Positions 1 through 64,000 of a DNA stretch of 64,000 bases are shown here, in pieces. Origin of the DNA: Vitrella brassicaformis CCMP3155 (Eukaryota; Protista; Chromerida). Position 1 is the stretch's first letter; each line of letters starts with the position of its first letter. Where the stretch lies: the NCBI GenBank assembly GCA_001179505.1, contig CDMY01000887.1, positions 1 through 64,000 of the forward strand. The letters run 5' to 3'. The notes beneath the pieces were generated by a model that was given only the letters and a program-made list of their open reading frames with translations, did not search any database and was not told the origin of the DNA. The translations under genes and the position numbers were made by a program.

Positions 1-550
1 GGGCTCCCTCTCGCACTCCCTCTCGCACTCGCAGCCTGCCCTCGCGAGTGCGAGCCGCCGGGCGATCCTTGGCCCAGATGCCGGGCTCGCGTTGATGGCG
101 CGTCCACGTCAGCGTGTGGACGCGCATTGTGGTGTTGATGATGTTTTGGTTTTTTCCCACCCGCCAGCTCCCCTCTGCGGAGGTTCCGCCTGGGCGTTGC
201 CCCAGGCCCTGAGCTGTGCAGGGCCCGGGGGCGTTTCTCACGGTGATCTGTCGCAAGGCGAGGTGAGAGTTACTCACCATCGCATTGCGACCCGGCATTC
301 GGCATCCGGCATCCGCATCCCCAGGACCAGCAGGAGACAGCCAACCCGCGGAGCGGGCGCGCAGCGATCGGGGATTCAGCGTGACGATGAGCCGTGCGTT
401 TACACTTTCCTGGCCAACAAAGCTGCAAGCTTTCTGGAGTTGCAAGGCGGCTGAAGTATTGTATTGCCAAAGGATAGCAGTCCACCCCACCCCATCCCAT
501 TACTGCCTAAAGGACCAGTGTGTTACCCAGCACCCGCCTGTCCTGTATAC

Positions 551-1615
551 ATGATGAAGGTCGTTTGCCGCATCCTCTTGGCTTCGTACGTCTTCTTCGC
601 CGCTGTGGCCGCTCCCACGCGCAGGTCGGTGTCAACTTCCATACACACATCCATCCATCCTTCCGCGCTGTGTGTGTTGTGTGTGCGTGTGTGCCACAGA
701 TCTCCCAGCACCAGCAGCAGCACCAGGGCCCTCCTGCAGCCATCAAACAGACGTAATCACCGTAGATCTGACCACAAGCTACGCCTCCTGCCCATTTTCT
801 GCCCTTTGATCCATCTGTCCATCTGTCAGAGGAGCCTGCGTCCTCCCAGCCGGCGGAGAGCACCGAAAGCAGCACCAGCAACAGCAGCGGGAGTGAGGAG
901 CTGGCGAGCAAGATGGAGAAGGACTTGGAGATGAACTTCAACAAGATCGCACCGTTCGGCAAAGAGGACACCGCGCAGGAACTGCAGGACCACGCCAGCA
1001 AGACACAGGTGGGTGGGTCAGGGGAGGGAGGAGGGAGGGAGGGAGGGAAGGATGTGTGTGTGTATGTGTGTGGTTTGGGTGTGGCTGTGGTCTCATTTCT
1101 GCTTGGCACTCAGGATGTGCTGGTTGATGCGGTCGAGAACGCAGAGGTGGCCGAGATCAAGCGGGCCGTATTCCGGTACTCTACAGAAGGGATACACTAT
1201 TCGACAGAGAAAGATCCACACACACACGCATGTGCTGTCTGTGTATGTGCAGCGCTCTGACGCGTCTTCGTGCTGCTACTATCAAGGAATTCGACACCAT
1301 CGCGCGGCTCCAGACACAGGTAAGCAGCGACAGACCAGACCGCACCGACCATGTGCCTTTCCTTCGCCCTACGTATGTGTGTGTGGTCGTGCGTCGGTCG
1401 CTGTGTGTTGTCTGTCAGTCTATCGACGCGTACAACGATGCCCACCACTACCGGGGGGAGAACCCACTCACACACCTACACGAGGACGAGGTGCGCACCA
1501 ACGAAGGAACGTGTGGAGCGTCGCATTCCATTCCACAGACAGCGCGTCACGTTCTCATCCGTGTGTGTGTGTGCAGCCGCCGGTTGAGACCGACAAGCTC
1601 AAGTCCTTCCACTAA
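551..1615 (+). CDS. Small secreted protein of unknown function (7 exons, ~150 aa)
   Basis: Exons 551-624, 700-752, 830-1008, 1114-1175, 1253-1319, 1419-1490 and 1577-1615 join in frame through GT-AG introns. They give a signal-peptide-like MMKVVCRILLASYVFFAAVAAP, a Ser-rich linker, then APFGKEDTAQELQDHASKTQDVLVDAVENAEVAEIKRAVFRALTRLRAATIKEFDTIARLQTQ...ETDKLKSFH*. Confidence 0.8.
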
Positions 1616-2329
1616 CCTGCTCACGCACCATACCAACCAACCATTACCACACACAGCCACACCTTACTTACGAACAAACACATCAACGGTCCCTCTCGTT
1701 AGCATCGCATCGCATACACGGCAATCCCCCTCCCTCTCTCCACACACAACACGGCTGGGCTGGGGTGCGTGCGGGTGGTCGTCAGCACCCCCTCCCACCT
1801 CCCACCTCTCTCTCTCTTTCTCTCTCTCTCTCTCTTGCGTGTGACTGCGTGTATGGGGGCGAGGGGAGCGGGGCAGGCTGCTCTAGGGAGTGACTGAATG
1901 TGTGTGTGCGTGTGTGCGTGTGTGGATCCATCCGTCGGTGGGGTGGTTGGCTAGGCTCTTGTATCCATTATCCATCGCATGAGACCCGTATTCAACCATG
2001 TGGTTGGCGAGTCGATAATCGATGCAGTCAGCATTGATATGTAATCACAGTCAGTCTGTCCACCAGCCACCGCACCCTACGTCCCTCTGCCCGATTTGAC
2101 CGCCATCTCAGTCATGAGATGAGAGAGCAGACATTAGAAGGCAGGGGGACAGACGCACACGAATGAAGTGCAAGTCTCTCTCACGCAGGCCGCGACATCA
2201 CACACACACACACACTCATACGAGTCCGTCGTTCCCTCTCCTCCCCTCCCCTCCCCCTTACACCTACAGACACACCTCTCCCCTCTATGCCCCACTCACA
2301 CCAACATCCGCTAAGCAGTCTTCTTCCCG

Positions 2330-5300
2330 TCACGCGATGTCAGCCCACGGGTCCCCCTCACACGCCTCCACCGCCTGAAACACCGACCGCATCCACCCCT
2401 TCACCGCCTCCATCCGACGCGCCTCATTCCGCTCCGTCACCTTCAGCCGCTCATGGTACCGCCAGAACGTCGCCTTGAGCGTCTCCGTGTCCATGTACTC
2501 GGTAATCTCCATCTCATCCGGCAGCGGCTCCTTCTCGTAGCCCAGCACATCCTCCTCGCTCATCTGGTCGCTCAGCTGGCGGTCGGCATCCGTGGCCGCC
2601 TGCCGCTTCTTGAGGTCACGCACCGCTGCCACCACCCTGCCGACCAGCTCCTCCGTCTGACGGTGCCTCTCTGCCGCGGCAGCGAGCCCGGCAGCCCATG
2701 TGTCGTCGAATTGCGTGCTGTCCTGGGGGATGGGAGGGGGGTTGGGGGGAGGGGGCAGGTTGGCGACGGCTGGGAGGGCGGAGGCGTATGCCTGGAGCGT
2801 CTTGGGTCCCGCCCCGAACTGCTTCATGCACTTGACCAACTCGCCGTAAGGGCCCTCCTCGCTGATGTCCACTTCCATCGCCTGCCCGGCCTCCCCCTCC
2901 CCCTCCCCCTCTCCCTCTCCCTCTCCCTTGACCTTGACCTCGTCCGTGGCTGGGGCCATCGACACATCGGTTGGCGGCTGCTTTTGCCGCTCCGCGGGTG
3001 TGGGGGTAAGCGAAGGGATGACGGGGGGCTGTGAGGGGGCGGCAGCTGCAGCGGCAGCTGCTGGCACCGCAGTGGGTGGTGCAGGTGCCGACATGTCTTC
3101 CTGGGGCTTCTCTGTGCCTGCCGCTTCGACCTTCACCTCGTCCTTCTTCTCCTCTATCTCCATCGCCGTCGTCCCCTCGGCAGCGTGCTCGGCCTTCTCT
3201 TCGGCCACCATGCCCTCCTGTTGCTGCTGCCGCTGCTGCTGCTGCTGGGCCTCCTCTGTCTTGTGCTTGACCGCCAGTGGTGCGGCCTTCTCGGGCACAG
3301 GTGGTGTCTTCTTGGGCTCGGGTGCGGCCGGGGGGGATGCCTCTTCTTTGACGACGGCAGCAGCTGCTGCAGCTGCACTGGCGGCAGCTTGTGTGGGAGA
3401 GGTGGTGGTGACGGTCTTCTTTTTCTTCTTCTTGGGCGGAGGGGCCGCAGGAGGCACCGACTCACCACCACCAGCAGCACCAGCACCAGCACCAGCCGCA
3501 GCACTGCTGCTGCTTGCGGCATCAGCCATCCCCTTGTCCGCACCGGCCTCCTCCTCGTGTGGCCTCTTCTTCTCGCCCTTTCCGCCAGCCTTGGCTGCTG
3601 GGGCTGCTGGGGATGCTAGTGGTGGCGCCTTCTTGGGGAACGATGGGGGCGGCTTGAGCCGCTGGCCGGGCTTCTTGGCTTCGGGCGAGGCCTCCTTGGC
3701 GGCTGGTGGAGAGACCTGCTTTGCTGGCGTCACCACTGCAGGGGCAGAGGCCGAGGAGGGCTGCTGCTTGGGTGCAGTGGGCTGGGCGGGCTGGGCTGTG
3801 GTCTTGGGCTGCGGCGCCTTGAGCTCGGGCACGGCAGCCGGTGCTGAGGCTGCTTTGGCACTCTTCCCAGAGCCCACACTATCACCTGACAGGCGGAACA
3901 CCAAGATGCCATGCAGACACACACAGGTCATTGTGATGCTCACCAGCAACCCACCCCTCTCTCTGCATTCACTTACCACTTTTCTGACGCAGCTGTCTGC
4001 CGGTCTTGGCCTTCGGGACGACAGGTGGGGCCTTGGGATGCTGGCTGGCAGCGCTCGAAGCACTGGCAGCAGCTGCAGCTGCTGGTGCTGCTGCTGGTGC
4101 AGGGGGCGCTTGTGCGGCGCCGGCACTGGACGGGGAGGCATCGAGTGGCGACTGCGACCTCTTCCGCTTGGTCTTGGCCTTGTCCTTGGCTGCACTCTTC
4201 CTCTTGGCCGCATGCTTGGGTGAGGGGGCACCTGCTGCCGTGGGGGACGCGCCGGGCGATGCCTTCGAGAGGCCGCCAGCGGACTTCTGACGCGCTGGCG
4301 CGTAGAAGATGATGTGAATGCACAGACACAGAGGTGACGGATGCCCGAGTTGGTGTTGGTGATGGTTGATTTCCGTGTGCATGAGGTCTCCTCACCTGGT
4401 GGTGCTTTCGCGTCGGAGAAGGTTCTTGGCAGTGGCGGCTTGCCTGCCGCCTTCGACGCGCTTTCGCCACCGATACCCATCCCCTGCACACGGGCAGACA
4501 GCCGTGCATGGCTTGTGCCAAGTGTCGGGAGGCTGGATATGCGCACCTACCTGTGCGGCAGCAGCTTTTGCCTTGGCCTTGGTCTTGGGTCGAGACGCCA
4601 CAATGTCGGCCTCGCCCGCGTGCCCCTGACCCTCGGCGGCCACCCCTCGCTGCACACAACAACGCACAGAGAGTGAGTGATAGTGGATGCACCCGATGCC
4701 TCCCTCTCCCTCTCTCTCTCTTCCTTACCCTCCTGCCCGCAGCGGCACTAATCGCAATCTGTCCCAGCGCTACCCCGAACAGCCCTCTCGCCCGACCCTT
4801 CGAATCATCGGCTTTGCCGTGTCGCCTCTCGGCAGCCTTGGCCGCCGCCTCACCCCTCTGCTCACCCGGCTCACCCTCGTCCCTCTCCTCACCCGGAATA
4901 CGAGCCTGACCTCGACGCAGAGGCGGCTCCAGCGGCATGGGGATGGGGGGAAGACCGCCTCCTGCTGCTGCTGCTGCTGCTGCCGCTGCTGGCGTGGGTA
5001 GTAGTGGTGGTGCAGCAGATGGTTCAGCAGTCGACAGAGGTGGCGTCGCGCCGGTCTTGCCGGCCCTCAGCTTCGACTTCAGCGCCTCCAATCGAAGCTG
5101 GTCGGGTGTGGGCGATTGGCTCCGCTGCACATCGACCGCACCGCTGCTTGGACTCCCACCGCCAGGCTGGGCGGATGATGTCGCTGGCGGCACCGGCAGA
5201 CCCGACGAAGGGAGGGCTCCCGCGCTCTCGGGCTGTGTCATGTGGGGCCTCGGTGACAGCCGCACATGCGCCGATGCCTTCGGCCGCAGGACGGGCGCGG

Positions 5301-5577
5301 GTGAGCCTTGCGGGGAGGCCTGCAGGACGGGTGGCGACCCTCCATGCTGCTGATGCTGGAAGGGGTCGAACTGCGAGATCGCAGGTACCTCCATATCATA
5401 GTAGGACACCGGTGGGCGGCCACCTGGTCCAGGCGGGGGAGGGGGAGGGTGGTCCTGAGGTGTCTGGTGGGAGGGGGCGTTGGGCCCTGGGGTGAGTGTG
5501 GCCGACCCCACCGGATAGAAGGACATCCCTCGGCCTCCGCCGCGGCCACCGCGGCCACGCTGATGCGGATGAGACAT
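2330..5577 (-). CDS. Large Pro/Ala/Lys-rich low-complexity protein with helical C-terminal region, function unknown
   Basis: ATG at 5577 (MSHPHQRGRGG...). Long open frames 3973-5661 and 2330-4546 are linked by introns near 4650-4740, 4300-4360 and 3890-3985. Ends ...EACEGDPWADIA* at 2330. No family recognised. Confidence 0.65.
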
Positions 5578-5907
5578 AGTGAGCAAACAGCTTGTAATCA
5601 AATCAATCACTTCACCAACAGGAGGCCTGAACACACAAGCAGCGGGGCAAACGACACACACGAGGAGATGCGGTCACGACGATGCATGCCGAAAGGATTG
5701 CGTGTCTGCCATCCTTGCCCTTCCTCGTCGTGTCTGTCCCGTGTTCCTCACCTGCGGTCCTCACGAAGCTCTGCTTCAAACAAGTTCGCAACACGTCGTT
5801 TAAGAACGCCCGCCAACAGCTGCTGGCAGTCGTGGGCAGATGGCGTGAACAACGGCCAGACTAGCGGGGAAACACATTACTCCGCTGCCTCTAAGCTCGC
5901 ATAATGC

Positions 5908-5936
5908 AGCCTAGGGTGCTGCCTGTAACCGCTGCT
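5908..5936 (+). promoter_or_regulatory. Candidate promoter motif, copy 1 (AGCCTAGGGTGCTGCCTGTAACCGCTGCT)
   Basis: 27/29 identical to 31166-31194. Both copies lie in short intergenic spacers between divergently transcribed genes. Confidence 0.45.
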
Positions 5937-6061
5937 GGCGGCGCATGCGGGGGAGAACAGGAAAGGATAGGAAGGGCTTGTGCTGCTGATGCTGCCGTGT
6001 GTCGAAGAAAGGCGAAGCGCCTGCCTGACATCGTGTGTCTGATCTGCTCCTCTGCTTATCT

Positions 6062-8353
6062 ATGATGCGTCGGCGAAAGGAGCCCGACGAGGCCTCTCTG
6101 CAGGCAGAATCTGATGAGCCTCCCTCGCCGCAGAACGCCCTTAAGTCGCCGCGAGAGATCTACAAGGAGTGGGCGCGGGAGCAGCCCGACCGGTTCCGGC
6201 TGCCGGCCGACTTCCAGGTGCACGAGAAGCCCCGGCAGATCATCTACGGCTATGCCTTCTGTGCGGTGCTGCTTTATCTGGGTTTCTACGCGCGGCCGCC
6301 GGCGACGCAGACGGGCGTGCTGAGGTATGCGCTGGGCGGCGTGCTGGCCAGTGTCGTCCTCTACTCGTTCCTGCAGGTACGGCTCGGCTCATGAAGGGTG
6401 TAATGTGGTGTGGTGGATGGGCAAGGTGGTGCAAGCGGAGTGGGTGATGGTCCGTATGTGTGTGGGTTCAGACTCGTGACGGGTTGCTTGTGCGGCCGCA
6501 TCCGGCCTTCTGGCGGTGTGTGCACGGCGTCTGCCTCTTCCACTGGTTCTTCGTCATCGCTCTACTGCTGCTGGTGCGAGAGATCGCAGGCCAAAGAGAG
6601 AGGACGGCGTGAATGGCTGGTTGCCTGCCTGTTCATCTGGGCGGGCATTCTTATGTGTGTGTATGAGTGCAGACACCTGACCAGGGGCGCGAGTTGATGT
6701 ATCTCATCTTCCCCGGGACGAGGCCTGACCCATCGCGGCGCAAGAATGTCTTCGATGTGAGTGGCGGACTGAGCCAGAGAGAGAGAGAGAGAGAGAGAAG
6801 CCCGCGAAATGCACTTCTCACTGTCTGTCCATGTGTGTGTGTGTGTGTGTGTAGGGCACGTTGGAGATCGACTGCCGCATCAATCTGTCGACAGTCATCC
6901 GTCAGATCCAGACGCCATGGTTCACCTCCCACATCATCGGCTGGTTCCTCAAGGTCAGCAGTACCTGACCGACCCCACACCTCCCCCCCTCGTGTGTCTG
7001 TGGATGGATGGATGGACGGATGGATGGATGAATGTTGGGTCGCAGATGTTGATGTATCGTGACTGGAAGTTTTGTCTTGTGCTGAGCACCATGTACGAGC
7101 TGTGCGAGCTGTCCTTCCAGTGGCTCATCCCCGAGTTCCAGGAGTGCTGGTGGGACAGCATTCTCATGGACTCCATCGGCGCCAACCTCATCGGCATGAC
7201 CCTCGGCGTCGGCCTCCTCAGGTCAGGCTAGATCCTCACTCGAAGCGCGTGAAGAGTGTAGTGTGTCCATGGTGTGTGTGTGTGTGTGTGTGTGTGTTTA
7301 GGTGGATGAACGCGTGGGAGTTCGATTGGGTCGGCCAGCGGCCGCTTTATCAGCGCGCCCTGCTGCAGTTCACGCCATTCTCCTGGTCAGAGTACCAGTG
7401 GGCTTTCTTCAAGTCGCCAGACCGGCTGCTCGCGGTGAGTCTAGTGAAGTCAAGGCAGGTCAAGTGGCAGAAACACAACACGAGCCGGACAGGCAGACGT
7501 GTGTCGGTTGGCTTGTCAACCAGGCATTATGGCTGCTGGCGATGTCGCTGCTGACGGAGCTGAATGTGTTCTTCTTTATGTACTCGCTGGAGCTGCCGGC
7601 CAGCCACTTCATCCACCCTCTCAGATGCATCTATATCTGCCTTCTCGCACTCGTGAGTCACACAAACAGACACACAGAGGGGGAGAGAGATAGAGGGAGG
7701 GAGGACCAAGCCGCGCGCCATTCATGTCATGTGTGTGTCATGACATGACTGGGTCAGAATGCGGTGCCCGAGCACTATGAGTACATGAACACCCACGGCA
7801 AGCGCATCGGCCACAACGAGTGGCTGCTGGGGGGAATCATCACCGTCGAGTGCCTCGTCAACGTCAAATACGGCGCATCCAAGTCAGTCAAGAGATGGAC
7901 ACACAGACAGACAGACAGACATTGCCTGTCCCTCTGGCGCATCATGTTGATCAGGTGGGCGAGCATCGTGCCTCCTCTCGGCGTGTGTGTGCCCTGGTGC
8001 GTGTCGCTGGTGCTCTTCCTCATCTGGTGCACATGCCACTTCGCCACGTGCGAGAGAGACGTGTTCGAGGGCATCAAGCAGCCGCTGACCCAGACACACA
8101 CACAAAACAGCGCCCAGCAGAATGGAGCATGCCACCAACACTCAGCAGCCGAGAAGGGGTGCTCTTCGCAACAAGTAGGTCAAGAGAGATGGACAGAACG
8201 AGGTGCCTTGATGGTGGATGCCTCTGCTTTGCTGTGTGATGGTTAAAACAGGCGGGCTGGCACTACGGTGTTGCGAGGGCGGTTGCGCGTGTGCCGCCGC
8301 TGCTGGTGTTCTCGCCCCTGGTGTACCTGTTCAAGTACTACGACTACACATGA
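6062..8353 (+). CDS. PSS: Phosphatidylserine synthase, base-exchange type (PSS/PTDSS family), multi-exon
   Basis: Exons encode WFTSHIIGWFLK, LSTMYELCELSFQWLIPEFQECWWDSILMDSIGANLIG (family ECWWD motif), LLQFTPFSWSEYQW and LTELNVFFFMY, with several TM segments. Ends LVYLFKYYDYT*. Confidence 0.9.
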
Positions 8354-8873
8354 CCACACGAGTGGCCACGTATGTGTCCCACCCAGGAAGCCAGCCGACA
8401 CAGCGAGAGGGGTGGGTGGCAGAGGATCGGCTGCCTGGTTTTGCGGTGATATAAGTCCAGACAGACAGACAGACAGATAGATAAGGGAAGGCATTTTCTA
8501 GTGAAGAAGATGGTTCACGGTTGCCTGCCGTGTGCTTGTCTAAAGTTGGCTCGTCTCCGTGTGTGTGATTGGGAGTGGCTGTCTGGCCGTACGAATGGTG
8601 GCCTTGCGGCGACAGACAGTTTGGATTAAACCAGACTGGCTTTCACCACTCGACCACCGTCCTGCCCCCCAATCAGCCATCCCATTACTCCGACCCGTGT
8701 GCATCATGATATGAATTCGCTGTTCGAGGACTGCATGAATAGACTGATTCGATATTCGTTTCATGACAATGAGGATCGACTTCATTTTCGCATCATCCGG
8801 TGTCTTTGCACACGTGCCATCCTCCTCTCGAGCACAGACATCACTGGAGTAGTGGGTAGATATGGCTGCTTAG

Positions 8874-9923
8874 CTAGTTCCCTCCCCCTCTCTCGAACAA
8901 ATCAGTTGCAGCTTTGAGTATGGCCCCACTGCTGTCAAAGCCAATGACGTATCCCTCCCCCCAGCCCACACACTCGCCCAGCCCCGCACTCTCCACCACC
9001 TCCCTCGCCTTGGCTGAAATAATTGCACGCACATCCCGATGACTCCCAGTCCCCTCCCAATACACATTGCAGGCCAGCTCGTAAAGGGGAGATGGCCCAC
9101 TGGGGACAGCCGGCAGCCGCAATGGCACACGAGTGCCGTCAGCTCCGAAGAACACCCCCTCAGCGGCAGCGGTGCTGTCGTCATTCTCATGCCGGCCCTG
9201 ATTGCCGTGGTCGAGAATGAGCGCATGGACGCCGTGAAGCCCTCCCCGCTTCTCTCTCACGCCGAGCATCGCATCCTTGACGCGGCGGAGGATTGCTGCA
9301 TCATTCGACTTGACAGTGAAGGGCAGGTTGAAGGCCGTGAACCACGGGACGGCGCCGACCACTGCCACACCGGTGCGGGGATCCCACACAGAAGGACCGA
9401 AGTCACTGCAGAGAGGCTGGTCTTGATCAGCCGCATCATGGCTGAAGTAGCGCCTTGTTCGTCTTCGTGCGTCGACCAGGGTGCCATAGACAGGAGCGCC
9501 GTACATGAACACGGGAATGCCGCACTCTTCACCAAGTGCTTTCCCAACCGCCTGTGCGTGCGCCAGCGCGTCACCGAGAGTGCTGTCGCCCAGCGGGTGG
9601 ACAGAGATGTGGTCAATCAGGCCCACACGCGGATGAGTGGCCTGGTGACCCTCCAGGCTGAGATGCTTCCACAGATAGCGGGACGCCTGCAGGACGCCCC
9701 CCAGCAGCTCAGGCGAGTGCCTCTGGTCTTTGTGCGTATCAGCTGCAGTTGGCTGAGCCACGAGAGGTGCTGCGAGAAGGAAGCTGCTCCTGTTGTAGAT
9801 GGCGTCTTTGAAGTGAAAGAGCAGGGCGGCCCGATGAGAAGTTAGGTGGGTCTGCACTTGGGCGAGGACCGCAGCGCTGTGCGCCTCAGAGATGAAGACG
9901 TTGCACGCCAGATAGCGACGCAT
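8874..9923 (-). CDS. Glutamate formiminotransferase-like protein (FTCD N-terminal domains, plant-like stand-alone type), intronless
   Basis: Single 349-aa ORF with CNVFISE, YNRSSF, HPRVGLIDHISVHPL, GIPVFMYG, DFGP and GVAVVGAVPWFTAFNLP, all motifs of the formiminotransferase family. Confidence 0.85.
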   Translation of the reverse strand: MRRYLACNVFISEAHSAAVLAQVQTHLTSHRAALLFHFKDAIYNRSSFLLAAPLVAQPTAADTHKDQRHSPELLGGVLQASRYLWKHLSLEGHQATHPRVGLIDHISVHPLGDSTLGDALAHAQAVGKALGEECGIPVFMYGAPVYGTLVDARRRTRRYFSHDAADQDQPLCSDFGPSVWDPRTGVAVVGAVPWFTAFNLPFTVKSNDAAILRRVKDAMLGVREKRGGLHGVHALILDHGNQGRHENDDSTAAAEGVFFGADGTRVPLRLPAVPSGPSPLYELACNVYWEGTGSHRDVRAIISAKAREVVESAGLGECVGWGEGYVIGFDSSGAILKAATDLFERGGGN

Positions 9924-10468
9924 CTTTCAGATCACCCTGAACAAGCAGACACATGGGACGCCGAGCAGTGAAGCATGAGATCTCTGTGACTCAGTCTTCT
10001 TACAGATCTTATGCTCGACGTTTTCGTTAGTCCTCAGACGTTGATCAAGGCAGTGGAGTTCACGACCCCCCAAAAGCACCACCTGGGGGAGTGCTCTAGG
10101 CTACTTGTTTTCCGTGTGTTCGCCCGATCGCTTCTTCCGGGGTTGCCAATCGACCGACATAAAGAAAAAATCGGCCGAAAAAAAGGCTAACACAAACACG
10201 GAAAAGACGCCAGAAAAGCGCATGCAGCCCCCACCCCCCCTCCGACGCTGCTCCTCCTTCACTGGAGGAGCAGCGTCGGAGGTCTCATAAAGGCCCCTCA
10301 CGCACAACGGCGAACAGAGCTCGGGTGAGAAACACACAGCATGGCGATACAAAGCAGACTTACCTCGTCATTCTTGTCATGTATGTGTGCCAGATCAATA
10401 GCTAGAGAGCGTTGGAGGTAGGAGGACTGTCAGCCTCTTGAGTAGCCAGAGCAGCGTCAGGTGAGATC

Positions 10469-11064
10469 ATGATCACCCAGATATTACTGTCTTCTGTCAG
10501 CTGTGAGTCTGCTCACAGCAGTGAACTGCTTGGATGGCGTAGGTTTCGTACGGACGGTCGGTCGGTCACTGCCCAAGGTGCGAGACGGTGTGTTTCATGG
10601 CCAATCGGCGTGCATATGAGACAGACGTTCCAAGAAACATTCACGGCCGAACAGAGAACGACAGAGGACCCAGACGGGCATGTAGAAGAGAATACAGGCA
10701 ACTCTATGACAAACACGTACAAAAAAATGTAAGGACACGCAACAGAAACCATCGATTGTCTACAGGCCAAGACACCGAAGCATCTGGACATGCACATCGT
10801 ATCAAATCACACGCAAAAAGGTGAGAACAGTCCTGGCGATCAATAGAGAGACACATACAGCACAGGCATGAATGCAGACAGAGCATGAGCATTGCAAGAC
10901 GACAGAACGACAAGCAGGACAGCTAACAGTAAACCGATACATATACACATGCACTGTACACACATACTCAGTCGGCTCTGGGGAAGCTCCTCAAGAGCGT
11001 GGCCCCCAACAAACTCGACATCAAGAAGGCCAAGGACATCAAGAAGAAGCTGGACAAGAAGTAA
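10469..11064 (+). CDS. Putative small basic protein (~105 aa, 3 exons), unknown function
   Basis: GT-AG-compatible exons give MITQILLSSVSCESAHSSELLGWRR-CETVCFMANRRAYETDVPRN...RRACRREYRQLYDKHVQKN-SALGKLLKSVAPNKLDIKKAKDIKKKLDKK*. Start codon uncertain. Confidence 0.4.
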
Positions 11065-11729
11065 TTCCACACACACACACACACACACACACATGTCCCC
11101 TCCTCGGTCATTTTGTGTTGACGCCCTGACCCCATCGTTTTAGTCTGCACCTCCCGGCCACACCACACCTGCTCTGCCTCTTCATGTTTGTTTGTGCTGC
11201 GCTGTGCTGTGCTTTGCTGTGTTGGGCTGTCTGCTCGTCCTCGTGCCTGTTTCATGCTGCGTGCGTTCTCTGCCTGCTCTCTGCCTGTTCGTGTTCGTGT
11301 CCTGCTTCATGCTGCGTATTGGTCACCCTACACCACACACACACACACACACAAAACTCATGACCTGTGATGCGCCGTGCCTTTTCTTTATTCAAGCCAC
11401 TCACTCACCTTCATGCTGTTCCATGATGGGATGCTTCATGTATGTGGACACACCTCCCCATTCTCCTTAACAGCGCTGTCACCTGTGGGGGTCGTGCATC
11501 GCGCTCAGCTCGCTGGGCGCCTTACTTGTGTGTTTACGTTGCGAGCGGGGGGGGACGTTTTGACCTTCTGTGCCCCACCGCCTTCTTGATTGAGCGGATT
11601 CGGGGAATGGTTGAAGGCTGATTCGCTTCATTGCGTCAGATCGGTAGGTCGCCTGCCTTCCACAAGCAAAGCGATTCATTCACACACATCATTCACAGCG
11701 CCTGTGTGTGTTGGCGTCCTTCCTTGTCA

Positions 11730-13046
11730 GTCACGTCAGTCATCAGCAGCAGAAGCAGCGACCTGGACTCGCCGGCTGTCAACGGCGAGGCGGTCCGTTG
11801 CATCTTCCGCGGCTCGCGAGGTCGACTGCTCAAGGTCAAGGACGTCGGCAGCCTCAGGATGGCGGCCCGCCACCACAGCCTCGTCGACTTCCCTGCCAAT
11901 GCACTCCGCACACGCCTCACCCAATCGCTGCATCGCAAACTGCTCGCCGACGGCTCACGGCTCGACACCGTGCTGGTCTTCGACGCCCAGACGGTGTCTG
12001 AGTCACGTGTGCTGCTGCCGGCCGTGTGGCTGGTGGAGGAGCAGACGTGGGACGAGATCGCCGACATACTGCGGCTGGCGGCGCACTGCGGCCGGTGCAC
12101 CCTGCCGGTGCGGCTGACTGCTGACGATATCAACAGACACGCCAACAAGACGGTGAGACGCACACACAGGGGCGGGAGGGCACAGAGAGGGCCTCATTCT
12201 TCTTTCTCTCTCTGTGTGAGTGGTCGTGTAGGAGTATGCGTCGCTTCCCCGTGTGTTGGCCCAGCTCATGGTGGTGGGGCTTCATGTGGACTTCGGTGAC
12301 GGCAGCCGGCTGGAGCTGTTCCGCCACGGCCATGAGGTGCGGGCCATCAATGACGAGCCCGGCTTCCGGCTGACCCGCAACCCGCACCTTCCGCCCGGCC
12401 ACCTGTATGAGCAGCACCGACTACAGGACGACCCGCCAGTGGACAGCGCCATCTTCTACTCGGGCTCAGCATGGACTGGGCCGTTCGTCAACAACACCTA
12501 CGCGTCCTCGTCGTCGTTTGCCAAGAGCTTGACCATCGACCATTTCTACCTGACTCACCAGATCAATCACACATCGATATCCCTCAACAGGTAACCCACC
12601 GATGGTACCAGTGGGCGAGAGGGGTGCGTGTTTGATTGTGTGTGCGTGTGATGTGGTTGGTTCAGGGGTGTCTGTGGCGGTCGTCTGGATGACCTCCTCA
12701 TCCAGTCGCCCCACACACCGGTGGCCGGATGTAGCACCACATTCAGCAAGACGGACGGTCATGTGCGAGAGCTGTTGCTCACCAACAGCAGCCACAACTT
12801 CGTCGCATGGATCTACATCCAGGACTTTCCGCGCAACAGAGGTCAGGCCGACAGACAGGCAGCTCTGCTGGTCACGTGCCACTAATGTGTTCTCTCCCTT
12901 GTGTGGCTGCAGTGGATGTGATTGTGAGGACGACCGAGGCGGCTGTGTGTGAGGGTGGTGCCTTCAAGGACCGCTTCCCAGTGACCACTCAGCTGGCGCG
13001 TGCGGTGCTTCGGGCCGTCATCTCGGCCATGCTCTTCGACCAATAG
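11730..13046 (+). CDS. Lineage-expanded F-box-like hypothetical protein (family B), 5' end uncertain
   Basis: Exons VLLPAVWLVEEQTWDEIADILRLAAHCGRCTLPVRLTADDI, HVDFGDGSRLELFRHGHEVRAI...DPPV and GAFKDRFPVTTQLARAVL align by eye with the gene at 51831-53484. Confidence 0.65.
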
Positions 13047-14808
13047 ACAGCTCAGGTATGCACCAAACACGACTGACACGGGCAGCAAATGCGCACACAC
13101 ACGACCCCAATGGTGTCTGTCTTTCTATGTGTGTGTCAGGTTGGGCCGTGGTGGTGACAGGGGGAGGGACACTGGCGGCCGCATAGATGGCTTCAATGAT
13201 GTGTGTGCGCGTGGGGTTTTCCGACTGGTTAGTCTCTGTCTGCCAATGCGCTTTTCGATATGCGTGTGTGCATTCATCAGTGGCTGGCTGCCCTGTCTGT
13301 CTGTCTGTCTGTTTTGCCTCTCTCTCGCCATCTGCCTGACTGACTGACTTGCCCATCAGTCTCCTCTCTGTATGCCGCCATGCCAGCGCATCGGGGTACT
13401 GACATCAAGTAGCCAGCGCGACAGGAATACTCTGACGCGCTTCTCTCTGCGTCCGTCTTGTATGTATCTATGAATGGATGTCGTGATGGGTGTGTTCATT
13501 ATCCACTGGTGTGTGCGTCTATCGTTTGGCGTTTGGCGGGCGAATAGGACTGGGGACACCAAAAGAAAGACGTAGCTTTATCATCATATAGATGAGGGAA
13601 TGCACGAGTGGTCGACAATGTAGCTCACGCACTCAAGTGCAGCGCTGCACTCTGCCACACCGACACACACACACACCCAACGAAAGAAGCACGAGAATGC
13701 ACAGACGCACGCACGCACACAGATCCCGAAACAGCGAAGGGCGTTCGGTTCAATTGGCGTATACAAATCGCCAATCGTCGCAATTTCCCGCCCGCCATGT
13801 ACGTATGTCTGGCCGGCGCGAACATTGTGCTGACGCAGCACATACATACATGGCACACGCACCAAAAGGGATGAAAATTAAGTGCCCTGGTCGACTCCAC
13901 CCCCGCCAGCCAGCTGCCCAAAGAAAAATGAGAGAAACAGCCAACCCTCTCAACAACAGGAAAACCCGAAGAACCAAGGAGAGACATTCACGTGGTGAGC
14001 CGGAGACACCCACATACATGGTGATGCATACGCTCGTGCATTCACCGTGCAGCGTGAAATCCTCCAGCCAGCCGTAGGCCCGCAAGAAAGAGCGGAAGGA
14101 AGCACGTTGCCCCTGCAGTGTGGGCATACGAACATACCATACATACATCAGGGGAGACTTTGACGTACTCGTCGAAAATGCATTCGTGTGTCCGTCCGAG
14201 TGTTGTGTTGGTGCGTGCACCCGCACATGAATCATGCAACACCCAGACAGACAGACAGACAGACAGGCCAGTGGACCGATTCACGGAGGGAAGGACACAA
14301 AGCCAGCAGTGCGTGCAGCATAGACAGACAGAGGGAGAGAGAGAGAGAGAGAGAGAGAGATGGTCGAAAATTGACCACCTTGACGCTACACAGCTTTCCC
14401 CGTGCCATCTATGTATGCAGCGCCTCCCCGCCCGCCCAAAGTTACTCGGAACAGACAAACCCACATACACAAATCCACCGACGGGCGAGGCGAGACGAGA
14501 CGAGAAATAAGCTCTGCAGTGACAAGATGACAGGGATCGCACACAGACAGACAGACAGACAGGCGAGACGAGAAATCACAGGGCAGAAAGGCAGGCGCTT
14601 GAGCACGCACTCAGCCAGCCAGTCAGTCAGTCAGTCCCGCAAAAAACACCGTACGTTCACTCACTCACTGACCCATTCACTCATTCATTCAGTCGCATGC
14701 ACACACACACGTATGTTGGTGCCAGCCCAGCCAAGCTCACTAGAAAAGGCGCTGCCTTCCTTGTTCGTTCACCCCACACCCCACATGTACCGCACCACAT
14801 TCAGTCAG

Positions 14809-17527
14809 TCAGGCGGCGGTGCATGCGGGTGAGGCCAGGACAGCCGACTTGATGAACCCTTTCCCCTCGCTGCCCAGCGGCTCCACTTGGTAATATACGC
14901 AGCCGCTGGGATGGAAGGGGCTCTTCGGCCACAGGTCGATGGAGTGCTCGAAGCGCCTCCTCGGGTGCCCAGCCACGACCTCCAAAGTCCGCGGATCAGA
15001 CCCAGCGTACACGCGCCACTGAGCCACCTCGGTGGCACCGTTCCAGCTACATATACGCACGCAGAAACCAAAGCAGGTCACTCACTCCAACAGAAGGGGT
15101 CTTGCCGTGACGTGATGTGACGTTTTCGCCTCTCTGTGTCTCTTGTCGCCTTGCCTGTAATGCAGCCGAGGCGGCCGATCGTCGCTCCACTGCCCCTGGT
15201 TCGTGTCAAGCACTAGGAGCGGCGGCCAGCGAGGCTCACCACGCCACTTGTGCTTGCGGGTCCGATACGAATTGCCGTCGTTTTCGAGCTGCATCTCGAG
15301 CACAATCTCTCCCTGACGAGTCACCTCCGTATAAAAGGGGAGAGGGCCTGTCAGGTTGAGCCCTCCCCAGCCTGCACGCAATGGAATGGCGCAAAGACGT
15401 GTGGGGGGCCTGCCTTGTTTGTGTCTTCATCTGCTCACCGATGGCCATGTTGCCGTTGCCGAGCCTCTGTGTGGAGCCCATGAGCATGCTGTATCGCCCG
15501 TCGCTGTAGTTGAAGACAAGATGGGCCGTGCGGGTGTCCTCGTCAATGGCGAACTCCAGGGCACGCGACACCTCGGGGTCGTTCTCCATCCCGTTAGCAA
15601 ACAGCGTCAGAGTGTTGGCATCGGAGAAGCGGACGTCGTGCCTGCAATCAACCAGCAAGGAACGAAACGATAAATATGAGTGCCAGCTGGCAAGCCGTGT
15701 GTGTGTTCCGCGTACTGGTGCGAAATGGGAGGGTGCAGAGGCGGATCGAAGGCGAAATCATTGAAGTCCGGGTGACGTCCGAACATGCGCCACATCACCT
15801 CACCCGTTTCTGCATGCATTATGTATGTATCTATGGGCGTCATTGGAGGCGGCCATCCTCTCGCTCACTCCCTCACGTACCTCGTGACACTTTGATGGCA
15901 CCAGAGACCCGCGGCAGAGATAGCAGGAGATGTCCGTCGGGCGTCCCTGAACGAAGACGAAGGAAGACATCCAGCAAGCAACAAGGTGTGCTTGGCAATC
16001 CGTCTCGTCTCTGTCGTTGTCGCGTGTCTGTCCATCGGGCCCACGTACATGACAGCGCATTCATGTGCCTGCACGCACGAAAGAGAAGCTCACATCAACA
16101 CAGGGGAGACGTGCTTGTCATGATATCAACACACACATTACATCAGGTCCCAGTCTCCATGGTGTTTTGCCTTGTCCTTGGCGGTCCATCGCATTAGCTC
16201 GTCGGTGGAGAAGTGGTCAATGGACCGCCATTCGAAGACCATGTTGTCTTTAGCCAGCCAAGCAGACAGACAGACAAAGGAAAGCACACACACAAGCCAC
16301 ACGCACGCACACACACACGCTGCATCACTCACCCGCCTGTCACCGTGTATGTATGACTCTTGGAGCTACCTACCCGCGGCGTCGAACTCTTGGACTATGT
16401 GGAATCGGAGGAAATCGTCGACTTTGCCGTTGTGGGCCATACCGGTCGTGTTGACTCTCTCGTGGGCGGTCATGTATAGCAAGTAGCCGCCATCCGACCC
16501 GATCTCGAAGTCGTGGGAGTCTGATTTTTCAGTCTCGTAGCCGTACGGGGAATACTCCTTCACCAGCTGATAGTGCTCATCGAAGGACTGCCGCACTGAA
16601 CACACACACGTACACACACACACACACGGGCGCGTGTACATGTGCATCTGTATGTATGTGCTGTGCTGTGTGTACGTCTGGACCTCTGCCTCCATCTTGC
16701 ATCAGTGACAGGCGTCCGCTGTCGTGTATTGAGGGCCTCGCGTTGCAGTTCTCGAAGTAGGGTTTGTCGAGCTGGTTGCGGTGCTGCTTGTAGAAAACGA
16801 TGTCGCCCCGACTGTCCAGAAGCAACGTGTACGGGTGCCACTTCGCATTGACTAAACCAAAAGCCGCACACACACACGCACACACACGCACACACACACG
16901 CAAAGGACAGGCGTCCACTCCCACGTCGTGTGTGTGTGTGTGTGTGCAAGCATTTGCTTACCTTCGAGGTCAGGGTTCGTGAACATGATGTTTGTGGTCA
17001 TGAGAATGTATCCGTCGTCCACTTTGCCGGGCTTGGGTGGAACGTTCACGCGGACGTGCGGAAGGGTCGGCGGAATGGTCCGATATCCGCGATATCTGAA
17101 GGCAACAAGGCCATGCCAACCAAACCAATGCATCCGTATCGCATCGCATCGCATCGCATCGCATCGCGCCAGCAGCATCAGCAGCATCACGACGTCCTGC
17201 CTGCATCCTGCCTACCGCCGTCGTGGGTCGAGCGACACCCCGTGCCCATAAAGCTCTATGGCCTTGCCGTCCTCGTACAGTGGACCATAGGCATGGACGT
17301 TATCGCCACCACTCATCGGGCGCACTAAGCCGTCATCATAGGAGTGAATAGGTTGCTCCCACGGGGTCCCCGCGAGAGTGAAACCGTCCCTTGAGTAGAG
17401 TGGCTCAAATAGCAGTTCTTCCTGCTGTATGGACGAGACGCCGAAGGACCACTCCGCCCCCGGTAGGCTCCTTCCGTTGGTGGTGGTGATGCCGCGGAGT
17501 ACCTTTACTTCCACGCGGGCGCCCGCT

Positions 17528-17561
<34 letters not shown>

Positions 17562-17952
17562 GGAGGAGACGTTGTGAAGACGGAGTCCTTCCCCACGCAC
17601 CCGGGAGCGTCCCATAGGGCTCGAATATCACCGTTTTTCCGTCCATCGCCAGCACAATTTTGCCGTCATACAAATCGCCGCTTTCGGCGTTCCTCACTGT
17701 GATTTTGCCGGCGACCGAGTCCGCGTGCACCCTCGGCCCCCTCAAGATGATGCTGGTGTGGCGCGAGACCAGGTGAGCCTTTGGTCTGGGGTGGAGGTAG
17801 GTGAAGGAGGCGGGCTGATCACCGGGCTGCCCCTGCAAGCTCCGCAGGTTGCTTTGCCTTTGCACCACCGTGACATTGGCGGAACATGCTGAGCGCCACA
17901 CGAAGAGCAGGACAGGCAAGGTCGCTGGCCATGGGGCTGCAGGCCCGACCAT
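14809..17952 (-). CDS. Secreted arylsulfotransferase (ASST)-like protein with N-terminal Ig-like domain, multi-exon
   Basis: Signal-like MVGPAAPWPATLPVLLFVWRSACSA. Ig-like LHPRPKAHLVSRHTSIILR...DGKTVIFEP...EWSFGV. ASST motifs DSHDF, DWDLMHMNAL, TGEVMWR, HQHDVRF, SRALEFAID, GSTQRLGNGN and SWNGATEV. Confidence 0.85.
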
Positions 17953-18482
17953 CGGATCCACACACAGCTGGCGGTCGACGAATGAAGGGAGAGGAAACAG
18001 AACAGCAAGAGAGGAAGGCGTTCCCGCCGTACGCCGTGGCCGGATTTGGCCGTTGATGTTGGCCGGGGCCCCGCCCGGGTCGACACACATGTGCGCCACC
18101 TGTCCTAGCCACCGAATGGCGCTCTCCATCGCCGTTACGACCATCCTTTCTTCACACCAAAGCTTGCAGCTAAGCTCGCAGATCCCGAGAGCGGACCGAG
18201 AGCGACAGCGACACTGACTCAGGACCCCTGGCCTGCTTGATTCGTCAATCATCTGTCCGCCTTTGCAGTGGTACATCTGTGCGTTACTTCGCTCACTGAG
18301 TCAGCGTGAGTGTGCTGTGGAGGTCGCTGACCCTTTCTCCCCATCGATACGCCTCTTTACAGCGAGAAGAGTCAAGCAAACCTCCTCTAAGAAAGCAACA
18401 CACGAGGGTGGCGGTAGTCTGAGGAGAGCGGCGCACATCTCTTCTTTGCACTGCCCTGTCAGCCGTGTTTGAGAGTGGCGCC

Positions 18483-21400
18483 ATGGCAGCGGCGGCGTCA
18501 GTAGCAGCTTCAGCTTCATCATCTGCTGCTGCTGCGCCTCAGGCAGAGGTCAGTCGAAGCACAACAAACACACACTCATCAATGTGTCAGAGCATCACTG
18601 ATTCATACCTTTGTTCATTTGGTCATCCAAATCGTCAGGCAATGCCGTCCTCTTCGCCGTGCCGTTACAAAGAGGGCAGTCGTGTGCTGATGGTGACCAA
18701 CGGGCGGGAGAAGGGCAAGCAGAGGTGGGTCAAGGCCGACGTGTATCGCATCGAGGAGGGCAGTGGACGGACGGCGCTTCACTTGAGGGAGGTGGGCGGA
18801 CACCGGGAGGAGTTCAAAGTGCTGGTGCCGCACAACGAGACCACGGCGCTGACGGACACTAACCAAATGGCAACCGTGGTAGGCAAACACACCTCAACCA
18901 AAAGGGCCGTGGATGGCACTTTGTGATGCTTGGTGCTTTGGTGTGGGGTGTGATGTGTGTGCAGGGGTGGGACGTTAGCAAGAAGGTACAGACGGCCACA
19001 CACGACACACGACCGATGTCAGCCACTCTCATGCGGCCTCTCGTTGTCTTGTGTTTGGCTTCAGGTTCCTGCTGGTTTTGGGGACGACCTTGTGGCGTCG
19101 CTCTTCAGCTTCATGACCCCTCGGGAGCTGTCGGCCATCTTCCCACCCCCTCGCAGCACCGAAGCCGAAACGACCGTCCTCCCCAACAAGAGGCCTCGCA
19201 GACGGAAGCCGACACCCAGCATACCGAAGTGGTAAGTGAGCAGAAGGACGAAGCGGAAGGAATTGAATGCCGAGAGCGATGCACCCATCTATCCCTTCCC
19301 CTGTCGTTGTTTTCTTGTCAGCCGTCTTCCATCCGTTGGCGGCCACGGCGGCACCCACTTCCCTCCCTCCCTCATGGCATCGTCTTCCGCCCTGCCCTCG
19401 ACCACTGGCGGTCCGCTCTTTGCGGGCACCGCCTTCGGCCCCCTCAACAAGGGCGAGACCACAGCTGCGGCCAACGAGGACACCGCCGACGGGGTGCCGC
19501 CGGGTGCGCCAGCGGCTTCGTCTCTGTTTGGCGGCTTATCTCTCTTTGGCCTAGCGACGGGAGGAGGGGGCCTGTGGAGTGCTGCCGCAGCTGCGTCATC
19601 AGGCGGCGGCACCTCGTCGCTGTCCACATTTGGCGCAGCCACACCCACACCCAGGCCAAGCACCGACGTCTTCAACGGCCTAAGTGACGCCCCTTCGCCC
19701 GCCGCGACCACCACCACCACCACCACAGCCCCAGTGGACCGCTTCAGTGGCAGCATCTTCGCGCCTGCCAAAGCGCCATCCACAGCACAGTCGACAGCCA
19801 CACCCTTCAGCAAGCCATTCGAGTTCGGCAAGGCATCCACGGGGGGAGGTGGTGATCTCTTTCATGTTGGGGCGGCAGCGTCGGGAGGTGGCTCTCTCTT
19901 CGGCGAAGTCGGGTCGACGGGCAGCTGCACTGGCAGAGGGAGCCTGTCTGGCCAGGGCGGGGCTGCCACGGGGACGGGCGGCATATTCGGCGGCAGCATC
20001 TCTGGCGGGACTGGTGAGTGACGAGGGGGCACCACATGGCTGGCTGGATGGAAGGATGGATGGATGGATCACCCGCATGCTCCCTGTGGCTGCATGTGTG
20101 TCCATCGATCAGGTGTGGCGGCGTCGTCTTCATTCAGTGGACCGTCATTGTCAGCTCGGGGCAGCATGCTTGGCGGCCCGGCCTTCGGGCAGCAATCATC
20201 CTTCGGTGCCGCACAGAGCGGCCTCTCCCCCATCCACACGGCAGCCCTTCATCAGCAGACACACGTCGCCATCGACTCTTCCACCGAGGACGACCGCCAG
20301 TTCTGGGACAGCATGACCACTGAGGAGGCCTTCCAGCTCGGCAAGCGGCTCGTCAATCTCACGGCCCTCACCCTCGTGCAGCCACACAGCGACCGGTGGT
20401 GGTGTCTGGGCAGCATGATAAGCGTCGTCGAGGGCCATGCGGCCGGGCGTCGCGAGGCGCGCGACAAAGAGGGGCAGCACCATATGGCGGAGGGATCGCT
20501 GGAGACCATCGACTTCACCACCACCAGCACCAGCCCCAGCACCACCAGCAGCCCCAGCCCCAGCATCACCGGCAATGTGAACCAGCACCGTCCCCCGATC
20601 CCCCCTTCATTTGCCCCACCACCGACCCTCCATGCCCGCAAGGCCGTCACAGGAGCCGTCCAACAGCACAGTGTGCTGGTCAACACTCGCTGGAAGATGC
20701 CGGCACTCGAGAGTGTGGATCAGGACGGGTGGGATGCCATCACGTTGGGCCGATCCATCAGCTCGTCTCAGTCGCTGAAACGAGTGGAGGGGTGTCGGCG
20801 GTCATGGGGGCGGTGGGCTGATTTGTTTGAGCACTTCTCCGAGACACCTGACGGCCAGCCAGGGCCGCTCAGGCAGCTGCAGACCGTCGGAGGTATCGCA
20901 TTGTCCTGCAGGCCGACGAGTCGGAGTCAAATAGAGGCGTACCTGGAGGGAGTGAGGCGACTGCAGGTAGGCAACCATCACTCAGGGGAGGCCTCACCTG
21001 CGTGCACACACACACGAATGGTGTCCTTCTCTGTTTGTGTCTTTCTAGGATGTGCTCACGTCGCGTGGCTGCCGCAAGTCGCTCACAAGCCTCGACGTAG
21101 AGATCCCATCATTCGCGGGCCAACACAGCCTCTCTGCCCTGCTGGCTGTCGATGACTTCATCAACACCTGCTGCACCTCGCCGGACGTGCCGCTTAGCGT
21201 GACGACTGGGGGAAACATCTTCAACTTGGCCGTCTTCTACGCCGACGCATTCCCTCCTCGCCCCTCGCCCTTCATCAAGACGGCCATTCAGGAGGCGGCA
21301 CAGCAGACGATGTGCGTGGCCTACACCATCAGCCAGGACGACCTCACCCACCCCCTTGACGACCCCAGCCAGGCCGCCGTCGAGATCGCAAAGACACTGT

Positions 21401-22130
21401 TATTCGACAAGGTGAAGTGGGTGTCGGTCGACAATGCCAATGGCTTCGTCCCCCCTCCCGGCACCACCTCCCCAGCCCCCGCCATCATCAGCCACCTCCA
21501 GCAGCTCCCAACGGGGAGAATACTACACATCAGCAGCGGTCTGGGAGGCGGTGCGGGGCGACTGATGGCAGAGAAGATGCCCAGGGAGGTGGAGAGACGT
21601 GTGGAGAGGGTGCAGCTTGGCTCAGATGTGGGCACAGAGGAGAGGAGCGGCGTGCTGAGAGCGCTGGGGGCGGAGAGGGAGGTGCTCACTGTCGAAGTTG
21701 GTAGACAGGCGATCAGCGTCACTCAGGGCGGCGCCTTTGACGGCTGGGGGTCCAATCGCTTCCCAGCGATTCGCAACATATACATGGAGTTAGCAGGTAT
21801 GCCGGGAGGGCAGTGATTTGCAGGAAAGTGTTCGTCGGTTCATCGTGTGTGTGTGTCTCATCCGCCTTGTCTGTGTGTCTTTCAGTTCCCGATGACCTGG
21901 AAGATGATGTTGCTGTCGAGCTCATTAGCAGCGGCCTGACGTCTCTGCTCGACGGGGGCGTGCGCGGCCTCGAGTGTGTGAAAGTGTGGCTGTCGGGACT
22001 GTCTGGCGACCGTGTCGAAACCATTCGTCAGCTGCTCCCAAGCGGTGTGGCGATCGGCGACTTCTACGTCACCACACAGGATGGATGGTCGGCCTCGCAC
22101 ATTAAAATAAGGGCAACTCGTCGCCCTTAG
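18483..22130 (+). CDS. F-box/LRR-like family A protein carrying an FG-repeat insertion
   Basis: Paralog of 49035-51552 in all exons except ~19137-20240, which encodes a Gly/Ser/Ala-rich segment with 9 FG dipeptides. All junctions I checked are in frame. Ends IRATRRP*. Confidence 0.8.
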
Positions 22131-22619
22131 ATGGAGGGTGAGCCGGACAGGCAGAGCGATCGACGTCTGGCCTTGTCAGGACCCGTGTGTGTGTTGTGTG
22201 GTCAGACTGTCTGTGTGTCACACGAGCCACACAAGGAAGGCCATTGGTGCGGGTACCTCTACAGGCACATGGATGGATGGATGAATGCGTGTATGTGTGT
22301 GTGTGTGTGTGGACTCAGTGTTTATGCTGCGTGTCCATCAATTAATACTCTCTCACTGGCATCCCTCCCCACAGATGAATACACACTGTATTTGAACGTG
22401 GCGCGCACAAGTTCACGTCTGCCCCCACTGCAACTAATGCACGAGTGTGTGCATGCACGAAGCCACCCGCCACAGGCATGCCGGGTCATGCAAGACAGCG
22501 AAAAACGAGTGCAAAACACTCGGCCGTGCGATGTGTCAATGCACTTCACACACACAAGTTTCTGCCTGTCTGCCTCCCCCAGCAGCAGTCACGTGGAGCG
22601 CGCCTTCATCATCGTGGAG

Positions 22620-22985
22620 CGGAGTGCTGAACACACAGAGAGGGGGAAAAGGACATGAAGAGGGCCGAATTTTCATAGCGCGCGTGTCTCTGCTTCTTTC
22701 CCACGCTCCCGCGTTTCTGACCTGCAGTGCGTAGATCTCCATATCGGCAGCAAAGAAGTTGAAGCTGGAGGCCAGGCTGCCGTGGCCCTCGTCGTCGATG
22801 GTCCCGATGTACTTCTTGGCTGCCGGCAGCTCCTCCTTCACCCACTGCTGGCAGCTGCGAAGGTCACCTGCCGGGCGGCGACAGCCGATTCCCAGCCACA
22901 GGCGGCCGGGTGCGGGTCACCAACGCACACCTTGCTGACCGTCTCGTGTTTTCAATTCTTGCCCGCCCCCTGTGCCAGCTGGTCT
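22620..22985 (-). pseudogene. Orphan 3' fragment of a BTB-TLDc family gene
   Basis: GRLWLGIGCRRPAGDLRSCQQWVKEELPAAKKYIGTIDDEG...EIYALQ matches the last TLDc exon at 28634-28830, including downstream flank. The upstream part is frameshifted (KVCVG + insert) and lost. Confidence 0.8.
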
Positions 22986-23395
22986 GACGGCTGCACTCCT
23001 GGAGAGGCCCCTTTTGCAGCAGCGGGGTTCTTCGTCCGAGGATGAGTAGAATGAAGTTTTCTCGCTTTCCCCCGCATCCCTGTCTGCTGGCCGTCTCAGA
23101 TCTTCGCAGAAGCGTCCGTTTTTCTCTGCCTTTCTCAACCGGGACGATCAGAAGCTCGCACTGGTGGCGAGGGAAGGAGGAAGAGGGGAACGCCAGCAGT
23201 TTCGTTGATAGGACCACTGCACGCGGCTGATCGCATCTGCTCTCGAATGTGACCATCGGACGGAGTGCGTCCTGTGTTTTTTCCTCTTGCCGGTACGCAA
23301 CAACTTGTATTGCCCATGAGGGCACGACGAACACAGACACCAACATCATTCCGTGTGTGCTTATGTGGTGCAGGATATAGAGCTGCCGGGATCTG

Positions 23396-25228
23396 ATGGC
23401 GAGTAGCGGAGCAGGGGCACCGACGGTGAGTGAGCACCCACACAGCACGACACACGCATCCATTGGGTACGTCACCTGGGCGGCGTGTGTGTGTGTGTCA
23501 GTCGGACCCCAGTAGGTGTTGGTTGGTGGGCTTGCCCGAGGATGTGGAGAGGCAACTGCTGGCCTCCCTCACGGCCGACGACTGCGGCCCCCTTCGAGCC
23601 TCATCCAAGATCGTCGGCTGCCAGCTGATCAGCGAGGCCTACCTTACGGACCGCCTCGACGCTGCTATTCGCGACAAGGGCCTCAGTGGAGTGCTGACGT
23701 ACCAGAAGCGCTGCGAGACGGTCCTGCTGCTTCTGCTGCAGTGGATCGCGGCCATTTTCGGCGCGGCTTCCACTTTCGTTCAAGGCCTCGTGGGTCTGAG
23801 CGCTCTCATCGTCGTTTATGTGGTCATCCTCGCCTGTACCATCGTCGTGATCTGGAAGCCCTCTTGACTTTCTGACGCGGCCGCTGCGTGTATTACCGTG
23901 GATTCAGTTGAGCATCAAGCTGCTTACTGTCTTCGTGATCCCGTTTGCCGAGATTATGGTGGTCGTCCGATTGCTTGGGGAGGCGTCCCTCATTGTGCGA
24001 GCGTATAGGCAATGTTGGGTGGCGGTGCTCGAGGCAAACGACATTTTTGAGTCCGTCGAGCGCCGTGTCAGGAGTGGCCTACGTGTGGCGCTGGCGATCG
24101 GCAAGGTATACCTCAACTGTGCTGTGGCGCTTCTCGGCATCTCCAATATCTACACCGCCTGGTTCATCGCATGGCTGTGGTCCCCGACCGAGGAGTTTTC
24201 AGTGTAGCTGGGCGGGAAGAGATCTCTGGACGGGCTGCACGGCCGCGCACTACTCATCGATGTGGTCATCCCATGGCTGCTCTGCATCTTATTGTCGGCC
24301 TGCTTGGTCGTAGTGGGCCTTCAAATCTGGAGTGAGCTGACGCATGTGCTGCTGCGGATCATCGACGGCAGGGTGGGGTATCTGTTGCGAGTGCTGTACG
24401 TCATCGAGGAGGGCGGCTGCTGGGACCGGTGTGTGTCGCTCATCCACTACCTCAAGAACAGCAGCCGCCTCCTCCCCTCTCTGCCCATCATCATCACGGC
24501 ATACGACCTGCAGCAGGTGGGCAGCCGGGCGGTGTTCAGCTCGCGACCGCAGGCGGTCCGTCAGTACTCGCTATTTAGCCACCGTCTCTCTGTCGCCTTT
24601 GCCAACGGCCGGCGTGTGGGTCTCATCTCTGTCAACGGCCGAGACTATCTAGGCGGCTCAGCAGACAGCAATGCGCTGACGTACGTCAGCATCGATTTGA
24701 GTGATCCCGACCCGCCGACCAGACGTGAGCAGAGCAGCCGGGAGAGCGAACACACACATGGGAGGGATAGCGGAGAGAGGTGGATGTGTGAGTCGTTTGT
24801 TACCTGTCTGCTGTCTGTCTGTAGGTGGCAAGAACGTATTCTCTTCGTTCACGGACACCATCGCCTTCCTGGTCGATGTGTACAACGAGATGGACCCCCG
24901 GCTGCGCCCCCACTTCACCCACCCAAGTCGGCTCATCACTCCACCTCCCACCCAGTACCAGCTCACGGAGGACATCTTTCGGCACACAAGGGGCCAGTGG
25001 AACGGCTGCCGCAAAGCGGCCTACTGGTGGGTCGACAACGCAAATGTGCTGCGGCATTGGGGGATCTTCATTCTGTTTGGGGACAAGGCGGCTGACGAGT
25101 TTCTTGTCTGCATCGACTCGGACCTGTGGATCTGCTCAACAGAGCCCCCTGTGGCTTCGGGGCGCCGCCCAGATGAGCGGTACCCTCGCACAGCCGCACG
25201 CATCCGCGAGAAGGTGGTGGCCGCATAG
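23396..25228 (+). CDS. Family B F-box-like gene with a multi-TM insert; either pseudogene or needs two atypical introns
   Basis: MASSGAGAPT-SDPSRCWLVGLPEDVERQLL (F-box-like), hydrophobic insert, then YLLRVLYVIEEGGCW...LPIIITAYDL and ERYPRTAARIREKVVAA*. Frame change near 23860 and TAG at 24205-24207. Confidence 0.6.
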
Positions 25229-25282
25229 CGGGCGGCCGGCTGGCCGCCTCACAGAGAGAGAGAGAGAGGGGGGGGATGAGTG

Positions 25283-25545
25283 TGAGTGGGTGGATCCGTA
25301 TAGCTAGTGGTGAGACAAGGGAGTGCTGGTTTAAGTCTCTATTTGTTCATGAGATGGTGGGTGCACCCGGGCCACGTATGGCGTGTGTGTTTCGGGCTGC
25401 ATTTGTGCAGACAGACATTGCAGCGGGTGGTGGCTGGCCTTAGTTATCTGGATGCTCTACTTGAGTAGAGAGGGCGGGGAGGGGCGTGTGCATTTCTGTT
25501 GTGATGCTTGTTCGTTCGTGTGACTTCTTGTGGATCGATCAATTC
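25283..25545 (+). repeat. Direct repeat copy 1 (3' flank of the 23396-25228 gene)
   Basis: TGAGTGGGTGGATCCGTATAGCTAGTGGTGAGACAAGG... is near-identical to 27359-27635. Confidence 0.9.
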
Positions 25546-25574
25546 TTCCGGTCGCTCTAGCTAGCTGCACACGG

Positions 25575-27058
25575 TCACCGCATGGCCTTCCTTCTAGCTA
25601 AGCCCATCTGTCCACCAGATGCCGCTGTGTTCGATCGCGGTCGTGTGATTCTGACTGATTTATAGCTGCGTTGCTCCCGCTGACGTGGATATTCACTGCC
25701 TCCCTCTCCCCGTCAGTCAGTGTGTGTGTGTGTGCGTGTGGATGCGTCAGTAATGGCTGGCTTGTTGAGTGGGTGCACGGCATAATGGCGTCCATCCATT
25801 GGATTCACGTCGCTTGCGATCACGTCCATATAGCCATTCCGAAGCGCACAGCACACAACACAAACACAACACAAACACAAACAACACACAACACAACACA
25901 ACACTTACGGCCAAACCAGCAGCAGCCCACACACAACACAAATACGCGACAACAGCACACAATACAACCATGGAGACACAGCTTCGATCAACGCACGGGT
26001 GGGCGGGGGGCACCACGACCGAACAGCGGGTAGGCCTGTCGACACACACACACACAGAGAGGGAGAGGGACTTGTGTGTGCGGCATGAGAGACATGAACG
26101 AATCGATGGGCATACATCGTCACTCACTGACTGACCTGATGATGCATGAAGGTGGGCGTGTAGATGGGCACCGCCATGGGGGTCGGCGTGGGACAGATCA
26201 CTGTCCTGTTCACAGCCAGGGCGGGGCTGCCAGCTCCTGCTGGGGCAAGGTACCTGCACGCACAAAGACATCCCATACAGACAAAGGTGACACCTCCTGT
26301 TGGTGCTGATTGCCAGCTGGTGCGTTGCACACCTGTTCACTGGCAGTGGCCCGGGCTGGGGGGGCAGCCGTCTACCGTGGCCAGGTGCGCCTGTCGGTGG
26401 CACAGCGGGCAGAAGGCCTGCACCGGGCCTCACCTGCACGCACACAGAGAGACACAATGGGTCACACATGAGCGTCCTGTGGCCGCCCCGCGTCTCTTAC
26501 CACTGGCTTTGGATTCGTCATTCTGGGGCTGGCATGGTTGGTGGGGTGGACAAACGGCCGGCTTTGTGTGCCGGGGGGAGAAAACACCTGACGACTCGTA
26601 CCGAGTCGCGGCTGCACACACAGCACAGCAAATAGGTGGATGAGCCCATCCTCTATGAAAGCCATGCCGTGTTGGCTCTTACCGCTGCTTTGGGGGGCTG
26701 CGGCACCTCGGCGGTGGCTCGACGTCCTTGGGCGCCAGCCATCTCCTCCTCGTCGACCGTCAGCTGCCGAATGGCTGGGACCATGGCCTCCACGCCGCCG
26801 CCAAGATCATCTTGCTCAGCACTGTCCAGCACATCTGTTGTGATTGTTGTGGTCCCCCGCTGCGAGGAGCGGTTGGGGACCCGGGCGCTGGGCAGCACAC
26901 TGCTGACTTCCCGGTTGACAACTCTCTGTTGTGTATGCAGAGGCACACGTAAAGCCGTGATGCGTCTGTGTGTGTGTCTCACCTGCTGAATGGGATTGTT
27001 CCACATGTGGTGGTGGATGCTTGGTGGGGTGGGTGGCGTCTGCTTGGCAGCGATCGGC
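25575..27058 (-). pseudogene. Inverted duplicate of the 3' exons and flank of the kinesin-like gene (38935-40380), truncated by the gap
   Basis: MWNNPIQQ, RVVNREVSSVLPSAR, TVICPTPTPMAVPIYTPTFMHHQ exons and their introns are conserved in opposite orientation. There is a 1-nt deletion in the last exon. Confidence 0.85.
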
Positions 27059-27358
27059 NNNNNNNNNNNNNNNNNNNNNNNNNNNNNNNNNNNNNNNNNN
27101 NNNNNNNNNNNNNNNNNNNNNNNNNNNNNNNNNNNNNNNNNNNNNNNNNNNNNNNNNNNNNNNNNNNNNNNNNNNNNNNNNNNNNNNNNNNNNNNNNNNN
27201 NNNNNNNNNNNNNNNNNNNNNNNNNNNNNNNNNNNNNNNNNNNNNNNNNNNNNNNNNNNNNNNNNNNNNNNNNNNNNNNNNNNNNNNNNNNNNNNNNNNN
27301 NNNNNNNNNNNNNNNNNNNNNNNNNNNNNNNNNNNNNNNNNNNNNNNNNNNNNNNNNN
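27059..27358. other. Assembly gap (300 N)
   Basis: Run of N. Confidence 1.
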
Positions 27359-27635
27359 TGAGTGGGTGGATCCGTATAGCTAGTGGTGAGACAAGGGAGT
27401 GCTGGTTTAAGTCTCTATTTGTTCATGAGATGGTGGGTGTACCCGGGCCACGTATGGCGTGTGTGTTTCGGGCTGCATTTGTGCAGACAGACAGACAGAC
27501 AGACAGACATTGCAGGGGGTGGTCGCATTACTTATCTGGATGATCTCCTTGAGTAGAGAGGGCGGGGCTTAGGGGCGTGTGCATTTCTGATGTGTTCCTT
27601 GTTGGTTCGTGTGACTTCTTGTGGATCAATCGATT
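27359..27635 (+). repeat. Direct repeat copy 2 of 25283-25545
   Basis: Begins exactly at the gap edge. Near-identical for the first ~130 bp, then diverges with small indels. Confidence 0.9.
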
Positions 27636-27649
27636 GAATACATCGAGAT

Positions 27650-28310
27650 GAGAGAGAGTGTCTCGGCACAGTCTGCACAGCATCGCACACATCGGATGCA
27701 TTCTATGCAACACACCACGCACACAAGTCCGTCGATAAAGGAAGGGGTTCCACAGACTGGCTACAGACATGAATGAATACCTACACATCGATAGATGGGA
27801 CACTCCGCGATCGATGGCTCAAAGGCACCCGCCCCGCCACCCCCATGTGGCCAAAACAGACACTGTGCGCACGCCAGCAGCCCCCTTCCATGCCCACACA
27901 TGGACTGACTTGGACTGGATGGTGATGCGTTCATGTGGCGACTAAGCGCACTCTGTCTGTCTGTCTGTCTGTCTGTCTGTGTGTGGTCTGCCCGGCTCTA
28001 GAGCTCTCCGTGTGGTCTGTTTCCACCAGGTGGCTGGGTGGGTGGGTTGGCATGACGTGGCATGCCGCTGCGTGTGTGACGGACCATGTGCGTCAAACGA
28101 AGATGTCGACATGTGAGTGTCTCGGTATTGTCTGCACAGACGGCATCGCACACATGGACGCATGCCATGGAACACACCACACGCACGGAGTCCGTCGATG
28201 AACCAATGCATTCTGCTGGCTATAGACATGACCACCGACACATTGATAGAGAGAGTCCTCTGCGATGGCTTAAATGCACCCGCCACCCCCAGTGGTCTGA
28301 TAGAGACTGT
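27650..28310 (+). repeat. Diverged tandem pair of ~200-bp non-coding units (about 27650-27860 and 28100-28310)
   Basis: Shared colinear blocks gcatcgcacaca...caacacaccac...gtccgtcgat...ctggcta.agacatga...cgatggct.aaa.gcacccgcc. Confidence 0.65.
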
Positions 28311-28513
28311 GTGCACACCGACAGCCAAAAACGAGTCGCCGCCTTCCACACACACACATACATTAGATGAATGGATGCGCCGGCGGCGATGGAGCACTCG
28401 GCCATGCGACATGTCAATGCAGCGCAGACACCCTCGCTCTCACACACCCACGTGTTTGCCTGCCTGTCTGCCTCCCTCAACAGCCATCACGTCGGTCGTG
28501 AGTTCATCATCAC

Positions 28514-31043
28514 CTAGGCGACGGCACTCACCCACTGCCACCCAGCAGACGGCTGAACACACACAGAGAGAGAGAGAGGGGAAGGTGGACGCACCGTTCA
28601 TGGTGTGTGTATGTCTTCCTTCTCTTCCCCTGACCTGCAGTGCGTAGATCTTCAAATCGGCGAGTGTGAAGTAGAGGCTGGAGGCCAGCCTGGCTGTGCC
28701 CTTGTTGTTGATGGTCCCGATGTACTTCTTGGCTGCCGGCAGCTCATCCTTCATCACCCACACATGGCAGCTGCGAAGGTCACCTGCCGGGCGGCAATTG
28801 CCGATCCCCAGCCACAGGCGGCCATTGGCGATGCACACCTTGCCGCGTGGCTTACCGCCGGAGCCCGTCACCGCCCCCTGTGTGCCCGCCACCGCCACAC
28901 GCTGCTCGTCCTGTGGCAGGTCGATCTTGGTGATGCCATCGCCCTCAAACGCGCCGCACACCGAAAACAGCGACACAGCACAGGGGATCGTCGCCACTGC
29001 AGTGGGGTCAGCTGGCAGGGTGAGTCCGCCCTCGATGTGGGCGGCGATGATGGGGCCACTGGGGTCTTTGAGGAGCAGCAGGAGGTTGGTGGCGTCGCCC
29101 ACATTCTTGAACATGGCCTCATGCTCCCAGCCGTCACGCTCACCCCTGACAGACACAGACACACCAGGGCAGCAAAGGAGCGAAGGATATCATCCACGAA
29201 TCACCAGCAGCCTTCCTGTCATCGGCGGCTTACTTGTAGAGTAGTTGTGGGGTCGCATCCACCATGCCCGTCGCGTCGACGAGTGCTCGCAGGCAGGTCA
29301 TCCTCAGACAGGATGGGGTCGGCCGGCACAGAACTCCACACCTGCTCAGAGAGAGAGGACAAAGATCTCATGATGTCCACAGCCGCTTGTGTGCCCTCTG
29401 GCTAATGCCTGGCTGACTGACCTGGAAGACCTCCACACTCTGAGCGGAGAAGTTGTAGGTCTTGACGCCACAGAGGCTCGCCTCCTTGCTGGTGATGGTC
29501 TTGCCCACAAATTTCCAGCTCCTTCTTCTCCACCCACTGACGGCAGTTGAGAAGGTCGTCAGTCGGGCCGTACTCGCCATCCCCCAACCACAGGCGGCCG
29601 CCAGCGATGCACACCTTGCCCCAGGGCTTACCCTCCTCGTCCGTCACCCCCCCCTGTGTGCCCGCCACCCACACGGCCTGCTGGTCCTGTGGCAGGTCGA
29701 TCTTGGTGATGCCCTCCTCGAACGCACCACATACCGAAAACAGCGACACGGGGCACCGGAAGCGCAGCTGAGATGCTGGGTCGGCTAGCAGGTGCAGTTT
29801 GGTGTCGGCGAAGGCTGCGATGGTGTTGGTGTCGTCGCACTTGATGACGAAGAGGAGGCCGCGGCGCCCCACCACACGCTGCGCCAGACTCGCATACGAC
29901 GAACCGTGCAGCGAACTCCTGACGCACACGGACACGACACACAGATGCATAGAGAATGGCGCGATGCCCTTCGTTTGTCTGTTCTCACTTGTAGAGGCAG
30001 GTTGTGTTGGGTTGTTTCTTGCCGATCATGATGAGGAGGGTCTGCATGACGTCGTTGGCGAGGATGTTGGGGTACATGGCCTCGAGGACGCCGTACATCT
30101 CACTCACACGCACCAGCTCATCCTGGTTGGCACACGTGGGCGGCGGGACGACGGCGCCTTCGGGGGAGAGGCGACACCGACGAGCGAAGTCGACGATCCT
30201 GAACAAACCAACAGACGAATAGATGCGCTCTGTTGCTGCCTGTGGTGGTTGTCTGGGCGCTCACAGGTCGACGTGGTGCGCAGACACATCGACAATGGGA
30301 GTGGCGCCATACCTGCACACGTGACACAGAGAAGAAGGACATCCAATGATTACAGCGTCCCGATTTCCCCGTTTGTGCTTGCCTGTCTTCTCACTTGGTG
30401 AATCGGTCGTTGAGTGTGTCGAAGTCGGCCAGCGTGGCATCGGTGGTCGCCACTGTGCGGCCGTCCACAGTCACAGTGAGCACCTCCGCCCCTCCCCTGC
30501 CGCCCCGAACGGCCAACGACTTGATGAAGACGCCCATCTTGTCAATGAAGCTGCGGAATGCCGGTTGGCTCTCGCTGTCCTCAGTCGGTTTGTCGATGGC
30601 GATGGGCGACTCGGCGAAGAATATGTCGTGGTAGAAGGGGATGGGCTGCACGGCGTCGAAGATCTTGATCTCGTCGACCCAGCCATGCTTCAAACGGTAG
30701 AGCTTCTCACACAACCTGACACACACACAACCAACACACACACAGATGGACATGCAGCCAGCAGTGAGTCAATGAGTGAGTGTCATTGACTGCATGCTCC
30801 CATAGTCCCTCACCAGAGGAAGTATAGAGGGTCTGCGTCGATGAACAGAATACCGTCGGCATCTTGGAGCATCCAGTCGTCGAACCGGTGCAGCAGCACC
30901 GCCACACACGTGCCACGCAGCCCCTCGCGCAGCAGCACGCCACTCGGGAAGGCCATGGTAAAGCCGCCCACGTTGATATTCATCACGCCGCCGCTCATGC
31001 TGCCTCCTGCGTCCTCGCTGCTCGTCGACGAGGACACTTGCAT
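28514..31043 (-). pseudogene. BTB/POZ + two tandem TLDc-like domains, with two frameshifts
   Basis: VMNINVGGF...FIDADPLYF (KCTD-type BTB). TLDc-like LYKSSLHGSSY...LLFVIK and LYKGERDGW...LLLLK. Frameshift at ~29512-29520 (KKEL to KFVGKTI) and a 4-bp duplication GCAG/GCAG at 29289-29296. Confidence 0.75.
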
Positions 31044-31165
31044 GCGGTCACAGAAATCGATGAATCACGGAACGCTTTCGCGTGCTGGTGGTGTTGCCCA
31101 TGCAGAGGGCACCACAGGCGGCAGATCTTACGGAGAAACGGAAGGTAAGGCGGATCGCAACAGAA

Positions 31166-31194
31166 AGCCTAGGGTGCTCCCTGAAACCGCTGCT
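31166..31194 (+). promoter_or_regulatory. Candidate promoter motif, copy 2 (AGCCTAGGGTGCTCCCTGAAACCGCTGCT)
   Basis: 27/29 identical to 5908-5936. Lies in the 218-bp spacer between the BTB gene (-) and the FBPase-like gene (+). Confidence 0.45.
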
Positions 31195-31261
31195 ACCGCA
31201 GAGGTGAACTTGGAAGGAGATCTCGGCTGCAGCTTGAGGCAGCTCTCTCAGTCCGGCAGCA

Positions 31262-32987
31262 ATGGTGATATTGATGGAAAGAGAGTCGTCCTACATCCCC
31301 GAGTTGGGCGAGTTCGTGATAGCCCATCAGAGCGACATCCCGCCGGGCTCTGTGAACGAGATCAACAAGATCCTGACGACCATCAAGCTGGCCTCCAAGG
31401 TGGTGTCGCTGGAGATCAGCCGCTATGCATCCTTCTCCATCTCCGAGATCGAGGCCATGACAGATCTCGAGCAACTCGCACAAAACAAATTCATCGAGGG
31501 ATTCAGGAACAGGTGCGTACACAGGCAGCCAGGGGCATGGCAGGGCAGGGCTGGATGATGACTGCTATCGGTTTGCTTCATCTCGCCTTCGGTGCTGTGC
31601 TTTCTGTGTGCAGAGAGACTGTGGCCGGTGTGGCGACGGCGGGCATGGACGGCTTTCTGGATTTTGGAGGCGAGGCACGCAACCGGCAGTTTGTCGTCAA
31701 CATCCACCCCCTGGATGGATCATCAGGTGACAATGCAGACACACAGACAGATACACAGGCACACATGCACGGGCCCATCTGTGTGTTGGGCGTGTGTTGG
31801 TGTGTGGACATACTTGGACTGCAGGCAGTGAGTTCAACAACGTGGAGACCAATGTGTCCGTCGGTACTGTGTTCGCCATCTACAGAAGGTCTGTGTGTGT
31901 GTGACAGACGGACAGCAATGTGCGCTGGGTAAAAACGACGGGTACGTCTGTTTGTTTGTCAGAGTGTCGCCCATCGGCGGGCCAGTCGAGTTGCGTGACT
32001 TCCTGCAGCCTGGCAAGAACATCATCGCTGCCGGGTGAGTGGAGTGATTCCGGGACGATGTGAGAATATACTTCTGTGCGCCGTCTTTCTGTCTGTCTGT
32101 CTGTTTGTCTGTGTGTGTGGATGGCTCCTTCTTAGGTATGTGTTGTTTGGTTCATCTGTGCTGCTAATGTACTCGAGTGGCAGCGGTCTGCATGGCTTTA
32201 CCCTGGACACTTCCCTGGGCTCCTTCCTGCTGTCCCACCCCGACCAGAAGATGCCCACCGACGGAAAGATCTACTCAATCGACGGCGGCAGGCGAGCCAA
32301 GTTCCCTCAAGGCATCAAGGACTACATCACCTACTGCCAAGTGAGCCAGGACACAAAGGCTGATTGCTCCAGCACCCAGCGACGGACATGGTCACGTGCT
32401 CATTCGCTGTCTGCCTGTCTGTGTGTGCGTGTAGGACAACATCTTTTCGCTGCGCTACATCGGTTCGCTGATAGCCGACATCCATCGGAACCTGTTGAAG
32501 GGCGGCATCTTTCTCTACCCACCGACATTCAAAGACCCAAAGCCATCGGTCTCAATGGTCTTCCAGGTGGGTCAATCAATGCACCCACTCACTGCCGGCC
32601 GTGTGCTTGCTGCGTCATGACGTGTGTGTATCTATCTATGTCGGTCAGTGTGCTGCCATCGCCTACATCACCGAGCAGGCCGGCGGCAAGGTCAGTGAGT
32701 GGAAGCCAACACAATTGCTGTGCGCGTGATGCATGTGTGTGTGCAATGAATGCAATGCAATGCAGGCGTCTGATGGGCACACGAGACTGCTGGACCTGCA
32801 GCCCAAGACGCTCCACGACAGAGTGGTGTTCATCTGTGGCTCTAAGGTATGTCGATAACTGACCAGGCGAGATGGATGCACCCATCCATTGGCATGGCAG
32901 TGTCTCTGTGTGCTGCTGTGTGTATTGACGTAGGCAATGGTCGAGAAGGCGGAGGCCTTCTTCCAACAGTCACCCAAGTTCGGGTGA
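31262..32987 (+). CDS. FBP: Class I fructose-1,6-bisphosphatase-like protein (E. coli Fbp-like), probably catalytically inactive
   Basis: Spliced product aligns colinearly with E. coli Fbp: [74 protein letters not shown]. Ends QSPKFG*. Confidence 0.9.
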
Positions 32988-33512
32988 CTAACAAGATGGA
33001 GACTGCGTCCATGAAGGGATTGCATACGAATGAAAGGACGGATTGGCTATTTCTCCCACTTCATGCCATTGGTGCATTTTTCTCCCTCTGGTGTGCACTG
33101 CCCTGTGCGTGAGATTACGTGAGATTCATGGATAAGTGATCGACCTTCAATGTATTCTTTGAGAGAGACCAGAAGCACGTGACTCATCAGTAGGTGAGGC
33201 TGCCGCATTTTGTCAGATTATGTTATTAGCGGAGGACCACTGAAACACTGTCTGGATGCGACCCATTGAGAAAGGAAAGCCTTGTGCCGGTGGAGCACAA
33301 CGAGAGCAAAGTAGAGCAAACGAGTAAACGCGTCGAGATTTGGAGACGGCTATTCAGTGACTTTTTCGCTTCTCTCCATCCCAAATGATCACAATGCTTG
33401 TCCCTCGACCACAGTGACTTTCTGCCCACAGCCCGCTCGTGTCGGCAGCTGACGGGCTTGCCAGAGACCATCAAAGGGTGACTGACAGACCCTCCCGCAT
33501 GAAGGCCAGCCG

Positions 33513-34450
33513 ATGAAGCTCACAGCAGGGCTGGTCCACCCGGCCATCGCAATGTCCGACCCAAACGGTGCGTCAAAAATTCTATGCTCAATGTTCGCTT
33601 CCTGGCACCCTTCTCTCGTTGCTGTGTTCCTGCAAACCATTTGTGCATCTCGGTTGCAGTGGCAGACGGGCCGCCAGCCATCTGCTTTCGTAGAGATGTG
33701 CGTCACCACCAGCGACAGCAGCAGCGAGCTGGACCTGCCCGGATGGCCTACAAACCGCCGCCTCCCCCCACCGCCGAGCCATCTGCACCGAAGCCACCCA
33801 CCCGGCTCCTGGCAGGCTATTACGAGTATTTCTCGTGGGCTTTCGACGCGCTTTTTGCGCCAGGTGGCTCCACACGGGGAAGAGACGCAATCGAGATGGA
33901 ACACACAGGACCGACGGGCGTTTTGAGTGTGGTGTTCCAAGACGAAAGGGCGGGTTGACACGTCGAGCGGATGGCCGCACCGCTCATCCCAAGGGCGTTA
34001 CAGGGTGGAGAGAGTGGCGTTGTCATCTCGGTCGGAGGAATGGGATCAGGCAATACATTCACCCAATTCGGTATGCGGAGATGACGGAATCGAAACGGAA
34101 CGATTCCGGGGACCGATGGGTGATTCTGTATTTGCTTTTGCAGAGACGGAAAGGCGGGTTGATGAGACCTTCGAGCGACTGGCCGCACCTTTTCTCTTTC
34201 GGGCGCTTCGGCGTGCAGAATGGGTTCAGGGAAGACGACTACACAGTCCGGTACGTGGATCCCTGTCAGGACCGATGCGTGTTTTATGGTTGCTGTTGCA
34301 GACAACCAAGCGCGGGGGGAGCATGTCTCCGAGCGAGTAGCGGCACCGCTTCTTCTACGGGCATTGCACTGCGCAGAGAGCAGTGCTGTCCTCTCTACTA
34401 CAGAGATCGCTGGCGAAAGCGTTTGAGCTAGTCCACGATTTGCTGCCGAA
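33513..34450 (+). pseudogene. Degenerate tandem duplicate of the 5' part of the kinesin-like gene, with a triplicated P-loop exon
   Basis: MKLTAG start matches 34770. Intron-1 acceptor mutated (CTGCAG to CTGCAA). TGA in the first P-loop exon copy. GGMGSGNTFTQFG and MGSGKTTTQSG variants. Confidence 0.8.
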
Positions 34451-34769
34451 AGGGGCCGCATTTTCAAACATCGCTGCCTGCATTTTATATGCCGACAAGC
34501 CGTGTCTCTCTTAGCAAGCCGTGTCTTACTCAGACAGCCTTGCATGTAACTGAGTGAGCCTGCATGTTCAGTCGTCTGACTCCTGTCTGATTCTGACACG
34601 TGTCTCCCGGTTATGTGGTGACCTGTAGTGAACATGTCATTATGTGATGCCACTCATGAGTGCACGGCCTGTGGTGAACACGACGGATTGGAGGGAACAA
34701 GGATGAATCAGCAAGCGGCAAGGCATGCGGTTGGGGGCCGAGACTGAGCAAGGACGCCCCCCTACGAAG

Positions 34770-37700
34770 ATGAAGCTGACAGGCTCAAGTGAGCCTATTG
34801 AGGCGCCCCTGCGCCTCACAGCATGCGCCATTCACCCCTGCAGCGTCCTGCCCGACACGAAAAGTGCGTCAAGGATTCTACACTCAATGTGCGCTTCCTG
34901 GCACCCCTTCTCTCCTGCCTGTGCTCCTGCAGACCACTTCAGCAACTCGTTTGCTGTGAGGGAGCAGCCGCCCGCCATCTGTTTCCGCGAAGATGTGCGG
35001 CACCACCACCCCCAGCAGCAGAAGAAAGGCCCCGCCCGGATGGCCTATCGCCCCCCTCCCCCCACCGGTCCGCCGCCTGCACCGAAGCCGCCCGGCCGAC
35101 TCCTAGAGGGGCACTACGAGTATTCGCCCTGGGCGTTCGAGACTCTCGTGCCCCCAGGTGGCTAAATGGCCACACACACAGGAGAGACGCGATCGAGGCG
35201 GATCACACAGGACCGATGGGTGTTTCTGTGCTTGCTGTTCCAGACACGGAAGCGCGGCATGACCGCATCTTCAACCAGATAGCGGAGCCGCTTGTCCGGG
35301 GGGCTGTCCTGCGAGGGGAGAGTGGTATTGTTCTGTCCACTGGAGGAACGGGAAGCGGAAAGACCTTCACCCAATTGGGTATATGGAGATGACACGCACT
35401 TGCCATCAGACCGGTCACGTCGCCACTGGTCTGTGTCTCCTCTCTTCTGCAGGGAACTCAAGGAAGGGACAAGGTGGCATTGTACACGAATCGCTGGCGA
35501 GAGCCTTTCAACTGGTTCACGAGTCGTCCACAGTGATCTCCATCTCCTTTGTGGAGATATACCGAAACCGCATCCACGACCTCCTCCTCGACACCAATAC
35601 GAACAATGTACACAAACACGCCGAGACAAGCAGACGGAAACGGGCTCAGCGCGCTTATGCACGTTTCTGCTTGGTGTATGTGCAGCGGGATGATCGCAGG
35701 CGACGAGGCGGGCAGGGCGCCACCGGGTCAGCGCCAGGCACCACGAGCAAGTTTCGGTGTAGCACTTTGTTGGAGGCCCTCAGTCTGTTTGGCGAGGGTT
35801 GTGAGAGAAGGTGCGCAAACTCAGAGAGCCGGAAAGCAGAGTCCTCACACATTAATGCGATGCCGATCGTCTGTGCTGTGGGTGTGGTGTGATCCAGGCA
35901 CTCTGCCCATCTTCTGAGCAATCCAACTGCCTCTCGCGGTCACACCATCTTCATCGTGGGCTGAGTTCGACCCTGTCCGCCAGATCCATGTCTCTATTGC
36001 TGCATTTGTCTGTGTGTATGCAGATCGAATTCTCGGATCATGATAGCGGCCGATCGAGCGTGGTGTCGTTCGTGGACATGGCGACGGCTGTCGTACCAGA
36101 GCGGGTGGAGCCCACTGGCACAGGGCGCTATAAGGTATACGCGAAGGACGTGTCAAAGACGATTGAGGAGTCTCGTGAGACACTGAGGTCAGCAGATGAG
36201 CCCACCATATGTCTCGCCTCCTTTCTGGTCATGTGTGTCCGCTTCCTTGGCTGTGTCGCTGTCAGTCTGTGTGTGCGGAAGTTCAATGATGACAAGCAGC
36301 AGCGACTGCGGGAGGAACTCGAGGGTGCCGACGAGGAAGAGGCTGACCACGAGACGCACCAGGAGCGGAAGAAGCCGTTTGTGCCCAAGAGCCGGCCCAA
36401 CTCACGTCATATCATCCTTCAGCCCAGCCCGTTGCCGCGAGATTGGCGATCAAAGGTGGTGAGGAGAGCCCAGCCCGCCCCGCAGATGGTGAGGGCATGG
36501 GACGTGCCATGGACGTTTGGTCAAGTGCTGGAGCCAGCCCTGCCTGAGACGGCACCGTGGGACAAGACGGCTCTCACGGCCTGCCTGCGGCAGATATTTG
36601 AGCAGCCTGAAACGTGAGACAGGGAAAGGCATCCACAAGACCATTCTTTTTTTTGTCTCACTTTTACTACGTCCGCTTTGGTCAGGCTGAACATCGCTTT
36701 GCTGTACCACATCAAGTATGTCAGTCCCGCGCTCTCTGAGTCCGAAAGCCTCAAGTATCTCCGTCTCTTCCACCGCCTGCAAAAGGCGCTCCACTTTCCA
36801 ACGATGCCATTTGTCGACCCCAGTGACCTGTTTCCTCCCCGCCCCACCCTCCCGCCGCCGCCGAAACCGTACGTCCCCAAGACTCGCTTCCGCAAGGGGG
36901 ATGACTGGGCTATAGCGGACATCGACTCGCCCAGGGGCCTAGCAGAGCAGAGGGTGAAGGAGTGGAATCGCAAGGAGAGAGAGCGGACAATGCAGACGAC
37001 CGGAGCCACATTCCGCCAGCGGGGGAGTTCGCCGAGTGGCACAAAGGATACCGCACGTCGGAGAGACGAGGCTCCCGATCGCCGCCAAGCTCGTCAGTCC
37101 ACCGAGGCTGCTGCAGCACCTGGCCACAGAGGGACGACAAATGGTCGTACAACTGGCGGCATAAGGGGAATGGGGGGAGACACCACGCAGCCAAATGCGT
37201 CGGGTGTCCTGCAGCAGGACTTCCAGGCGAAGACGGCCCCAAGGACAAGAGGCACTACCACGGTCCCCCCCGCGCCCAAACAAAACAGCCACTCGGTCAA
37301 CCCCTCCCCTGTGCCGAAGCAGGCGGAACTTATTCGACCACTGGACAAGAAAACGCCACCGTGCCCTCCAAAAGTGGCGCCAACACCAGCAGCGGCGACC
37401 GTGAGAATTGTCGGGCGCACCAGCAGCACATCGCCAAACCCGACATCTCGTCTCCGCTGCAGTCGTGTCGGCGTCCAGGGGCCTCAGACGGCCCCAAAGT
37501 GGGGTATCCCAGTGCTTACAAGCAAGGAGGACAAAGCCCACCAGAAGGCGCCCTTCCGGGGCGCCGAGAAGACATCGGCACAGCAGGGAGCCGGAGTAGC
37601 CAAGACGGCCTCAGCAAAATACGGCAGCGCGTTGCCGAGTCGGGCGGCACGTACGTCGGGAGCTGGGCCGGGCGAGTGGCAGATCCTGTGGCCAGAGAAA

Positions 37701-40011
37701 AAGGACGACAGTGGCCGAGACACAGAGGAGGCGGACGTAGGAGGGGGGCAGGAGCAGGCCAACTTGGAGACACAGCGCCAGGAGATCCAGCCGTTGCCAG
37801 ACCATCAGCCGGCACAAATCGTCCAGCGCCAAGGAAGCGATGCAGAGCAAGAGCCGGCAGGCCATCTGTTGGTGCTGGCTGGACAAGAGGAACAGCCCGT
37901 GGAACAGAAAGAGGCGGATGTCGAGGTCGAGAAGAACGCGGAGGAGAAGGAGAAGATGACAGCGGAGGGGAGACACGAGGGAACAGAACAAGGGCTGACA
38001 GAAGCCGCCCAACAACCCGGGCCGGCTATCACGGCGGCTGACCAAGAGCCCGCTGAACAAAAGGAGGCCGGCGGAATGGAGACCAAAGAGGAGGAAAAGA
38101 CAGGAAAGCCAGAGGAGAGACCGCGCCGCAGCTGCCGGAAGGAGGGGCGTGGCTTCTTCTTTGACGATTCGGTGGCCAACAGCAAGATCGAGAGACCGTC
38201 GACATGCGACTCCCCTCTCCGCGCCTGGTTGGCCAGCCCGCTGTCGATTGATGGTATTGGTGAGCCCCGCCGCATTGTGATCGAGCCGCCCTCTCCAGTG
38301 GAGAAGGCCCGTGAGCGTGCCAAGCGCAACGCATCTCTGCACAAGCGACGAGCGGGGACAAGGGATGCGATTGACGTTGAGGGTGTGGAGGAGGACAGCA
38401 CTACTGACATCATTGGGGGGGCCGTGAGAGTCAAGAGGGGGGCCGGGAAGGGGAAAAGCTGGAATGTCAGCCCCGCTGGAGTGCAGAGCTGCCCGCAGAC
38501 CAACATCACCACTGCTATCAATTTCACTCAGGTAAGAAGACGGAGTAGACATGGGAGTCATGTGAATGTCAGTTCTGTTACCTGCTTGTCTGCCTGTATC
38601 AGAGTGCGATTGATCTGCCTGATTCGCCAATGACTCTTGCGAAGGGCCCTGTCGTTGCAGTGAGACCGAAGATCACTTCCGAGTTCCTTCCTGCCAAAAG
38701 CTGTGGAGTGCCAAGAATACCAAACGACCACCGCCAGGTGAGGCAAAGAGATGGATGCACAGAAAGATGGAAGAAGGGATGTCAGCCAGAGTCATGTTCC
38801 CTCCCCTTTGGGTGTGCGTGTCTCCACAGCAGAGCCCGTATAGCAACGCCACACAAGGATATGGCTTTGTTGCTGCAAGCACTGCCGCACCGTCGGCCAC
38901 TAACTTCAAGTCGCCTCGAACCCCTATTTTCGGACCGATCGCTGCCAAGCAGGCGCCACCCGCCCCACCAAGCATCGACCACCACATGTGGAACAATCCC
39001 ATTCAGCAGGTGAGACACATCCCACAGACGCATCACGCCTTTACGTGTGCCTCTGCATACACAACAGAGAGTTGTCAACCGGGAAGTCAGCAGTGTGCTG
39101 CCCAGCGCCCGGCTCCCCAACCGCTCCTCGCAGCGGGAGACCACAACAACCACAACAGATGTGCTGGACAGTGCTGAGCAAGATGATCTTGGCGGCGGCG
39201 TGGAGGCCATGGTCCCAGCCATTCGCCAGCTGACGGTCGATGAGGAGGAGATGGCGGGCGCCCAAGGACGTCGAACCACCGCCGAAGTGCCGCTGCGGCA
39301 GCCCAAAGCAGCGGTAAGAGCCAACATGGCATGGTTTTGATGGAGGATGAGCTGATCCACCAATTTGTTGTGTTGTGTGTGCAGCCGCTGCGAGTCGGCA
39401 CGATTCGTCAGGCCTTTTCTCCCCCCGGCACACTCAGCCGGCCGTTTGTGCCCAAAAGCCATGGCAGTCCCAAAATGACGAATCCAAAACCAGTGGTGAG
39501 AGACGCGGGGCGGCCACAAGATGCTCATGTCAGTGACCCATTGTGTCTCTCTGTGTGCGTGCAGGTGAGGCTTGGTGCAGGTGTTCGACCCGCTGTGCCA
39601 CCGACAGGCGCATCCGGCCACATTAGACGGCTTCCCCCCCAACACGGGCCAGTGCCTGTGAACATGTGTGTAACGCATCAGCTGGCAATCAGCACCAACA
39701 GGAGGTGTCACCTTTGTCTGTATGGGATGTCTTTGTGCGTGCAGGTACCCTGCCCCAGCTAGAGCTGGCAGCCCCGCGCTGGCTGTGACCAGGACAGTGA
39801 TCTGTCCCACGCCGACCCCCATGGCGGTGCCCATCTACACGCCCACCTTCATGCATCACCAGGTCAGTCAAGTCAATGACTGAACATGCCCATCGATTCG
39901 TTCATGTCTCTCATGCCGCACACACAAGTCCCTCTCTCTTTCTGTGGGTGTGGGTGTCGACAGGCCTATCCGCTGTTCGGTGCTGGTGCCCCCCGACCAC
40001 CCGTGCGTTGA
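34770..40011 (+). CDS. Highly divergent kinesin motor-like protein with long low-complexity tail, multi-exon
   Basis: P-loop GGTGSGKTFT, ISFVEIYRNRIHDLL, switch I-like NPTASRGHTIF, switch II-like SFVDMATAVVPER, and PWDKTALTACL...YVSPALSESESLKYL (cf. PYRDSKLTRLL...ISP...ETLSTL). Ends GAPRPPVR*. Confidence 0.8.
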
Positions 40012-40901
40012 TCGAAGCTGTCTCCATGGTTGTATTGTGTGCTGGTGTTTCGTGTTTGTGTTATGTGTGGGCTGCTAGTTGGCCGTAAGTCGGCTTCGGA
40101 AGAGTTATCGACGTGATCACAAGCGACGTACTGGCAGATCCATCCCAATTGACGCCATCCACCAGACGAGCCAGTCACTATTTACAGCATCCACACACAC
40201 ACACACACACGGGGACACACAAGGAGACGGCGGCAATACGCAACGGTTGGCTCACATCAGCGGGAGCCACGGAAGCATCAGATCCGTCATGGCCACCCTA
40301 GCACCCAAACCACACACGCGTGCACCAGCCGAGCCCATCCGCATCTGCGCACATGAGTCTAGAAGGCCATGTTGCGACCTCGTCGCGAATCGTCACACGG
40401 TGAGCCAGGACGTGCCTCATCATGTCGATCGAGCAGCGAGGAGGGCACCAGATAGCACTTCTACCACCGATATGCACGCACCGCAGAAGAAAGGCCACGT
40501 CCATGAATCAAGAGCTGGCCAACGAGTTGTGTTGGTTCGTTGAATCGTTCGTGTCGGATGTGGGATCATGCCTCATCCCACAGACGACCACGCGACATCG
40601 GTATTCTGTGGGACGAATACGGACTTGTCGTCGCCGCCGTCGGCCAGATAAGACATGCTCCCCATCGAAAATACGAAACGGCAATTCGTGGATGAATAGG
40701 CATATGCACACTCACAGCTCGACAAACGGGCAAGGCAAGGCAAGGCAAGGCAACGTGGAAAGACCACCTCCAAAAACTACCCCATCCCACTCATCCGGGT
40801 GTGGTGTGCAGGTCTGCATCTCTTCCACCCCTCCGCCCTTCCCTCCCTCCCTCCCTGACTAGAGGTAGCTACCACGCACTTGGCCATCTGCAGACAGACT
40901 G

Positions 40902-43849
40902 TCACCGCCTGCCGTCCTCCATCGTGTCAGCATCTGCATCCTCGCCGTTACCGTTGCCATTGCCATTGCCACCTGCTTCTGCACCGGCTGCTGCTGGTGC
41001 TGCCGGTGCTGGTGGTGCTTGTGGGACCGCCCCCTCGCCCACCGTCTCCACCACCTCGCTGCCCGTCGCACCCTCCGGCGCCTGGTCGCTCTCGGATGTG
41101 ATCTCCTTCTTCAGATCCTCATCTCCTCCGCTGCTGCTGGATGATGCCGCACTCTCTCCCGCACCCTGGCTCTCTGCTGCTGTCGCCTCACCACCACCAC
41201 CACTCACCTCCGGCTGCTGCTGCTGCTGCTGGTTTGATGCTGTGACGCTGTCGGTGACGTTTGTCGGTGTCTGCTGTGGGGCTGGAGGTGGTTGTGGCGC
41301 GTTGTTGTTGGCCTCTCCGTCTGCCGTGGTCTCTGCTGCCGCTCCTGCTGCTGCCGATGACGCCTCCTCGCCACTCGTCGCCTGTTTCTCTGCCTCTGCG
41401 TCTGTGTCTTTCGCAGTCGTCTCAGCTGCTGCTGCTGCTGCTTCTGGTTCCTTCTGCTGTTGCTGCTCCGGTTGCTGCTGCTGATCCTGCTGCTGCTGCT
41501 CCGGTTGCTGCTGCTGCTCACCGCCATCCCTTCCTGTGTCTGTGTCTGTCTGCACGGCTGCGATGCCGTCAGCGGCGGGTTGTTGTGGCTTGGTGCCCGC
41601 GATGGATGTGGGGTCGATGTTGTGGTCCGCTATGTAGGTGAGCAACGGGGGGTCGGTGCCGTCGTCGCGCTTCTTGAGCTTGCTCATGTCGCCACGGGAG
41701 GCGAACCTGACAGACAGACGAAGGGACAGCAGTGGTGGGGAGTTGGGTGTGGGTGTGCGGGGGCGTTGTTGGCTCGGCTGACCACCCACCAGTCTAGCGT
41801 TTCCTTTGTGAACTCTGCGGTGATCTCGTGGCTGGCCCACGCGATGTTGAGCTCCTCGGAGATGGCCGACTCGTCAGCCTGGACACACACATACGCACAC
41901 ACACACACACACACACACACAGACGCGATGACAACAGACAAGTCACACCAGCAGGGAGTGGGGGGTGGGGATGGCGTGTGCGTACGGTGAGTGAGATCCC
42001 CCGGTCCTTTATTTCCGTAACGGTGAGGTCGAAGAGCTCTCGCCATGGGCACCGACTGACACACACACACACACACACACATCCATTGTGAGCGACAGGG
42101 CAGGGCAGCGCAAAGAGGTCCGTGTCTGTGTGCTGTGGCTGTGTTTGCCGTCTTGATCTTACTGGCTGTCTCGCGGGTTTTCCTTCAGGAATCCGTCCTC
42201 GTCTATCAGTTGCTTGTCCCGCAGCGCCTTGTGCAGCTTCCCTGACAGCTCCTCGTCTATCTGCGGGCGCGCACAGCACAGCACACAAGTGAATTCACAC
42301 ATGGGGAGATGGTGCAGAGAGAGCAGCGCAGCCACTTCCCTCCCACCTCTGGGATGCGATCGGAGAAGAACTTGGGCGTGATGGGGTGGGGCTTGACGGA
42401 GAGCAGAAGGGCGGGCCGCTGACGCTCACGGAGACCCTCAATGTTGCCGCGAACCACACCTGACGCACACACACACACACACGCAATCCATCCATCCAGC
42501 CACCGCTGTTGGTGCCCTCATGTGTAGCGCGCGTACGTGTGGTGGCCTTGTCTTTGCTCATAGAGATGAATAGCACCGGCGGGTATTTGTCGAGCATCTC
42601 GTCGTGCAGCACGATGGCCATGATCTGCACCGCCACGGCGTCAAACTTGAGACCCCGATCCACCAGCTCCTTCGAACCGATGAGCGAACCGATCAGACCC
42701 CCGCCCGACGACGCCCCCACTGCAAACAGGGGGAGGGACTCCCACCCTTCGCGGTGCCTGCAACACACACACTCACAGAGAGAGAGAGAGAGAGAGATGA
42801 GGTGGACGGCATAGCACAATGGCCCCAACACACACACACACTGGGAGACGCCCTGACCTGAGTATCTCCAGCGCCTTCAGGACTCTCTTGCCGTCCTGCT
42901 CGAAGTGCCAGCACATCCTCTGCCGGTTGGCGCTGCTGATGGCCACCACTCCATAGCCCTCGCTCAGCATCTCCCTCACCATCTGCCGCTCCTCCGGCAG
43001 ACCCAGGCACCTCTCGCAGCCGGGCGACTTAGGCCAGAAATCAGTGGCCGAGTGGTGGCATCCGTGGGCGAGGAAGACGACGCCGCGAGAGGGGCCGCCT
43101 GGTGGCGCCTCCCACACGACCTCGATGCTGCCGTCGAGCACCTCTAGATGGGGGGACGACTTGGGGGGCTCCTCCTTGACGGCTGGGGCTGGGGCTGCTG
43201 CTGCTGATGATGATGCCTGGGCAACGGTGTCCTTGGCGGCGTCATCTCGCTCCACCACAGCCGCCCCCTCCTGCACCACAGCCACTTCCCCGCTGCTGCT
43301 CGCCGTTTCCTCAGTCTTGGAGGCGGCACTCTGGTCAGATTTTGTCGCGTCATCAGGGGCTGATCCAGCGGGTGGTTGATCAGCTGACGTGTCGGCGTCT
43401 GCGTCTGTGTCTGCATCGTCCTCTTGCTCGTCAGTTATTGCCTCGTCCTTGGGCTGCTCGACTGCCGACGACTGCGGCGGAAGGAACGAGTCGCCCGAGT
43501 CGGCCGTCAGCCGGTGCTGCCCTTGAGCCACTCGCCTGGACGAGGCAATGCTGATGACCTGCTGCCCGTCCTGGCGCATATTGGCCGGCTGGAAGCTGCT
43601 GCCCCTGGATGCCAGGAAGGCGCCCACACACAGGAGGACGCCGATGCAGCTCACGCCGACGATGCTGCGCGTCCTGCCGGACTTGGCTGCGCAGATGCCG
43701 GCCATGCAGTTGCGGCGGTGGAGCTTGCTGCTGCTGTCGTCTATGCCTAGGGACAAAGATGTATGGTCAGTGCTGCTGCTGGTGTCGGCGGTGAGTGGAC
43801 GGCCCTCCTCTAGACTGGAGCCGCGGGAGATGTGACGGGCGCTCGTCAT
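40902..43849 (-). CDS. Alpha/beta-hydrolase fold protein with N-terminal TM anchor and Q/E/G-rich tail
   Basis: TM IVGVSCIGVLLCVGAFLA, FLAHGC, GLPEE, nucleophile elbow VGASSGG, SMSKD and EELNIAWASHE give a plausible Ser-Asp-His triad. Confidence 0.8.
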
Positions 43850-44146
43850 CCGTGGCAGCAAACGCACATATCGCCGATACTTCTGCTGCAGCAAAGCAGT
43901 GTGTCCAGTCTACCACTCCCCAGGCCCCTTCTCGCCGCAAAAAGACGTTTTCCCTCTCCCCATTAGCTCGCCTTCGCCTCCTCAAAGTCCGAGAGCATTT
44001 CTATCTCTTTTTCGCTGCTTTGGTGTGTCGGGAGAGCCACCACTATCCTCATTTCTCGCTGTCCCACCGCTTCCCATCCCTTCCCACACGCATGAAGGTT
44101 GCGACCCTTGCCGGCATGGGCTGATAGATTCGACTCATCCCCAGCC

Positions 44147-45024
44147 ATGAGGAGGCTCTCCTTCGGTGGCCTTTTCGGCAGAAAGGCAGCAGACGCAGGC
44201 CGGGGAGGCGCGACTGATCTGATTCAGCCCGGTAGCACTGGCTCTGGCGGCGGCGATGCCATTGGCGGCGGGGCGGCGGGCACACACACACCGGCCGCCA
44301 ACGAACCTCTCACCGTCTATGTCGACGGTAAGACCACTGCACGGCCGTCATGTCGCCCGTGTGGGCGTGGATCTGTGGAAATGAGAAGGGCAGACCTGTC
44401 AGAAGGGGCGTGATGTGATGGGGTGGTGGGACACATGTCTTTCTTTGGTCTCTTGTGTGGTGTGTTGTGGTGTGGTCAGGGAGCTGGCCGTTCCTGCACG
44501 CGGGGCACTTCCACGAGTTTCAGCACATCAAGGAGGTGCTACCCAATGCCTCCCTGGTGGTGGGCGTGTGTGGCGACGATGAAACGGGGGCCTTCTACGT
44601 GAGACGAGATGAGATAGATGCACACACTAACGCACACGCGCAGGGGGGCACTGGAAGGAAGGCATCACAGGGTCACATCGTTGTGCAATTGACGTGTTGG
44701 CTGTGGTGTGTGGTTGTGTGTTGTGTGTTGTGTGTTGTGTGTGCGATCAGATGACGCCGATTCAGCCGCATGAGCAGAAGGTGGCGACTCTCCAGTACCT
44801 CAAAAATGTTGACCGGATCATAGACGCACCCTGGGTCGTCACACCGGTCGGTGCACACCGCACGTGTCACACCTGACACGCGACGCGCACATCGCATGTG
44901 CGTGTGGCGTTCGTTGTGTTGGTTGTCGCTGGCTGTGCGTGTTGGGTGGGTGCAGGAGTGGCTGGACCGACATAACATCCACACCGTTGGTACGTCCAGC
45001 CAGCCAATATTGCGTGTCCATCTG

Positions 45025-45055
<31 letters not shown>

Positions 45056-45155
45056 CAGTGCTGACGCCCCAGTCCAACACGTTGCGCCGATTCAGCCCCG
45101 AGTTCAATGAAGCGACGGTCAAAGCCATCCGACAGAAACTACAGGTACGTCAGCA

Positions 45156-45186
<31 letters not shown>

Positions 45187-47776
45187 CAAGAGAACCGACA
45201 CAAGCCCGTTTGTCTGTGTGTGGTATGGTGTGTAATATGTCCATTTCCAGGCCGACAGCCGTGTGATAGATCTGACGAGGACCGGCGCGTTGGTCCCGTC
45301 CCGGAGCAACAGCAACTCGGCGTTTGGGCAGGAGGGCGATCCCGTGACCAACGAGACAATACTCCGCAGCATCAACCAAAGCATCTGCTCACACATAGAC
45401 AAGTACACACACACACAGAGGGAGGGAGGGAGGGAGGGAGGGGCCAGGACCATCCATCCATCTGTGCGTGTGTGTGTGTCTGTGTGTGTGTGTGTGAAGG
45501 TTGATGAAGGAGGGCCACAGTTCGGCTGAGCTGGGCATCAGCGGGTTGACGGCGTGGCAGATTCAGACCATCATGGACCTCACGCATCCGAGCCCAGAGG
45601 TAAGCAACACCAACGACCACACAAGCACACACACCACACGAACACGCGTGTGGATGCGTGTAATGCGGTCTGGTCTGGTGTGTGGTGGCTGGTTGGTCTG
45701 ATCAGATGACAGCGTTGATCGACTGGGCGTTCCCCAAGATCCCCAACAACATCACACCCTCACTCAGCAACGCACCCGTGGTAACCCACCCCAACCAACA
45801 CACGTGCAACAACACGCATACCCTCCCTCCCCCCTCTCACACACACACAGAGAATCTTATCTTTCCTTGTGTGTCTGCAGGGCATTGGCATCTTCCCGCC
45901 CGACGCACCCGAGATCCCCACCTCAACTTCGACCTCGGCCGCAGCTGCAGCGGCCACATCTGCCAGTGCCCAGCAGACAGACCACCCCGCCCCCCCTCCC
46001 GCTCCCGCCCCCACTCACACGGAGACACCGGCAGCCGCCGCATCTACGTCACCGTTCGGGATCCTGACCTCCATGCTCGGCTGCGCCAGGCGGGGCTCTC
46101 GACAGCATGCCAAACGAATCGCAGCAAACACAAATATGATCCCACTGGTGCGCAGAGAGATACCCACACAAAGAAGACGCATGTGCACATAAGACCATCC
46201 ATCCAGCCATCCATGTGTTCCTTCTCAGAAGCCCGGCAACGTAGTAGACGAGGAAGAGGCAGTGGCTGAGCGTGAGAACGAGCTCGAGTTGGTTGAGGAG
46301 TCGGCCGAGGCCGGCCAGGCGGGCAAGCGCAAGCGCGAGCCGAGCCGCCGCTACGGCACGGCTTCGACCTTCCACACAGACGTGGGTGCGTCGGTGGGGG
46401 CGCTGGCGTCGCTGCCGGCCAATCACGTGGATGTAGTCATGGAGGATGCTGCAGTGGGGGCGGCCATAGGTGTGGGTGTGGGTATCGCGGTGGGAGGTAG
46501 CCCTGCTGACGGTGCTGGCGGTCCTGACAAGAGCCCCATCGTCGCGCCGGCTGCGGGCGGCGAGCGCATGGCGCGCCTCTCCAACGAGCAGCGGAGCCAG
46601 AAAAAGGCCAGAAGTGAGAAAACCGCAAGATGGGGCTTCGTCTCTTTCTCGTTATCATTCCAATTTCCGTTGTGTGCCTGTGGCAATCCCTTTGGTCCTT
46701 CAGCGCGTGACGTTGGTGCTGGTGCTGCGGATCTGCCCCAGCCTGGTGAGCCGTCGGCCCCGGCTGACGACCCCAGTGTGATCAACCTCACGGCCGAGAT
46801 CCCATCGTCATATGACCGCGCCCACCATACGACGACGGCCGAGCAGGCCCGCCTCCGCCTGGACTACGACGACGAGGCGGCGCCCGACGTGTGGGGCGAC
46901 CTGGAGCAGACGGGCGCTGCCGGCATCGGATTCCCCGAGGGCGAGGGTGAGGACCAGCAGCAGCACCAGTGGGGACAGCCATACCAGCAGACTAGCAATG
47001 CAGCAGCAGCGGCAGCAGTCGCCTACCAGGTGAAGGTGACGGCCACCCTCGCCGGCACCGCCAAGGAGGGCGGCGCGCCCCGACCCCCGACAGACGTGGA
47101 GGGCGAGGAGAGCTACCCAATCTCCCCCCCAGACGCCATGCAGACGGCTCGGGGTGGGGGCGACCAGGGTGCTGGTGGAGGCGGCGAGAGCGGAGGGGGC
47201 AGTGTCAACGGCCATGGGGATGAGGGCGCGAGTAGCGGCGAGATGGACCATAGTGGTGGAGATTCGGTTGAGGAGGGCACACAGCAGCAGGACCAGCAGT
47301 ATGGAGGCGAGCAGGAGGGCTACGACGACTCCCCGCCCCCGCCCTCGGGCAGCGAGGCCGTGCGTCAGGCCTTTGGTGGCTTTGCCATCGACCCTTCTGC
47401 GGCAGACCACCCGGCCCAGCTGCACCCGGACCCCATGCCGGCGGCACACGCCCACGCCACGCAGCAGTACCCCTACCAGCAGCACCCATACCAGCAGCAA
47501 GACCCTTACCAATACCAGCAATACCAGCAGCAGCAGCAGCAGTACGAGGAAGAAGGAGAACAGGGGGACGGAGAGGGCGAGGGCGGCGAGTCGATGGAGG
47601 AGGGGTCCGGTGAGTATAGCGGCAACAGTGGTGGCGAGGGCGAGCAGAGCGGAGAGCAGAGCGGCGAGCCGAGTGGGCAGCCGAGCCCGCCAGACGGAGA
47701 GGGGGAGGGGGAGCTGCAGGAGAGCGTAGGGGAGGAGGAGGAGGAGGAATCTGGCGAGCCCACGCCCGAGGAATGA
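44147..47776 (+). CDS. Divergent CTP:phosphocholine/phosphoethanolamine cytidylyltransferase-like protein with long acidic tail
   Basis: TVYVDGSWPFLHAGH (HxGH), LVVGVCGD, NVDRIIDAPWVVTPEWLDRHNI and MKEGHSSAELGIS (cf. CCT LQRGYTAKELNVS). The acceptor at ~46229 suggests ORF 46262-47776 is the terminal exon. The alternative stop is 46192. Confidence 0.7.
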
Positions 47777-49034
47777 ACACACTCACTCACTCACTCACCC
47801 ATACACACATTGGTGGGCAGGCTAGGCTCTGAGAGGGAGGGAGGATAAGGAGGATGGATCCATGGCATTTTTTACGCCTCCTGACGTAGCTTAGCTTGCT
47901 CGCACTGACTTGCCCTTTGCTGAAGCCACACATACACACACGTGCCTCCACACACACATGGTTGCATTGATGTGATTGAATTAAGGGTGGGGACATCCTT
48001 AGCTGACTGACGGACTGACTGACTGACGGATTGGACTGGTGTACATTTCTCTCCTCTCCTCTCCTCTCCTCGTCTGTCTTTCGGGCTGCGTGCTGCCTTA
48101 GGTAGCCTTTTTCTGCTGCATCATGCAAGCAAACTACTGATGGCGGCGGCCATATGGATGGATGGATGGATGGCAGTTGCGAGAGGGATGTCGCCTTTCT
48201 CTGCCTATCCCATTCTGGCCCCTTCGCCACTCCTGCGTCGATGAGAGGAGGCCTGCAGCCAACGCGCTGACTCTCATTGGTGTCGGTGAGACGAACGCCC
48301 GAGGATGGAGAGGCGAGAAGGGTTGCGTTGCCATGTGGTGGTATGTCATCACAGAGCAAAGCCAACCGTCCACCTGGAGATGGTCTCTTCTTCTGCTTCT
48401 GTTGCGTGAGGACAGACGCATGACACGCGTCGTCCACACGATGCCCCGCTGCTGTTTTGTGAGCGGTAGAGTGGCCGGCCCTCTGCGGACATTCATGCTT
48501 GTCGACGTCCGTGTTTTGCGTGTGCGAATGTGGGATGGATGCTATGCAATGGATCACAATCGCAGTGGGTGGAGTGGCTGCACGCCTGGGTGGATGTGTG
48601 TGGATGGACGGCTGGCATGGTGGCTGTGGTAGAGGCGGCTGACGGACTTTGAATGAAGCGATTACGGTAGCATGAAGCACTCAATGATGAGTATGAGTTC
48701 GATCCAACAAAATAAAGGTCGCACCCAGGCACGCACAACGCACCGACGGAGTCTCCGCCTGCCCGTAGGCTCTATGCTTCATTCCCCCCCACACACAGGC
48801 AAGACACAGGGCAAAGCACCACCAACTGACATGGGGGCACAGGTAGCCAAGAGGTCGTGCAGCAGCAGCAGGGACAAACTCTGAGTGGGCCGCAGAAACG
48901 AATGTCTGGCCTGGCCTGTGTGGCTCATGTGACACACAGACAGCCTGACCACACAACACACACACCCACACCCACACGCACACATGAAGGCCAGACATCG
49001 ATCGCTCCGCCTGACCTGCTGACCCTCAGATTAT

Positions 49035-51552
49035 CTAATAGCGGCGAGTCGCCCTTATCCCGATGCGCCAGGCCGACCATCCATTCACTGTGATGATGTC
49101 GAAGTCGCCGACCGCCACACCGTTGGGGAGGAGCTCACGAATGGCATCGACACGGTCGCCAGGCCCTGCCAGCCACACCACAGCACGCCTCAGGCCGCGC
49201 ACGCCAGCCGTTAACAGAGACGTCAGGCCGCTGCTAATGACAGCGACAGCATCCTCCAAGTCATCGGGAACTGAGTGAAAGACAGACAAGGCGGATGGAC
49301 ACAGACAAGGTGAACCTACGAGCACCTTCCTGCACTCACTGCCCTCCCGGCATACCTTCAAACTCCATCAGTATGACATCAATCGCTGGGAAGCCCTCAG
49401 ACCCCCACCCGTCAAAGGCGCCGCCCTGCGTAAGACTGACCGCACCCTCACCGCATCGACCCACATCGACAGTGCCCACCTCCCTCTCCGCCCCCAGCGC
49501 CTCCAGCGCATCGCTCCTGTCCTCCACGCTCACGTTTCTGCCAAACTCCACGCTCTCCACCTCCCTGGGCATCTTCTCTGCCAGCAACCGACCCGTAGCG
49601 CCGCCGACAGCGCTCCAGATATACAGAGCTCTCGCCCTAGGGAGCTGCTGCAGGTGGTTGATGATGGCGGGGGCGGGTGAGGGGCTGCCGGGAGGGGGGA
49701 CGAAGCCAGGGGCATTGTGAACCGCCACACCTTCCACCTTGTCGAATGAGAGGGTCTTTGCTATCTCGACGGCCGCCTGGCTGGGGTCGTTGAGGGGGTG
49801 GGTGAGGTCATGCTGGCTGATGGTGTAGGTCAACTTGTCCGTCTGCCGTGCCGCCTCCTGGATGGCCGTCTTGATGAAGAGGGAGGGGCGACGGGGGAAT
49901 GCGTCGGCGTAGAAAAGGGACAGGTCGAAGTGGCCCCGAAACCCATTGCCCTCCACGTTAAGCGGAACGTCCGGCGAGGTGCAGCAGGTGTTGATGAAGT
50001 CATCGACAGCCAGCAGGGCAGAGAGGCTGTGGTGGTTTGCGAATGATGGACTCTCCACGTCGAGCCTCGTCAGCGACTTGCGGCAGCCACGCGATGACAG
50101 CACATCCTACAGACAGAGAGAAGGACGTTGCTCGTGTGTGTGGGCACGTGCGGATAAGGCCTCCCCTGTGGGATAAATTGCCTACCTGGAGCCGCGTGAC
50201 TCCTGTCAGGTACTGCTCTAAAGGGTCCCGATAACGCTCACGCTCAATCACTCCGATGCGCTTTAGCTGCCTGAGCGCCCCTGGCCGGCCAGGAGGTGCC
50301 ATGGGTATCCGCTCAAACACAGCCGCCCACTGCCCTGGCAAGAGACGCCCCCCAACCTCTCTCAGCGATAAGGACGAGCTGATGAACTGGCCCAGCGTGA
50401 TGGCATCCCACCCACACAGATCCACATACTCGAGTGCGGGCATCTTCCAGCGGGTGTTGGCCAGCACACTGTGCTGCTGGACGGCTCCTGTGACGGCCTT
50501 GAGGGCATGGAGGGTCGGGGGTGGGGCGAATGAAGGGGGGATCGGGGGACGGTGCTGGTTCACATTGCCGGTGCTGCTGGGGCTGGTGCTGGTGGTGGTG
50601 GTGAAGTGGATGGTCTCCAGACTGCCCTCCGCCATGTGCTGCTGCCCCTCCTTCTCGCGTGCCTCCCGCCGCCCGGCCGCATGGCCCTCCACGACGCTTA
50701 TCATACTGTCCAGACACCACCACCGGCCGCTGTGTGGCTGCACGAGGGTGAGGGCCGTCAGATTGACGAGCCGCTTGCCGAGGTCGAAGGCCTCCTCAGG
50801 CGTCGTGTTGTCCCAGAAATGGCGGTCGTCCTCGGTAGAAGAGTCGATGGCGATGTGTGTCTGCTGGTGAAGGGCTGCCTTGCGGACTTGCGGCCACTGC
50901 TTGCAGAGGGTTGGCACAGCCGACAGCTCGCGAGGGGTCATGAAGCTGAAGAGCGACGCCACAAGGTCGTCGCCAAAACCAGCAGGAGTCTAGAGAGAAG
51001 CGACAAAGGGACACAGAGAGGCGGCATGAGAGTGGCTGACATCGTTCGTGTGTCGTGTGTGGCTGTGTGTACCTTCTTGGTAACATCCCACACCTGCACA
51101 CATACCACACACCAAAGCACCAAGCGTCAAACAGTGGTCCACGGCGCTTTTGGTTGAGGTGTGTTTGCCTACCACTTGTGCCATTTGGTGCGTGTCTGTC
51201 AGCGGCGTGGTCTCGTTGTGCGGCACCAGCACTTTGAACTCCTCCGAGCCGCCCACCTCCCTCAAGTGAAGCGCCGTCCCTCCTCTGCCCTCCTCGATGC
51301 GATACACGTCGGCCTTGACCCACCTCTGCTTGCCCTTCTGCCGCCCGTTGGTCACCATTAGCACACGACTGCCCTCTTTGTAACGGCACGGCGCAGGGGA
51401 TGCCATTGCCTGACGAACCGAACAATCAAACGAAGGAACGAATGAGTCAGTGATGTTCTGACACATTGATGAGTGTGTGTGTGTGTGTGTGTGTGTGATT
51501 TGCCTTGACTGACCTCGCCGTGAGGCAAAGCAGACGATGCTGAAGCTGCCAT
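49035..51552 (-). CDS. F-box/LRR-like family A protein (uninterrupted paralog)
   Basis: N-terminal CRYKEGSRVLMVTNG...WVKADVYRIEEG module, intact F-box-like PAGFGDDLVASLFSFMTPRELSAVPTLCKQW, LRR-like WKMPALEYVDL. Ends IRATRRY*. Confidence 0.8.
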
Positions 51553-51830
51553 GGCGCCACTCAAACCCAACTGATGAGGCAGTGCAGAGGAAAGAGATGC
51601 ACCACTCTCCTCACACCACTACTTGGCACCATCGTGTGTTCCTTCCTTAAGGCGACTTAATCATCTGGAATGTTCACACAAATGGGACAGATCTCAGAGA
51701 GACCGGTTTCACGGAATATGTGCGAGCTTGGGCCTTTCTCGGCTCTCTTTCCGAGAGTGCCAATCTCGTTCACCCCACCGCCCTTTCCCTCCATCTTCTT
51801 CTCTCATTGATTCATCGCCTCCGGAGCGTG

Positions 51831-53484
51831 ATGCAGCACTCGCAGCAGCAGCATCCCTTTACACACATCTTTGTCGGCCGGCGCACCTTCTACCTCTTCA
51901 GCATCACAGACATCGTGCGGCTGAGGGCCACGGCAAGGTGGCTCACGGACTTCTTCAGAGCGCTTCAGCTGCGGCAGCGGCTCGCCCACTCGCTCAGGAC
52001 ACAGGCGGGGCTGCGACGGGCGGCCAACAGACAGCCGCCGATGCAGCTGCTGGCAGTGGATGACCAGGAGATGAATCTGCCTGACCTGCTGGTGGCCGTG
52101 TGCATCGTCGAGGAGGGCAGCTGGAAGGAGATGGGCGAGGTCTTTGATCTGGCGGGGCTGTGTGGCAACTGCCAGCTGCCTGTGAGACTCACTGTTGCTG
52201 ATCTCCACCGATTTGTCAGCAGAAGGGTAAGCCGGCATGCAGGTAGGAGGGAGCAGGGGGGGGGGGGGNNNNNNNNNNNNNNNNNNNNNNNNNNNNNNNN
52301 NNNNNNNNNNNNNNNNNNNNNNNNNNNNNNNNNNNNNNNNNNNNNNNNNNNNNNNNNNNNNNNNNNNNNNNNNNNNNNNNNNNNNNNNNNNNNNNNNNNN
52401 NNNNNNNNNNNNNNNNNNNNNNNNNNNNNNNNNNNNNNNNNNNNNNNNNNNNNNNNNNNNNNNNNNNNNNNNNNNNNNNNNNNNNNNNNNNNNNNNNNNN
52501 NNNNNNNNNNNNNNNNNNNNNNNNNNNNNNNNNNNNNNNNNNNNNNNNNNNNNNNNNNNNNNNNNNNNGGGGGGGGGGGGGTTGGTGCGCGTGCCAATGT
52601 GTTGATGTGATGTGTGAGCAGGCGTATGTGTCCGGGCCGCGTGTGCTGGCGCAGCTCAAGATGGTCGGCCACCACATTCACTTCGGCGACGGCGAGACCT
52701 TCCAGGTGTTCCAGCACGGCAACACGGTGCGGGCTATCAAGGACGATAATGGCTTCGAGGTGACGGTCGACCCGGATCTCCCTGCCGGCCACCTGTGCCT
52801 CCAACACCGACGGCAGCATGACCCGCCAGTCAGCAGCAGAATCGGGTATTCTACGCTGGGCTGGAGGCTGGTCTATCCTGCTGCCACTCATTCGTCTGTG
52901 TCGTCATTCATCAAGAGCACCATCCTTGAGCACTTCCAGTCGACTCACGCGAACGACAAGCTCCTCCGATCAATCGACAGGTCAGGCAGACACCGTCATA
53001 AGCGATCGTCTGGAACGCTCGCCCGTATGTCATGTGTGTGTCGTGTCGTTCATCAGGCGTGCTGACAGCGATCGGCTCCGCACCCTCATCACACAATCGC
53101 CCCACACTCCTTTGGAGGGGTGCACAACCACCACCACATGGCAGTGCTACGGCCTCGAATTCCCCGCCTTTCCTGCCCGCCATCGTTATCTCGTGCTGAC
53201 CGGCGCCAGTGACCCCTTCGTCGCGTGGATTCACATGTGGGAGTGGGGCACCTACGGTTGGGCCAACTACGCAGGCAAGAAGAGAAGCACCACCCGATAT
53301 GTATCAGTGCAGCGCTCATTTACCTGGCTGTTTTTCTGCATCTGCAGTGCGTGTGGAGGTCTTCACAACCGAGAAGCCGCTGTCTGGTGTGGGTGCCGCC
53401 TTCAAGGACCGCTTCCCGGAGACCACTCGACTGGCACGTGTGGTGCTGTGGCCGGGCTTCGCAGCCTTGGTCTTCGACCGGTAA
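51831..53484 (+). CDS. Family B F-box-like hypothetical protein, interrupted by a gap inside an intron
   Basis: LFSITDIVRLRATARW, LLVAVCIVEEGSW...CQLPVRLTVADL, HIHFGDGETF, DPPV and AFKDRFPETTRLARVVL...LVFDR*. Homologous to 11730-13046. Confidence 0.75.
52269..52568. other. Assembly gap (300 N) flanked on both sides by 13-nt poly-G
   Basis: N run with G homopolymers at 52256-52268 and 52569-52581. Confidence 1.
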
Positions 53485-53980
53485 GACAGCCGACAGTAGC
53501 TGCAGCAAATATCAAGGACGGGCGGGTTACGTTGCGTGTGCATACCATACGAGTTCATATGCAAAGTGCTGTTCTTGCCCGTTTCTCTCTGTGTGTTTGT
53601 GTGTGTGTGTGTGTGTGTTGTCGGTGTCAGGCCGTGAGTGGACGTTCCGTTCCGTTGATGTGAATGAGAGCGAGGCCCGGGCATATGTGATGTGCATGTA
53701 ACCATGATGCATCAACACCACACACGGCAGCTTTGTGTGCGGAAAAGGGCTGCCTCTGGAGCATTGAGCCTCTCTCACTTTCTGTCTCGTCCATCTGTGC
53801 TTCGTTGACTAGCGGATTTTGTATCGTCATGTGGTTGTTTGCCTACGTACATAAGCAAGGCAAGTGCGTGCGATGCGATGTTCAACCAAGACTTTTTCAA
53901 CGTAATTCACTGCTAAGACTTGGGTGTCGATGTGCAGCCGACTCGTCCATTCATCCGCCCCATTACTGCAGCGGGAGAGG

Positions 53981-56900
53981 ATGTCCACACAGCTTGGCAA
54001 TGAATTCGATCCAGATTCGCTCAATTTGCGAGCTTTGAATATTCCTGTTCCTGCAACACACAGAAGCGCACCCATCGTCCTTCCGCGCGAGAGGTGTATT
54101 GGCAGATGGTGCAACAGAAAGGTAAGCTGCCTGCAGAAGCAACGGAGAAGCACGTGGAGAATCTCATTGTGTGTGCCTCCTGCATGCAGCAAATGGAGTT
54201 GATTCCAAGCACAACTCTGTCTGGCCTGCAGGCAAGATCTTCGACAAGGTGCGAGTGCTCACAGAATCAGGAGGAAAGGCAGCGCGTGTCCGCCTCATTT
54301 CACGTTCCGTCGCTTGCAGGTGCCTCAGCGGACAAAGGAGCAGCTGTGCGTTGTCCTGAAGAACGTACCATACTCATGGTGACAAGCAGAAAGACGCTGC
54401 ACACGCGCCAAGTGTTTTCAATGCTGCTGCTGCTCACTTCTCGATCAGGACCAAGGCTCAGCTGCAACAACACATCCAGCACCAGTGCTCGGCCTTCATC
54501 AGCGCCAACCCTGCAGCTGCCGCAGGGTGCAAGGCACCTGTCATCGCGCACATCGAAATGAAGCCCTTGGTGCCAGTCGCCACCGTGTGCTGCAACGACC
54601 GCGAGAACCGGCAGATCTTCGACCGCATGCGCACCATCACAACCGACGGCAACAAGCCCGACATGCTAGTGCAGGAGTTCCTCAGTGACGCGGAGCGCAA
54701 GGCCCTCAATCAGGCCGCCCTGCAGCCGACGTCTGCCACGCCCTCGTCGAGTGTGGCCTTTCCTCCGTCGCAGAGCGTGGCATCTGATGCGGTGAGCTGG
54801 CCGCCCGGGACGACGTTCAACCAGGTATACGGCACGCACGGTAAATGGCTGACAAGAAAGATGGTTGACGGTTGATTTGGGCGGTAATTGTACGTATGCT
54901 TTGTAGGTTCCTGCTCAAATCCGACAGCGACTGGCGGTCTTCCTTGACAGAGTTCCTAACTATTGGTACGCTGTGTTCCTGTATCCGTTGGCGTGTGCGT
55001 ATTTGGTGATGTGTGCGGGTGTGTCAGGTCAAAGGACGATGTGCACACGCTGGTCGTGACGCACTGCGCAGACTTCATCAAGACAACTCCCGCGGTCGCA
55101 CAAAGCTGCAAAGTGCCCGAGATTGCTGAGGTCTACAGACCATCTTTCGGACCCTACGCGACGCTTTGCTGCAAGGACGACGAAAGCCGCAGGATCTTCC
55201 ACCACATCAAGTACATCAGGACGCCCGATGGGAGGCAGATTCGTGTCATGCCCTTTGTGCCCCGTGATGGGTGAGAAAGCCTGTGACAATCGTTCAGTGA
55301 TGACAGCTTTGACCTTTTGTTGTATGCAGGGATGATCGCAAGTGGGCTCCCACTGCCTCCACTGCATCGCTGCCGCTGTTGTCGACCCTCAAGACGGCTT
55401 CCGAGGCCGCCAACTTCTTCTCAGCCGTCATCCATCCCCTGATGAGACTAGCAGAGGCTGACAAGGACAAGGTCCCCGTGGTGGCCTTGCACGAGCACGC
55501 CGGTCGTCTCGCCATCGGTGCGTGGACAGAGATCGACACCTTCAAGCCCGACGAGCCCAGCACGCCATCACAGGTGTCTCGAGACCCATCGGCTTCCCTT
55601 GACGACTTGCCAGGGCAGGCCGCCACAGCAGGGCAGCAGACGGGGGTCTTCAGCGTTGAGTGGTGGTCGCGCGTGCTTGGGCAGCCTTCCAATGCGATGT
55701 GGCAGAAGAAGGGGGGTCAGGACGCATCGACCAATGGGGCACAGCCGGCTGCCGAGTCGTCGGATGTCGACGATAGCGGCGAGACTCCTGATGATGTGGC
55801 CGACACACAAGAGGAGGACATACTTCGAGCCCTCTGTCAGATCATCGATCGTAAGAGAGAAACACAGAATCCACGGACCATTTGACGTCTGACCGGCTGT
55901 CTGTGATGCTGTCAGAGCGTGGCGGCCGTTCTGCGTTCACCGATGGTCTGCAAATGCTGGCGCAGCTCCCGGTCTTCCGCGAGCGATTCGTCATGCCGGC
56001 CGTCCGATTCGGGTGGATCGCCAGCGCCGGCAGCAAGCCTGAGCTGCGCAAACTCTACGAACGGCTGCGGAAGCTCATCCGGCGCAGGGCAGACGTCTTC
56101 GAGGTGCAGGCCATCGGCAACGCGCCAGCTGCCAACTTCAAAATCAAGCTCGCCCAAGGTGCTGACCGGTACCTCTCGTCCGTCCGTGTGCGCGGGGGCT
56201 CCACTGTGGCGACGGCCAGTGGTGGAGTGGGCAGTCCGCCTGTTGCCACGGTGGCGGTGCTGGAGCTCGAGGGCATGGGGTGCGAGCAGGCTCAGGAGCT
56301 GCTAAAGGGCCTCCTGACCTCCCCGTACGTCCTCAAGGTGGCCTACAACCTGCCCGCCATCATCAAGGCGCTCGAGCTGCCAGCTGCCGAGGCCCCCTCA
56401 TCCATCCGCTTCTGCTGGGACCTGCAGCTAGCGTATGACATCGTTCACCTGACCCCTCTCGCGTCACTCAATGACATCCTCACATGGCGACGCGACACAC
56501 GACCGCCCGCCATCTCGACAGAGCCCTCCAGCAAGGAGAGCGAGGCCGTGGTCTCGGGCTTCCTTCGCGCAGTGGACGAGCTGGCCGCCATGACTTCGCC
56601 AGAGGAGATGCGACTTATCGGCCAGGCGTCCGACCGACGACTCGCCCGCATGGTGGTGGAGGACGGCGGGGCCTCGGCAACTGCTGGCGAGACGCAGGTG
56701 GGCTTCGCCCCTCAGACCTACCAGATGCGCTCGATCGAGGTGCTGGACGTGACGTCGGCCGGCACATCGGTGCCATCGACGGTGCCATCGACGGTGCCTG
56801 CCAGCCAGAGTGAGAATGCGGGCTTGAAGGACTGGACAGACGTCGACACTCTGTTGGACCTGGTGCGCAAGAAACGAGCAATGCCTCACGCCTGTCTGTC

Positions 56901-58695
56901 TGTGAACGTATGCTGCATTGTGTCATGTGCGTCAGGTGCACGAGGACTTTTGGGAGGCAGGCGGCATCCTCGAGGCCACCAGCAATCGCAACAAGGGACC
57001 CACAGCAGCAGCGGCATCAGGCAGCGGTGGTGGCAGTGCACCATCCACGCACCACCTGTACCTTGTCGAGATCGTCTTGTATATCGGGCAGCGGCCGTAC
57101 GCCATCACACGATCGACCCCAAAGAAGAGGTACCTGGTGCCGACCCAGTCGAGTGTGGTCGAGAGGAAGCATCTCGACTTTGCCGTCGACAAGCTGGGTG
57201 GCACAGACAACATCGGGTAAGCAGACACGAAGACAGCTGTTTTCATATAGTGCATGCTGTATCCGTGCAGGCCCGACAATCGTGCCATCCTTCCTGGCTC
57301 TCTGCATCGCATCAGCGCTGTACGGAACAAGTCTGAGGGGCGCACGGTGATCGGCCTGACCATGAGGGTGAGCAGGGAGAATTGGAAGAAAGTGAGAGCA
57401 GCCATTCATTCGTCGTGTGTCGGTCGGCATCCCTCCATCCGCAGGTTGGTCGTGCCATGAAGGGCAACACCGACATGATCCAGGATCTGCTCTTGTCGCC
57501 TGAGAGGGGTGTGGCAGCTGAAGATGGCCTCTCCGTCCTTTTCCTTGGTAGGAGAGGTCTCTCTGTGTGGGCGTCAGGGCCCTGTGTGTTTATTTACTGC
57601 ATGTAGGTGCCCCTGGCTGCGGCAAGACGACCATCATCCGCGAGGCCTCCCGAGTGCTCACTACTGGGGATTTGCAAGTGTGCATCGTCGACACCAGGTA
57701 GCGACCCACCAACAGCTGGCCGCCCATCAGGTGTCATGCAATGACATCTTTTTCTGTCAGCAATGAGATCTGTGGCGGTGGCGATGAGCTGCATCCCTCG
57801 GTTGGCGAGGCCATCCGTCTGATGGTGCCGTGCATCCGCCAGCAGGACAGCGTGATGATTGAGGGGGTCCAGAACCACACAGTAAGTAAGGCGCAGATAG
57901 GACAGGCCGATAAGGGAAGAAAGCCATCACTGTTTAGCTCTTCATTGATGCTCACGCCGTAGCCGGAAGTCATCATTGTGAGTAAGTGGCACGGTGAGTA
58001 AGTGGCACGGTGGACAGCACCGGCTCTATCCGTTCCATAAATGACATGACACACTGCGTGTGACAATGGGCAGGTCGATGCCGCACGCACCATCGCCCAG
58101 CGGAAGGTCCGTCTTCTGGCAACGGCTCACGGCGACTTCGTGAGCCTCTCACGGAATTCGGAGCTTCGGGGGCTGCTGGGAGGCTTTGAGTGAGGCCACC
58201 ATACAGACTCTTTTTGAGAAAGACGACGCTGCTCCTCCTCCTTTGTGTCGATTGTGTGTGTGTGTGTGTGTGTGCAGGACGGTGACGGTGGGCGATGCGC
58301 TGGCGTCGCGTTCGTCTGACGGCCGAAAATCCAAAACTGAGGTACCTACGCACGGAGAGAGAAGACCTGTTTGCCACAAGCTAGGGTGTGTGTGTTGATG
58401 CAGCGGAAAGGTATGCCCCCGTTCGACACGGTGGTGGAGCTGCAGGTGGGTCAGTTCGACGAGTGGCGCATCATACTGGACGTCGCCAAGGCCGTCGACG
58501 CCAGGCTGCAGGTATTGTACATGTGCACACATACATTCGCACACACACACAGTGGACTGACTGGGTGATGCCCGTCTCATGCAGGGCAAGAAGTACTTAG
58601 TGCAGGTGCGTCGCCGGTGCCCGTCGACCGGCCGCGTGTTTGTGAGGTGGGAGGAGACGGCCAGCGATGCAGGCGTCTTCGGAAGCCTGACGTGA
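53981..58695 (+). CDS. Multidomain protein: two RRM-like domains + degenerate 3'-5' exonuclease-like domain + Ycf45/SpoIIIAA-type AAA ATPase (5' end uncertain)
   Basis: CVVLKNVPYSWTKAQL (RNP2-like) and GPYATLCCKD...IRV (RRM-like). LKGLLTSPYVLKVAYN...CWDLQLAY...SLNDIL (exonuclease-like). LVEIVLYIGQRP, DNRAILPGSLHRISAVRN, GLTMRVGRA, LGAPGCGKTT, IVDTSNEI, MIEGVQNHTPEVII, AARTIAQR, ATAHG and PPFD (Ycf45). Confidence 0.8.
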
Positions 58696-59684
58696 CCTCA
58701 CTTAGAGCGATGCGTCCGTGTGCGCCTGCCTTTTTTGCGGGCGTGACCATGTGTGTGTACCATGTGTGTGTTTTGATCACACAGAGGCACCGCCAGCCAG
58801 CCACCAACTAGGTTTTGCCATCTCTCTCTCTTCCCAGCTCTGCACTGACTGTGTATGGGCGTATGTGTTGGCCGTGCGTGGTGAGTACTTGGACGGGACA
58901 CGTTGACAGACAGACATGTTTATGATATGGATGGATGGATGTGTGCGTGAAGGTCGTTTGGTGGATGGCATCGTATATGATGTTGCGTGTCGCACGCCAC
59001 TAATGCCGACTGAGACACCGAGCCAAATCGAACAAGCCAAATCGAACGAGCGTGTGATGTCGTCGTGACCTTGAGTCCTCAGTCCTATGTTGCCAGTCAC
59101 ACGCCCCATTAGCAATCTACCAGCTGGGTATGCACTTGTTTGCCTCTACCAGGAGGCTACAAGGAGGGTCACATCCACACCAGGAGACAAAGATAGTGAA
59201 GCTTTTATGGCGGCCTGAAGAGAACAGCGAATATATATCTGTGTGTCTGAAGCAGCGACACACAGACACTTTCTCAAAAGTCCACTGGTGAAACTCTCGA
59301 GATTCATGTGTGCTGACCTATGTCATGCGAGAATCATGCACGACGGCCGCCTCGAAGTGAGTGAGGCTTTTTACACTTTGTTGTCTATGTCTCGATACAT
59401 ACATGGATAGTACACGCACACACACATACACATACACATACTATACACGCCAAGTCAGCGGACATGAGCGCTACTTCATCAACCACAAACCTCTACTCTT
59501 GCCATCCACCTGTGCACTTGTCTACTCTATCGGCACGCACACACACACACACACACACAGACTGCGTGCGACACAGCACACGCGGACTACAAGTGTCTTT
59601 GGCTGCGACTCACCTGCATCTACCGGCTTGCGAAAAATGCGTCTAATACATGCCTCCCTACGAAGTGTGCCCGTGTGTACTATC

Positions 59685-62600
59685 TTATATTTCCCCCACG
59701 GAGCTGCCGACGGAGAGCCGCTGCAGCTCGCTAATATGAGATGCCCTCCGCCCTCTACGATTTGTCGCATTGTCGTCCTCCGAACTCAACTCACTCGACG
59801 AGCGACCGATGTCTTCTCCCGCATATGAGTCCTTCTTCTTGGCGCTCCTGATCTTGTCACTGACAATCAGGGATCCCCCTCGGACTGTCTTGTCCTGTTG
59901 GCGGTCCTGTTGCTGCGGGGGGATGTAAGGGAAATTGGCGACAGAGGGCATATGAATGAGCACGCCGTCGAAAAGGGGGGTGTATTTGGAGGCGATGAGG
60001 ACGAAGGAGATCGACAAAATGTTCAATGTTGGGAAGAGAAGCAAACTGCATGCAATCAATAAAGGCGTGGACAACTGTATATGGGCTGCTGACTGACTGA
60101 CCGGTAAGCGCTACCAAGAAGAGACGCCCACATCCACTGACCGATCAGCACATCCTGCTGGTTCTCCAACACAGGGCACTTCGCATAGATAGCGCCTTGT
60201 CGGTTTGCTCACCGAAATGAACAGGATATTCCACCCAACACACGCGACATTCCACAATCTCCAGAGCGTCCAGCCAATGAAATCCATCATCCTCCAAAAG
60301 TGGATCTGCATCTCTCTCTCTGCTGCAGACATCTCCTCCTGAAAGAACAGAGACACATGCACGACCAACCACACTCTTGTCTCTCTCCATTCTTCTCAAT
60401 TTCTCTCACCCCAATCAAAAATCTTCTGAAGAGAGCATAAATGACGAAGCCGACAGCCGAGGCGATGACAAAGGACACCGCCGACACGGTCACTGTGGCA
60501 GCGGATGGCAGATGCGTCACTGAGGGAGGGTAACAGACGCGGGACAAGTAGAGGGCGCTCGAGTCGACGTACGGGTCAATCTGATGTCCGACAATATGGA
60601 CGGTGGCGCAACTGGACCAAAAGAAGAGGGAAGAGATGGTGATCATGCCCATCAAAGAGGCTTCCAGCGCAGCGAAGCGTTGAGCACGCGCGGAGAAGGG
60701 GTTATATGTAAGCCTGCGACATCCAAGAGACAAATTGTGGCCACTTTTCTTGTCGTCTACTCACGAGGATAGCAGAGGATGGTCCCTCTTCACAACCCGA
60801 GCGAGAATCTTGCAATTTGTCCACCGCTGGTACCGTAAGCGGTCAGCATCGGCCCTGGCCTAACAGAAAAAACAGCACTGGTCTTACATCTCCTCCACTC
60901 CGTCTGTTTGTGCGTCATCACACCAGTGGGCTGCCGGTTTTGCCGACGTCAACCACAGAGGGGCGCCGATACGTTGAGGCCACAGGGGGCCGATGAGACT
61001 CGGTGCCCGTGTAGAAGCTCGTGATGGTCTCACGCCTCTGCCTCTGCCTCTGCAGCTCCTCATCCTGGCCAGTCTCTTGGCTTCCAGCAGTGGAGAGGCG
61101 TAGTGTAGAGGCCTTCACTTGTGTGATGATGCGGGTGAACGATTCGGCAGGCAAGGGGTCGGTGAACATCAGCTGGTGACGCAGACAAGGCGACAGACAA
61201 GGCGACACGAATGTGCATTCGGCACTCACAATCAGCTTCCGCTTACTCTCATGTTGCCGAGGGAGACGGCGGTCTCCTCCAGTATCGGCTCTGACATGTC
61301 CTCCAGAAGTAGCCGTGGGTCACTTGTGAATCGTCCGAGGCCACATTCAGCACCTGAGAAGAAGAACATGGTCTCTTCTTTCCTGAAGCGACCACTTGCG
61401 CTCACCAGTCCATCGTGGCCCCACCAGATGTGTGCGCATTGACCATTGACCATGCAGAAGCAAGCTGAATACATCACTGGGCCATCAAAAGCGAAGGCGC
61501 TTGCTGGTGTTCGCTCAACTTCTCCCCCATAGCTCTCTAACAGAATTTTCCTCGCCTCCTTCGCCGCACGGATGACTTGGGCCACCGCTGCTACGCCGCT
61601 GGGAACCAGTGTCACCACTGTCGAGTGTGCTTCCGTCATCTCATGGATGGAAGGCCGCGCCGCAGAGGACGCCGGTGGCTTCGGCTGCTCATCACTCGGG
61701 GATCGCAGTGGGACTAAGAGGCTGTCCTGCTTGGAAGGCTGTTGCTGCGCTGTCTCCGGCGTGCAGGTCTTTGATGTTTGTTCCTTGATGGCTTGGCTCA
61801 TCAGCAGGTCTCTGTCGGTGTTGGTCGGCTGCAGGGACAGCAGCAGGGTGTGGTCTCGGTCGTACAGCGACACGGCGTGTTGATCCTGCTCGATGGTGTG
61901 AATGTCATCCAGCTCAATGGCTTTGAGCGGCTGCAAAACCGAACGAGCACAATGAATGGACGACAAGATGGAACGGCTACTGATTGATTGAGTACTAAAT
62001 ATGACTCACTCCATTTGTGTCAATCAAGTGACGCCACTGACCAAACACAGCATCGGAAAAAAGCCATAGTACACGCCTGTCGTGCATTCAACCGCTTTGC
62101 TCACCTTTCTGTCTGTAAAGTGGCTTGCAGGATGGCAGAACACCTCATATTCCGATGTCCATGTATGGAAGGGCTCCTGTGTCTGCTCTCTCAACACGAA
62201 GACACTCACTGCCGTTGGCGGAGGCACCGATATTTCGCTCTGCTGCTGAAATGGGGTATCTTCTATCTCTTCTTTCCTCGTCTCTCGCCTTAAATGCCGT
62301 CTTGGCTGCCGTTGGGTTTTTCTCTTCTTGTTGTCGGCCTTTTGCGTGTGCTCGATGTGGCTCTGCATGAGGAGAACATCAAGCTGCTCCAGGCGCTGCT
62401 CCTCCCTCCTTTGCTTGTTCGACAGCCTCTGGTGTCTCTTGGTCCCCACAGTGGCTCGAGACAGGCGCTTGGCCGTCTTGCTGTGCCTTTGCTGCTCAAT
62501 CTCGTTCAGGAACGCCTGAGTGAAAGCGTCTGCTTTCTCATGTCCGCCTCTCCTTCGTGACTCTCGGATGACCACCAGAGCATGTTTGATCGCTGATGGA

Positions 62601-64000
62601 TGGTCTCCTGCGTCCGAGTGCTTCTTTCGTGCGGCTCTTGTTGGGCAGAGAGCGTTGTACAGAAGGAAGAGCGGCAGCAACGGCAGGAGGACGAGTCGCG
62701 ATGTTGTCAAGTAAACAGGGCTGATAGTGAAGCAACCCTGAAGGAGACGCGAAAAGTGTCATTTTGCTTGTGTTCTGTGCCTACTACTTCAGTGGACGTC
62801 CAAAGAATGTACTCACAAGGAATCTGATTTCGGGCATGAGGACACAAAGACCACTTGCGAAGCCTTCCCTCCTCTCCAGGGTGTCACGAAAAAAATATGG
62901 CAGGCGATCCTCAATCGGCAGCCAATCCTTGCGATCCTACATGGGCATACAAGACGACACATGTATGTGCACGTACGTATTCTTCGCCAGACACGTCCAA
63001 AAAAATTACTCACTCGCAGCGACAGCGCCATCACGGGGACGATGAGAAAGGCGCACGAAAGGGCGACGAACAAGAGGCCGATGTCGCCTGTGGACATAAG
63101 CGGTCGATGCATACAAGTAACAGGTGTACATACATTCTTGGCCCAGCATACGTACCCGCCTTCAGCATAGTCAGCAGAACTTCCGGGTCGAAGATCAGAA
63201 GTGGGTTGCCAGCCTTTTGCTCGTGGGCGGGATACAATGCAGCCGCGAAGGTCGAAAGATGATTACACGTACACTGGCAGAACCAGGACGCAAAGATGTT
63301 CGCACTCATTTGTCGATGCACGTGCAAAACGGACCTGAATTGATTCATTGTTCGCCGACGCGTCGCAATGAGCATCGATGTACTGCTCGGCTTGTTCATC
63401 CCACTGCATGCAGAATGGTTGTCCCCTCCTAACTTGAGCAGTCGCGTTTCCGCAAGGAAATGTCAACACCACCGAGGCGTTGCCTAAGTCGTGTAGTTTG
63501 GTCTTGTCTCTCCACAAGTCGACAGTGATGGCTGTGTCGAGAATCAAGGCGTCTGCGGGGGTGTGTTTCGCCGAATACGGGTTTGTGGGGAGCTCCATTA
63601 TTATGGCCTGGGTAGCATAAGTCAAGCTTTGAGGAGACAGGAAGACGCGTCTCTACAGACAAAAACCCATATCGCAGAGACATTGTGTGGATGTGTTTCA
63701 GTCTGTGCCTTACTCATTCCATGCCTCACCCTCTTGATGCCGTTCGTCTTGTTGTCGTCTTTCAAAACCATGCATTTGATCGAAAAGTTGCCGTCTGCAT
63801 GCTCGTATTCTAATGAGTAATCCCTAGACACACACACACACGCGTTCCAGTGTGAACGTGTGTCGTACCCCTTACCTGGCGAGTGTACTGATGTCTTCGT
63901 ACACCGTGTTCTGCAGCGGATCCGAAATACACCGTATAGAGGAATGATTGACAGGCCACATTCTTCCTTTACCATGAGGGACAATGCGTTAGTGGCATCA
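59685..64000 (-). CDS. GPS-motif, polycystin/REJ-like multi-pass membrane protein (3' part; starts beyond the window)
   Basis: GPS FCMQWDEQAEQYIDAHC...IQ-CTCNHLSTF, TM1 IGLLFVALSCAFLIVPVMALSL, a long loop, then KRDHPLLS..YNPFSARAQR and further TM helices. Stop at 59685. Confidence 0.75.

What the first reader, a model, noticed from the sequence alone, without database searches (positions are those of the whole stretch)
19137..20240. FG-nucleoporin-like segment inserted in frame into the middle of an F-box
The paralog at 49035-51552 reads FSFMTPRELSA-VPTLCKQWPQVRK-AALHQQTH. Here about 1.1 kb replaces the 13-aa middle. It carries a basic NLS-like PNKRPRRRK and a Gly/Ser/Ala-rich tract with 9 FG motifs (AFG, SLFGG, SLFG, STFG, FEFG, SLFG, IFGG, PAFG, SSFG), plus two introns (19232-19321, ~20015-20112) whose phases keep the ORF intact. 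This looks like genomic capture of part of a nucleoporin gene. The result is a new chimeric protein that probably lost Skp1 binding and may have gained nuclear-pore or phase-separating behaviour.
Basis: partly seen in the sequence, partly recalled or inferred. Interest (0 to 1): 0.8.

Follow-up and report, generated by a model that had tools for sequence, protein, structure and literature searches.

The report
FG-rich loop in F-box-like gene family
The FG-rich stretch inside this alga gene is real, transcribed and spliced, but at least 15 sister genes of a Vitrella-only F-box-like/leucine-rich-repeat family carry it at the same spot, so it is an old family trait and not a fresh one-gene capture of a nuclear-pore gene.

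Summary
Observation confirmed. Gene A carries 1,104 nt (19137-20240) where its inverted sister B (48907-51652, minus strand) has 13 codons. The stretch holds the basic PNKRPRRRK patch, 9 FG motifs and two GT-AG introns (19232-19321, 20014-20112). Both introns are spliced out in transcript contigs.

At least 15 paralogues of a Vitrella brassicaformis-specific F-box-like/LRR family have the same cassette at the same site, with both introns alignable. This scan's first stage noted the same feature on another piece of this genome (s1-227090).

The cassette is truly homologous to a stand-alone FG-repeat gene on contig C33, with the same intron position, and to an FG tail on a kinase gene on C605. 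DNA-level module capture is therefore plausible, but at the root of the subfamily. The donor is not a recognisable nucleoporin.

Gene A is a mosaic: its flanks are closest to FG-less genes and its cassette to FG-bearing ones.

"F-box" is supported only weakly, by motif, sub-threshold Pfam hits and fold matches to SKP2/FBXL. AlphaFold places the cassette as a roughly 250-residue disordered loop between helices 2 and 3 of that head. Loss of Skp1 binding is not shown, and the function is untested.

The parts
18483..18548 (+). Gene A, exon 1 (start ATG, Ala/Ser-rich N-terminus)
   Evidence: Read. Homologous to B's first exon. The exon's 3' end is inferred from the GT at 18549.
18639..18878 (+). 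Gene A, exon 2: small beta-barrel (SH3/Tudor-like) domain of the 'type I' kind otherwise seen mostly in FG-less paralogues
   Evidence: Alignment and tree. Strands 29-78 in the AlphaFold model of paralogue P0001. No Pfam hit.
18965..18985 (+). Gene A, 21-nt micro-exon (GWDVSKK)
   Evidence: AG/GT borders read. The matching micro-exon of B is present in a spliced X7 contig (table 5c).
19065..19136 (+). F-box-like helices 1 and 2 (VPAGFGDDLVASLFSFMTPRELSA), first part of exon 4
   Evidence: 23 of 24 residues (positions 2-24) identical to B. Equivalent residues form helices in the models. Sub-threshold Pfam F-box match on paralogue P0001.
19137..19231 (+). Start of the cassette: IFPPPRS... with the basic NLS-like patch PNKRPRRRK (19182-19208)
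   Evidence: The basic patch K(K/R)xRRxK is present in the paralogues that keep intron 1.
19232..19321 (+). Cassette intron 1 (90 nt, GT-AG)
   Evidence: Spliced out in an X7 contig, record 25, with 0 mismatches. Alignable at 72-78% with the introns of paralogues.
19322..20013 (+). Main FG-rich exon (7 FG motifs; rich in Gly/Ser/Ala/Thr/Pro)
   Evidence: 13 paralogous copies at E 1e-14 to 1e-69. BLASTP E 1e-10 to the C33 FG protein P0116.
20014..20112 (+). Cassette intron 2 (99 nt, GT-AG, phase 1), at the same position as an intron of the stand-alone FG gene
   Evidence: Spliced out in an X7 contig. Same position in L047. Alignable among paralogues.
20113..20240 (+). End of the cassette (2 FG motifs; ...SGLSPIHT), first part of exon 6
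   Evidence: 93% nt identity to paralogue L023. BLASTP E 2e-4 to P0116.
20241..20966 (+). Rest of exon 6: AALHQQTH... third helix and first leucine-rich repeats
   Evidence: 76% identical to B. LRR solenoid in the models. Intron 20967-21048 spliced in X1 and X7.
21049..21796 (+). Exon 7: further leucine-rich repeats
   Evidence: Joint 21793>21883 in X1 and X7. The exact exon end is +/-3 nt.
48907..51652 (-). Paralogue B (FG-less sister of A, inverted, about 27 kb away). Its 13 codons VPTLCKQWPQVRK lie at 50879-50917.
   Evidence: Sister of A in the 3' tree, 98/99.

Best explanation
Gene A is one member of a subfamily of at least 15 genes within a large, Vitrella brassicaformis-specific family. 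Family proteins have a small N-terminal beta-barrel, an F-box-like three-helix head and a long leucine-rich-repeat solenoid. The subfamily is defined by a cassette of about 300 residues in two or three exons. The cassette holds a basic NLS-like patch plus a Gly/Ser/Ala/Thr-rich FG-repeat region, and it sits between helix 2 and helix 3 of the head.

The cassette shares ancestry with part of a stand-alone FG-repeat gene on contig C33, including a phase-1 intron at the same position. It therefore moved as genomic DNA (exon shuffling or segmental capture), once, near the root of the subfamily. It then spread by gene duplication and by exchange between paralogues. Gene A itself is a mosaic. Its 5' exon and its LRR part are closest to FG-less genes (its sister is B, in the same window), while its cassette is closest to those of FG-bearing genes.

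Shown: presence, frame, splicing, paralogue distribution, homology to the FG gene, predicted disorder. Inferred: the cassette is a tolerated disordered loop that leaves the head and LRR folded. Inferred with low confidence (about 0.25): it acts as a tether to transport receptors or the FG phase of nuclear pores, taking a putative SCF-type substrate receptor to the nucleus or the pore.
For: - The cassette has 13 further copies, each just upstream of a family member whose match starts at 'AALHQQTH'. The full exon order (barrel, head, NLS-like patch, FG1, FG2, LRR) is found in 15 genes.
- Both introns align among paralogues at 70-78%.
- Stand-alone FG gene: HMMER E 3.7e-5; composition-adjusted BLASTP E 1e-10 and 2e-4; same intron position, and homology ends at that gene's exon end.
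- More distant family members and 11 close ones have the head uninterrupted.
- Mosaicism: A and B are sisters in the 3' tree, 98/99. The 5' exon of A is of the FG-less type. A's cassette nests among FG-bearing genes. The identities are similar: 80-88% for the flanks against 81-93% for the cassette.
- Transcription and splicing.
- Fold: P0001 model at pLDDT 87, with top matches TIR1/COI1/D3 by Foldseek and FBXL2, FBXL3 and SKP2 by VIA at Z 9.3-9.8, aligned from their F-box onward. FG-bearing P0003 keeps helices 121-128 and 133-139 (pLDDT about 90), has residues 148-399 disordered, then helix 405-412 and an intact LRR.
- The family is found only in Vitrella: 115 clusters, and all 8 looked up are V. 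brassicaformis CCMP3155.
Against: - The trees are poorly resolved and confounded by recombination. The direction of the A/B difference (A gained the cassette or B lost it) and the number of exchanges are open.
- The direction of transfer between the family and the C33 FG gene is inferred from parsimony only.
- FG enrichment is modest (9 against 3.7 expected). Phe residues are no better conserved than other residues among paralogues, and some copies have lost FGs or carry stop codons. A specific FG function is therefore not supported by conservation.
- No Pfam F-box or Nucleoporin_FG hit reaches threshold.
- No listed transcript contig bridges the 3' junction.
Confidence: 0.8

Rival explanations
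1. One reading: a recent, gene-specific genomic capture of part of a nucleoporin gene created a new chimera at this locus only.
For: A differs from its nearest relative B exactly by this segment. A separate FG-repeat gene with homologous sequence exists.
Against: Fourteen other paralogues have the cassette at the same site with the same introns. A's cassette is 81-93% identical to theirs but only about 37-40% identical at the protein level to the stand-alone FG gene. The FG gene is not identifiable as a nucleoporin.
Confidence: 0.03
2. The cassette is only a neutral or linker-type disordered insertion in a fast-evolving, partly decaying gene family. The FG motifs are a by-product of Gly/Phe-rich composition and give no pore- or transport-related function.
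For: Phe is no better conserved than other residues. FG enrichment is modest. One copy has replaced much of the cassette with poly-Gln, and several copies carry stops. There is no Nucleoporin_FG hit.
Against: The cassette has stayed open and in frame in most of the 15 copies, at 45-76% protein identity. Several F positions (e.g. AFG, SLFGG, IFAP, DLFG, SLFG) and the basic patch are shared across most copies and with the FG gene. The same module is also attached to a third gene type that is transcribed. Protein language-model neighbours are FG-nucleoporin clusters, but at lead level only (0.84-0.87).
Confidence: 0.4
3. Assembly chimera or mis-join at 19136 and/or 20232.
For: Short-read unitigs break near both junctions.
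Against: An X1 contig spans the 5' junction without mismatch, and spliced X7 contigs match the cassette exactly. The same architecture is seen on 14 other contigs and in annotated proteins such as P0003. The unitig breaks are expected, because the flanks share 31-mers with paralogues.
Confidence: 0.01
4. The FG-bearing state is ancestral for the A/B pair, and B reverted to the uninterrupted head by gene conversion from an FG-less paralogue, rather than A gaining the cassette.
For: Two other genes with the same 5'-exon type also carry the cassette (L006, L026). B's 13-residue segment is nearly identical to that of other FG-less genes.
Against: Eight genes with that 5'-exon type are FG-less, so gain by A is equally parsimonious. 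The trees cannot decide.
Confidence: 0.45

Closest known systems
F-box/LRR substrate receptors of SCF ubiquitin ligases (SKP2, FBXL2/3/5, plant TIR1/COI1/D3)
   Same: A three-helix head directly followed by a long LRR solenoid. These proteins are the best fold matches, aligned from their F-box onward. The motif L-x-D-D-x-L-x-x-V-F-S-F-M-x-x-x-E-L...C-K-x-W in FG-less members resembles the F-box consensus.
   Different: No Pfam F-box hit reaches threshold (best E 0.033 for F-box-like over 35 head slices; 0.11 and 0.16 on P0001). There is no Leu-Pro start, and most family members lack the Trp. Z scores of 8-10 are tied with generic LRR proteins. Skp1 binding is untested. No described F-box protein known to me has a ~250-residue FG-rich loop between helices 2 and 3 (my own knowledge; the paper searches found none).
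FG-repeat domains of nucleoporins (Pfam PF13634 Nucleoporin_FG; Nup98/Nup42/Nsp1 types)
   Same: Disordered and low in charge (7% DEKR in the FG exons), with SLFG/IFGG/AFG motifs spaced through Gly/Ser/Thr/Ala-rich sequence. Language-model neighbours are FG-nucleoporin clusters (lead only).
   Different: No PF13634 hit on the cassette or on its stand-alone homologue, although the model finds other loci in this genome (C748, C367, C730). There is no pore-anchoring domain and no relative outside Vitrella.
Non-nucleoporin FG-repeat proteins, e.g. C. elegans GLH-1/Vasa, whose glycine-rich FG repeats tether P granules to the nuclear periphery
   Same: A glycine-rich FG-repeat module grafted onto a protein with a different core function. 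[quoted passage not shown] 5 legend). This is the working model proposed here.
   Different: The core is a different protein class (a DEAD-box helicase), and the repeats are terminal rather than an internal loop. There is no sequence relationship, and no localisation data exist for the Vitrella proteins.

Membership tests
F-box domain (Pfam PF00646 / PF12937) | Profile match above the curated cut-off | tested here: not met
   No hit at E<=1 on the exons of A or B, or at E<=0.1 on 10 full-length family proteins. On the slice P0001:100-230, F-box-like scores E 0.11 and F-box E 0.16, covering profile positions 5-31 only. Only 2 of 35 members hit. A family profile against PDB sequences finds no F-box protein.
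F-box domain (Pfam PF00646 / PF12937) | Three-helix unit of about 40 residues packed on the N-terminal end of the substrate-binding domain, superposable on solved F-boxes | tested here: inconclusive
   The P0001 model has helices 117-124, 129-134 (+136-139) and 142-150 before the first LRR strand. VIA alignments to SKP2 (from residue 95), FBXL3 (from 39), FBXL5 (from 206) and COI1 (from 20) start at their F-boxes, at Z 8.3-9.8, but generic LRR proteins score alike.
F-box domain (Pfam PF00646 / PF12937) | Binding to Skp1 | not testable with these tools
   No complex prediction or experiment was available. An earlier scan note of a Skp1 fusion to a family member (s1-235847) was not checked here.
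Leucine-rich-repeat solenoid (FBXL / RNI-like) | Repeated beta-strand/helix units forming a curved solenoid | tested here: met
   Alternating strands and helices run from residue 154 to 706 in P0001, at pLDDT mostly above 90. There are 58 Foldseek matches at E<=0.001; those listed are F-box/LRR and other LRR proteins such as NLRs, TLRs, CARMIL and ribonuclease inhibitor. No Pfam LRR hit.
FG-nucleoporin repeat region (Pfam PF13634) | Profile match above cut-off | tested here: not met
   No hit on the FG exon of A or on the C33 FG gene. A genome-wide scan finds C748, C367 and C730 only.
FG-nucleoporin repeat region (Pfam PF13634) | Disordered, low-charge region with FG motifs in excess of chance | tested here: met
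   9 FG motifs in 300 residues against 3.7 expected, P about 0.004; 7% charged residues in the FG exons. pLDDT of about 33 over the equivalent 250 residues of P0003.
FG-nucleoporin (as a protein class) | Pore-anchoring domain, or orthology to a known nucleoporin | tested here: not met
   The cassette sits in an LRR protein. Its stand-alone homologue has only a charged coiled-coil-like stretch and a basic tail. The only relatives are two Vitrella proteins.
Classical monopartite NLS | Exposed K-(K/R)-x-(K/R) basic cluster that binds importin-alpha | tested here: inconclusive
   KRPRRRK at 19188-19208. Similar patches (KKSRRHK, KQPRRQK, KKSRRQK, EKSRREK) occur in the paralogues that keep intron 1. 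Five copies lack the patch. Binding is untested.

The most novel reading that the evidence does not exclude
Vitrella has turned an FG-repeat module into a portable targeting cassette and grafted it into the head of at least 15 putative SCF-type substrate receptors, and onto a Rab-kinase. This would create a lineage-specific set of ubiquitin-ligase adaptors that partition into the FG phase of nuclear pores, or ride transport receptors into the nucleus, while still binding Skp1 through a split F-box.
Probability: 0.1. Interest if true: 0.7.

Novelty: new variant of a known kind. Interest (0 to 1): 0.35.

Why it matters
If the cassette really targets these receptors to nuclear pores or the nucleus, it would be a natural example of a disordered FG module reused as a portable address tag outside nucleoporins. 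It would also show that an F-box-like head can tolerate a ~250-residue loop between its helices. At present the result is mainly a clean case of exon and intron shuffling, followed by exchange between paralogues, in a very large species-specific gene family of a free-living relative of apicomplexan parasites. For the scan, it corrects a high-scored 'unique chimera' to a family trait.

Tried and rejected
- Pfam on every exon of A and B and on 10 full-length family proteins: nothing relevant.
- Family profile against PDB sequences: no F-box or LRR hit.
- A skipping model, in which the whole 1.1 kb is one intron from the GT in 'ctGTcggcc' to the AG at 20243-20244: out of frame by hand, and contradicted by the spliced contigs.
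- Word search with FG2+LRR (window 20115-20966) for a transcript peptide spanning the 3' junction of A: only other paralogues were found.
- Test for special conservation of Phe in the cassette: not above other residues.
- Naming the C33 FG gene: no Pfam hit and no cross-species hit. Language-model neighbours are only leads.
- Paper searches for Vitrella nucleoporins, or for Vitrella F-box/LRR families: nothing relevant.
Exons were searched separately by reference, and stored paralogue proteins (P0001, P0003) were folded instead. Exon alignments were concatenated only inside the tree scripts.
Full report
**What is in the sequence**

The window is GC-rich eukaryotic DNA with short GT-AG introns. 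The assembly (72.70 Mb, 1,064 contigs) is Vitrella brassicaformis CCMP3155, as shown by the accessions of the family proteins.

Gene A (plus strand) has these exons: about 18483-18548, 18639-18878, a 21-nt micro-exon 18965-18985, 19065-19231, 19322-20013, 20113-20966, and 21049 onward.

Its paralogue B lies inverted at 48907-51652. blastn aligns A 18560-19135 with B 51489-50919 (88%) and A 20233-22243 with B 50886-48907 (80%). Between these blocks A has 1,097 nt where B has 32 nt.

- In protein terms, B reads RELSA-VPTLCKQWPQVRK-AALHQQTH.
- A reads RELSA-[305 codons, 19137-20240 minus two introns]-AALHQQTH.
- The basic patch PNKRPRRRK is at 19182-19208.
They exceed the shuffled expectation (9 against 3.7, P about 0.004).
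- The introns 19232-19321 (90 nt) and 20014-20112 (99 nt) are GT-AG and keep the frame.

**Transcription**

Public runs were laid on 18300-22300.

- Run X7 has no library type on record, but its contigs are spliced. They skip exactly 90 nt (19230>19321, GT..AG) and 99 nt (20012>20112, GT..AG), as well as three downstream introns.
- Run X1 shares the downstream joints. It also has a 119-nt contig (19094-19212) without mismatch across the 5' junction.
- Runs X3 and X4 hold unspliced contigs, so they are taken as DNA.
- No listed contig bridges the 3' junction at 20232/3. That junction lies inside one open frame here and in 14 paralogues.
- A spliced contig carrying B's micro-exon shows that B is transcribed too.

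The observation therefore stands and an assembly artefact is very unlikely.

**It is a family trait**

- A six-frame search of the whole genome with B's head+LRR exon gives 146 exon-level matches.
- The same search with A's FG exon gives 13 further strong copies (E 1e-14 to 1e-69). Each lies just upstream of a family member whose match begins at AALHQQTH.
- A tblastn map of all exon pieces shows the same order in 15 genes: barrel exon, head helices, basic patch, FG1, FG2, LRR. Eleven close relatives have the head uninterrupted.
- Both cassette introns align among paralogues at 70-78%.
- An annotated 958-residue protein of one such paralogue (P0003, CEL91926.1) contains the cassette.

A first-stage note of this scan describes the same feature on another piece of the genome (s1-227090).

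**Where the cassette came from**

Outside the family, the FG exon matches a gene on contig C33 (about 154.9-158 kb, minus strand; HMMER E 3.7e-5) and a weaker copy on C605.

- The C33 gene encodes a charged coiled-coil-like stretch, a Pro-rich region, a long FG region and a basic tail ...ERKKLRVKRPQKG (protein P0116).
- With composition adjustment, BLASTP gives E 1e-10 for the first 136 residues of A's FG exon and E 2e-4 for FG2.
- The alignment is collinear. For example, LMASSSALPSTTGGPLFAGTAFG pairs with MTSDSALPSTSGGALFAGATFG, and RPSTDVFNGLSD pairs with KPRVSVFNRLSE.
- The intron between FG1 and FG2 is at the same position and phase in both genes. Homology ends where the C33 exon ends.
- A retained intron means transfer as genomic DNA, not as a retrocopy.
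- More distant family members have an uninterrupted head, and all family cassettes are far closer to each other than to the C33 gene. The simplest history is therefore one capture near the root of the subfamily.
- Short-form genes read RELSAIFPHR-SPIRNGAVHQHTH (L019, L024, L030), and FG-bearing genes read RELSAIFPPPRS-[cassette]-SPIHTAALHQQTH. This suggests a clean insertion into that variant of the helix 2-helix 3 loop.
- The direction of transfer (family from FG gene, or the reverse) is inferred, not shown.
- The C605 copy is a transcribed gene (MMETSP peptide P0117). There a kinase-type C-terminal end is followed by a permuted version of the module and the same basic tail. The module has therefore been reused at least three times.

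**Is the donor a nucleoporin?**

This is not shown.

- Pfam Nucleoporin_FG finds other loci in this genome (C748, C367, C730) but neither the cassette nor the C33 gene.
- The only sequence relatives of the C33 protein are Vitrella proteins.
- Language-model neighbours are FG-nucleoporin clusters at 0.84-0.87, which the tool itself rates as a lead only.
- 'FG-nucleoporin-like' is thus a fair description of composition and predicted disorder. It is not a family assignment.

**Gene A is a mosaic**

- In a tree of the LRR exons, A and B are sisters (98/99). The presence or absence of FG needs at least three changes on starred branches.
- The barrel exon comes in distinct types. A, L006 and L026 carry the cassette but have the type otherwise found in FG-less genes.
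- A's cassette nests among cassettes of genes with the other barrel type.
- Nucleotide identities are similar: A-B flanks 80-88%, A's cassette 81-93% to L023, L026 and L015.

Exchange between paralogues (gene conversion or unequal recombination) therefore moved either the cassette into A's lineage or the short head into B's. The data do not decide which.

**Is it an F-box, and what does the cassette do to it?**

- No Pfam domain reaches threshold on any family protein.
- A family profile finds no F-box protein among PDB sequences.
- On a head slice of paralogue P0001, F-box-like and F-box score E 0.11 and 0.16 over profile positions 5-31.
- The AlphaFold model of P0001 (pLDDT 87, pTM 0.80) shows a beta-barrel (29-78), helices 117-124, 129-134, 136-139 and 142-150, then an LRR solenoid to the C-terminus.
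- Foldseek ranks TIR1, COI1 and D3 first (E down to 7e-11).
- VIA ranks FBXL2, FBXL3 and SKP2 first (Z 9.3-9.8), with alignments that start at their F-boxes. Generic LRR proteins score about the same.
- I therefore call the head 'F-box-like': probable, not proven.
- The model of FG-bearing P0003 keeps helices 121-128 and 133-139 at pLDDT about 90. Residues 148-399 are at pLDDT about 33. A helix forms at 405-412 from the cassette's end (SLIHTAAL), followed by an intact LRR.
- The cassette thus behaves as a long disordered loop between helices 2 and 3. It replaces the short CK-x-W turn rather than destroying the head. Loss of Skp1 binding is possible but not indicated.

**Function**

Nothing here tests function.

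- The most likely role, by analogy with non-nucleoporin FG proteins such as C. elegans GLH-1 (bioRxiv 10.1101/663641), is a tether to transport receptors or the pore's FG phase, helped by the basic patch.
- I give this about 0.25.
- Against it: Phe is no better conserved than other residues. Some copies have lost FGs or carry stops. Five copies lack the basic patch.

**Comparison and verdict**

The architecture is a new variant within a known kind: an F-box-like/LRR receptor carrying an internal FG-rich loop. The mechanism of origin (module capture plus exchange among paralogues) is ordinary.

The family appears limited to Vitrella (115 clusters at E<=0.001 among 1.84 billion representatives; all eight looked up are V. 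brassicaformis). Other agents of this scan have described it from other windows.

The interest is moderate to low: the striking 'unique chimera' claim falls, while a modest family-level curiosity remains.

Exons were searched by reference, and stored paralogue proteins were used for folding.

Noticed in passing
L048 (G000:C605:36000-43921), about 4250-5300 minus strand; protein P0117: A third context for the FG module. An MMETSP transcript peptide starts with a kinase-type C-terminal end (DPNKRPTAKQVL), followed by a permuted copy of the FG module and the same basic tail KKVRVKRPQKG. A Rab-like ORF lies upstream at 6702-7427. This probably matches the scan note s1-239579.
   Followed up: partly
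L047 (G000:C33:150500-160499), 4500-7550 minus strand; protein P0116: Stand-alone FG-repeat gene with a KR/E-rich coiled-coil-like stretch, a Pro-rich region, SLFG/GLFG repeats and a basic C-terminal tail. It has no Pfam hit and no relatives outside Vitrella. It lies on the same contig as four family members (C33: 39.7, 57, 67 and 76 kb).
   Followed up: partly
window 18872-19067 (run X7, table 5c): A spliced contig carries 29 letters between the two sides. These letters contain B's 21-nt micro-exon sequence (GTGTGGGATGTTACCAAGAAG). B is therefore transcribed, and the micro-exon is real.
   Followed up: partly
window 20177: All contigs that cover this base in runs X3 and X7 read T where the assembly has C, and so does part of X4's depth (30 of 103.6). 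Either the strain differs from the assembly or there is an assembly error inside FG2.
   Followed up: no
window 22136-22205: A 68-nt GT..AG joint in X1 and X7 lies downstream of the stop codon that I read at 22128-22130. Either it is a 3'-UTR intron or the last exon differs from my model.
   Followed up: no
proteins P0062, P0031, P0044, P0010: Annotated proteins that match the family's head+LRR profile also carry other domains: Rad51 (E 2e-78), TLDc, and START (UniRef's name for the protein). These are either real fusions or merged gene models.
   Followed up: no
G000:C613:211378-212079, C396:7973-8470, C33:39694-40371: Some FG-bearing paralogues have in-frame stop codons in the cassette or the LRR exon, so part of the subfamily may be decaying.
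   Followed up: no
G000:C748:174594-177159, C367:70659-70835, C730:1141-1386: These are the loci that do match Pfam Nucleoporin_FG. They are candidates for the genome's bona fide FG-nucleoporins, and they are unrelated to the cassette.
   Followed up: no

What the first reader, a model, noticed from the sequence alone, without database searches (positions are those of the whole stretch)
31262..32987. Intact FBPase homologue that has lost its catalytic metal ligands: a candidate pseudoenzyme
The ORF and all 8 exons are intact and colinear with E. coli Fbp, but the key residues are changed (pig numbering). SEE (E97/E98) is TAG, DPLD (D118) is HPLD, KLRLLYE (K274/R276/E280) is SVSMVFQ, SINEG (N212) is SIDGG, and the 52-72 dynamic loop is shortened. 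RYIGS and GGIFLYP, part of the sugar-phosphate pocket, are kept. This suggests a non-catalytic sugar-phosphate sensor, scaffold or regulatory subunit of FBPase tetramers.
Basis: partly seen in the sequence, partly recalled or inferred. Interest (0 to 1): 0.75.

Follow-up and report, generated by a model that had tools for sequence, protein, structure and literature searches.

The report
Conserved dead FBPase paralogue in Vitrella
This is an intact, expressed nine-exon gene of the alga Vitrella brassicaformis for a fructose-1,6-bisphosphatase look-alike that has lost almost all its catalytic metal ligands; it belongs to an old family of such "dead" copies shared with Toxoplasma-like parasites, so it is a real pseudoenzyme candidate but not a new kind.

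Summary
The gene (31262-32987, + strand) has 9 exons, not 8, all with GT-AG introns, and encodes 337 aa. Intron-less contigs from three runs carry all eight splice joints with no mismatch. The protein is identical to Vitrella brassicaformis CEM36338.1, which a database has auto-named "fructose-bisphosphatase".

Alignment to E. coli and human FBPases confirms these changes:
- E97/E98 to A/G
- D118 to H
- N212 to D
- E213 to G
- K274/R276/E280 to S/S/Q
- the 52-72 loop is 8 residues shorter

R243, Y244, Y264 and D121 are kept. The AlphaFold model is confident (pLDDT 91) and matches E. coli Fbp (TM 0.86/0.93).

The losses are not private to this gene. A 100/100-supported clade of 13 alveolate proteins shares them, including Chromera, Alphamonas and the coccidian "FBPase I". 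A canonical-looking Vitrella paralogue (CEM40033.1) is sister to that clade, and both sit within Flavobacteriia FBPases. The window gene plus Alphamonas form a distinct "type A" subfamily.

A review of published Toxoplasma work reports minimal in vivo activity for TgFBP1, which could not replace TgFBP2. The bacterial origin and the duplications were published in 2014.

Verdict: a selection-maintained pseudoenzyme candidate and a new member of a partly known kind. The sensor or regulatory-subunit role is untested. The scan flagged two other dead-FBPase loci in this genome.

The parts
31203..31261 (+). 5' UTR (the transcript contigs start at 31203/31204)
   Evidence: L001 and L002 map from 31204/31203. 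An in-frame stop lies upstream of the ATG. There is no upstream exon, so no targeting presequence.
31262..31512 (+). Exon 1: start codon, helices H1-H3 and the shortened remnant of the 52-72 dynamic loop
   Evidence: joint 31512|31614. The alignment to E. coli Fbp shows 8 gap positions in the loop. D74 is E70.
31614..31726 (+). Exon 2: former metal-ligand motifs. T92-A93-G94 (31636-31644) replaces S-E-E; H115 (31705-31707) replaces D118; D118 (31714-31716) is the retained D121.
31825..31888 (+). Exon 3: begins with the type-A-specific 5-residue insertion G122-N126 (last base of exon 2 plus 31825-31838) after DGSS
   Evidence: Joint 31726|31825 is seen in 3 runs. The insertion is shared with Alphamonas P0352. 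pLDDT in this block is 61.
31963..32034 (+). Exon 4
32136..32340 (+). Exon 5: end of the N domain and start of the C domain. The motif YSIDGGR has D216 (32281-32283) in place of N212, G217 in place of E213 and R219 in place of Y/N215.
32435..32566 (+). Exon 6: RYIGS and GGIFLYP are kept. PSVSMVFQ (S273 at 32546-32548 to Q279 at 32564-32566) replaces GKLRLLYE.
32649..32690 (+). Exon 7
32766..32846 (+). Exon 8
32934..32987 (+). Exon 9: C-terminal helix (AMVEKAEAF...) and the TGA stop. It lacks the DGGWCF tail of type B.
   Evidence: Joint 32846|32934 is seen in X1, X2 and X7. See also the alignments.
32901..32933 (+). Alternative 3' acceptor inside intron 8. This minor isoform ends ...[10 protein letters not shown] and loses the last 17 residues.
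   Evidence: P0270, L001 and L002.
32988..33427 (+). 3' UTR (at least to 33427)
   Evidence: L001 maps to 33427. The X2 contig runs to the end of the laid stretch.

Best explanation
The locus is Vitrella brassicaformis gene CEM36338.1. It encodes a cytosolic, expressed class I FBPase-fold protein that almost certainly cannot hydrolyse fructose-1,6-bisphosphate by the canonical three-metal mechanism, yet has been kept by purifying selection.

Shown:
- A bacterial (Flavobacteriia-like) FBPase gene lies at the base of all these alveolate copies.
- One copy stayed canonical (Vitrella CEM40033.1).
- A sister copy lost E97, E98, D118, E280, K274, R276, E213, D74 and the catalytic loop on a single stem branch.
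- That dead copy then duplicated. Type A comprises this gene plus Alphamonas edax, and has an insertion after DGSS, N212D and no tail. Type B comprises Chromera, the second Vitrella copy and the coccidian 'FBPase I', and carries a C-terminal DGGWCF tail.
- Within the dead clade the former metal-binding half is free to vary: 7-9 different residues at positions 97 and 98.
- The former sugar-phosphate half is fixed in a new state (S274, S276, Q280, G213, K/R215), alongside the retained R243, Y244 and Y264.

Inferred:
- The protein still folds and oligomerises like an FBPase.
- It uses the remodelled C-domain pocket to bind an anionic ligand, probably a phosphosugar, without turnover.
- It acts as a non-catalytic regulator or sensor at the F6P/FBP node, possibly by pairing with the canonical cytosolic paralogue.

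Odds:
- About 0.7 that it is a selection-maintained protein without meaningful FBPase activity.
- Given that it is such a protein, about 0.3 for the hetero-oligomer or regulatory-subunit version.
For: - Gene model and expression.
- Residue mapping. The roles of E97, D118, D121, E280 and D68 as metal ligands or catalytic loop residue are taken from PMC3785478 and PMC5639204.
- Fold: pLDDT 91.4 and pTM 0.91. Foldseek's best match is 2gq1 at E 2e-40, TM 0.86/0.93, rmsd 1.8 A.
- Shared losses in 12-13 proteins.
- Tree: dead clade 100/100; WIN+Alphamonas 99/96; type B 99/93; canonical Vitrella_C as sister 99/97; all inside Flavobacteriia at 100/99.
- Site-specific constraint: 81% against 26-35%, Fisher p 9e-12, and 12 of 16 clade synapomorphies shared.
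- Type-A shared derived states, including the insertion and N212D.
- Canonical paralogue P0388 with all motifs intact.
- Literature: TgFBP1 has minimal in vivo activity and does not rescue TgFBP2 loss (PMC7729029). T. gondii FBPase II, not I, is singled out as having 5 of 6 metal residues (PMC7164669). The bacterial origin and early duplication of the cytosolic FBPs of Chromera and apicomplexans is in PMC3971594.
Against: - No activity or binding measurement exists for this protein.
[quoted passage not shown] This implies some measurable activity for recombinant TgFBP1. I could not read the primary paper.
- That TgFBP1 is TGME49_205380 and a type-B member is inferred from the Hammondia and Besnoitia 'fructose-bisphospatase I' names, not from the T. 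gondii sequence itself.
- In type A, N212 is D and K274 is S, so canonical 6-phosphate binding is doubtful.
- dN/dS could not be computed. The nearest orthologue is only 54% identical, and the runs show no polymorphism.
- Oligomerisation and hetero-oligomerisation are pure inference.
Confidence: 0.68

Rival explanations
1. It is still an enzyme: either a very weak FBPase or a phosphatase or other hydrolase with changed chemistry or substrate. It would use D121, the retained acidic residue at WIN D97 and the newly fixed Ser/Gln/Lys residues.
For: - The review summary gives kinetic parameters and AMP sensitivity for TgFBP1.
- The replacement residues S274, S276, Q280 and K215 are as conserved as catalytic residues usually are.
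- D121, G122 and the sugar-binding R243, Y244 and Y264 are retained.
Against: - Three of the four side-chain ligands of metal sites 1-3 are gone, and so is the D68-bearing loop.
- Positions 97, 98, 118 and 74 vary freely among clade members, which is not expected for a working metal site.
- TgFBP1 could not replace TgFBP2, whereas an active FBPase could.
- Low, AMP-sensitive, high-affinity activity in an E. coli-made preparation could come from co-purified host Fbp. This point is my speculation.
Confidence: 0.2
2. It is a duplicate on its way to becoming a pseudogene (neutral decay), with no function of its own.
For: - It has the longest branch among the chromerid copies: 0.42-0.71 substitutions per site.
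- It has extra degenerative-looking changes: N212D and the insertion in the active-site loop.
- A minor mis-spliced isoform has a premature stop.
Against: - The 337-codon ORF is intact across 9 exons with canonical splice sites, and spliced transcripts are seen in three runs.
- The 'degenerative' traits are shared with the Alphamonas orthologue, so they are old and have been kept.
- There is a strong excess of conservation at family-invariant columns.
- The fold prediction is confident.
Confidence: 0.04
3. It is an artefact of gene modelling or assembly: wrong exons create apparent residue losses.
For:
- The NCBI model of the sister paralogue CEM18557.1 does lack a segment.
Against: - Every junction is confirmed by intron-less contigs.
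- The model equals the deposited protein and the MMETSP transcript product.
- The changed motifs lie inside exons, not at junctions, except for the insertion, whose junction is RNA-supported.
Confidence: 0.01

Closest known systems
Coccidian 'fructose-bisphosphatase I' (Besnoitia P0152, Hammondia P0154; by name the orthologues of T. gondii TgFBP1/TGME49_205380) and the chromerid type-B copies (Chromera X2D8V6, Vitrella CEM18557.1)
   Same: - Same bacterial-derived class I FBPase fold.
- Same stem losses: E97, E98, D118, D74, E213, K274, R276 and E280.
- Same new motif PS[VI]SMxFQC and K/R at position 215.
- No targeting peptide, so cytosolic.
- 50-55% identity to the window protein.
   Different: - The window protein belongs to the sister subfamily (type A).
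- It has a 5-residue insertion after DGSS.
- N212 is D.
- It lacks the conserved C-terminal K-M-x-DGGWCF extension.
- It lacks K/R124 and Q125.
- No type-A copy was seen in parasites.
Alphamonas edax EP00386_P008111 (P0352)
   Same: It is the closest relative (54-56% identity) and sister at 99/96 support. It shares the insertion, N212D, H at position 118 and the absence of the DGGWCF tail.
   Different: It comes from a heterotrophic colpodellid and is known from the transcriptome only. It has P119A and a different, longer C-terminus.
Vitrella CEM40033.1 (P0388), the canonical cytosolic paralogue, and Flavobacteriia class 1 FBPases
   Same: Same origin and length, 48-51% identity, and a very similar N-terminal helix region.
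   Different: These keep SEE, DPLDGSS, the NxQGExxxKLD loop, NEGN and GKLRLLYE, and so are expected to be active.
E. coli Fbp (PDB 2gq1, 2owz, 2q8m, 2qvr)
   Same: It is the best solved-structure match by sequence (E 8e-81) and by fold (TM 0.86/0.93), and is colinear end to end.
   Different: E. coli Fbp is an active, AMP- and Glc6P-inhibited, PEP/citrate-activated enzyme with all metal ligands and the full dynamic loop.

Membership tests
Class I fructose-1,6-bisphosphatase (EC 3.1.3.11; Pfam PF00316 + PF18913) | Sequence homology over both domains | tested here: met
   The exon pieces hit PF00316 and PF18913. PF00316 and PF18913 are precomputed for P0270. phmmer against 2gq1 gives E 8e-81.
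Class I fructose-1,6-bisphosphatase (EC 3.1.3.11; Pfam PF00316 + PF18913) | FBPase/IMPase-type sugar-phosphatase fold | tested here: met
   AF2 gives pLDDT 91.4. Foldseek against 2gq1 gives TM 0.86/0.93 and rmsd 1.8 A.
Class I fructose-1,6-bisphosphatase (EC 3.1.3.11; Pfam PF00316 + PF18913) | Acidic metal ligands E97, D118, D121, E280, plus E98 | tested here: not met
   The corresponding residues are A93, H115, D118 (kept), Q279 and G94. Only one of the five is retained. Ligand roles come from PMC3785478.
Class I fructose-1,6-bisphosphatase (EC 3.1.3.11; Pfam PF00316 + PF18913) | Catalytic dynamic loop 52-72 with D68, and D74 | tested here: not met
   The loop is 8 residues shorter and the NxQGE motif is absent. 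D74 is E70 here and not conserved in the clade. The role of D68 comes from PMC5639204.
Class I fructose-1,6-bisphosphatase (EC 3.1.3.11; Pfam PF00316 + PF18913) | Substrate-contact residues N212, Y/N215, R243, Y244, Y264, K274, R276 | tested here: inconclusive
   R243, Y244 and Y264 are kept. N212 is D, 215 is R, K274 is S and R276 is S.
Class I fructose-1,6-bisphosphatase (EC 3.1.3.11; Pfam PF00316 + PF18913) | FBP 1-phosphatase activity | not testable with these tools
   There is only indirect evidence: the review's report of minimal in vivo activity for TgFBP1.
Alveolate (myzozoan) non-canonical 'FBPase I' clade | Monophyly with the Chromera, Vitrella-B and coccidian FBPase I proteins, to the exclusion of canonical copies | tested here: met
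   100/100 support, with the canonical Vitrella_C as sister.
Alveolate (myzozoan) non-canonical 'FBPase I' clade | Shared derived motif PS[VI]SMxFQC, G213, K/R215 and loss of E97, E98 and D118 | tested here: met
   Table. The window protein shares 12 of 16 clade synapomorphies.
Alveolate (myzozoan) non-canonical 'FBPase I' clade | C-terminal K-M-x-DGGWCF extension (type B proper, TgFBP1-like) | tested here: not met
   It is absent from the window protein and from Alphamonas. I therefore file the window protein as the sister subfamily, type A.
Pseudoenzyme (operational definition) | Homologue of an enzyme that lacks catalytic residues but is expressed and under constraint | tested here: met
Pseudoenzyme (operational definition) | Demonstrated lack of catalysis and a demonstrated non-catalytic function | not testable with these tools
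   This needs biochemistry and genetics.

The most novel reading that the evidence does not exclude
Myzozoan cytosols may hold a three-part FBPase system of bacterial origin: one catalytic subunit (type C, like CEM40033.1) and two anciently diverged dead paralogues (types A and B). The dead copies would keep a remodelled phosphosugar pocket. They would act as ligand-sensing partners or hetero-tetramer subunits that set the rate of the F6P/FBP cycle. Type A, the window gene, would be a previously unrecognised subfamily confined to free-living chrompodellids.
Probability: 0.2. Interest if true: 0.65.

Novelty: new member of a known kind. Interest (0 to 1): 0.42.

Why it matters
FBPase and its opposing kinase control the direction of central carbon flow. 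In Toxoplasma the active isoform is essential even on glucose, and its 'futile' cycle is thought to be regulatory.

Three results bear on that:
- The second, puzzling isoform belongs to a clade that lost its metal ligands before the lineages leading to chromerids and to coccidia separated, and has been conserved since.
- Free-living relatives carry a further dead subfamily.
- A canonical paralogue sits beside them as a natural partner.

Together these turn a vague 'low-activity isoenzyme' into a testable pseudoenzyme hypothesis. They also warn annotators that three 'fructose-bisphosphatase' entries in Vitrella are not equivalent: metabolic reconstructions that count them as gluconeogenic enzymes would over-count.

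Tried and rejected
- **Spliced protein as a query.** It has no single reference, so the exons were searched separately. Exon 2 alone found nothing in the PDB.
- **Composite alignment.** Aligning the exon pieces to P0004 was badly misaligned, and I abandoned it.
- **Representative-library search.** The search with exon 5 returned no self hit and mostly bacterial fragments. The protein id came instead from a stop-free 275-aa frame that contains exon 5, used with the region option, and from the cluster look-up.
- **Primary Toxoplasma paper.** PMID 26269956 is not held. Further searches for an explicit statement on TgFBP1 catalytic residues found only the review and the SBPase paper.
- **dN/dS.** I did not attempt it. 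The nearest orthologue is 54% identical, so synonymous sites are saturated, and all runs match the window with 0 differences.
- **AU tests.** Before Alphamonas was added, they were only borderline against a Vitrella- or chromerid-specific origin (p 0.046 and 0.035). Adding the Alphamonas orthologue settled the placement.
- **Names for fragment hits.** The look-up gave no alveolate FBP2 sequences.
- **Rfam.** Nothing was found in 30600-33600.
- **Neighbouring genes.** A TLDc-like gene on the minus strand and a kinesin on the plus strand give no functional hint.

Full report
**1. What is in the sequence**

Three-frame translation plus the GT-AG rule gives a nine-exon gene on the + strand:
- 31262-31512
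- 31614-31726
- 31825-31888
- 31963-32034
- 32136-32340
- 32435-32566
- 32649-32690
- 32766-32846
- 32934-32987

The introns are 74-101 nt. The CDS is 1014 nt and encodes 337 aa.

Contigs from three public runs in two studies (X1, X2, X7) lack all eight introns. They carry each joint at the predicted base with no mismatch, while the DNA run X3 is colinear with the window.

Two further transcript contigs from JGI samples (L001, L002) start at 31203/31204 and run to 33427. An in-frame stop precedes the ATG. The protein therefore has no presequence and is presumably cytosolic.

L001 and L002 use an alternative acceptor 33 nt upstream in intron 8. That isoform (P0270) ends prematurely. The main isoform's C-terminus, AMVEKAEAF, matches the family consensus.

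My translation is identical to P0314. This is CEM36338.1 / A0A0G4GZC5 of Vitrella brassicaformis CCMP3155, which UniRef auto-names "fructose-bisphosphatase".

**2. The residue changes are real**

- The exon pieces hit Pfam FBPase and FBPase_C.
- The full protein aligns end to end with E. coli Fbp: 2gq1, E 8e-81, residues 14-334 against 3-330. It also aligns with human FBP2, whose numbering equals pig numbering.

| Pig position | Window residue |
|---|---|
| S96-E97-E98 | T92-A93-G94 |
| D118 | H115 |
| D121 | D118 (kept) |
| N212 | D216 |
| E213 | G217 |
| 215 | R219 |
| R243, Y244, Y264 | kept |
| K274 | S273 |
| R276 | S275 |
| E280 | Q279 |
| D74 | E70 |

- The loop that carries D68 is 8 residues shorter.
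- A five-residue insertion (G122-N126) follows DGSS at the exon 2/3 junction. That junction is supported by RNA.
- Structural papers assign E97, D118, D121 and E280 as the side-chain ligands of metal sites 1-3 (PMC3785478). They call D68 of the dynamic loop catalytically critical, with three metals needed for hydrolysis (PMC5639204).
- Only one of those ligands survives here.
- The AMP site is also eroded: G28N, K112Q, Y113F.
- The AlphaFold2 model is confident: pLDDT 91.4, pTM 0.91. It dips only at the N-terminus, the loop remnant and the insertion. Its best structural match is E. coli Fbp, with TM 0.86/0.93 and rmsd 1.8 A.

**3. It is one of a family**

An exon-5 search of the representative library found the Chromera protein P0004. 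A search from P0004 then found these relatives:
- Besnoitia and Hammondia "fructose-bisphospatase I"
- Eimeria
- Cyclospora
- Cardiosporidium
- Digyalum
- Rhytidocystis
- a second Vitrella protein (CEM18557.1 / A0A7S1K6P6)

All of them share the same pattern:
- S274 in 12 of 12 proteins
- S276 in 11 of 12
- Q280 in 12 of 12
- G213 in 10 of 12
- K or R at position 215 in 12 of 12
- no acidic residue at position 98, and at most one protein with E at position 97
- H, A, N or T at position 118
- no D74
- a missing or variable loop

The former metal half is variable, with 7-9 different residues at positions 97 and 98. The former sugar-phosphate half is fixed in a new state next to the retained R243, Y244 and Y264. 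This pattern suggests selection on a remodelled pocket rather than on catalysis. That last step is my inference.

**4. Orthologue, active paralogue and history**

A search with the full protein added two proteins.
- P0352 from the colpodellid Alphamonas edax is 54-56% identical. It shares the window protein's private traits: the insertion after DGSS, N212D and the absence of the DGGWCF tail.
- P0388 is Vitrella CEM40033.1. It keeps SEE, DPLDGSS, the NVQGEAQQKLD loop, NEGN and GKLRLLYE.

An IQ-TREE analysis of 42 proteins under LG+C20+F+G4 gives this topology:
- The eukaryotic sequences sit inside Flavobacteriia FBPases (100/99).
- Vitrella_C (canonical) is sister (99/97) to a dead clade (100/100, stem length 0.35).
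- The dead clade splits into type A (window + Alphamonas, 99/96) and type B (11 proteins, 99/93).

So the catalytic residues were lost once, and the A/B duplication followed. This fits Petersen et al. 2014. They reported three cytosolic FBPs of bacterial origin in Chromera, attributed them to a trans-kingdom transfer into an early alveolate, and saw two apicomplexan subtrees that they put down to an early duplication (PMC3971594).

**5. Selection**

- The window protein matches the clade majority at 81% of the 108 columns that are invariant in the other eleven dead proteins. It matches at only 26-35% of the variable columns (Fisher p 9e-12).
- It carries 12 of the 16 clade-specific derived states.
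- Together with the intact ORF, the canonical splice sites, the expression and the old age of its "degenerative" traits, this argues against neutral decay.
- A codon-based test was not possible (see the tried-and-rejected field).

**6. Function**

- A review states that TgFBP1 and TgFBP2 are both cytosolic. [quoted passage not shown] - Olson et al. single out FBPase II (TGME49_247510), not FBPase I (TGME49_205380), as having five of six metal-binding residues (PMC7164669).
- The same review says the two isoenzymes differ in Vmax, Km and AMP sensitivity. Some in vitro activity may therefore have been measured for TgFBP1. I could not read the primary paper.
- The link from TgFBP1 to type B rests on the gene names of its Hammondia and Besnoitia relatives.
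- My best reading, at about 0.7, is a selection-maintained protein without meaningful FBPase activity. The most likely mode of action is ligand binding in the remodelled pocket and/or association with the canonical paralogue. Both remain untested.
- For type A, the conserved N212D and the insertion suggest that the ligand, if there is one, is not bound as F6P is bound in canonical enzymes.

**7. Novelty**

Already public:
- the gene, its protein and its bacterial ancestry
- the low activity of the Toxoplasma relative

Possibly new (I found no statement of these in the searchable literature):
- the whole FBPase I clade lacks the metal ligands as a shared ancestral state
- a distinct type-A subfamily exists in Vitrella and Alphamonas
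- a canonical paralogue sits beside both dead copies in Vitrella

The scan's own notes list two other dead-FBPase findings in this genome (s1-227012 and s1-239586). The first may be the type-B locus. I rate this a new member of a known kind, of moderate interest.

Noticed in passing
window 32901-32933: There is an alternative 3' acceptor in intron 8. Transcript contigs L001 and L002 (JGI samples 3300017148 and 3300017297) retain 33 nt, which gives a premature stop and a protein (P0270, 330 aa) without the C-terminal helix. Runs X1, X2 and X7 show the canonical joint.
   Followed up: yes
window 31167-31198: A 32-nt stretch just upstream of the transcript start has very high word depth in three runs (up to about 4800 in X3). 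There, contigs continue into unrelated sequence (loose end ACAGCTTAAACTGC...). It occurs once in the window and has no Rfam match. It may be a fragment of an abundant repeat or RNA.
   Followed up: partly
P0153 (CEM18557.1, Vitrella type-B paralogue; not in this window): The NCBI gene model (327 aa) lacks the segment YIYPPTF...PSVSMVFQ that is present in the MMETSP-derived product P0318 (345 aa). An exon was probably missed in the annotation.
   Followed up: partly
P0009 (328 aa, JGI/Logan, contig 18.7 kb; organism unknown): This is another FBPase homologue with partly dead motifs: SEE is IEI, DPLDGS is DSIDGV, K274 is N, R276 is Q and E280 is Q. It has a very long branch (1.4) and lies outside the alveolate dead clade, so it may be an independent pseudo-FBPase.
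   Followed up: no
P0001 and its cluster (692-766 aa, JGI/ENA): These long proteins have two FBPase-like stretches and a transit-peptide-like N-terminus. They look like tandem or fused FBPases in some alga-like organisms.
   Followed up: no
window 29405-29950 (-) and 34823-35389 (+): The flanking genes look like a TLDc-domain protein (weak, E 0.002) upstream on the minus strand and a kinesin motor (E 2e-5) downstream on the plus strand. There is no metabolic link to the FBPase-like gene.
   Followed up: partly
P0158 cluster (P0315 in Colinus virginianus, P0316 in Physeter catodon): Type-B dead FBPases are filed under a quail genome and a sperm whale genome. They are almost certainly coccidian contamination of those assemblies.
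   Followed up: no

What the first reader, a model, noticed from the sequence alone, without database searches (positions are those of the whole stretch)
53981..58695. RRM-RRM + pseudo-exonuclease + Ycf45/SpoIIIAA ATPase fusion: candidate novel RNA-handling machine
Ycf45-type ATPases are normally stand-alone bacterial/plastid proteins, often with R3H, of unknown function. Here the domain is C-terminal to two RRM-like domains and a 3'-5' exonuclease fold lacking the ExoI/ExoII acidic residues (as in RNA-binding EXD1/Egalitarian), with no obvious plastid presequence. Every module points to RNA binding or remodelling. I recall exonuclease-Ycf45 fusions in some other eukaryotes (unverified). The RRM-extended, catalytically stripped form looks undescribed.
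Basis: partly seen in the sequence, partly recalled or inferred. Interest (0 to 1): 0.8.

Follow-up and report, generated by a model that had tools for sequence, protein, structure and literature searches.

The report
RRM, dead exonuclease, crippled Ycf45 ATPase
One spliced gene of the alga Vitrella brassicaformis joins two RRM-fold domains, a catalytically dead exonuclease-like domain and a Ycf45-type ATPase that has lost its Walker B motif; it is a lineage-specific offshoot of a widespread, unstudied eukaryotic exonuclease-Ycf45 fusion family.

Summary
The fusion is real. Spliced transcript contigs from two public runs cross all modules in frame, and the public Vitrella protein P0003 (1123 aa) matches every exon I derived. 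The start codon is at 54106, not 53981.

- **RRM domains:** An AlphaFold model of the N-terminal repeat (pLDDT 92) matches only RRMs in the PDB (Z up to 10). No sequence model detects it.
- **Exonuclease-like domain:** About 80 central residues are homologous to the DEDDy exonuclease domain (profile E about 1e-6). The ExoII aspartate is isoleucine, and ExoI and ExoIII cannot be aligned.
- **ATPase:** It is 37% identical to a red-algal Ycf45 homologue (E 2e-54). It sits in a eukaryotic clade of exonuclease-Ycf45 fusions, apart from the R3H-bearing cyanobacterial/plastid clade.

- Exonuclease-Ycf45 fusions are common in protists, and several lineages have degenerate exonuclease domains.
- This copy has lost its Walker B exon. 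The best-supported transcripts carry a 56-nt remnant exon with an in-frame stop. A paralogue (P0001) keeps DEIG.

My reading is a non-catalytic RNA-binding paralogue. Only the RRM extension and the Walker B loss look new. I found no paper on the family.

The parts
54106..58695 (+). Whole coding region: 17 exons encoding 1123 aa, identical to the public protein P0003 of Vitrella brassicaformis CCMP3155.
   Evidence: GT..AG joints in RNA contigs. Exon-by-exon translations all occur in order in P0003.
54216..54695 (+). RRM-like repeat 1 (P0003 residues about 15-127), split over exons 2-4.
   Evidence: Homologous to repeat 2: BLASTP 37% identity, E 2e-15; alignment A2. Both repeats have a 59-nt exon ending in the same split Trp codon.
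54792..55270 (+). RRM-like repeat 2 (P0003 residues about 160-272), split over exons 4-6.
   Evidence: AF2 model has pLDDT 92.3 and pTM 0.84 with beta-alpha-beta-beta-alpha-beta order. The Foldseek top 50 are all RRM proteins. VIA-align gives Z 10.1 for U2AF65 RRM1, 9.7 for TUT1 and 9.4 for TRMT2A.
55330..55850 (+). Exon 7: a conserved block of unknown fold (residues about 285-345 and 385-400) followed by an acidic low-complexity linker.
   Evidence: 41% identical to the paralogue P0001. No family hit in Pfam. No relatives among 75 family proteins.
55918..56217 (+). Helical region, possibly winged-helix-like (residues 446-545). This is unverified.
   Evidence: The only lead is the protein-language-model search, whose best hits are Egalitarian-type clusters (WHD_Egal + PF01612), score 0.85. 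Pfam is negative. The AF2 model of this exon failed, with pLDDT 33.
56245..56490 (+). Core of the degenerate DEDDy exonuclease-like domain (residues 555-636).
   Evidence: An HMM built from 29 exonuclease domains of fusion relatives, with no Vitrella sequence, hits here at E 3e-6 among 75 proteins. hhalign gives probability 90.7%, E 1.3e-6. The ExoII Asp is Ile; ExoI and ExoIII are not alignable.
57062..58695 (+). Ycf45/SpoIIIAA-like P-loop ATPase region (residues about 803-1123), exons 9-17.
   Evidence: BLASTP against the red-algal Ycf45-type protein P0054 (R3H-clade branch): 37% identity over 332 aa, E 2e-54. TIGR02858 E 2.9e-6. Tree placement.
57607..57629 (+). Walker A motif (GAPGCGKT), intact.
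57938..57993 (+). 56-nt cassette exon seen in RNA contigs but absent from the annotated model. Read in frame it gives LFIDAHAVAGSHHCE followed by a stop.
   Evidence: Joints 57881>57938 (run X6) and 57992>58073 (runs X5, X6); translation.
57963..58036 (+). Remains of the ancestral Walker B exon: PEVII (57963-57977), a 2 x 16-nt tandem insert GTGAGTAAGTGGCACG (57978-58009), then VDSTGSIRS (58010-58036). The old donor now reads AT instead of GT.
   Evidence: The paralogue's intact exon reads PVVLIIDEIGHKSQ|gtgaatgac.

Best explanation
Shown:
- This is one expressed Vitrella gene (public protein P0003).
- Its domain order is RRM fold, RRM fold, an unknown region, a degenerate DEDDy-exonuclease-like domain, then a Ycf45/SpoIIIAA-type P-loop domain.
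- It belongs to a eukaryote-wide family in which an RNase D/WRN-type 3'-5' exonuclease domain sits directly upstream of a Ycf45-like ATPase.
- That family is a clade separate from the R3H-bearing cyanobacterial/plastid Ycf45.
- Vitrella has two sister copies.
- Both copies have a dead exonuclease domain and at least one N-terminal RRM-fold domain.
- This copy has duplicated the RRM domain and destroyed its Walker B exon. The paralogue P0001 keeps LIIDEIG.

Inferred:
- The protein has no leader, so it probably works in the cytosol or nucleus.
- It probably acts as a non-catalytic RNA-binding subunit. The RRM folds and the exonuclease-like shell would hold RNA, as the inactive exonuclease folds of EXD1 and Egalitarian do.
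- The P-loop domain can probably still bind nucleotide through Walker A but cannot hydrolyse it.
- It probably acts as a regulatory or adaptor partner of the intact paralogue in a mixed oligomer, not as an autonomous ATP-driven remodeller.
- Inclusion of the 56-nt remnant exon would give a truncated or unstable product and may tune its level.
For: - **One transcript:** spliced contigs span the modules, and all introns are GT..AG and in frame. Every exon matches P0003.
- **RRM fold:**
- **Repeat duplication:**
- **Exonuclease homology without catalytic residues:**
- **Fusion family:** 24 of the 75 length-matched hits carry precomputed PF01612 together with PF19568. My scan confirmed both in 5 of 10 proteins checked, and named members come from Pythium, Chrysophaeum and Boothiomyces.
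- **Tree:** the Vitrella pair is sister (100/100) inside the fusion clade (100/98), apart from the R3H clade (99/95).
- **Walker B loss:** a 14-residue block is missing only from P0003 in the alignment.
- **Selection:** exons after the break still show dN/dS of 0.06-0.25 against the paralogue.
- **No leader:**
Against: - RNA binding was not tested. RNP1 is non-canonical (ATxCC instead of aromatic residues).
- Only about 80 residues of the exonuclease fold are demonstrably retained. The structure model of that exon failed.
- The best-supported transcripts in this region carry a premature stop, so the full-length protein may be rare.
- The exon-skipping junction 57881>58074 used by the annotation was not among the joints displayed.
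- Pairwise dN/dS cannot show that selection still acts on this copy today, and dS is near saturation.
- Hetero-oligomerisation with the paralogue is pure inference.
Confidence: 0.55

Rival explanations
1. This is a duplicate on its way to becoming a pseudogene. After duplication the copy lost its Walker B exon through a donor mutation and a 32-nt insertion that created new donor sites. It now yields mainly transcripts with a premature stop, and the protein has no function of its own.
For: - The best-supported joints include the 56-nt exon that stops the frame.
- An unspliced contig covers 57966-58102.
- Walker B is absent from the annotated protein.
- Pfam finds nothing in P0003 at E 0.01, although the paralogue passes PF19568.
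Against: - All other 16 exons are open and splice in frame.
- Exons downstream of the break are 75-87% identical to the paralogue, with dN/dS 0.06-0.25.
- The gene is transcribed in at least two studies.
- It gained a second RRM repeat that remains intact.
Confidence: 0.25
2. This is a working ATPase made from a minor isoform. Splicing from 57881 to a 15-nt micro-exon (57963-57977, PEVII) and on to 58074 would read NHT-PEVII-VDAAR. That recreates a hydrophobic strand ending in Asp (VIIVD) which could serve as a minimal Walker B.
For: The junctions would be in frame and have AG and GT at the right places. Three further joints were found but not displayed.
Against: - No displayed RNA joint uses that acceptor or donor.
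- The catalytic Glu and nine further residues conserved in every relative would still be missing.
Confidence: 0.08
3. This is the nuclear-encoded plastid Ycf45 of Vitrella, an orthologue of red-algal or cyanobacterial Ycf45 that moved to the nucleus and picked up extra domains.
For: Clear homology to the red-algal protein P0054, a member of the R3H cyanobacterial/plastid clade.
Against: - The ATPase groups with non-plastid-type exonuclease fusions, including oomycete and chytrid proteins, and is separated from the R3H clade by starred branches.
- There is no R3H domain.
- There is no signal or transit peptide; the RRM repeat starts about 14 residues from the start.
Confidence: 0.04
4. The fusion is an annotation or assembly artefact that joins two or more neighbouring genes.
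For: None found. Contigs alone cannot prove a single molecule from the first to the last exon.
Against: - A 2678-nt spliced contig spans the start codon to the Ycf45 homology. A second contig links the exonuclease-like exon to Walker A.
- The frame stays open across all 16 junctions.
- The paralogue on another contig has the same order.
- Relatives in other eukaryotes have exonuclease and ATPase in one protein.
Confidence: 0.03

Closest known systems
Unnamed eukaryotic family of DEDDy 3'-5' exonuclease (PF01612) + Ycf45/SpoIIIAA-like ATPase (PF19568) fusions. Examples are P0004, P0015 and the MMETSP transcript P0023, plus Chrysophaeum taylorii CTAYLR_001646, [Pythium] brassicae PybrP1_002853 and Boothiomyces proteins.
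   Same: The domain order is the same, with the exonuclease-like domain directly N-terminal of the ATPase. The ATPase is 44-54% identical to P0001, and the Vitrella pair sits inside this clade. The family's exonuclease profile detects the Vitrella domain.
   Different: Most members keep all five DEDDy residues. None shows the RRM-like repeats, the exon 7 region or the helical region. All keep Walker B.
Vitrella paralogue P0001 (960 aa, contig CDMY01000672.1)
   Same: Same architecture and the same dead exonuclease domain. Identity is 47% in the RRM repeat, 65-67% in the exon 8 region and 72% in the ATPase.
   Different: It has one RRM-like repeat instead of two, and no further repeat lies within 3 kb upstream. 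Its Walker B LIIDEIGHKSQ is intact and encoded in one exon. It passes the Pfam PF19568 cut-off. Some intron positions differ.
Plastid and cyanobacterial Ycf45 (Synechocystis slr0692; red-algal and diatom plastid ycf45), i.e. the R3H-type AAA proteins
   Same: The P-loop domain is homologous along its whole length (37% identity, E 2e-54). Function is unknown in both; slr0692 is still listed as a hypothetical protein in PMC13139465.
   Different: Those proteins carry C-terminal R3H (PF01424) and PF25516 domains and no exonuclease domain. They form a separate clade, and they keep Walker B.
Egalitarian and EXD1 (animal proteins with an inactive PF01612-type exonuclease fold used for RNA binding). 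This comparison rests on my own knowledge plus a language-model lead.
   Same: An exonuclease-derived domain without catalytic residues, in a protein with other RNA-binding modules. Egalitarian-type clusters are the best feature hits for exon 8 (score 0.85).
   Different: No alignment-based relation was shown. Those proteins have no Ycf45-like ATPase or RRM. The Vitrella domain derives from the fusion family's own exonuclease domain.
Bacillus SpoIIIAA (TIGR02858)
   Same: Same P-loop superfamily. The model matches residues 878-983 at E 2.9e-6.
   Different: The score of 26.7 bits is far below the equivalog cut-off of 281. There is no sporulation context, and the match ends where Walker B should be.

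Membership tests
RRM (RNA recognition motif fold) | Four-stranded sheet packed on two helices in beta-alpha-beta-beta-alpha-beta order | tested here: met
   AF2 model of repeat 2 has pLDDT 92.3 with strands and helices in that order. The top 50 Foldseek hits are all RRM proteins. VIA-align Z is 8.6-10.1 across the top 50, all RRMs.
RRM (RNA recognition motif fold) | Match to a curated RRM sequence model (Pfam RRM_1 or its clan) | tested here: not met
   No RRM family at E up to 10 for any of the three repeats. No relatives of 62-198 aa in 5.8 billion proteins.
RRM (RNA recognition motif fold) | RNP2 and RNP1 motifs with exposed aromatic residues | tested here: inconclusive
   Strand 1 reads VFLDRV (repeat 2), VVLKNV (repeat 1) and VFLSNI (paralogue), which is RNP2-like. 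Strand 3 reads YATLCC, VATVCC and FATVCC, with at most one aromatic residue and an invariant Cys pair.
DEDDy 3'-5' exonuclease (PF01612; RNase D/WRN type) | Sequence or profile homology to the domain | tested here: met
   The family HMM without Vitrella sequences gives E 3e-6 over residues 559-636. hhalign gives probability 90.7%, E 1.3e-6. Pfam PF01612 itself gives no hit. Only the central 80 residues align.
DEDDy 3'-5' exonuclease (PF01612; RNase D/WRN type) | Catalytic residues: ExoI D and E, ExoII D, ExoIII Y and D | tested here: not met
   ExoII Asp is Ile in both Vitrella copies. ExoI and ExoIII columns are unaligned. 18 relatives with the full domain read DEDYD, and 3 N-terminally truncated ones keep the ExoII/III residues.
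DEDDy 3'-5' exonuclease (PF01612; RNase D/WRN type) | Complete exonuclease fold | tested here: inconclusive
   The AF2 model of exon 8 from a two-sequence alignment failed (pLDDT 32.7). No further structure job was available.
Ycf45/SpoIIIAA-like P-loop ATPase (PF19568, TIGR02858) | Homology along the whole domain | tested here: met
   37% identity over 332 aa to the red-algal homologue P0054, E 2e-54. TIGR02858 E 2.9e-6. PF19568 scores only 14.7 bits against a cut-off of 27 for this copy, but 36.6 bits for the paralogue.
Ycf45/SpoIIIAA-like P-loop ATPase (PF19568, TIGR02858) | Walker A (GxxGxGKT) | tested here: met
   GAPGCGKT at residues 921-928.
Ycf45/SpoIIIAA-like P-loop ATPase (PF19568, TIGR02858) | Walker B (hydrophobic strand + DE) | tested here: not met
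   The 14-residue block P-x-V-I-V-I-D-E-I-G is present in all eight compared relatives and absent from P0003. The genomic remnant is split by a 32-nt tandem insert and reads DS, not DE. The RNA-supported exon there ends in a stop.
Plastid/cyanobacterial Ycf45 proper | C-terminal R3H domain, placement in the cyanobacterial/plastid clade, and plastid location | tested here: not met
   No R3H domain. It lies outside the R3H clade, which has 99/95 support. There is no N-terminal leader. Location itself is not testable here.
Eukaryotic exonuclease-Ycf45 fusion family (unnamed) | Exonuclease-type domain directly upstream of the ATPase in one protein, with the ATPase inside the fusion clade | tested here: met

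The most novel reading that the evidence does not exclude
The exonuclease-Ycf45 fusions define an unrecognised, widely conserved eukaryotic RNA 3'-end handling system in which a Ycf45-type ATPase feeds or unfolds RNA for an RNase D-like nuclease. The repeated association of this ATPase with R3H, SAP, RRM-fold and exonuclease modules would then reveal the long-unknown job of Ycf45 itself. In Vitrella the system would have turned into a purely RNA-binding pair: an ATP-hydrolysing subunit (P0001) and a Walker-B-less, double-RRM subunit (this gene) working as a hetero-oligomer.
Probability: 0.2. Interest if true: 0.75.

Novelty: new variant of a known kind. Interest (0 to 1): 0.55.

Why it matters
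Ycf45 is one of the conserved plastid and cyanobacterial reading frames whose function is still unknown. It is still listed as a hypothetical protein in a 2026 Synechocystis study (PMC13139465).

This work shows that its eukaryotic relatives are habitually fused to an RNase D-type exonuclease. In different branches they are also fused to R3H, SAP/WW or RRM-fold modules. That pattern points to nucleic acid, most likely RNA, as the substrate, and it gives concrete proteins to test.

The Vitrella gene adds a natural experiment. Two sister copies exist. Both have dead nuclease domains, and one has also lost Walker B. Comparing them could show what the ATPase contributes.

The gene itself is already in public databases as an unnamed protein. 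The fusion with a dead exonuclease domain is not unique. The surprise is therefore moderate.

Tried and rejected
- **Pfam exon by exon:** nothing beyond weak P-loop hits, because the exons are too short.
- **phmmer of exon 8 against 1.84 billion representatives:** only the paralogue's cluster and a low-complexity protein. Orthologues more than 50% identical would be hidden in that cluster, so absence from Chromera cannot be claimed.
- **PDB sequence searches of the N-terminal 650 residues and of the ATPase:** nothing useful.
- **AF2 of exon 8 with two sequences:** pLDDT 33, unusable. I did not run a fold search on it.
- **Profile search with the three RRM-like repeats:** no hit.
- **Spurious weak Pfam hits dismissed:** Spt46, Lumazine_bd_2, DUF3376 and LRV_FeS, all below their cut-offs.
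- **Second RRM repeat upstream of the paralogue:** none found.
- **Shared domain upstream of the exonuclease domain across the family:** none found.
- **Second HMM iteration:** its alignment included the Vitrella sequences, so I do not count its E 1e-15 as evidence.
rejected because it is out of frame with the RNA-supported donor.
- **Literature:** no paper links Ycf45 or SpoIIIAA-type ATPases with an exonuclease.
- **Joined exons:** Whole-protein steps used the stored public protein P0003 by its id.
Full report
**Source and gene model**

That fits, because the public protein P0003 is labelled Vitrella brassicaformis CCMP3155 and is encoded exactly by this window.

I laid the contigs of four public runs on 53600-59000. 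Run X2 is collinear with the genome, as DNA would be. Runs X5 and X6, and partly X1, carry GT..AG joints, so they are transcript assemblies.

Thirteen joints fix the introns. Read exon by exon, the frame runs open from an ATG at 54106. Every exon translation occurs in order in P0003, with single split codons between them. The remaining exons of P0003 map to 58074-58188, 58278-58341, 58404-58511 and 58585-58695.

Whole-protein steps used the stored protein P0003.

**Is it one gene?**

Yes, as far as contigs can show.

- One X6 contig of 2678 nt covers about 54045 to 57326. That runs from the start codon through both N-terminal repeats and the large exon 8 into the first Ycf45-homologous exons.
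- One X5 contig of 1636 nt links exon 7 to the Walker A exon.
- A paralogue on another contig (P0001, 960 aa) has the same order of parts.

**N-terminal repeats**

Residues about 15-127 and 160-272 are homologous: 37% identity, E 2e-15. They share an exon pattern, a 59-nt exon ending in a split Trp codon.

No sequence method recognises them:
- Pfam found nothing at E up to 10.
- A profile search among 5.8 billion proteins found nothing.

AlphaFold2 on the three available copies gave a confident model, with pLDDT 92.3 and pTM 0.84, and strands and helices in RRM order.

- Foldseek's 50 best PDB matches are all RRM proteins, with E about 1e-3.
- VIA-align gives Z 10.1 for U2AF65 RRM1, 9.7 for TUT1 and 9.4 for TRMT2A. 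204 chains reach Z of 8 or more.
- Language-model features also point only to RRM families, at lead level.

The fold is an RRM. Strand 1 is RNP2-like. Strand 3 is atypical (ATxCC). RNA binding is inferred, not shown.

**Exonuclease-like domain**

Exon 8 alone finds only the paralogue's cluster in 1.84 billion representatives. Its structure model failed.

The way in came from the ATPase. Searching with the paralogue's C-terminal region among proteins of 528-1680 aa returned 75 relatives. Twenty-four of them carry both PF01612 (3'-5' exonuclease) and PF19568 in the precomputed annotation. My own Pfam scan confirmed the pair in 5 of 10 proteins checked.

An HMM built from 29 of their exonuclease domains, with no Vitrella sequence, has the consensus VDCEG ... 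HKDAAAL ... YAAQDV. That is a standard DEDDy domain. It matches P0003 residues 559-636 at E 3e-6 among 75 proteins. hhalign of the Vitrella pair against a 22-sequence family alignment gives probability 90.7% and E 1.3e-6 over 79 columns.

- In that alignment the ExoII aspartate is isoleucine.
- The ExoI and ExoIII segments do not align.
- The VLELEG stretch, the segment that most resembles an ExoI motif, corresponds to the third strand, not to ExoI.
- Eighteen relatives with the full domain read DEDYD, and three N-terminally truncated ones keep the ExoII/III residues. At least a dozen relatives are degenerate, including the Pythium and Boothiomyces proteins.

A dead exonuclease domain next to this ATPase has therefore arisen repeatedly.

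**ATPase**

Residues about 803-1123 are 37% identical over 332 residues to the red-algal Ycf45-type protein P0054 from the R3H clade, E 2e-54.

A maximum-likelihood tree of 73 domains gave these groupings:
- The two Vitrella copies are sisters (100/100).
- They sit inside a clade of exonuclease fusions (100/98).
- The R3H-bearing cyanobacterial/plastid proteins form their own clade (99/95).

The root is only a midpoint, so I make no claim about direction. A 2009 survey already listed YCF45 homologues in Phytophthora and Naegleria, which lack plastids (PMC3087521).

Neither Vitrella protein has an N-terminal leader. This copy's first RRM repeat begins about 14 residues after its start.

**Walker B is gone**

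In an alignment with eight relatives, P0003 alone lacks the 14-residue block around DEIG.

- The paralogue encodes NHT-PVVLIIDEIGHKSQ in one exon, followed by the donor gtgaatgac.
- The window has an extra 81-nt intron after NHT.
- Then comes PEVII, followed by two exact copies of GTGAGTAAGTGGCACG, then VDSTGSIRS.
- The old donor now reads ataaatgac.
- The annotation skips the whole stretch.
- The displayed RNA joints instead include a 56-nt exon (57938-57993) that reads LFIDAHAVAGSHHCE and then a stop. An unspliced contig also exists.
- Three further joints were not displayed, so the skipping form may exist but I could not see it.
- Exons after the break are 75-87% identical to the paralogue, apart from the short 21-codon exon 15 (57%). 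Their dN/dS is 0.06-0.25, with dS near saturation.

This argues for long-term coding constraint but cannot date it.

**Interpretation**

The architecture claim stands. The claim of an ATP-driven machine does not fit this copy. I read it as a non-catalytic, RNA-binding member of a duplicated pair, possibly acting with the intact paralogue. A gene in decay is the main rival.

**Novelty**

I found no paper that links Ycf45 or SpoIIIAA-type ATPases with an exonuclease. Ycf45 itself is still called hypothetical.

The fusion family is visible in databases but appears undescribed in the library I could search. The RRM extension and the Walker B loss are specific to Vitrella in the data I could reach.

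Noticed in passing
window 54216-55270 (alignment A2 columns C44, C58, C78, C79): All three RRM-like repeats keep four invariant cysteines, including an adjacent pair on strand 3 (ATxCC). This could be a metal site or a redox-sensitive site. I could not measure distances in the model.
   Followed up: no
window 57882-58009 versus L001 6160-6237: Compared with its paralogue, this copy has an extra 81-nt intron starting gtaagtaagg and a 2 x 16-nt tandem insert starting gtgagtaag, inside what is one exon in the paralogue. Both new pieces begin with a near-consensus donor, which looks like recent intron or donor creation.
   Followed up: partly
window 56863-56935; L001 4409-4489: Intron positions differ between the paralogues. 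The window has an intron between the linker and the ATPase (DL|VHEDFW) that the paralogue lacks. The paralogue has one inside the helical region (FKV|KLAQ) that the window lacks.
   Followed up: no
protein P0022 (907 aa, metagenome): A relative combines WW and SAP domains with a degenerate exonuclease-like domain and the Ycf45-like ATPase. This is another nucleic-acid-binding module attached to the same ATPase.
   Followed up: partly
window 53631-54013: Transcript contigs of much higher depth than the gene body lie just upstream of the start codon in runs X1, X5 and X6. They could be a 5' UTR, a neighbouring transcript or a repeat.
   Followed up: no
window 27059-27358 and 52269-52568: Two assembly gaps of exactly 300 N each. 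The second lies 1.5 kb upstream of this gene.
   Followed up: no
window 58250-58275: A GT-rich microsatellite lies at the 3' end of the intron 58189-58277.
   Followed up: no
L001 1-2341 and 7075-9817: The paralogue's neighbours are a pseudouridine synthase (PF00849) gene upstream, and glycosyl hydrolase 16-like and C2-domain genes downstream. I did not check for synteny with the window.
   Followed up: no
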